From the IMG/VR virus record IMGVR_UViG_2706794698_000014: DNA of 7,271 bases, one strand, 5' to 3'. The notes below the pieces were generated by a model. It had not been told where the DNA came from. It saw only the letters and a list, made by a program, of their open reading frames with translations, and did no database searches. Positions 1-7,271 of this stretch are shown here, one piece after another. The DNA is from a virus (Duplodnaviria > Heunggongvirae > Uroviricota > Caudoviricetes). Position numbers and translations under genes: made by a program. Each line of letters begins with the position of its first letter. Within the stretch, counting starts at the first letter, position 1.

Positions 1-151
1 CTTCTTGCTCCTCAATCCATTAAAATCTCAGCAATAGTAGTTGTTACGTCCGCCACTGGCTCAGAGCTGACTATCCGCTAAATTTAGCTCAGTGCCGTAG
101 CTGTGTCAGAACAAACCTAAGCCGAAACCGTTTATTACAAAACAATAAATA

Positions 152-850
152 TCAGGGTTTAAAATCCAGCACCCCATTTTGAAATACTTTATATACTTCC
201 GGCGAAGGGGGGGCAGGTATATCAGCATTCTTTATCGCATTCATCGCTTCACGACATAAATCGAGGTCTCCACTTTCTCTTTTAACCTCCAGTAGAAGGC
301 CATTCGGGGCCATATGCATTCTCAGTGTACACTCTTTTCCTGAATACTTACTCGCATCCCCGAACTGTTTTTCGATGGCGCTCTTGATTTGATGGGCATA
401 CAGACGGATATCCTCACTAACATCAGAAGTACGTTCAGATGAACTCACATACTGTGTCTCTATTGCTTTATCGGAGTAATATGATGTACGGTCATGATAA
501 TTTGTCGATACAGNNNNNNNNNNNNNNNNNNNNNNNNNNNNNNNNNNNNNNNNNNNNNNNNNNNNNNNNNNNNNNNNNNNNNNNNNNNNNNNNNNNNNNN
601 NNNNNNNNNNNNNNNNNNNNNNNNNNNNNNNNNNNNNNNNNNNNNNNNNNNNNNNNNNNNNNNNNNNNNNNNNNNNNNNNNNNNNNNNNNNNNNNNNNNN
701 NNNNNNNNNNNNNNNNNNNNNNNNNNNNNNNNNNNNNNNNNNNNNNNNNNNNNNNNNNNNNNNNNNNNNNNNNNNNNNAAATGTTCGTGATACCTGTCGG
801 CGACAGAAAAGGTTAATGGTATCACCCCACCGCACAGGGGGATTCACCAT
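152..850 (-). CDS. TolA C-terminal (domain III)-like protein, likely prophage cargo gene. Stop codon at 152-154; the C-terminal ~120 codons (152..513) are well supported. The N-terminal part lies in the masked block and the true start is uncertain.
   Basis: Open frame through the unmasked stretch 152..513. The translated C-terminus (…YAHQIKSAIEKQFGDASKYSGKECTLRMHMAPNGLLLEVKRESGDLDLCREAMNAIKNADIPAPPSPEVYKVFQNGVLDFKP) matches, from memory, the C-terminal domain of E. coli TolA (…YAGQIKSAIESKFYDASSYAGKTCTLRIKLAPDGMLLDIKPEGGDPALCQAALAAAKLAKIPKPPSQAVYEVFKNAPLDFKP). The ATG at 848-850 has no Shine-Dalgarno in front of it, so the start may be inside 514..778. Confidence 0.6.
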   Translation of the reverse strand: MVNPPVRWGDTINLFCRRQVSRTFXXXXXXXXXXXXXXXXXXXXXXXXXXXXXXXXXXXXXXXXXXXXXXXXXXXXXXXXXXXXXXXXXXXXXXXXXXXXXXXXXXXXXXXXXVSTNYHDRTSYYSDKAIETQYVSSSERTSDVSEDIRLYAHQIKSAIEKQFGDASKYSGKECTLRMHMAPNGLLLEVKRESGDLDLCREAMNAIKNADIPAPPSPEVYKVFQNGVLDFKP

Positions 851-1367
851 GCAGGAGTTTTCTTAGCAAACTCACTGCGCGCCCGGCAACTCCCAACCAC
901 ATAAAATGCGGAGTTTGTGGCATTTATGCATATAACTCGCAGGAATTATCTTAAAAAACTGATGTCGATCCGGATTAAAAAGAAGCAGGTCATCATCAGA
1001 TGACTGGAAAAAAGGAAAACAAAAAATACTCATCATACAGTTTTGATTGCAGGGATGAGCCTGCTATGCACAATATGCAGAATATAAGCAAGATAAAAAT
1101 ATGCAGGCATATTATTTCGGATCTTGTTATTAACACAACCTTTTTAATAATCATTTGGCATACAATAAACCAGCCCAAAAACATATTGTCCCGCTAAACA
1201 GCGAATTACAAACCACCCTGCAATGATCTCTCATCTCATTTTATATGAGTTGACGACATCAGGATAACGCATCATCAGCCCCTGCCAAGAAATATCAAAA
1301 CTCCCGCCAGCAATGTGTTATCACAATATTGTAAAAAAAACACAGCACCGAAACTATAACTGGTCTC

Positions 1368-1376
1368 TGTTATAAT
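1368..1376 (+). promoter_or_regulatory. Candidate extended -10 promoter element (TGtTATAAT) on the plus strand, reading toward the terminator at 1434-1460
   Basis: Consensus TATAAT at 1371-1376 preceded by TG at 1368-1369. No good -35, which an extended -10 can tolerate. No protein ORF lies downstream before the terminator. Confidence 0.3.
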
Positions 1377-1433
1377 TTGGAGCAGAAAGACCAGTTGCCC
1401 AACTAGCAGCATTCTCCCCTGCTTTCCTGACGT

Positions 1434-1460
1434 AAAAAAACCGCATTAAGCGGTTTTTTT
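1434..1460. terminator. Bidirectional intrinsic terminator: A7 - CCGC ATTAA GCGG - T7
   Basis: Seen directly: aaaaaaaccgcattaagcggttttttt. The GC stem is flanked by an A-run on one side and a T-run on the other, so it can terminate on either strand. It sits about 80 nt downstream of the Q-like gene on the minus strand, where a tR'-type terminator is expected. Confidence 0.6.
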
Positions 1461-1540
1461 ACGATGTCCATGTCTGCAATCCGCCTCGCGATACAGCTTT
1501 GCGAAGCATAGCAAAATTGAAGCAGTTTATACGTAAGAAA

Positions 1541-2083
1541 TCAAGCCATTTTCTCAGCAAATGATTCACGCATGGGAATATATAGGGCATACTCAGCAAC
1601 AGCTAACCAATTAGCAATCCGTTTTTCGCATGTGCTAAAACACCACTCTGGGTGTGCATCATTTAGCAATTCAGCCATTTTGCGCTTAGTCATCCCCCGC
1701 CCTTCATAGCGTTGCCGGAGAATGCAAATCAATCCTGGATGCTCTGCCAGCACCTCACTTATGACTCGATCAATACATAACGCCTCTGCATCAGTACAAT
1801 GCGCCAGCCAGCTCTTTTGCTTGCCGTTGATCATCTCTCGCAAAAACGCTTCCAGCTCAGCTTTCTCTATTCCCGCTTTTTTCATTCTGCGCAGGGCTTC
1901 ATTAATGGCTGTTTTCGTCAGTTTTTTGGATGCCAACAACTGATTGAACATATTCCCTGACCTGCCACCGCCAATATACGACCAGCGCCCCCACATACGT
2001 AGTTTTCCCTGAATCCAGACACTTTCCAGCGTGGTGAGGCGAAGGTGTTCTCCGCTTTTTCCTGTATTCGTTGGGTAAATCAT
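1541..2083 (-). CDS. Phage late-gene antitermination protein Q-like (Q82/Q21-type family), 180 aa
   Basis: ATG at 2081-2083 overlaps the TGA of the upstream gene (ATGA); an AAAGG Shine-Dalgarno sits 6 nt upstream. Position (last gene before a terminator, directly after a YbcO-like gene) and remembered resemblance to Q-family antiterminators of E. coli prophages (e.g. QuuD-like WG.W N-terminal motif). Assignment is from memory, not a search. Confidence 0.55.
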   Translation of the reverse strand: MIYPTNTGKSGEHLRLTTLESVWIQGKLRMWGRWSYIGGGRSGNMFNQLLASKKLTKTAINEALRRMKKAGIEKAELEAFLREMINGKQKSWLAHCTDAEALCIDRVISEVLAEHPGLICILRQRYEGRGMTKRKMAELLNDAHPEWCFSTCEKRIANWLAVAEYALYIPMRESFAEKMA

Positions 2084-2370
2084 AAATGACCTTTCTTTCT
2101 CCAGATTTCTTGTGTGCGAAAAACCCCTTCAGCATGCATCAGGCGCAATTCTTCTTTGGTGTAATCGCTGGTTTTTACCCGCCCGTCGATTAGATCGTGG
2201 CATGAGCTACAGGCTATCGCCGCCTGCATATCATGTGGTTTTGTCGCTGTTCCGCACGTCCCCGCCAGCCTGTAATGCGCCAGCACAGAGGTTTCGGGAT
2301 TGTGATTGCAGTAGCCAGGGATTCTGATCTGGCACATCTGGCCTTTAGCCGCTTTACGTAAATTCACCAT
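2080..2370 (-). CDS. DUF1364 family protein (YbcO-like putative nuclease), 96 aa
   Basis: Translation MVNLRKAAKGQMCQIRIPGYCNHNPETSVLAHYRLAGTCGTATKPHDMQAAIACSSCHD… carries the cysteine pattern and overall resemblance to E. coli DLP12 YbcO. The ATG at 2368-2370 overlaps the stop of the upstream gene (TAATG). Confidence 0.65.
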   Translation of the reverse strand: MVNLRKAAKGQMCQIRIPGYCNHNPETSVLAHYRLAGTCGTATKPHDMQAAIACSSCHDLIDGRVKTSDYTKEELRLMHAEGVFRTQEIWRKKGHL

Positions 2371-2969
2371 TACGCAAACTCCAGTAGTTGTGCGGCCACA
2401 TTTTCAACTTCCTCCTGAGAGGAGAATTTACGGAACAGAATCCAGTTCCACAGCACATTCAGTACAGATTTATAAACCTGCTGAAACTCGACTTCGTCCA
2501 TATTCGCAAAAGCGATGGATTTTGCCCGACGCCCACGGCTACCGTCCGGATAAATATGCTCGGTGTAAAATCCGGCCTGAATGGTTACCCACTCGCGGAA
2601 AGCCTCAAACGACTTTAGCAACGCCGTATCCCGGGTTCTACGAGTCGCAACGGTGTTAAGGTATTGCTCTGCGGCATCACTCAGGGCTGGCGTGTGTTCC
2701 CGACCAACTGATTCGCACAGGTAATCAACGAAACCAGACAGCAGTTCTCGTTCGCGAGGCGTGATCGCCCCACCGACCGGAGTCCAGTAATCGAATCCCA
2801 GTTGCAGGAGTTTGAAAAAACGCTTGTGGAATGCGTAGTTACGCACACGCTTAAAGTCTGCGTGTATCCACTCACCTATTTTGATTTGATGCAGAAAATC
2901 GCAACTCTCCGGCGTCGCCGGGAGAAGTAAACCAGAAGAGGTTTGTTTGACCAGTTGTATATGCGCCAT
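2370..2969 (-). CDS. DUF1367-like phage protein (nin-region protein of unknown function), 199 aa
   Basis: ATG at 2967-2969 with an in-frame stop immediately upstream (2973-2975); its stop overlaps the start of the next gene. Family call is from remembered similarity to DUF1367 (YdfU-like) proteins and is tentative. Confidence 0.5.
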   Translation of the reverse strand: MAHIQLVKQTSSGLLLPATPESCDFLHQIKIGEWIHADFKRVRNYAFHKRFFKLLQLGFDYWTPVGGAITPRERELLSGFVDYLCESVGREHTPALSDAAEQYLNTVATRRTRDTALLKSFEAFREWVTIQAGFYTEHIYPDGSRGRRAKSIAFANMDEVEFQQVYKSVLNVLWNWILFRKFSSQEEVENVAAQLLEFA

Positions 2970-3523
2970 TTCTCAATCTCTCGATGGCGCAGCGCAGCAG
3001 ATGCCAGTTGTTCAGGCNNNNNNNNNNNNNNNNNNNNNNNNNNNNNNNNNNNNNNNNNNNNNNNNNNNNNNNNNNNNNNNNNNNNNNNNNNNNNNNNNNN
3101 NNNNNNNNNNNNNNNNNNNNNNNNNNNNNNNNNNNNNNNNNNNNNNNNNNNNNNNNNNNNNNNNNNNNNNNNNNNNNNNNNNNNNNNNNNNNNNNNNNNN
3201 NNNNNNNNNNNNNNNNNNNNNNNNNNNNNNNNNNNNNNNNNNNNNNNNNNNNNNNNNNNNNNNNNNNNNNNNNNNNNNNCAGNNNNNNNNNNNNNNNNNN
3301 NNNNNNNNNNNNNNNNNNNNNNNNNNNNNNNNNNNNNNNNNNNNNNNNNNNNNNNNNNNNNNNNNNNNNNNNNNNNNNNNNNNNNNNNNNNNNNNNNNNN
3401 NNNNNNNNNNNNNNNNNNNNNNNNNNNNNNNNNNNNNNNNNNNNNNNNNNNNNNNNNNNNNNNNNNNNNNNNNNNNNNNNNNNNNNNNNNNNNNNNNNNN
3501 NNNNNNNNNNNNNNNNNNNNNNN

Positions 3524-3686
3524 CCGTCAGAAGTCCATTACAAAAATAAAATAACACAGCACCGCTCTTCCTTTGTTGAGATTGCAAACATCTAATGCGG
3601 CAATGGCTGACAATCGCTCCATTCTCAACGCGCACAGCATAGAGGCCATTTTCACTAAAAATTTCACGCAATTCTTCGATTTTCAT
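3524..3686 (-). CDS. Hypothetical protein, N-terminal 54 codons only (MKIEELREIFSENGLYAVRVENGAIVSHCRIRC…); the 3' end lies in the masked block and cannot be determined
   Basis: ATG at 3684-3686 preceded by a GGAAGGA Shine-Dalgarno at 8-nt spacing; open frame into the mask; a candidate promoter lies upstream. The ORF-track end at 3012 is an artefact of reading through N. Confidence 0.35.
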
Positions 3687-3767
3687 CTTCAGAATCCTTC
3701 CAGATAAATAGCTCTCCCCTGTTCGGGGTCCATCCCTCTTCTCCCTGCGCGCTACTTAAGTGAGTCG

Positions 3768-3795
3768 ATTCTATCTGCGAAGGTGCGCGAATCAA
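3768..3795 (-). promoter_or_regulatory. Candidate sigma70 promoter (TTGATT - 16 nt - TAGAAT) for the gene starting at 3686
   Basis: Minus-strand hexamers: -35 at 3790-3795, -10 at 3768-3773. Located just downstream of the hok terminator and about 75 nt upstream of the ATG. Confidence 0.35.
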
Positions 3796-3811
3796 ATTCA
3801 CCGGAAATAAA

Positions 3812-3858
3812 CAACAAAAAACCCGCCGAAACGCTGAGAGATCACAGCGATGGGCGGG
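3812..3858 (-). terminator. Candidate intrinsic terminator of the hok transcript (interrupted GC-rich hairpin followed by U6 on the minus strand)
   Basis: Minus strand reads cccgcc..cagcg…ggcggg followed by tttttt (top-strand A-run 3816-3821). A second perfect 9-bp stem-loop (gggcgggga/tccccgccc, 3900-3927) lies immediately 3' of the hok stop, consistent with the structured 3' end of hok-family mRNAs. Confidence 0.4.
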
Positions 3859-3935
3859 TTAAGTGCGGGTGCGTTGAGGATGCCTGACACATCAGAGGTG
3901 GGCGGGGATGGGATCAGCTCCCCGCCCGGTCACTC

Positions 3936-4091
3936 TTACTTCCTGGATTCGTAGTCTACGAAGACAGCGACCTCCGTCTGGCCGGTTCGGATTCGTACCT
4001 CACAGAGGTCTTTCCTCGTTACCAGTGCCGTCACTATGACGGTTAAACAGATGACGATCAGGGCGATTAACATCGCCTTTTGCTGCTTCAT
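3936..4091 (-). CDS. hok: Hok/Gef-family type I toxin (small membrane toxin), 51 aa: MKQQKAMLIALIVICLTVIVTALVTRKDLCEVRIRTGQTEVAVFVDYESRK
   Basis: ATG at 4089-4091 with an AAGGAG Shine-Dalgarno 9 nt upstream; stop at 3936-3938. The first ~45 residues match HokD/RelF of E. coli Qin as I remember it, with a divergent C-terminus. The 70-aa ORF in the track is an in-frame upstream extension (mok-like). Confidence 0.85.
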   Translation of the reverse strand: MKQQKAMLIALIVICLTVIVTALVTRKDLCEVRIRTGQTEVAVFVDYESRK

Positions 4092-4139
4092 AGCCTGCTT
4101 CTCCTTGCCTTTCGGCATGTAAGAGGCTAACCTACATGT

Positions 4140-4215
4140 GCAAAGCATGAAATTGGCCTCAGATTAATGTTAAGCGTCTTGCCGGACGCGTAATGTTAAC
4201 TGGGGCTTTTCTCTA
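4140..4215 (+). ncRNA. sok: Hypothesised Sok-like antisense RNA opposite the hok leader and upstream (mok-like) initiation region; boundaries approximate
   Basis: Inference from hok-locus architecture. A possible plus-strand promoter (TTGCCT 4105-4110, 17-nt spacer, TAACCT 4128-4133) would give a transcript antisense to the upstream in-frame ATG at 4146-4148 and its GAGG Shine-Dalgarno. An imperfect hairpin around 4171-4194 and a T-rich run at 4207-4215 follow. No direct evidence of the RNA. Confidence 0.2.
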
Positions 4216-4267
4216 TCTGCCTTTTGGTGTTCATGCCTGAAGCAGATAGCCTCAAGCACCCGCAGTC

Positions 4268-4297
4268 ATTCTACTTACCTCGCCAATATGAAATCAA
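4268..4297 (-). promoter_or_regulatory. Candidate hok mRNA promoter (TTGATT - 18 nt - TAGAAT)
   Basis: Minus-strand -35 at 4292-4297 and -10 at 4268-4273, directly after the stop of the upstream gene. Predicts a ~170-nt leader and a ~440-nt mRNA ending at the 3812-3858 terminator, in line with hok-family transcripts. Confidence 0.4.
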
Positions 4298-4318
4298 TCA
4301 GAAAGGTGCCCCATAAAA

Positions 4319-5005
4319 TCACTCCTTCTCTTCTTTACCGTAGTGGAGTTGACCAATTTTGATAAGAGGGCGTCCCTGAGATTTGCGGTGTAGATTGGTA
4401 TCGCGCAGAGAATACACACAGCCACAATATTCCTGCTGATAGAATTTTTCGCGCTTGCTGATTTCAATCATACGGGACGAGCCGCCCTGCTTGCGCCAGT
4501 TATAATCCCAGTACACCATGCCCGGATAATGCGCGACGGCTCGCCGCCCACAGTCGTTAACCTGCTGCATATTTTTCCAGCGTGAAATGCCCAGTGAACT
4601 GCTGATCACACTGAAACCATTTTCAGCGGCGTACAGCGCTGTCCGCTCAAAACGCATGTCAAAACACATGGTGCAACGGATCCCTCGTTCGGGCTCCCAT
4701 TCCATTCCTTTGGCTCGTTCAAACCAGTTGTCTGTGTCGTAATCAGCATCAATAAACGGCACGCCGTGTTGTTCAGCAAAGCGAATATTCTCATCCTTAC
4801 GAATTAAATACTCTTTCTGAGGATGAATGTTCGGGTTGTAGAAAAAGATGGTGTAGTCGATTCCCGAGGCCTGAAGCGCCTCCATCACCTCACCGGAACA
4901 TGGAGCACAGCAAGAGTGCAGTAGTAGTTTGTTTGCCCCGTTTGGGAGCTCCAATTTGGGCCGTTTGAAATCAGCAACTGTCATAAATATGTTTATTGGG
5001 GTCAT
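4319..5005 (-). CDS. DUF208 / QueH-like protein (epoxyqueuosine reductase family homologue), 228 aa
   Basis: Translation contains [11 protein letters not shown] near the N-terminus, a central C-x-x-C (IRCTMCF) and a C-terminal EYCGC, which I recall as conserved cysteine motifs of the DUF208/QueH family. No clear Shine-Dalgarno before either ATG (5003-5005 or 4982-4984), so the start is uncertain. Confidence 0.5.
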
Positions 5006-5152
5006 AAAAATATCAAAGAGTGTAGCATTAGAACGGGGCTATCGGAAACAGATGTGTGACTGCTCCCCGCCCTTTCGGGTGGTCTCCTGATGATTTGAGG
5101 GTGCAGAAATCCCTCCGGTTAAGGATTAAATTTTTAACAGTGCTAAATTTAA

Positions 5153-5509
5153 TTATTCAGTTCTGGATTTTGTCGCCCTGCGTATCCGCGCTTTCGCGTT
5201 ACGCTCAATCTGTATCAGCTTTTCTATATTTCTCCGCCTTTCCTGTTCCTCCTGGCGCAATAGCCTTACATCATCTGCCAGTCTGGTTTCTCTTTTTGCC
5301 ACAGAGAGCATCCAGTCAAACGGCTCCACAACCGCACCGCAGATTTTACAGCGGACCTGACGCTCTTTTTCGTCAACCCGTACAGAGGCGTGATGGCAAT
5401 ATGGTCTTTCCGATGGCTCATAAAGAAAATTAACCTGATTACGAGGGTCATCCTCTTTTACCGGAAATAAAACGATATTGCTTAACTCATCTTCTGGTTT
5501 TATTTCCAT
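5153..5509 (-). CDS. Hypothetical zinc-ribbon protein with a basic coiled-coil C-terminus, 118 aa
   Basis: ATG at 5507-5509 preceded by a strong AGGAGAGGAG Shine-Dalgarno. C-x-H-H…C-K-I-C-G motif followed by an R/E/K-rich tail. The ORF-track start at 5566 (ATG directly abutting the upstream stop, TGAATG) is a possible but less likely start. Confidence 0.5.
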   Translation of the reverse strand: MEIKPEDELSNIVLFPVKEDDPRNQVNFLYEPSERPYCHHASVRVDEKERQVRCKICGAVVEPFDWMLSVAKRETRLADDVRLLRQEEQERRRNIEKLIQIERNAKARIRRATKSRTE

Positions 5510-5566
5510 GCTCCTCTCCTTTGATGCGAATGCCAGCGGTAATTGAAGCCTGATAGCTAATTTCAT

Positions 5567-5989
5567 TCACAGTATCGCCTCCTGAAAATTACCCTGATAG
5601 AAAGCCAGTACACGCTGCATAGCTTCGCTCTTCCGGCACTCGCGACAGATTATATTCAGGCGCCTGTCGTAGCGGCGTATTTCTCCGTCAGGTAATGACC
5701 AGATAAGGTCCGGATCAACAACAACCGGTTTCCTCACCTTTACTCTCGAGAGTTTTTTGCGGGCGCTTTGCCAGTCCTTGCGAGCCTGTTCAGACGGGAA
5801 TAAGCCGTAGCCAGAATTATATACATCACCACTTGCGACCAGTTCTATGCATAAGCGACCGACAGACGCACGACTGATACCTGTTTCATCTGACAACTGC
5901 CGAATCGTGACCCGACCGTCCTGATGCACGAGTTCCACAATTCGCGTCTTCAGTTCTTCCCGCTGTTCGGGAGTAAAAGGTTTCGCCAT
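5567..5989 (-). CDS. Hypothetical winged-helix/HTH DNA-binding protein, 140 aa
   Basis: ATG at 5987-5989 with an AGGAGG Shine-Dalgarno 6 nt upstream. Segment VTIRQLSDETGISRASVGRLCIELVASGDV looks like a helix-turn-helix. The family is not recognised. Confidence 0.55.
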   Translation of the reverse strand: MAKPFTPEQREELKTRIVELVHQDGRVTIRQLSDETGISRASVGRLCIELVASGDVYNSGYGLFPSEQARKDWQSARKKLSRVKVRKPVVVDPDLIWSLPDGEIRRYDRRLNIICRECRKSEAMQRVLAFYQGNFQEAIL

Positions 5990-6052
5990 AAATCCTCCTG
6001 AAACTACTTAACAACCCTCGAATGGCTAACATTCGGACGCCAGCTCTCCCAG

Positions 6053-6522
6053 TTAAAATTCACCCAGCGNNNNNNNNNNNNNNNNNNNNNNNNNNNNNNN
6101 NNNNNNNNNNNNNNNNNNNNNNNNNNNNNNNNNNNNNNNNNNNNNNNNNNNNNNNNNNNNNNNNNNNNNNNNNNNNNNNNNNNNNNNNNNNNNNNNNNNN
6201 NNNNNNNNNNNNNNNNNNNNNNNNNNNNNNNNNNNNNNNNNNNNNNNNNNNNNNNNNNNNNNNNNNNNNNNNNNNNNNNNNNNNNNNNNNNNNNNNNNNN
6301 NNNNNNNNNNNNNNNNNNNNNNGATAGCTGCCGCTAAGTGATTCTTCCCGGTACCAGGTTTTCCGCTGAACGCAAAATTTGTACACCCGGTCATCAGTTC
6401 ATCGGCGATGGATTTCGCCTGGCTTAACGCGTATCGCTGGCCGTCGTTCTGCACCTGGTAATTCGCAAACGAGCATTTACGGTGCAACGGCTGGATGCCT
6501 GAGCGATTCAGAATTTTTTCCA
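6053..6522 (-). CDS. DnaC-like helicase loader (AAA+ DnaC/IstB family), 3' portion. The frame continues into the masked block 6523-6772, where the true start must lie (a stop at 6773-6775 closes the frame just beyond the mask).
   Basis: Visible translation …LNRSGIQPLHRKCSFANYQVQNDGQRYALSQAKSIADELMTGCTNFAFSGKPGTGKNHLAAAI… aligns without gaps to E. coli DnaC residues ~57-119, including the Walker A motif GKPGTGKNHLAAAI. The M at 6487 in the ORF track is a TTG and is internal. Stop at 6053-6055. Confidence 0.8.
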
Positions 6523-6858
6523 NNNNNNNNNNNNNNNNNNNNNNNNNNNNNNNNNNNNNNNNNNNNNNNNNNNNNNNNNNNNNNNNNNNNNNNNNNNNNN
6601 NNNNNNNNNNNNNNNNNNNNNNNNNNNNNNNNNNNNNNNNNNNNNNNNNNNNNNNNNNNNNNNNNNNNNNNNNNNNNNNNNNNNNNNNNNNNNNNNNNNN
6701 NNNNNNNNNNNNNNNNNNNNNNNNNNNNNNNNNNNNNNNNNNNNNNNNNNNNNNNNNNNNNNNNNNNNNNNNTCAATAGCCTCCGGCTCGAATTTTTTAG
6801 ACGCTCGTTTTTGGCGAGGGGGAGATCAGTATTTAGATCTTCCTCTTCCTCTTCCTCT

Positions 6859-6902
6859 GGTAACGCTTTTTGATCCGTTTGTGTAACGCTGGCAGCGTTA
6901 CC
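6859..6902. repeat. Iteron-like repeats: GTAACGC half-sites at 6860-6866 and 6883-6889, the second forming a near-palindrome TGTAACGC-TGGCA-GCGTTACC (6882-6902)
   Basis: Seen directly in the sequence. Located within the acidic linker-coding region (EEEEED) of the replication initiator, the position where lambdoid origins lie. Confidence 0.4.
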
Positions 6903-6928
6903 TTTTCGTTTCAGTTCGCGTATTTTTG

Positions 6929-7192
6929 TTACTCGCTCGTTTGTAACCGCCCGTTTTTTTTAGAGCTTTTTCCGTTATGACGTTCAAAGTTAGGTAGAGA
7001 AAGCCCTCCGTCATTTTCGACCAGCCATCCAACCTGAATTAACGCATCAGCAAAACCAGACATAAAAGTGATGCGATCTATTGCACTTTTTGTAACGCCG
7101 CGAGCGTTACAATCTGCATTACCGTCTATCATTTGTTGATCCGCCCATGCCCAGAAGCGAATAACCTGAGGTAGCCTGAGTTTAACGGACAC
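6929..7192 (-). CDS. Phage replication initiator, N-terminal DNA-binding segment (lambda O-like by weak resemblance). The likely native start is the ATG at 7130-7132. The frame is interrupted at an A8 run and upstream sequence beyond 7166 appears to belong to an IS element.
   Basis: Open frame ending at TAA 6929-6931. The ORF-track start at 7192 is a GTG abutting its own putative Shine-Dalgarno and falls inside the IS end. The segment …KSAIDRITFMSGFADALIQVGWLVENDGG… loosely resembles the lambda O N-terminal domain (…KPMDRITDSQLSEITKLP…). A second frame continues from 6959 into the mask with no start codon (see findings). Confidence 0.4.
   Translation of the reverse strand: MSVKLRLPQVIRFWAWADQQMIDGNADCNARGVTKSAIDRITFMSGFADALIQVGWLVENDGGLSLPNFERHNGKSSKKNGRLQTSE
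7091..7111. repeat. Perfect palindrome TGTAACGC-CGCGA-GCGTTACA (8-bp arms, 5-bp spacer) sharing the same half-site as the 6859-6902 repeats
   Basis: Seen directly in the sequence. Candidate initiator or regulator binding site. Confidence 0.4.
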
Positions 7193-7271
7193 TCCTTCCT
7201 GAAATAGAATGGCATCAGAAGGAGCTAATAATGAGCAGAAAAACCCAACGTTACTCTAAAGAGTTCAAAGC
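7167..7271 (+). mobile_element. Left end of an IS3-family insertion sequence (IS600-like), continuing beyond the window
   Basis: An orfA-like start lies 64 bp in from a TGAGG… terminus, the usual IS3-family layout. A GGACAC motif at positions 21-26 from the proposed end matches the same offset in the IS3 left inverted repeat as I remember it. The exact boundary is inferred. Confidence 0.55.
7231..7271 (+). CDS. IS3-family transposase OrfA, N-terminus (MSRKTQRYSKEFKA…), truncated by the window edge
   Basis: ATG at 7231 with AAGGAG 6 nt upstream. The …YSKEFKAEA… helix-turn-helix signature is typical of IS3-family OrfA (IS600-like from memory). Confidence 0.6.
   Translation, partial: MSRKTQRYSKEFK

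Follow-up and report, generated by a model that had tools for sequence, protein, structure and literature searches.

The window, a stretch of 7,271 nucleotides from a tailed phage (IMG/VR record IMGVR_UViG_2706794698_000014), carries at its left end a minus-strand gene whose product ends like the host protein TolA, and the question is what such a partial copy of TolA does in a prophage. The original prediction had described a cargo gene spanning 152-1200 and coding for up to 232 residues (152-850), and had proposed that a stand-alone copy of TolA domain III could serve as a periplasmic decoy against phages and colicins or perturb the Tol-Pal system during lysis.

The minus-strand reading frame that ends at window 152 translates to ...YAHQIKSAIEKQFGDASKYSGKECTLRMHMAPNGLLLEVKRESGDLDLCREAMNAIKNADIPAPPSPEVYKVFQNGVLDFKP. 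Its visible part (152-513) is identical to positions 9152-9513 of an unmasked relative (L001) and to the protein WP_000506936.1. Bases 514-580 of the window are masked and contain the start codon, the signal peptide and the lipobox; the signal peptide was thus read from unmasked genomes that are 99.9% identical. In these copies the coding sequence is 429 nt long (142 aa; 9152-9580 in L001), corresponding to window 152-580 on the minus strand. The product of this gene, named p1, is laid out as a lipoprotein signal peptide (residues 1-20), a disordered tether (about 21-54) and a copy of TolA domain III (55-142). The extent of 152-850 and 232 aa was therefore wrong, and of the wider span the part between 850 and 1200 falls outside the gene. 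The longer N-terminus (MVNPPVRWGD...) is a spurious read-through of an sRNA gene, STnc100, within which the ATG formerly taken as start (848-850) is located; it was ruled out by the Rfam match and by the unmasked relatives.

STnc100 (Rfam RF02076) occupies window 696-882 on the minus strand, and 111 nt separate its end from the p1 start codon downstream. In L001 (9691-9877) it is matched over its full length with 86.6 bits (gathering score 47), and the 5' half visible in the window (779-882, the 3' half being masked) scores 36.5 bits (E 7e-7). An STnc_100 PCR primer (PMC12370729) is the reverse complement of window 831-850. In 74 of 78 viral loci the sRNA gene accompanies p1. About 30 nt before the p1 ATG, a promoter-like site on the minus strand (610-644; TTGAGC-18 nt-TATAAT) matches the sigma-70 consensus at 10 of 12 positions and is followed, in the L001 sequence, by a GAGGA ribosome-binding site ahead of the start. 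This site lies wholly in the masked block, and its coordinates were transferred from L001 9610-9639 with an uncertainty of at most 5 nt; it is considered as a candidate promoter on the basis of its consensus match. One practical correction, which holds whatever the function of p1, is that the region upstream of it contains the STnc100 gene and is not coding.

The composition profile does contain the announced AT-rich stretch (905-1180, non-coding and without assigned strand; about 35% GC versus 43-49% in the flanks), but it is the sRNA gene and the promoter-like site that are found directly upstream of p1, the AT-rich stretch being farther away, between STnc100 and the terminator described below. 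A weak hairpin occurs within the spacer at 989-1004, and an 89-bp segment with a terminator-like hairpin, present in most relatives, is missing from the window between 1179 and 1180.

The C-terminus of p1 is a bona fide TolA domain III, as had been claimed by eye. It matches the TolA C-terminal profile PF06519 over positions 4-96 of 96 with 83.2 bits (E 1.5e-23; gathering score 25) and the solved chains of E. coli TolA domain III with an E value of about 5e-28, and it shares 60% identity with E. coli TolA 334-421 over 86 residues. The AF2 model has a pLDDT that exceeds 90 in the domain and is under 50 in the tether, and its predicted order of elements is that of the TolA fold: helix, helix, two strands, two helices, strand. 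Superposition using Foldseek gave PDB 2x9a_B as best structural match (TM 0.96, rmsd 0.6 Å), and 3qdp, 3qdr, 1tol and 1s62 were all retrieved at a probability of 1.0. A cysteine pair aligned with the intradomain disulfide C363/C388 of TolA is retained in every p1 variant. Strand beta3 of TolA III, the site for TolB, g3p-N1 and ColN (PMC4339652), is identical in every p1 variant (L417-D418-F419-K420), and the ColA site on strand beta2 (as defined in PMC3365938) is retained for the most part, with L375, L376, K379 and K396 unchanged in p1; both observations count in favour of a decoy.

True orthology with TolA was ruled out by domain architecture and genomic context. The last 88 residues of p1 share fold and disulfide with E. 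coli TolA (PDB 1TOL, 2X9A, 3QDP/3QDR, 1S62), and as expected for a stand-alone copy the remainder of TolA is missing, not only domain II but also domain I. In place of domain I (transmembrane, coupled to TolQ-TolR) p1 has the 20-residue lipoprotein signal ending in IIGC; in place of the long Ala/Lys/Glu-rich helical domain II, of about 250 residues in TolA, it has about 35 residues between Cys20 and the domain, which are rich in Ser, Thr and Tyr and have a pLDDT below 50. With this signal and tether replacing domains I and II, p1 is predicted to be anchored in the opposite membrane, without a link to the proton-motive force. TolA is encoded in the tolQ-tolR-tolA-tolB-pal operon, whereas p1 is found in a prophage cargo slot, outside this operon, and has as neighbours a Q-position gene, STnc100, a paralogue, and genes for a holin, a lysozyme and a spanin. 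The NCBIfam matches of p1 are restricted to model positions 265-362 of 362 and 293-386 of 387. Its score against the equivalog model NF007065 is 107.8 for a cutoff of 213; against TIGR02794 it is 75.6 bits, and because this exceeds the cutoff of 59.45, PGAP labels p1 as TolA. Carried by proteins of 142 aa, the name "cell envelope integrity protein TolA" is a threshold artefact and misleads, whatever their function.

Lipoprotein signals were sought with the pattern [LVI][ASTVI][GAS]C, preceded by a basic N-region and a hydrophobic core. The true N-terminus of p1, MGFRSASILTLIISGIIIGC, as read from the unmasked relatives, passes this PROSITE PS51257-like rule with Arg4 in the N-region and the lipobox IIGC at Cys20. 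The cysteine is retained in all full-length p1 variants, even where the signal peptide has been swapped, and by the established rules Cys20 is probably lipidated. In E. coli, Asp at position +2 is the signal for retention in the inner membrane. This position is Thr in p1 and all its variants and Thr, Ala or Gly in the second lipoprotein of the locus (p2, below), Asp being absent, so that p1 is predicted to be a lipid-anchored lipoprotein targeted to the outer membrane, with its domain hanging a few nanometres below the porins. Thus the TolA III copy of the original prediction stands, but a free and soluble form does not: a lipid-anchored protein of 142 aa is predicted.

The locus is that of a prophage cargo gene, placed downstream of Q and of a terminator, as had been predicted. 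The Q-position gene (1541-2083, minus strand, 180 aa) matches DUF1133 with 356 bits and Phage_antitermQ marginally (26.1 bits versus a cutoff of 26); other prophages have a bona fide PF03589 antiterminator at the equivalent position relative to the cassette. A bidirectional intrinsic terminator (1434-1460, minus strand; A7-CCGC...GCGG-T7) follows the Q-position gene after 81 nt and occupies the tR' position of the late operon. This hairpin was missed by a simple terminator scan and detected by direct folding, with a dG of -19.7 kcal/mol and a z of -5.2, none of 200 shuffles folding as well. Weak isrK-like Rfam matches were seen in L001 at the corresponding place.

Between the late-gene antiterminator and the holin gene of lambdoid prophages, the cassette has the order STnc100, p1, p2 and a terminator-like hairpin. 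A consensus-type promoter site before the p1 ATG and this putative terminator after p2 may frame it. The cassette has one trait of a moron, that of a discrete module found in otherwise different phage backbones: it is joined to two unrelated antiterminator genes (in 39 and 34 of 80 loci) and to two lysozyme types, and the region upstream of it in mEp460 is unrelated. The invariance of the cassette while Q and lysozyme types vary counts in favour of a decoy, as does a p1 variant of 66% identity located in the exact stx slot (Q - tRNAs - gene - NanS-p). With the stx1/stx2 cargo (which has STnc100 downstream, and nanS-p; bor and lom lie elsewhere) p1 shares the slot between Q and lysis genes, the STnc100 neighbour and possibly a dual transcription logic of own promoter and Q-dependent read-through, the promoter of p1 being a candidate. 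The stx product is a toxin, whereas that of p1 is predicted to be an envelope lipoprotein acting on the bacterium itself.

The cassette was found in 775 of 5,426 complete E. coli genomes, and the exact p1 sequence on at least 1000 contigs. A tblastn search of 50,697 phage genomes returned mEp460_ev081 as sole match, and p1 had no match in the BFVD viral structure library; deposited phage genomes thus under-represent p1 relative to prophages (IMG/VR).

p1 is one of a tandem pair of TolA-like lipoproteins. The p1-p2 intergenic region is window 1-151 (minus strand); as read with the help of L001 8606-9001, window base 1 is the first base of the GTG start of p2, with a GGAG ribosome-binding site at about 9-12, and the remainder of p2 is beyond the left edge of the window. 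The second protein (131 aa, MGLKKIVMLTFWVGFVAGC...; P0047, the representative of its cluster, has this form) comes after p1 at a constant spacing of 154 nt in all 77 viral loci with enough sequence for the comparison, and is the more widespread and more conserved of the two paralogues. It has lost the three lysines of the ColA contact and has changed side chains in beta3, which counts against a decoy, and the simple decoy story fits p2 less well for this reason. The p2-type gene of Enterobacter sits at a fixed place in the chromosome without mobile-element context, which also counts against a decoy and would suit a housekeeping role in the envelope as well. The conserved linker SSGRWDDQDEW of p2 loosely resembles colicin TolB-box motifs.

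Related lipoproteins are encoded on IncI1, pO157 and Klebsiella IncF plasmids and in chromosomes, most copies being in prophages or chromosomes. Lipoboxes were found in 36 of 53 short relatives, and one relative's locus adjoins GmrSD and HEPN genes; both count in favour of a decoy. In a few short and distant relatives the signal peptide is of the ordinary kind and not that of a lipoprotein. The neighbour-joining tree of the family was built from 90-residue domains and carries no support values. The p1 domain has a dN/dS of 0.24, and p2, across genera, one of 0.08-0.12, at a dS of 0.5-1.1; p1, p2 and the related lipoproteins are under purifying selection, which counts in favour of a decoy. Both proteins belong to the PHROGs family phrog_5772 ("unknown function"), five family members had no match in PADLOC-DB at E <= 0.01, which counts against a decoy, and a cluster look-up of p1 gave only automated gene names. 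In agreement with the original prediction, searches of the accessible literature, PHROGs and PADLOC yielded no functional characterisation of p1.

Since p1 copies the very tip of TolA that colicins and filamentous phages hijack, its most plausible role, at a rough probability of 0.45 and as judged from sequence and models, is that of a TolA decoy placed under the outer membrane, uncoupled from TolQR, and intercepting group A colicins and g3p. As a decoy co-receptor detached from the TolQR motor and the proton-motive force, p1 would offer docking sites for the TolA-binding epitopes of group A colicins and of filamentous-phage g3p-N1, which would be bound by beta-strand addition, ColN and others on strand beta3 and ColA on strand beta2. 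Bound invaders would never reach the real TolA, their import would consequently stall, and the lysogen would be tolerant. The diverged p2 would broaden or alter ligand specificity. The promoter-like site directly upstream would give low-level expression of p1 in the lysogen, to be raised by Q-dependent read-through late in lytic growth.

A decoy of this kind would also bind the N-terminus of TolB and could be harmful, which counts against it. For TolA domain III, g3p and ColN have an affinity of ~1 uM and TolB one of ~40 uM, about 40-fold weaker (PMC4339652, PMC7066135), so that a decoy present at modest levels could capture invaders and leave Tol-Pal working.

Dominant-negative periplasmic domains are known: exported TolA domain III, the exported C-terminal domain of TonB, and periplasmic g3p-N1 or colicin T-domains. 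When over-produced in the periplasm, TolA domain III is reported to make E. coli colicin-tolerant and leaky (Levengood-Freyermuth et al., J Bacteriol 1993), which counts in favour of a decoy. These laboratory constructs share with p1 the principle that a detached copy of a partner blocks Tol- or Ton-dependent import of colicins and phages; they are soluble, over-produced and cause leakiness, whereas p1 is natural, selectively maintained and predicted to be lipid-anchored. Among small accessory lipoproteins of mobile elements, p1 may be likened to T5 Llp, phi80/N15 Cor (which block FhuA), lambda Bor and plasmid TraT by its predicted position on the periplasmic face of the outer membrane and by the proposed protection of its carrier. 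The sequences are unrelated, and Llp and Cor plug a surface receptor, whereas p1 would mimic a periplasmic co-receptor and titrate the epitope of the invader.

The main rival explanation, which is less likely, is that tethered p1 modulates Tol-Pal by binding the TolB N-terminus or another native partner of TolA. Less Pal would then be mobilised, and the outer membrane would loosen and hypervesiculate in the manner of a partial tol phenotype; strong expression from the late promoter ahead of holin, endolysin and spanin would aid lysis or the release of phage and cargo. The position of p1 in the late operon, directly upstream of the lysis cassette and on the same strand, speaks for this explanation, and so does the identity of strand beta3 with the TolB site of TolA (PMC4339652); moreover, tol mutants hypervesiculate, and modulation of the TolB interaction has been proposed to regulate vesicles (PMC7391070). 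Against it, the binding of TolB to TolA III is weak (~40 uM), the prophage already has a full holin-endolysin-spanin set, the cassette carries its own promoter-like site and terminator-like hairpin, and the chromosomal copies are under strong purifying selection, which points to a role in living cells and not in lysis. The occurrence of relatives on plasmids, in defence-type islands and at fixed chromosomal loci, all without nearby lysis genes, also goes against it, and for this reason the earlier idea of a perturbation of Tol-Pal during lysis is weakened.

The other explanations are far less probable. A function in conjugation or pili (mating-pair stabilisation, entry exclusion or relaxosome anchoring), the prophage copies being incidental, is improbable: in IncI1 plasmids a p2-type gene follows nikB on the same strand after 67 nt and a third lineage is carried by conjugative IncF plasmids of Klebsiella, but in the conjugative IncI1 plasmid pESBL nikB is directly followed by trbC, the p2-type gene being absent (PMC4288162), this gene is not listed among those required for conjugation in the TraDIS study of pMS7163B, and copies are mostly in prophages or chromosomes. 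The soluble, free periplasmic domain of up to 232 aa, as literally proposed, is very improbable; the domain is indeed TolA III and ordinary signal peptides do exist in some distant short relatives, but the true coding sequence of 142 aa starts with a lipoprotein signal bearing a conserved lipobox, and the 90 additional N-terminal codons are the sRNA gene and promoter region. Least credible is a non-functional leftover, the decaying fragment of a captured tolA mislabelled by annotation pipelines. The PGAP name given on a match to only the last ~98 of 362 model positions would suit such a fragment, as would the many truncated or frameshifted copies in databases, but dN/dS is well below 1 at a dS of 0.5-1.1, the lipobox is kept even where the signal peptide was replaced, the architecture is common to many diverged clusters, and exact copies of p1 are as abundant as stated above.

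The decoy reading may be extended beyond the prophage. The I-pilus specified by IncI1 plasmids is the receptor of phage If1, and 2x9a, the best structural match of p1, is the complex of If1 g3p with TolA. Under the hypothesis that such carriers are exposed to TolA-dependent invaders, carriage of relatives by IncI1, pO157 and conjugative Klebsiella IncF plasmids counts in favour of a decoy. It is plausible, though somewhat less probable than the decoy role of p1 itself, that mobile elements of Enterobacterales (lambdoid prophages, IncI1/pO157/IncF plasmids, genomic islands) carry a widespread and unrecognised class of "energy-transducer tip decoys", namely outer-membrane-tethered copies of the TolA and sometimes the TonB C-terminus. 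Such proteins would mimic a periplasmic co-receptor instead of blocking a surface receptor, with p1 and p2 covering different invader epitopes; their carriers would be broadly tolerant of bacteriocins that depend on Tol (and on Ton) and of filamentous phages that are specific for pili.

Should the decoy reading hold, about one in seven sequenced E. coli strains would have an unnoticed protection against colicins and filamentous phages, as would O157:H7 (via pO157) and bacteria with many of the IncI1 and Klebsiella IncF resistance plasmids. This would matter for competition among gut strains, for the proposed antimicrobial use of colicins or engineered filamentous phages and for the persistence of such plasmids; co-receptor mimicry would join the known exclusion strategies, and p1 would be a natural reagent to probe the engagement of TolA and TolB at the outer membrane. 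Two members of the family, P0170 and P0173, were found on short contigs. P0170 is a fusion of TonB_C and TolA_C behind a lipobox, which counts in favour of a decoy and fits a mimicry of the energy-transducer tips exploited by invaders.

The minus-strand reading frame ending at position 152 translates to ...YAHQIKSAIEKQFGDASKYSGKECTLRMHMAPNGLLLEVKRESGDLDLCREAMNAIKNADIPAPPSPEVYKVFQNGVLDFKP, in which the string of TolA residues quoted in the original prediction is exactly found. The encoded protein was compared with the Pfam TolA_C profile (83.2 bits against a cutoff of 25, E = 1.5e-23; positions 4-96 of the 96-position profile aligned) and with the solved chains of E. coli TolA domain III (TolA III), all of which were matched (E about 5e-28); it aligns gap-free with TolA residues 336-421 at 60% identity. 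The visible mature protein was modelled with AlphaFold2 (pLDDT above 90 over the last ~90 residues and below 50 over the first 26); the model was superimposed on 2x9a_B (TolA III of the IF1-g3p complex) with a TM score of 0.96 and an rmsd of 0.6 Å for the predicted structure, and also matches 3qdp, 3qdr, 1tol and 1s62 (probability 1.0). Profile score, solved-chain matches, identity and model superposition thus bear out the proposed relationship of the C-terminus to TolA III, and the resemblance is real and far beyond chance. The gene (p1) was rejected as a TolA orthologue, since it lacks domains I and II as well as the tol operon context. Its PGAP name, "TolA", arises because a partial match to the TIGR02794 model (positions 265-362 of 362 only) still exceeds the cutoff (75.6 bits versus 59.45); for NF007065, p1 is below the cutoff (107.8 versus 213).

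Five blocks of the window are N-masked, and one of them (514-778) cuts across the TolA-like gene region. Of 5,426 complete E. coli genomes, 440 carry a 99.9%-identical counterpart of window 1-1540, and in one such unmasked locus (L001, NZ_CP020107) the annotated p1 CDS spans 429 nt (L001 9152-9580, window 152-580, minus strand) and encodes 142 residues, beginning MGFRSASILTLIISGIIIGCTDAVSTNYHDRT.... The protein had been expected to reach up to 232 aa from a start codon at 850 (peptide MVNPPVRWGD...). This codon lies inside a full-length match to the STnc100 sRNA gene (window ~696-882, L001 9691-9877, minus strand; 86.6 bits versus a gathering score of 47), and a soluble 232-aa protein is ruled out by the unmasked sequence. 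The half of STnc100 left unmasked in the window is detected alone (36.5 bits, E = 7e-7), and window 831-850, reverse-complemented, reads as a PCR primer published for STnc_100. In Stx2 phages, STnc100 is located 75 nt past stx2B (PMC12370729). Here it lies 111 nt upstream of p1, and the interval before the p1 ATG holds a sigma-70-like site (TTGAGC-18 nt-TATAAT) and a GAGGA ribosome-binding site, both masked in the window and read in L001. STnc100 may be transcribed separately, form a leader of the p1 mRNA or mark a module boundary. Relative to L001, the masked block has 5 extra nt, and the p1 frame is kept only if these 5 nt are upstream of the CDS.

The N-terminus of p1 satisfies a PROSITE-type lipobox rule (TLIISGIIIG-C20, with Arg4 in the N-region); p1 variants of only 65-75% identity have a wholly different signal peptide (MYCRAVPVLVLILASLTTGC) and retain the G-C junction. 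Residue +2 is Thr, which under the E. coli +2 rule predicts Lol-dependent outer-membrane sorting. By these rules, p1 is probably lipidated, sorted to the outer membrane and held by a flexible tether of ~35 residues. A second TolA-like lipoprotein gene (p2; L001 8606-9001, minus strand) lies 154 nt downstream of p1 and encodes 131 aa from a GTG start whose first base is window position 1. Its product begins MGLKKIVMLTFWVGFVAG-C, has a C-terminal TolA_C domain (Pfam, 55.6 bits) and is 31% identical to p1 and 34% to TolA III; both proteins belong to phrog_5772, of "unknown function" in PHROGs. The p2 linker is strongly conserved (C-x-PLHPS-x-CHKTTATGSCSSGRWDDQDEWG), with 2 extra cysteines and a W-x5-W acidic motif that bears a loose likeness to colicin TolB-box epitopes.

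Across 80 IMG/VR proviral loci whose p1 is at least 99% identical, the arrangement STnc100, 111 nt, p1, 154 nt, p2, holin, lysozyme hardly varies: all 77 loci that could be tested for p2 have it, and STnc100 is linked to p1 in 74 of 78. A terminator-like hairpin is found 3' of p2. The antiterminator upstream of this cassette is of the DUF1133 type in 39 of the 80 loci and of the unrelated PF03589 type in 34, and two types of lysozyme are found behind it. The p1-p2 pair is carried by 775 of the 5,426 complete E. coli genomes, and also by the sequenced phage mEp460_ev081. A 66%-identical p1 variant (P0028) occurs alone, in the gene order Q, TfpB, AraC-type regulator, two tRNA genes, p1 variant, NanS-p esterase, DUF1378, DUF826 and holin, a position which is the slot held by stx in Stx phages.

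At E <= 0.001, an exhaustive HMMER search returned 333 cluster representatives, many being 110-160 aa long. A strict lipobox test was passed by 36 of the 53 short relatives examined; among the others, a few have a variant lipobox or an ordinary signal peptide, and several represent fragments of genuine TolA. The p2 type is far commoner than p1 (372 clusters across Citrobacter, Enterobacter, Klebsiella, Raoultella, Serratia and Salmonella): it is a fixed chromosomal gene in Enterobacter, between the glutathione peroxidase and RidA-family genes, adjoins a GmrSD and HEPN gene pair in another context, and is close to a prophage edge in Citrobacter. It is also found on about 600 plasmids, 67 nt past the relaxase gene nikB in IncI1 plasmids (L018 7004-7435) and beside a nikB remnant, near toxB, in pO157, the O157:H7 virulence plasmid type (L017 7003-7434). 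A third lineage, also of lipoproteins (…LLITAC), is carried by about 310 plasmids, the majority of them conjugative Klebsiella IncFIB/IncFII plasmids; a 144-aa member (locus L019 5217-6246) directly follows a thioredoxin-fold protein gene, and a few kb away a gene pair (ATP-binding protein and UvrD-type helicase) looks like a defence system. Two relatives have other architectures, P0170 (L020 1856-2563) with a lipobox, then TonB_C, then TolA_C, encoded beside a phage-type DNA methylase gene, and P0167 with a signal peptide and two TolA_C domains; in a crude tree, their TolA_C domains group nearest E. coli TolA.

The comparison of p1 with its 66% variant gives a dN/dS of 0.36 for the whole protein (domain 0.24, tether 0.59); p2 is more conserved, with 0.08-0.12 across genera at dS 0.5-1.1. 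These values of purifying selection indicate maintained proteins and not decaying fragments, and together with the conserved lipobox they rule out a dead-fragment reading. Strand beta3 of TolA III (A415-K420) is the beta-augmentation site common to the TolB N-terminus, g3p-N1 and ColN, and D418P and K420P each abolish all three interactions (PMC4339652; PMC7066135). ColA docks on the opposite edge (L375-P380), with cation-pi contacts at K368, K379 and K396 (PMC3365938). All p1 variants retain the disulfide pair and a beta3 (L-D-F-K) identical to that of TolA; their beta2 reads LL(E/Q)VKR, K379 and K396 being kept and K368 variable. The disulfide and the Asp are kept in p2, with F-D-M-R as beta3 and all three lysines gone. 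In the IncF lineage beta3 is retained and beta2 is not, and most short relatives end F-K-N-x-x-L-D-F-K/R. Residue mapping across lineages therefore points to the TolB/g3p/ColN edge as the surface feature that the family conserves most widely, p2 excepted.

We hypothesize that p1 is a TolA decoy beneath the outer membrane. A TolA tip tethered there, uncoupled from the TolQR motor and the proton-motive force (PMF), would catch the TolA-binding epitopes of group A colicins and filamentous-phage g3p emerging below the outer membrane, and the captured colicins or g3p would never engage PMF-coupled TolA. Exported TolA III reportedly yields colicin-tolerant, leaky cells. The decoy would be tolerable to the cell because TolA III is bound by TolB at ~40 µM versus ~1 µM for g3p and ColN (PMC4339652; PMC7066135). 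The main misfit lies in the divergent surface of p2 and the fixed chromosomal copies, which the decoy model explains least well.

Modulation of Tol-Pal, or assistance to lysis, would agree with the position of the gene just ahead of the holin gene and with a TolB-binding strand identical to that of TolA, but this explanation is weakened by the relatives found outside phages and by the full set of lysis genes that the prophage already has. A role in conjugation is weakened by the conjugative IncI1 plasmid pESBL, which lacks the p2-type gene. IncI1 and IncF plasmids specify pili used by filamentous phages. Carriage by these plasmids, the defence-type neighbours and the TonB_C-TolA_C fusion fit protection of a living carrier, as by a decoy, better than a lysis function. 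The TolA_C domain family and the general idea of mobile-element exclusion lipoproteins are already known; no function for TolA-like lipoproteins was described in the searchable literature, PHROG annotation, PADLOC models or source names, and the searchable literature yielded no description of a naturally occurring, lipid-anchored protein that mimics the co-receptor domain of TolA. The decoy hypothesis could be tested at little cost, and the gene is a very common one.

The window covers the junction between the early-right and late regions of a lambdoid (Rac-like) E. coli prophage. All its recognisable genes are on the minus strand: a DnaC-like gene, DUF977, QueH, hok/sok, DUF1367, YbcO and the Q-position gene. 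The last of these (1541-2083, minus strand) encodes 180 aa, belongs to the DUF1133 family and matches Phage_antitermQ marginally. Between this gene and the terminator, weak sub-threshold isrK-like Rfam matches (about 21 bits, both strands; 1460-1540 on the minus strand, L001 10518-10591) would fit a short pR'-tR' leader transcript as described in Gifsy-1. An 89-bp segment (L001 10175-10263), present in 20 of the 20 best-matching E. coli genomes, is missing from the window between 1179 and 1180; it contains a terminator-like hairpin (AACCGCCTGTTTAGGCGGTT then a T-run) and a promoter-like site, so that late-promoter read-through into the cassette may vary by strain. The hok/sok type I toxin-antitoxin locus (3936-4261, minus strand) was recognised by its Hok ORF (Pfam, 79.9 bits) and sok RNA (Rfam, 117 bits). 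The QueH (epoxyqueuosine reductase) homologue (4319-5005, minus strand; PF02677, 220 bits), between the replication and nin-like regions, is a tRNA-modification gene and unusual as phage cargo. On the opposite strand, an ORF starting at 7229 (window 7229-7271, plus strand; MSRKTQRYSKEFK...) leaves the window at its edge and presumably resembles the start of an IS3-family transposase orfA.

Follow-up and report, generated by a model that had tools for sequence, protein, structure and literature searches.

The queH Locus and Its Prophage Setting

The window considered here is a stretch of 7,271 nt from the IMG/VR virus record IMGVR_UViG_2706794698_000014, and it holds a series of lambdoid phage genes read from the minus strand. 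The series begins with a fragment of a replication-initiation gene (6929-7192), followed by a partly masked gene for a ydaV-like ATPase, a DUF977/Ren-like gene (5567..5989; assigned through Pfam DUF977, phrog_142 and neighbor probes) and a zinc-ribbon ORF (5153-5566). The latter lies directly upstream of queH (4319..5005), which is adjoined on its downstream side by a hok/sok type I toxin-antitoxin module (3936..4261), recognized by Pfam HOK_GEF and by the Rfam sok model RF01794 at 117 bits. A NinB-like DUF1367 gene (2370-2969), the YbcO gene (2080-2370) and a gene for a Q-like antiterminator (1541-2083) complete the order, all of them on the minus strand as well. An earlier note on this DNA had placed queH between the replication genes and hok, in the nin region of a prophage, and the gene order bears this out, the region being the early-right (nin-like) part of a lambdoid element.

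The window itself has a mosaic lambdoid structure in which five stretches are masked, and its coverage stays below 80% in every complete Escherichia coli genome. Positions 3524-6069 are 99.9% identical to a prophage inserted beside ybhA/modC in E. coli FDAARGOS_944, whose gene order the window matches. That prophage runs from a cro/cI-type switch through ydaT, a ydaV-like replication ATPase, DUF977 and a small zinc-ribbon ORF to QueH, and from there through hokD, NinB-like DUF1367, YbcO, a Q-like antiterminator and four tRNA genes to lysis genes and a tail and head module. The DUF977/Ren-like gene is the constant phage neighbor upstream of queH, present in every prophage version inspected. The immediate neighbors vary, since the upstream place is occupied either by the zinc-ribbon ORF or by a methyltransferase remnant, and the downstream place either by hok/sok or by a restriction-modification pair. 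With a putative non-phage source and a location of changing content amid conserved phage genes, queH would qualify as moron-type cargo by origin. No terminator-like site was found flanking queH or between queH and the upstream early genes, and the 147-nt gap upstream of the gene gave no sign of a structured RNA or terminator, its fold z-score of -1.46 being unremarkable.

The interval 4319..5005, stop codon included, is an uninterrupted ORF of 228 codons on the minus strand in the ORF list, while a plus-strand reading of the same interval meets many stops. The base composition of queH does not depart from that of its flanks. The true start is probably Met8, seven codons inside the first ATG, which would give a CDS at 4319..4984 encoding 221 aa from the ATG at 4984. 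This start is preferred because the RefSeq/PGAP product WP_012421537.1 begins there, because Enterobacter hormaechei, the nearest chromosomal homolog, has ATT at the position of the first ATG, and because alignments with homologs begin at residue 8-10. Neither candidate start is preceded by a Shine-Dalgarno sequence. Hence, the 228-aa protein that had been reported at 4319-5005, with the strand unstated, stands as an ORF on the minus strand, and its length is probably 221 aa. Residue numbers below follow the 228-aa reading.

Family Membership, Metal Site and Predicted Fold

Judged from its sequence, the protein is a secure full-length member of the QueH family (PF02677 / IPR003828 / COG1636). 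The match to PF02677 QueH, formerly DUF208, reaches 220.6 bits (E 1.9e-65) and spans profile positions 1-174 of 175, far above the Pfam cut-off of 23.5 bits; an NCBIfam search of the protein matched no equivalog model. The DUF208/QueH identity had been proposed earlier from three cysteine motifs, and both the profile and the motifs uphold it. HSCCAPCS occupies residues 30-37 (4895..4918, minus strand), C111-x-x-C114 lies within RCTMC and is preceded by R110 (4664..4675, minus strand), and EYCGC occupies residues 192-196 (4418..4432, minus strand).

A phmmer search against the PDB returned the Thermotoga maritima QueH entries as the sole solved relatives, with 7lc5 at E 5e-22. In the alignment to this enzyme, all six metal-ligand cysteine columns are kept, C32, C33, C111, C114, C194 and C196 corresponding to T. 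maritima C9, C10, C87, C90, C169 and C171, respectively. Therefore, the family match and the metal-binding residues, the two points on which the earlier identification depended computationally, are both in place. For a broader comparison, a homolog search that scored 1.84 billion proteins yielded 4,755 representatives at E <= 0.001, and T. maritima QueH residues 4-178, recovered from the PDB alignment, were aligned with 86 full-length proteins, each of which represents a 50%-identity cluster. The six cysteine columns of the crystal enzyme are conserved throughout this alignment. A further alignment of 57 sequences, reaching down to 35% identity, has the six cysteines together with C36, N59, E65, R69, E106, R110, R118, K144, Q191, G195 and S199 invariant, so that R110, C111 and C114 of the second motif and C194, G195 and C196 of the third are all fixed.

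The sole difference from the crystal enzyme at the metal site concerns the position of T. maritima Asp13, which is Cys36 here. A cysteine stands at this position in 70 of 75 aligned representatives, a motif census of the representatives counted CCxPC 109 times against three instances of CCxPD, and the QueH of Staphylococcus aureus, 35% identical, also reads HSCCAPCS. A cysteine at the seventh metal-site position is the family norm and T. maritima the exception. The PDB contains the T. maritima QueH variants C9S and D13N (9d86 and 9dco), which marks C9 and D13 as probed active-site residues; the residue roles given here are read from these variant names and from conservation. Li et al. reportedly described in 2021 a QueH metal site made of a [4Fe-4S] cluster and an adjacent iron, in agreement with the PDB entries. 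We take it that the six conserved cysteines hold the cluster and the adjacent iron, and we predict the same arrangement for the protein of the window.

The AlphaFold2 model of the protein, built on an alignment, has a pLDDT of 94.4 and a pTM of 0.89. Its best Foldseek match is 7lc5, with a target-normalized TM of 0.92 and an rmsd of 1.2 Å over 179 columns, followed at TM values under 0.6 by TtuA-type tRNA thiolases and other adenine-nucleotide alpha-hydrolase proteins. The protein is thus predicted to share the fold of solved QueH. Compared with T. maritima QueH (7lc5, 7lc7, 9deu), it belongs to the same family and has the same fold, the same six cysteines and the same core domain length at 31% identity, but it differs by Cys36 in place of Asp13, by having its gene on a phage instead of a chromosome, and by extensions of about 19 residues at the N-terminus and about 25 at the C-terminus, which other proteobacterial QueH proteins also have. 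Every defining feature of QueH that is open to computation was found in the sequence or in the model, and catalysis and Fe-S content are predicted from them. As a separate observation, PDB entries 7lc7 and 9deu show free GMP and queuosine as ligands of crystallized QueH.

Distribution among E. coli Genomes and Phages

The gene is widespread in E. coli, where 995 of 5,426 complete genomes (about 18%, about one in five) carry queH. At least 80% of its length is kept in 985 of the 995 carriers, almost all at 95-99% identity, and all rows inspected among the approximately 1000 queH-positive complete E. coli genomes are annotated as 'epoxyqueuosine reductase QueH'. The gene is thus no new find; RefSeq already names it QueH. 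Carriers include O157:H7, in which a Dcm-type methyltransferase and an NgoMIV-family endonuclease stand in place of hok, as well as E. coli B (REL606, ATCC 11303), E. coli C, ATCC 8739, Escherichia albertii and Shigella flexneri. In E. coli B, queH is intact within a degraded Qin-like element whose neighboring genes include pseudogenes. K-12 MG1655 has relB-relE at the equivalent place of its Qin prophage and no QueH there.

Since queG, which marks the same reaction step, occurs in 5426 of 5426 complete E. coli genomes, the prophage QueH is always a second reductase in this species and never a replacement for QueG. The earlier statement that enterobacteria use QueG, which would make QueH unexpected, thus holds for E. 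coli and fails for many other Enterobacterales, which do have QueH (see below).

Among phages, the isolated temperate phage HannyBb carries queH. The best 80 of 216 matches in IMG/VR all belong to the same E. coli lineage. Other apparent QueH phages were examined and set aside as bacterial DNA filed under phage names, namely distant faecal contigs labeled 'Bacteriophage sp.', 'Acinetobacter phage MD-2021a' (328 kb) and 'Staphylococcus phage SA 1306 Kay' (282 kb). The verified genuine phage carriers of QueH all belong to one lambdoid lineage.

Chromosomal Relatives and Origin of the Prophage Gene

The nearest chromosomal QueH proteins, at 91-92% identity, are those of Enterobacter hormaechei, Kluyvera and Scandinavium, and those of Erwinia, Pantoea, Serratia, Pectobacterium, Proteus and Providencia follow at 77-87%. 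Further QueH proteins within the overall range of 77-92% occur in Enterobacter, Kosakonia, Siccibacter, Dickeya, Brenneria, Rahnella, Ewingella, Photorhabdus and Sodalis. At this level of identity to chromosomal QueH, the prophage protein is not diverged.

Phage-neighbor probes taken from the window detected phage context only at Escherichia and Shigella loci. The five other queH loci inspected all lie among ordinary housekeeping or metabolic genes of the chromosome: between purL and glrK-glrR-glnB in Erwinia, between tmcA and purC-bamC in Providencia, beside a LysR regulator and an acetyltransferase in an Enterobacter-like contig, beside budAB in E. hormaechei, where a short integrase-family ORF adjoins, and between SDR and MBL-fold genes in Scandinavium. 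The chromosomal enterobacterial proteins are nearly identical to the prophage one in length and sequence, share the CCAPC form and have the same -10-like element upstream; what sets the copy of the window apart is its position between the DUF977 gene and hok/sok, in contrast to the five chromosomal loci, which lack phage neighbors. A neighbor-joining tree places the phage copies in a single clade within the Enterobacteriaceae, next to Kluyvera, Scandinavium and E. hormaechei. The simplest reading of these data is that a chromosomal enterobacterial queH was captured a single time by a lambdoid phage and would then have spread by mosaic recombination.

Selective Constraint and the Upstream Promoter-like Element

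Comparisons between phage queH copies, all of them intact, give dN/dS values of 0.037-0.105, with dS at about 0.15-0.18 against a dN of only 0.006-0.018. These values indicate that the prophage gene is under strong purifying selection and, as far as substitution patterns tell, selectively maintained.

The 200 nt upstream of queH were aligned from five phage and three chromosomal backgrounds. The sole invariant block in this alignment is TGCTACA(C/A)T, the DNA further upstream being unrelated between contexts. In the window the corresponding sequence, TGcTACACT (5019..5027, minus strand), lies 43 nt upstream of the Met8 ATG and reads as a putative extended -10 element. The pattern TGnTAnnnT occurs within 80 nt upstream in 24 of 79 genomic queH loci, with its positions clustered between -40 and -50, as opposed to a frequency of 3.1% in control windows. 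At many of the other queH loci, a simple TACACT or TAAACT hexamer takes this position. A generic promoter scan made no minus-strand call upstream of queH, the TGcTACACT site included. Because the extended -10 element is common to phage and chromosomal copies, the alignment suggests that queH brought its own promoter from the chromosome. Read-through from the early-right operon after induction of the phage is likely to occur as well, given the lack of a terminator-like site between queH and the upstream early genes.

Proposed Function and Alternative Explanations

It is proposed that the prophage gene encodes a functional, cobalamin-independent QueH that was captured once from the Enterobacteriaceae, is carried as phage cargo and finishes queuosine on host tRNA, a proposal that we hold to be probable. 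The analysis above shows the family membership, the conservation of the ligands, the fold, the purifying selection, the origin, the redundancy with queG and the conserved promoter-like element; catalytic activity, the host tRNA substrate, expression of the gene in lysogens from its own promoter and any gain in fitness are predicted. According to this model, a Qin/Rac-like lambdoid lineage would have acquired queH, along with some 65 nt of the DNA that precedes it, from a chromosome of the Enterobacteriaceae, and the gene would now travel as cargo between the replication genes and a variable slot for hok or restriction-modification genes. Expression in the lysogen would be driven from its own promoter. 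The host enzymes Tgt and QueA would first make epoxyqueuosine on tRNA-Asp, -Asn, -His and -Tyr, and QueH, an iron-sulfur tRNA epoxyqueuosine(34) reductase (EC 1.17.99.6), would then reduce the epoxide at position 34 to queuosine, the deoxygenation relying on the [4Fe-4S] cluster and the adjacent iron and requiring no cobalamin. In this way, the phage gene would free the completion of queuosine from external B12.

The substrate would have to be host tRNA because the window contains no tRNA gene and the tRNAs of the sister prophage in FDAARGOS_944 (Ile, Arg, Thr and Gly) include none of the queuosine substrates (0 of 4). The suggestion that the enzyme might modify host or phage tRNA is accordingly narrowed, with host tRNA as the substrate that we infer and phage tRNA unlikely. 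The host is E. coli or Shigella.

E. coli does not synthesize cobalamin de novo. Since QueG is dependent on cobalamin, completing queuosine when corrinoids are scarce would be a plausible benefit of the prophage gene in such a host. The cobalamin dependence of the QueG-catalyzed last step is documented (PMC4646009, citing Frey et al. 1988), and the full queuosine pathway has been established in E. coli (PMC5372724). The presumed benefit can be taken further, in a tentative form, to queH as a lysogenic-conversion factor. Expression from its own promoter in the approximately 18% of E. coli that carry it, O157:H7, B and C among them, would uncouple the maturation of queuosine-tRNA from B12; when corrinoids are scarce, carriers would then differ from other strains in wobble chemistry, and hence in the decoding of NAU/NAC codons, in stress or virulence traits or in sensitivity to tRNA-targeting toxins. 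We know of no phenotype that separates epoxyqueuosine-tRNA from queuosine-tRNA. For this reason, and because queH is redundant with queG in all E. coli, any benefit is conjectural.

The same enzyme acting on the same substrate could instead serve the lytic cycle, with early-right transcription after induction tuning host tRNA for phage protein synthesis, which would make queH an auxiliary rather than a conversion gene. Such a role is possible, if somewhat doubtful. It fits the orientation of queH, which is shared with the replication genes and the Q-like antiterminator and has no terminator-like site upstream, as well as the presence of the gene in the isolated phage HannyBb. In addition, phage infection of Shewanella raises queG expression and the Q/oQ ratio (bioRxiv 10.64898/2026.03.05.709803), so that the oQ-to-Q step does shift in the course of an infection. 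A lytic role alone is harder to reconcile with the conserved promoter-like element directly upstream, common to the chromosomal copies, and with the survival of an intact queH in prophage remnants that can no longer be induced, the cryptic Qin-like element of E. coli B being one example. Moreover, an enrichment of the phage in queuosine-decoded NAU codons was considered and not seen, the NAU fraction being an unremarkable 0.54 in both late and early genes compared to 0.60 in a host gene sample, a lack of signal that counts against the main proposal as well. A role in the lytic cycle and one in the lysogen are compatible and not mutually exclusive.

Alternatively, queH might be a neutral passenger that entered by illegitimate recombination and spread through the success of its prophages, with no selected function, in which case the finding would be an ordinary one. 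The full redundancy with queG, the lack of any known phenotype distinguishing oQ from Q, and the location in a mosaic cargo hot spot populated by selfish modules (hok/sok, restriction-modification, methyltransferase remnants) would all agree with this explanation. It is nevertheless improbable. The low dN/dS (0.04-0.10 at a dS of about 0.15-0.18), together with copies that remain intact even in degraded prophages, argues against neutrality, as does the retention of at least 80% of queH in 985 of the 995 carriers, where neighboring genes are often pseudogenized or replaced.

Finally, a QueH fold recruited to another substrate, for instance 7-deazaguanine in phage DNA or some other epoxide or nucleotide, is very unlikely, since the use of 7-deazaguanine chemistry on DNA by phages (PMC6884629) and the free ligands, GMP and queuosine, of the QueH crystals (7lc7, 9deu) are outweighed by the 77-92% identity to chromosomal QueH and the retention of all residues that are invariant in the family, by the absence of DpdA/TGT, QueC, QueD, QueE and FolE among the 52 annotated features of the 33-kb FDAARGOS_944 prophage and its ends, by the lack of a PADLOC match, and by a 2019 survey in which the phages that modify their DNA with deazaguanines had no QueA, QueG or QueH (PMC6884629). 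Likewise, no partner gene for deazaguanine modification of DNA was found among the ORFs of the window. The idea of a diverged paralog acting on another deazaguanine substrate, raised at the outset, therefore finds no support, the protein being conserved and under purifying selection in a prophage without TGT/DpdA or preQ0-synthesis genes. A role of QueH in anti-phage defense was also considered, and the PADLOC search, which returned no match for QueH or its three neighbors, rules against it.

Relation to Known Systems and Implications

The QueH family, its fold, its reaction and the RefSeq name of the prophage gene are already known. What appears to be new is the phage setting, as the literature search found no report linking QueH to a prophage or phage. 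Within E. coli, the closest functional counterpart is QueG (YjeS), which is predicted to carry out the same reaction on the same substrate and accompanies QueH in every queH-positive genome. The two enzymes differ in that QueG has an unrelated fold, depends on cobalamin and two [4Fe-4S] clusters and is encoded by a core gene, whereas QueH is accessory (995/5426). A precedent for two oQ reductases in one organism is provided by S. aureus, where QueG and QueH are retained side by side and differ in cofactor and expression profile (PMC13443448); both are chromosomal there, while in E. coli the second comes from a prophage.

Phage genes derived from the chemistry of the queuosine pathway have been described before in the clusters of DpdA with FolE/QueD/QueE/QueC found in phage 9g and its relatives. 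Those clusters insert preQ0-derived bases into DNA and lack QueA, QueG and QueH (PMC6884629), in contrast to the prophage of the window, which has only QueH. The rRNA methyltransferase of Shiga-toxin E. coli prophages (PMC10810198) is reportedly also a lambdoid prophage enzyme that modifies the host translation apparatus. It represents a different enzyme class with a different RNA target, so that the likeness is one of functional analogy only.

Provided that the prophage protein works as an enzyme, roughly a fifth of E. coli genomes would possess a B12-independent route to queuosine, one for which K-12 has no gene at the corresponding prophage site. Prophages would thereby make strains differ in how their tRNA is modified, and those concerned include common laboratory strains (E. 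coli B REL606, E. coli C and ATCC 8739) as well as the pathogens O157:H7, Shigella flexneri and E. albertii. The auxiliary genes of phages would also come to include the queuosine-tRNA branch, which was empty in the 2019 survey of phage deazaguanine genes (PMC6884629); should the reading as a lysogenic-conversion factor be true, QueH would be, as far as we found, the first phage-encoded enzyme of this branch to be described. Moreover, an active enzyme would offer a natural system for asking whether the step from epoxide to alkene, that is, oQ versus Q, matters physiologically.

A practical gap also exists in the annotation of phage genes. The PHROGs profile that corresponds to the protein, phrog_3217, is labeled 'unknown function' and begins only at Met41, thus leaving out the CCAPC motif of the N-terminal Fe-S site, and the queH copy of phage HannyBb is annotated as hypothetical.

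Gene content on either side of queH

In the window, queH (4319-5005, minus strand) is directly followed on its 3' side by a complete hok/sok type I toxin-antitoxin module (3936-4261, minus strand). This comprises the hok ORF (3936-4148), a sok RNA (4086-4261; Rfam match, 117 bits) and a promoter-like site (4297-4268). In the queH locus of E. coli O157:H7 strain Z1768 (L002), hok/sok is replaced by a DNA cytosine methyltransferase paired with an NgoMIV-family restriction endonuclease (L002 6806-8816). The site 3' of queH is a cargo hot spot. On the other side, between the DUF977 gene and queH, lies a small minus-strand ORF (5153-5566) with a weak zinc-ribbon match to phrog_1621, a family of unknown function. 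This slot is occupied by a methyltransferase, or a remnant thereof, in other prophages and is empty in O157:H7.

Downstream of the Q-like antiterminator, the window carries a partly masked minus-strand ORF (152-850) that matches PF06519, the TolA C-terminal domain, over its C-terminal 119 residues (E 1.5e-23), whereas the sister prophage L001, in E. coli FDAARGOS_944, harbors at this place four tRNA genes (Gly, Thr, Arg and Ile; L001 17621-17931), located between the antiterminator and the lysis genes and absent from the window. None of these four tRNAs is a queuosine substrate. Since no complete E. coli genome covers at least 80% of the window, this stretch is a lambdoid mosaic. Five masked N-runs (514-778, 3018-3279, 3283-3523, 6070-6322 and 6523-6772) obscure portions of the TolA-like ORF, of the ORF between hok and DUF1367, and of the ydaV-like replication gene.

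The queH upstream region and start codon

An extended -10-like element, TGcTACACT (5019-5027, minus strand), is found 43 nt 5' of the Met8 start of queH, and comparison of upstream regions revealed no variation in it between phage and chromosomal copies. Elements of this type are enriched 5' of queH in Enterobacterales (24 of 79 loci versus 3% of controls).

The PHROGs family phrog_3217, annotated as "unknown function", aligns to QueH solely from Met41 onwards (residues 41-228, window 4319-4885), and Met41 is also where several database representatives start. Annotations beginning at this internal methionine are probably mis-started, because such gene calls would be devoid of the Fe-S ligands of the N-terminal CCAPC motif.

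Chromosomal relatives

Four records filed as phages in a public phage collection (L005, L006, L175 and L176; OR844989.1, CAKLQH020000001.1, MT835504.1 and MT835608.1) bear bacterial genes, including soxR, tadA, ABC transporters, argininosuccinate lyase, Tex and CorA. They represent bacterial chromosomal DNA, and their QueH matches do not count as phage genes. The nearest non-phage relative of the window queH is that of Enterobacter hormaechei (L009), and the short phage-integrase-family ORF immediately 5' of it (234 aa; L009 5181-5885) hints that this chromosomal queH is mobile too.

Follow-up and report, generated by a model that had tools for sequence, protein, structure and literature searches.

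The two adjacent genes described here, gene 1 and gene 2, are already-catalogued mosaic cassettes of the lambdoid early-right operon. They occupy positions 5,153 to 5,989 of the window, the whole 7,271-nt stretch of viral DNA that we analysed. We consider it highly probable that the two are independent members of the early-right (replication/nin) operon in a lambdoid prophage of the Rac/DLP12 type, that they stand side by side through mosaic recombination, and that they are read from an upstream early promoter and have no promoters of their own. To judge from its sequence, gene 1 encodes an ordinary Ren-type early protein of lambdoid phages. Gene 2 encodes a predicted zinc knuckle followed by a long helix. 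A sequence-only reading had held that neither gene could be placed in a known family. This holds for gene 2, which has no characterised relative, but not for gene 1, which falls into DUF977 and PHROG 142 and can be related to Ren.

Gene organization at the locus

In this E. coli prophage of the Rac/DLP12 type, the minus strand carries both genes, and the window is 99.8% identical to the annotated RefSeq prophage record NZ_CP065615. The two open reading frames of 140 and 118 aa are present as first described, each with a strong Shine-Dalgarno sequence (AGGAGG and AGGAGAGGAG). The flanking genes had also been named correctly as DnaC-like and QueH-like, as seen from the NZ_CP065615 annotation and from Pfam, respectively, and to call the region hypervariable and lambdoid is an apt description. 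From upstream to downstream, the features are as follows.

6004..6750, minus strand: DnaC-like replication gene ydaV (upstream), mostly N-masked in the window; taken from the NZ_CP065615 annotation
5994..5999, minus strand: Shine-Dalgarno sequence AGGAGG of gene 1, 4 nt before the ATG; read from the sequence
5567..5989, minus strand: gene 1, 140 aa; Ren-like; Pfam DUF977; PHROG 142; RefSeq WP_001118169.1 'DUF977 family protein'
5792..5971, minus strand: N-terminal winged HTH of gene 1, residues ~7-66; HTH_24, HTH_IclR and MarR_2 matches
5588..5695, minus strand: C-terminal motif of gene 1, LPDGEIRRYDRxxNIICRECRKSEAMQRVLAFYQG, residues 99-134; common to the lambda Ren C-terminus
5510..5566, minus strand: spacer between gene 1 and gene 2, 57 nt; in frame with both genes
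5511..5520, minus strand: Shine-Dalgarno sequence AGGAGAGGAG of gene 2; read from the sequence
5153..5509, minus strand: gene 2, 118 aa; predicted zinc knuckle and long helix; PHROG 1621; RefSeq hypothetical protein WP_001343130.1
5339..5398, minus strand: predicted zinc knuckle of gene 2, C38-x-H40...C54-x-x-C57; conserved columns, predicted beta hairpin
5159..5323, minus strand: single long helix of gene 2, residues 63-117; predicted by AF2
5180-5230, minus strand: basic tip of the gene 2 helix, N-I-E-K-L-I-Q-I-E-R-N-A-K-A-R-I-R, residues 94-110
4319..5005, minus strand: QueH cassette (downstream); Pfam QueH, 1.9e-65

Each of the two reading frames has many homologues, and in the gene 2 homologues of other genera, at 45-58% identity, both ligand residues and tail are retained. 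By this homology, therefore, both are true genes and not chance reading frames. A mechanical list of open reading frames gives gene 2 as 137 aa from position 5566. The 118-aa start is supported by the PHROG 1621 profile, which opens at residue 20 of the 137-aa frame, by the RefSeq call of 118 aa (WP_001343130.1) and by homologues in other genera, which begin at the same methionine. The 27 nt of the spacer closest to gene 2 contain its ribosome-binding site, and in one fusion of an Ea22 gene with gene 2 they are coding ('LAFASKERS'). On the other side, a gap of 147 nt separates gene 2 from QueH.

Consensus scans of the coding strand from 4300 to 6100 gave no sigma-70-like promoter and no intrinsic terminator. 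By such scans, which weak signals could escape, neither gene carries the flanking promoter and terminator of its own that are expected of a moron. The expression timing proposed here is read from consensus scans only. In PADLOC-DB 2.0 there was no match for gene 2 or QueH, and gene 1 had only weak generic winged-HTH matches (E at least 0.0017), and NCBIfam gave no matches for the genes. The only Rfam match, sok, lies outside the gene pair.

Gene 1 and lambda Ren

Gene 1 matches Pfam DUF977 (PF06163) with 116.5 bits against a gathering cut-off of 22.1 (E = 1.1e-33; residues 1-136 on profile positions 1-134 of 134) and PHROG 142, labelled 'Ren-like exclusion protein', at 2.7e-44 (profile positions 1-115 of 116). 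It is a full-length member of the DUF977/'LygF' proteins of Rac-like and Stx phages, with 72-77% identity to the phage copies and the same position. We see no difference of substance between them, and this family lacks a function defined by experiment. Phage records call the homologues of gene 1 either 'Ren-like exclusion protein' or LygF. In the literature on DUF977, LygF, Ren/Rex and nin-region zinc proteins, we found no functional study of the family of gene 1 or of that of gene 2.

The winged HTH that had been read in gene 1 is confirmed by a Pfam HTH_24 match of 26 bits (cut-off 21.9) and by an AF2 model that is confident for residues 7-82, with pLDDT of 89-94 over the winged HTH. Foldseek searches with this model retrieved winged-helix regulators of the IclR, MarR and GntR types. 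Among 42 alleles of the family, variation falls in the winged-HTH N-domain, and the C-terminal motif is almost invariant.

Lambda Ren (NP_040633, 96 aa) itself matches PHROG 142 at 1.6e-41 (profile positions 11-110 of 116). When the 42-allele alignment was compared with lambda Ren by hhalign, the two matched with 95.3% probability (E = 2.1e-8) over 89 columns, which place gene 1 residues 15-132 on Ren residues 5-93. By BLASTP, the match covers Ren residues 73-92 alone (60% identity, E = 3e-7), and identity is low beyond the last 20 aligned residues. Both proteins consist of a winged HTH followed by a C-terminal ECRxSxAMxRVLAxY, and both genes come immediately downstream of the helicase-loader gene: the order ydaV then DUF977 at locus L001, and likewise in Rac-SA53, corresponds to P then ren in lambda. 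They differ in length: gene 1 exceeds Ren by 44 residues and has an additional helix and a disordered linker (~67-104). Ren lacks this linker of roughly 40 residues. Furthermore, Ren has no Pfam DUF977 match even at E = 1. We assign gene 1 to the Ren type because of its DUF977 membership, the PHROG 142 match that it has in common with Ren, the hhalign match and its ren position after the replication genes.

That YdaW might be a DUF977 protein was considered and rejected, since YdaW of K-12 belongs to DUF1627 / PHROG 630. It compares with gene 1 at E = 0.05 by BLASTP and with PHROG 142 at just 2e-4. The YdaW of the E. coli K-12 Rac prophage has the same slot after ydaV and a winged-HTH N-terminus, but it is of another family than gene 1. 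It has been published that ydaW blocks the retron toxin RcaT; because of the difference in family, this result is not transferable to gene 1.

Gene 2 and its family

Gene 2 matches PHROG 1621 at 5e-56 (profile positions 1-120 of 134). It has 148 close homologues, and its family comprises 1647 representative clusters (50% identity) at E <= 1e-3, found in temperate and apparently virulent phages. All 63 diverse homologues match the PHROG 1621, 8538 or 4865 profiles. The C-x-H...C-x-x-C site and the ERNAKARIR helix are common to gene 2 and this family. These three PHROGs hold phage proteins without known function, so that membership provides a name and not a function.

The letters of the metal motif are C38-H39-H40...C54-x-x-C57, which had been read as a C-x-H-H...C-x-x-C zinc ribbon. 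A conserved Cys/His site is indeed there, but its conserved pattern is C-x-H-x13-C-x-x-C and not C-x-H-H: across the 63 homologues, the three cysteines (C38, C54 and C57) never vary, and the conservation of H40 is at least 90%. AF2 predicts strands at residues 43-46 and 51-54, and it bears out the charged helical tail as one helix of residues 63-117, with pLDDT of 82-95 over residues 71-110. The N-terminal third is of low confidence (pLDDT 54-63). The helix shows a hydrophobic pattern, and its tip has invariant columns in alignment A1; in alignment A2, N104 and R108 are at least 90% conserved.

No Pfam family matches gene 2 above threshold, and the 63 homologues gave only zinc-ribbon and coiled-coil families below threshold. 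For example, the TFIIB zinc ribbon (PF08271) reached 21.1-21.5 bits against a cut-off of 29. Sequence searches of the PDB with two profiles returned coiled-coil noise only, and Foldseek against the PDB and BFVD gave nothing at E <= 0.001 (best PDB match 1pft, E = 0.42). The TFIIB-type and ribosomal S27e-type zinc ribbons have a similar small beta-hairpin metal knuckle with C-x-x-C. However, the ligands of gene 2 are Cys3-His and not Cys4, and its 55-residue helix is lacking in those domains. A search of phage genomes with a high-GC member of the family returned just the known Klebsiella phage.

The Nin proteins of lambda share the genomic compartment, the homologues of gene 2 in other genera being in the NinH/NinI position, from NinG/RusA to Q. 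There is no sequence relationship, though, as hhalign against NinB-NinI gave a probability of at most 14.6%, the best being NinF with the C-x-x-C only. Two leads, an HNH-like beta-beta-alpha nuclease and a DksA/TraR-like protein, seem unlikely, because the only invariant polar residues other than the metal ligands are far down the helix, and because the domain order is the reverse of that in DksA. An arginine-rich or bZIP-like nucleic-acid-binding helix was a further lead that we considered.

Genomic contexts of gene 1 and gene 2

Our census covered 5426 complete genomes of E. coli. In 1679 of them (31%) gene 2 is present, DUF977 is in 3617, and 973 have the junction of DUF977 with gene 2. Where 86 copies of gene 2 could be scored, DUF977 was directly upstream in 47 (55%); in 30 it was 1-4 kb off, separated by other genes, and in 9 the flank had no DUF977. 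The adjacent DUF977 alleles have 50-100% identity, as against 97.5-100% for gene 2. In Rac-SA53, DUF977 is followed by other genes. The sampled viral loci are the best 80 of 504 and lean towards relatives of the window.

Elsewhere, gene 2 lies behind Ead/Ea22 genes, namely in ArgO145 and Stx2a phages, in a P1-like phage and in Enterobacter phage Tyrion. In ArgO145 the Ea22 gene shares 23 nt with the beginning of gene 2, in Tyrion it is directly upstream, and in 9 of 30 spread-sampled E. coli copies an Ea22 gene overlaps the match. In Kluyvera, three Erwinia species, Photorhabdus, Pantoea and a Klebsiella phage, gene 2 comes after NinG, RusA, DUF968 or DUF1364. At six of these seven loci a Q antiterminator is found downstream, directly or past one small gene, with the Qs belonging to two Pfam families. 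No DUF977 was detectable adjoining the gene 2 homologue at six loci of other genera. More distant members occur among the small early genes of unrelated phages, without DUF977.

Gene 2 is also found in fusion proteins. In-frame DUF977::gene 2 fusions are rare (four 278-aa clusters). There are several independent Ea22::gene 2 fusions of 202-264 aa with differing Ea22 N-termini, and their joint always falls between AELEAR and EIKPEDEL, i.e., at gene 2 residue 2. Fusions of gene 2 to DUF1133 proteins occur as well. As for the downstream neighbour, QueH is present in 995 of the genomes, and the gene 2-QueH junction in 2 of 5426. Gene 1, gene 2 and QueH are contiguous in 14 of 86 sampled loci, mainly in Shigella/E. 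coli relatives of the window.

Discussion

We suggest that the pairing of gene 1 and gene 2 is a by-product of lambdoid mosaicism and has no importance as a module. The two had been proposed to form a two-gene module, which would be expected to show adjacency across divergent lineages and co-variation of the partners. We found neither: co-occurrence is not conserved across genera, and the partner alleles vary while gene 2 stays constant. The sequence-only reading had itself named clear Ren-type homology with no conserved co-occurrence as the outcome that would speak against it, and this is what gene 1 presents. A functional module, whether a regulator/effector, a toxin-antitoxin-like or a defence/counter-defence pair, is thus quite unlikely. 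Its attractions are that both genes are small, early, strongly translated and in frame with each other, that their junction recurs in 973 genomes, that the rare read-through fusions could hint at a functional link, and that exclusion phenomena are tied to Ren-type proteins through the PHROG label. However, gene 2 does without DUF977 behind Ea22, in P1-like phages, in unrelated phages and, in other genera, next to Q, and it is missing beside most DUF977 copies. It has been fused to Ea22 and DUF1133 proteins equally readily, and for the pair there was neither a PADLOC match nor a separate promoter or terminator. The extension of this idea, in which gene 1, gene 2 and QueH are a co-inherited three-gene cargo block, is extremely unlikely. 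Although the three are contiguous in the window and in the 14 sampled loci, the block is refuted by the junction counts, with 2 junctions in 5426 genomes set against 995 genomes with QueH and 1679 with gene 2, and the 147-nt gap before QueH also argues against it.

If gene 2 has a partner, the Ead/Ea22 family could be considered, in which case gene 2 would be a C-terminal module, detachable from early proteins of the Ea22 type and acting in the same process as they do. This is conceivable but doubtful. The independent fusions with their single joint, the arrangements in ArgO145, Tyrion and the 9 of 30 spread-sampled copies, and the fusion in which the 27 nt before gene 2 are coding all favor it. 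Yet in about half of the copies the preceding gene is DUF977 and Ea22 is missing, the homologues of other genera are placed after nucleases and before Q, and, since Ea22 proteins are notorious mosaics, the shared recombination joint may be structural and not functional. That nearness to Q in turn raises the idea of a transcription or antitermination accessory, binding RNA polymerase or RNA and tied to the Q step, which we regard as unlikely. Six of the seven other-genera loci, the weak TFIIB-type zinc-ribbon matches (Pfam 21 bits; Foldseek E = 0.4) and the Arg/Lys-rich invariant helix tip are consistent with such a factor. Against it, the neighbouring Qs come from different families, so that the link looks positional; gene 2 of E. 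coli is usually far from Q; every zinc-ribbon match is sub-threshold; and the distant members are not near antiterminators.

We therefore favor two independent genes of the early-right operon. Gene 1 would be the local allele of the ren-slot gene. Lambda Ren is known for conferring resistance to Rex exclusion. Published work mentions contacts of Ren with the Rex proteins in two-hybrid assays, as well as a likely replication role, and shows that P-lethality does not depend on Ren. We infer a Ren-like activity for gene 1 from its sequence: it would be a small protein produced early, along with the replication proteins, and it may help an infecting or induced phage to escape Rex-type exclusion, probably through protein contacts and not as a classical repressor. 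Through the link of Pfam DUF977 to lambda Ren, the thousands of 'DUF977 family' annotations gain a biological anchor.

Gene 2 would be a self-contained mobile cassette, composed of the reading frame and the roughly 27 nt before it that hold its own ribosome-binding site, and it is found in many phage contexts. Its product is predicted to bind one zinc ion and may dimerise via the helix, and during early lytic development the invariant Asn/Arg/Lys tip could hold on to a nucleic acid or to a conserved protein of the host. Going beyond this, we give a low probability to a broader proposal. Here the gene 2 family would be a large unnamed family of early proteins in which knuckle and helix tip target one conserved host or nucleic-acid component, for example as an anti-defence protein or as a takeover factor that binds RNA or the polymerase. 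Downstream of the replication genes, the slot filled by Ren, DUF977, YdaW and then the gene 2, Ea22 and QueH cassettes would then be a counter-defence island and not a set of dispensable genes. The gene 2 family is a large and cleanly defined orphan of modest residual interest that is cheap to test. Its ligand, once found, would annotate many phage genes together.

Prophage setting of the gene pair

Both genes are real and have an ordinary explanation: gene 1 is an already catalogued Ren-type gene, and gene 2 is a catalogued phage cassette of unknown function. The window is part of a lambdoid prophage whose genes run along the minus strand.

Features in gene order
Minus strand, first in order, largely N-masked: DnaC-like replication gene
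5989..5567, minus: gene 1, 140-aa ORF
Between gene 1 and gene 2: spacer, 57 nt
5509..5153, minus: gene 2, 118-aa ORF
5005..4319, minus: QueH (epoxyqueuosine reductase; Pfam 1.9e-65; PHROG 3217, "unknown function")
After QueH, minus: hok/sok, comprising
4086-4261, minus: sok (Rfam RF01794, 117 bits)
4148..3936, minus: Hok/Gef ORF (Pfam 1e-22; RefSeq name HokD)
After hok/sok, minus: DUF1367, DUF1364 and DUF1133 Q-like gene

Two RefSeq E. coli chromosomes are 99.8% identical to bases 5100-6050, with the order ydaV (ATP-binding protein), DUF977 family protein, hypothetical protein (118 aa) and epoxyqueuosine reductase QueH. The surrounding prophage is of Rac/DLP12 type, is riddled with IS elements and has Cro/CI-type regulators, YdaT, lysis genes and tRNAs as well. 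Runs of N at about 530-790, 3020-3520, 6070-6330 and 6500-6770 leave several genes incomplete, among them the DnaC-like ydaV, which is mostly hidden, and a gene that lies between hok and DUF1367. Since the window bases there are N, these masked genes are judged solely from the near-identical RefSeq record.

The sequence-only reading had described two genes with Shine-Dalgarno sequences between a DnaC-like gene and QueH. This observation is confirmed, because the ORFs, both quoted Shine-Dalgarno sequences and the start of gene 2 all check out, and the order holds in the window and in RefSeq. The 118-aa start of gene 2 is correct, as the PHROG profile, the RefSeq call and homologues from other genera all begin at that methionine; on the same three grounds a 137-aa ORF from a mechanical list was rejected as gene 2. 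The window also holds a complete hok/sok type I toxin-antitoxin locus (3936-4261, minus strand), and a promoter-like site just upstream of it (4297-4268) is the only one on the minus strand in that stretch.

Gene 1 and lambda Ren

Neither gene had seemed placeable in a known family. This still describes gene 2, which has no characterised relative, but gene 1 is placed as DUF977/Ren-type. As judged from profile comparisons, gene 1 is a Ren homologue, and so the kind of ordinary lambdoid early protein that had been named as evidence against an uncharacterised module. It matches DUF977 over its full length (116.5 bits against a Pfam cut-off of 22.1), and Pfam also recovers the proposed N-terminal winged HTH; lambda Ren itself has no Pfam match. 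PHROG 142, "Ren-like exclusion protein", is reached by both gene 1 (2.7e-44) and lambda Ren (1.6e-41). Pairwise BLASTP of gene 1 with Ren aligns the C-terminal 20 residues only (60% identity, E = 3e-7). An alignment of 42 DUF977 alleles, drawn from related loci (L005-L096), covers Ren residues 5-93 with 95.3% probability (E = 2e-8). Phage records label gene 1 homologues LygF or "Ren-like exclusion protein". In lambda the gene immediately downstream of P is ren, just as gene 1 directly follows the DnaC-like loader gene; gene 1 differs from Ren by an added helix and by a linker that is disordered. AF2 models residues 1-80 of gene 1 with confidence but residues 84-104 poorly, and a structure search with the N-domain returns IclR/MarR/GntR winged-helix regulators. 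Between DUF977 alleles the winged HTH varies, while the C-terminal LPDGEIRRYDRxxNIICRECRKSEAMQRVLAFYQG is almost invariant. The alleles are mosaic, with several N-terminal winged-HTH types, two linker lengths and a near-invariant C-terminal 40 residues.

Lambda ren mutants are sensitive to Rex exclusion. The lambda gene is co-transcribed with O and P and has been described as "likely involved in DNA replication". Published work also mentions that Ren and the Rex proteins make contact in two-hybrid assays, and shows that P-lethality does not require Ren. From homology and synteny, we suggest that gene 1 most likely acts as a Ren-type early protein. It would be produced together with the replication proteins and, through protein contacts, may sustain phage development despite Rex-like exclusion. 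The link between DUF977 and Ren is part of the residual value of the finding.

YdaW of the K-12 Rac prophage (locus L107, 3253-3813) occupies the same slot after ydaV as gene 1 but belongs to a different family. We rejected it as a DUF977 protein: it is DUF1627/PHROG 630, and it resembles gene 1 only marginally (BLASTP E = 0.05; PHROG 142 at 2e-4). In one screen, ydaW was reported to block the retron toxin RcaT; because of the family difference, this result is not transferable to gene 1. Thus, at least three alternative small winged-HTH proteins fill the post-loader position, namely Ren, DUF977/LygF and YdaW.

Association of gene 1 with gene 2

The pair had been read as a two-gene module, possibly a three-gene block with QueH. 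Among 5426 complete E. coli genomes, gene 2 is found in 1679 (2135 places, 95-99% nucleotide identity), DUF977 in 3617 (5014 places), and the DUF977-to-gene-2 junction in 973 (301-nt probe, at least 80% covered). By these counts adjacency is frequent, yet far from obligate either way. Fetching 92 loci with the gene 2 profile gave 86 scorable copies, the viral loci being the best 80 of 504 and leaning towards window relatives. Of the 86 copies, 47 have DUF977 directly upstream, 30 have it 1-4 kb away on that side, beyond other genes, and nine have none in the flank. In the sampled loci gene 2 is constant at 97.5-100% identity, yet the DUF977 alleles directly next to it show anything from 50 to 100% identity to gene 1, which indicates recombination between the two rather than co-inheritance. 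Conversely, the DUF977 gene of phage Rac-SA53 has other genes after it.

Co-occurrence is thus not conserved, and both partner and context vary. Ead/Ea22 genes precede near-identical gene 2 copies in ArgO145, in Stx2a phages and in one P1-like phage, and Enterobacter phage Tyrion has a 33%-identical homologue after an Ead/Ea22-like gene. Outside Escherichia, gene 2 homologues occupy a fixed place after a junction-resolvase or nuclease gene (L010-L016, L097). Seven loci, from Kluyvera, Photorhabdus, Pantoea, three Erwinia species and a Klebsiella phage, have no DUF977 beside the homologue. The gene before it is NinG, RusA, DUF968 or DUF1364, and in six of the seven a Q antiterminator of either PF06323 or PF06530 type comes immediately downstream or after one small gene. 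Two remote family members are surrounded by small early genes in unrelated phages.

Four rare protein clusters (P0381, P0382, P0385, P0386) could argue for a link between the two genes, being 278-aa DUF977::gene 2 fusions in which the TGA is now a sense codon. Against this, Ead/Ea22 N-terminal regions are joined to gene 2 no less often: nine clusters (P0002, P0004, P0122, P0388-P0393) have different N-termini and the same joint, AELEAR joined to EIKPEDEL. A DUF1133 protein and an unrelated protein each supply one further fusion partner. These assorted fusions mark it as a promiscuous module, not a specific DUF977 partner, and its association with Ea22 is the most interesting lead as a rival explanation. 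Mosaic recombination in the hypervariable slot that follows the replication genes very probably brought gene 1 and gene 2 together. The gene 2 cassette includes about 27 nt upstream, with the ribosome-binding site, and 50-90 nt downstream, boundaries that agree with independent shuffling. A consensus scan of the coding strand found no promoter-like or terminator-like site belonging to gene 1 or gene 2, so both are most simply parts of the early-right transcript.

In the window, the TGA of gene 1 is followed directly and in frame by ATG, 19 codons and gene 2 (5510-5569, minus strand). The Ea22 gene of ArgO145 overlaps the gene 2 start by 23 nt (locus L003, 2989-4357), and P0393, from a 97-kb plasmid, translates 27 nt that are the ribosome-binding region of gene 2 in the window.

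There is no three-gene block, since the gene-2-to-QueH junction occurs in two of the 5426 genomes and QueH alone in 995 (95-99% identity). QueH (4319-5005, minus strand) behaves as an independent cassette; it follows gene 2 in 14 of the 86 sampled copies, mostly close window relatives.

Gene 2 as an orphan family

Gene 2 is a genuine orphan. Its profile matches are to PHROG 1621 (5e-56) and, at weaker scores, to PHROGs 8538 and 4865, none of which has a known function. No Pfam family is reached, the nearest being the TFIIB zinc ribbon, which scores 21 bits where 29 are required. Nothing matched in NCBIfam or PADLOC, and a defence role for the pair finds no support. No relationship to the lambda Nin proteins was found, nor any solved or predicted structural relative in PDB and BFVD searches. 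Close homologues, all annotated hypothetical, occur in Escherichia, Shigella, Salmonella, Klebsiella, Kluyvera, Serratia, Erwinia, Yersinia, Pluralibacter and Morganella. The residual value lies also in the size and sharp conservation of this family: an exhaustive profile search gave 1647 representative clusters at E <= 1e-3.

In 26 sequences with identities as low as 44%, C38, H40, C54 and C57 are invariant, as are the N-terminal E-x-ELSNVVxFP and, above all, the tail LRxEExxRRxNIEKLIQIERNAKARIR. The metal motif had been given as C-x-H-H...C-x-x-C; C-H-H...C-x-x-C is present, but the conserved form is C-x-H-x13-C-x-x-C. The three cysteines are kept without exception in 63 diverse members, where conservation of H40, R50, L98, N104 and R108 is at least 90%; all 63 match the same PHROGs and none exceeds the threshold of any Pfam family. 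The AF2 model (mean pLDDT 74.8, N-terminus of low confidence) has a small beta hairpin with the ligands and a single helix at 63-117 (pLDDT up to 95), in which hydrophobic patches at 64-84 and 95-109 flank a purely charged stretch. What the analysis shows is a conserved set of ligands, together with the predicted hairpin and helix. The ligands probably bind zinc, the helix could mediate dimerisation, and the invariant basic tip may bind nucleic acid or a conserved host protein.

A distant homologue, P0177, occurs in metagenomic phage contigs (L102-L104). Its neighbours are two Cpn10-like genes and a gene whose 2643-aa product has RNA-ligase and FAD-oxidoreductase matches; because of them, the phage may be large and virulent.

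Follow-up and report, generated by a model that had tools for sequence, protein, structure and literature searches.

The right-hand part of the window, by which we mean the whole 7,271-nucleotide stretch of phage DNA analyzed here, carries on its minus strand the readable parts of a DnaC-like helicase-loader gene and the remnant of a replication initiator gene, the latter cut off by the left end of an IS600 element (Table 1). As the reference for the remnant we used the intact 789-bp gene of an E. coli prophage (L002), which has a ydaT-like gene on one side and a DnaC-like ydaV gene on the other. Homology to the intact initiator gene stops at 7167, at the IS600 junction (7167/7168), and the insertion, whose orfA begins MSRKTQRYSKEFK..., took away the first ~35 initiator codons and displaced the upstream palindrome described below from the window. 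Alignment to intact genes also revealed a +2 and a -10 lesion. The gene has therefore been hit by three independent inactivating events (IS600, the +2 frameshift and the -10 frameshift), and because it is interrupted three times, the window's copy of the element is a non-functional relic. The initial annotation, which placed the repeats inside the initiator coding region, was correct as to the gene but missed that it is a pseudogene.

Protein matches labelled Shigella, together with the IS600 insertion, suggest a Shigella-like source for the window. Two runs of Ns (6070-6322 and 6523-6772) fall short of their counterparts in L002 by 65 and 203 bp; the masks may not preserve length, or they may hide deletions in ydaV and in the 3' end of ydaU. 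In a Shigella flexneri locus (L004), the 3' end of ydaU is damaged and ydaV is truncated. The same prophage remnant also holds a hokD/sok toxin-antitoxin locus (window ~3936-4261, by homology to L002 3896-4221). In L002, hokD is an annotated CDS and sok an Rfam match at 117 bits, and the window is 99.9% identical over the hokD/sok stretch.

The intact homolog of the initiator matches PHROG 2509, "replication initiation protein" (E=1e-89), and one copy is named "phage replication initiator YdaU family" in RefSeq. PHROG 678, "O-like," matches residues 77-236 only. No Pfam family matched the initiator at E<0.01; by Pfam, its N-domain is not homologous to the DNA-binding domain of lambda O, and a profile of the N-domain found no relative among solved structures. 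AF2 modelled the N-domain, with moderate confidence, as a winged helix (pLDDT 72.6; below 50 in the basic tail). Residues 170-262 of the intact homolog are homologous to the C-terminal domain of DnaT (2ru8, E=9.5e-5; 9zbt, E=3e-4), a match that includes the terminal NTVS-PDS-IPPGFRG, and many relatives contain Pfam PF17948, which we take to be the DnaT DNA-binding domain. In the window, the DnaT-like part is masked or deleted.

The intact homolog of the helicase loader matches NCBIfam PRK12377 (E=8e-154) and DnaC (E=2e-91). Depending on the lineage, the initiator is followed by a DnaC-like gene, a DnaB helicase gene or a lambda-P-like gene, and initiator plus downstream partner is the classic modular O-plus-partner layout. 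An O-like initiator paired with a DnaC-like loader, as initially proposed, is indeed what the locus contains, with an initiator in the O position followed by a DnaC-like gene.

Table 1. Features of the initiator locus and its surroundings in the window
Feature	Position	Strand	Remarks
DnaC-like helicase-loader gene (ydaV type), readable parts, partly masked	6004-6522	-	
Initiator gene remnant, pseudogene, ~codons 36-165 of 262 aa	6774-7167	-	96.8% nucleotide identity to L002:6717-7505
10-bp deletion junction (TCCCCCTAAA) between TCCCCC direct repeats, second frameshift	~6818-6823	-	Halves the C-run motif
All-purine tract AGAGGAAGAGGAAGAGGAAGA, 21 nt, encodes EEEEEE linker	6838-6858	-	Longest purine/pyrimidine run in the window
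Tract-proximal half-site, exact (GCGTTAC on gene strand)	6860-6866		Followed by CC, then the purine tract (CCAGAG junction)
Site 2 palindrome GTAACGC-TGGCA-GCGTTAC	6883-6901		In linker; also in 58/66 relatives
A8 run on gene strand (T8 on +), 8 versus 6 in intact genes, +2 frameshift	6953-6960	-	
Site 1 palindrome GTAACGC-CGCGA-GCGTTAC	7092-7110		Inverted repeat; also in 61/66 non-redundant relatives
Degenerate half-site GCATTAC (GTAATGC on gene strand), 1 mismatch	7116-7122		12 bp from left half-site of site 1
IS600 left end, orfA from 7232	7168-7271	+	Annotated IS3-like element IS600 family transposase

Conserved half-sites in the initiator gene

The initial annotation described an octamer and its reverse complement as forming palindromes inside the initiator gene, and this description is borne out. 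TGTAACGC occurs three times in the window (6882 and 7091 on the plus strand, 7104-7111 on the minus strand) versus 0.14 copies expected, a count reached in none of 200 shuffles. Its 7-mer GTAACGC occurs six times versus 0.46 expected, and five of these six copies lie inside 6860-7110 (251 bp). Site 1 is a perfect inverted repeat with 9-nt arms (7090-7098/7104-7112) and encodes C-N-A-R-G-V-T. Site 2, first reported at 6882-6902 as near-perfect, has a core that is a perfect 19-bp palindrome (arms 6883-6891/6893-6901) and encodes G-N-A-A-S-V-T. The additional half-site next to the tract is exact, and these copies lie, as claimed, within ~250 bp and inside an initiator-like minus-strand frame that encodes the acidic linker EEEEEE. 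On the gene strand the order is site 1 (7122-7092), site 2 (6901-6883), half-site (6866-6860) and tract (6858-6838). The window thus holds two palindromes and two extra half-sites in dispersed clusters, not four adjacent iterons. In phage vB_EcoS-666R9, GTAACGC occurs without mismatch at 9207 and again 12 bp further on, at 9219, in the place that corresponds to the degenerate half-site of the window.

A search with an alignment of the N-domain retrieved 71 genomic and 80 viral loci (552 viral relatives in all), and removal of near-duplicates left 66 non-redundant initiator genes, on which the site and tract counts are based. The hosts of the retrieved loci include enterobacteria, Serratia, Pantoea, Xanthomonadales, Burkholderiales, relatives of Pseudomonas, Akkermansia and other Verrucomicrobia, and Planctomycetes; the module is also found in Xanthomonas, Ralstonia and Pseudomonas, and epsilon15-like and Rac-like phages are included. 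Nearly all relatives have the site 1 palindrome at +149/+161 from the ATG and most have the site 2 palindrome at +320 to +430 (counts in Table 1). Intact enterobacterial relatives have a third palindrome, site 0, which lies 12-32 bp upstream of the ATG in the intergenic region after ydaT, directly 5' of the ribosome-binding site (GTAACGCTGCGAGCGTTAC-AAGGTGA). In non-enterobacterial lineages no perfect site was found upstream of the ATG, the sole exception being the viral contig L143, which is unassigned and has one at -34.

The sites are specific to the initiator gene. Across 391 kb in the 66 related loci, all perfect sites, defined as GTNAC-N9-GTNAC, fall between -99 and +412 of an initiator ATG, with a single exception at +674 (L065) that is still inside its initiator gene. 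In the complete 38.7-kb genome of phage vB_EcoS-666R9, all three perfect palindromes (9027, 9219 and 9426) are at the initiator gene, and 8 of the 12 copies of GTAACGC/GCGTTAC lie within 9027-9467. That the half-site might be equally dense throughout the genome, a concern voiced in the initial annotation, is not borne out in this phage or in the related loci.

The consensus across relatives, GTAACGCTnnnAGCGTTAC, has nearly invariant half-sites and a spacer that varies freely. Site 2 is read in three different frames, as xNAxxVT in 36 genes, VTxxALQ in 9 and xSRxxRD in 6, and the valine codon of site 1 is GTT in 55 of 64 cases, compared with 29% GTT for the other valine codons of the same genes. 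Because three frames are used at site 2, synonymous codons are fixed, an intergenic copy exists and the spacer is free, selection must act on the nucleic acid and not on the peptide.

Half-sites also form arrays in the relatives, with three to six half-sites at 11-12 bp between centers: 110 of ~160 non-overlapping neighbor distances are 11 or 12 bp, and another 25 are 21-23 bp, i.e., with one position skipped. The clusters at sites 1 and 2 are ~190-230 bp apart, their spacings grouping at 189, 198, 207-211, 217-221 and 228-231 bp. Helical phasing of the two sites (resultant 0.55 at periods of 10.4-11.2, and 0.41 on 17 distinct values) is at best suggestive, given that the sequences share ancestry and are bound to their codons.

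Of the 66 relatives, 48 have a purine-only tract of 14-33 nt, in most cases the longest purine/pyrimidine run of the locus. The tract consists of (AGAGA)n or, in enterobacteria, (GAGGAA)n, and in 44 of these 48 genes a half-site lies 5-6 nt before it. The GC content of the tract is 36%, compared with 54% for the gene, in all 48, and in 34 of them the tract overlaps the 40-nt segment of the gene that is lowest in GC. Of 85 arginine codons within the tract, 81 are AGA, compared with 8% elsewhere. Tract, half-site and site 2 all lie in the linker (window 6838-6901), between the coding parts for the N- and C-domains. Since the tract peptide shifts with the frame (EEEEEE, EKRREEK or REEKRRE) and its arginine codons are nearly always AGA, the "acidic linker" is the coding shadow of the purine tract, a DNA element. 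Taken across the relatives, the array of sites and the purine tract behave as one conserved DNA-level signal that spans a single initiator family across bacterial phyla.

A general role of the tract in H-DNA or triplex formation was considered and rejected: perfect mirror symmetry is a property of (AGAGA)n but not of the (GAGGAA)n in the window.

Two further features were noted around the tract. Five of the 19 GATC sites of the window lie in the 394-bp initiator remnant (6824, 6836, 6872, 7075 and 7138), the first three flanking the tract within 52 bp, and in enterobacterial relatives the tract is often flanked by GATC on either side; these sites could be subject to Dam/SeqA-type control. In addition, 9 of the 48 relatives, belonging to distant taxa, have a motif of two C5-7 runs separated by 2-6 nt, which begins 0-19 nt past the tract (e.g., L009 +453, L025 +432 and L149 +442); in L110 (+461), the tenth case, it lies in this region too. 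A G run often comes next, as in CCCCCCTTACCCCCCAAGGGG, which encodes PPLPP. The motif is nearly unique in each 6-kb locus and is half-deleted in the window. The ydaU gene of K-12 Rac contains a C-run motif as well (L003 4631-4658), and the motif may be a further origin element.

The half-sites of one element change in concert. A subgroup that has His instead of Asn shows GTCAC/GTGAC throughout, in both arms of site 1, both arms of site 2 and the half-site next to the tract; site 2 of L026 is GTTAC/GTAAC, and the half-sites of L065 are GTCACAC. Epsilon15, whose N-domain is 34% identical, has GTCCGC/GCGGAC in the same layout before the same kind of tract. All six GTCAC-type members have Lys or Gln at residue 113, where nearly all GTAAC-type members have Val; the six include L065 and L033, the protein of the latter otherwise resembling a GTAAC-type clade. 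This co-variation between residue 113 and base 3 of the half-site, which comprises few independent lineages (~2-4 switches), makes the basic helix that follows the wing a candidate reading element for the half-site.

In epsilon15 itself (L156), positions 35510-35576 read GTCCGC-N5-GTCCGC-N7-GCGGAC-N5-GCGGAC followed by CAGAGAAGAGAAGAGAAGAGAAGA, the longest purine run of that genome; the epsilon15 RefSeq record has no origin annotated.

Candidate origin function and its alternatives

We consider it probable that the repeats are binding sites for the initiator and, together with the low-GC purine tract, form a phage origin of replication within the initiator gene. From the conservation, positions, co-variation and gene context described above, we infer a sequence of initiator binding, tract melting and helicase loading. 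First, the winged-helix N-domain with its basic tail helix (~103-117) would read GTAACGC half-sites, presented as palindromes and as arrays with 11- to 12-bp spacing at site 1 in the N-domain coding part, at site 2 in the linker and, in enterobacteria, at site 0. The site 2 array stops 5-6 nt before the purine tract, predicted to be the easiest-melting stretch of the gene, and opening would occur there. The DnaT-like C-domain would then bind the exposed single strand or recruit the helicase via a partner protein, presumably the DnaC-like YdaV here and DnaB or a lambda-P-like protein elsewhere. The candidate prophage origin put forward in the initial annotation is thus supported by our computational tests as an origin-type cis element, but what is left of it in this window is a relic.

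Some observations speak against this origin model. The clusters of sites are ~200 bp apart, and the tract is GA-rich and not strongly AT-rich. Members that lack a DnaT-like C-terminal domain have retained the tract as well, and therefore a link between C-domain and tract is not general. In the literature on YdaU, on DnaT in a prophage or origin context and on epsilon15, we found no description of these repeats, nor did we find a paper on origin activity or binding for any member of the family.

The palindromes may instead be operators through which the initiator or another phage regulator throttles transcription of the gene, with no role in initiation. Initiators commonly autoregulate, and the location of the enterobacterial site 0, between ydaT and the initiator gene and directly 5' of the ribosome-binding site, is what would be expected of an operator. 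However, apart from L143, the upstream site was not found in non-enterobacterial lineages, two conserved sites lie within the coding region (~+150 and ~+360), and the site 2 array adjoins a conserved low-GC purine tract for which an operator would have no need. We therefore regard a purely regulatory function of the whole set as unlikely. Autoregulation and origin function can coexist and are not mutually exclusive; site 0 could even be purely autoregulatory, which is compatible with the origin reading.

Less credible still is a hairpin acting in RNA or single-stranded DNA, whether in processing, in pausing translation or as a signal for primosome assembly (ssi). A stem of 7-8 bp with a loop of 3-5 nt is possible, the concerted A-to-C/T-to-G change keeps the pairing, and the purine-rich sense strand would yield a purine-rich RNA that could hold a stable R-loop. 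A selected hairpin nevertheless fits poorly with arms whose sequence is kept across phyla without compensated drift, with a loop that is unconstrained and with the joint switching of all sites of one element. Few of the mismatches at pair 7 are of the wobble type (3 sense G-U versus 35 "other"), many half-sites are direct repeats at 11-12 bp and lack a pairing partner, and Rfam found no family within L002 6717-7540 at E<=1. That the repeats merely reflect chance, or a peptide motif, N-A-x-x-V-T, used twice, can be dismissed almost entirely: both window palindromes are in frame xNAxxVT and the first falls in the folded N-domain, in which G50, V59 and T60 hardly vary, but the peptide reading is refuted by three unrelated peptides in three frames at site 2 and by fixed synonymous positions, an intergenic copy (site 0) exists, and only 0.14-0.46 copies per window are expected by chance.

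Returning to the origin reading, its best version on present sequence evidence would be a lambda-like origin, combining an array bound by the initiator with an unwinding element, whose initiator family is uncharacterized, whose geometry is unlike that of lambda and in which a GA tract takes the place of the AT block. This would provide a precise origin model for a widespread phage replication module that lacks a Pfam family. The element is also a clear case of dual coding, a DNA signal being kept in three frames and a "disordered acidic linker" being a DNA element. The pairing of GTAAC with Val113 and of GTCAC with Lys/Gln113 may amount to a natural specificity switch. For the genome studied here these points carry little weight, as its module is a decayed prophage remnant.

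Relation to known initiators and origins

The initial annotation likened the arrangement to the origin of lambda, and this holds for the location of the repeats inside the initiator gene but not for the geometry, with two to three clusters ~200 bp apart and a GA tract instead of four adjacent iterons and an AT-rich block. In lambda too, the origin lies inside the initiator gene, around the linker between N- and C-domain (established knowledge; see also PMC5509034), with repeats of dyad symmetry and a neighboring low-GC stretch that is purine on one strand. A gene for a helicase-recruiting partner lies immediately downstream in both, and N-domain and repeats swap as a module. In contrast, the N-domain of the window type has no sequence relationship to that of lambda O (no Pfam match), only the C-part matches the "O-like" PHROG, and its C-domain is DnaT-like. 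One of its clusters lies inside the part that encodes the N-domain, its half-site is a GTAACGC(T) of 7-8 nt with an array spacing of 11-12 bp, and its tract is (AGAGA)n/(GAGGAA)n, not an AT block.

A further comparison is with YdaU of the K-12 Rac prophage, which belongs to the same prophage type and occupies the same gene position (cII-like ydaT, initiator, DnaC-like ydaV). Only the C-terminal 124 aa, 81% identical, are common to the two proteins, whereas the N-domain of K-12 YdaU is unrelated and annotated as DUF1376-containing. Instead of GTAACGC half-sites, K-12 ydaU has, in the corresponding part of the gene, AGATGTTCAAACA-like repeats, four to five copies with one inverted (L003 4472-4578). 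Since K-12 YdaU has both another N-domain and other repeats, N-domain and repeats swap together, and the window type can be viewed as an alternative allele of the Rac replication module with its own sites.

The AGATGTTCAAACA-like repeats are located in the linker region of K-12 ydaU, just before the segment shared with the window type. Rac has been reported to have an active origin, oriJ (PMC3945230). We found no paper that gives oriJ coordinates, the primary oriJ papers being outside our reach; it is plausible that the repeats at L003 4472-4578 mark the candidate position of oriJ.

Unwinding at the DnaA-trio offers another comparison for the array and tract of the window. As with the DnaA boxes and DnaA-trio of oriC, an array of double-strand sites ends at a tract of short-period repeats, and by analogy the initiator could use another of its domains to form a filament on the single strand. 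The proteins are unrelated, a winged helix plus a DnaT-like domain versus an initiator with AAA+, and the tract period is 5-6 nt compared with 3. A parallel between DnaT and DnaA has been drawn before (PMC13377028).

E. coli DnaT (primosomal protein I) is not known to have a domain for sequence-specific DNA binding, and its placement depends on PriA/PriB. In the initiator, by contrast, the modelled winged-helix domain would place the protein at specific sites. The C-terminal domain of DnaT, which aligns to residues 170-262 of the initiator, is reported to form filaments on single-stranded DNA (PMC13377028). This opens the way to a more speculative reading, which we hold only tentatively, in which the initiator is an "origin-targeted DnaT" that works like a miniature DnaA. 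Its winged-helix N-domain, with a basic reading helix, would oligomerize on the array of half-sites with its 12-bp period, and its DnaT-like part would form a filament on one strand of the tract, with its 5- to 6-nt period, possibly helped by a stable R-loop of purine RNA from the initiator transcript; the opened tract would then pass to DnaB via DnaC, P or DnaB itself, bypassing PriA/PriB. If this reading is true, the acidic or EKRRE linker would be a by-product, and the binding site would be written in the coding sequence of the very domain that reads it. The homology in any case connects phage initiators with DnaT, and how DnaT recruits the helicase is an open question (PMC13377028).

A domesticated O-like protein with a DnaT C-terminal motif, DopC, has been described (Brezellec et al. 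2017, PMC5509034). It shares with the window type an N-domain in the O position, a DnaT-like C-terminus and an adjoining P-like partner (PMC5509034); its N-domain is reported as HTH_36, however, and its locus has no iterons (PMC5509034). The one locus inspected from the Cellvibrionales, the same order as dopC (L031), was considered as a dopCE locus and turned out to be an ordinary prophage with a DnaB gene, so that we make no claim on dopC.

Only two plasmid matches to the initiator were obtained, and the one inspected, the "plasmid" NC_015459.1 of Pusillimonas sp. T7-7 (L157), a 41-kb circle, proved to be an entire phage genome. Its annotation lists no replication genes besides the initiator and an AAA+ ATPase, which is at most a weak hint of autonomous replication, and at 38043-38816 it contains a five-half-site array together with a tract of 29 nt, longer than any other such run in the record.
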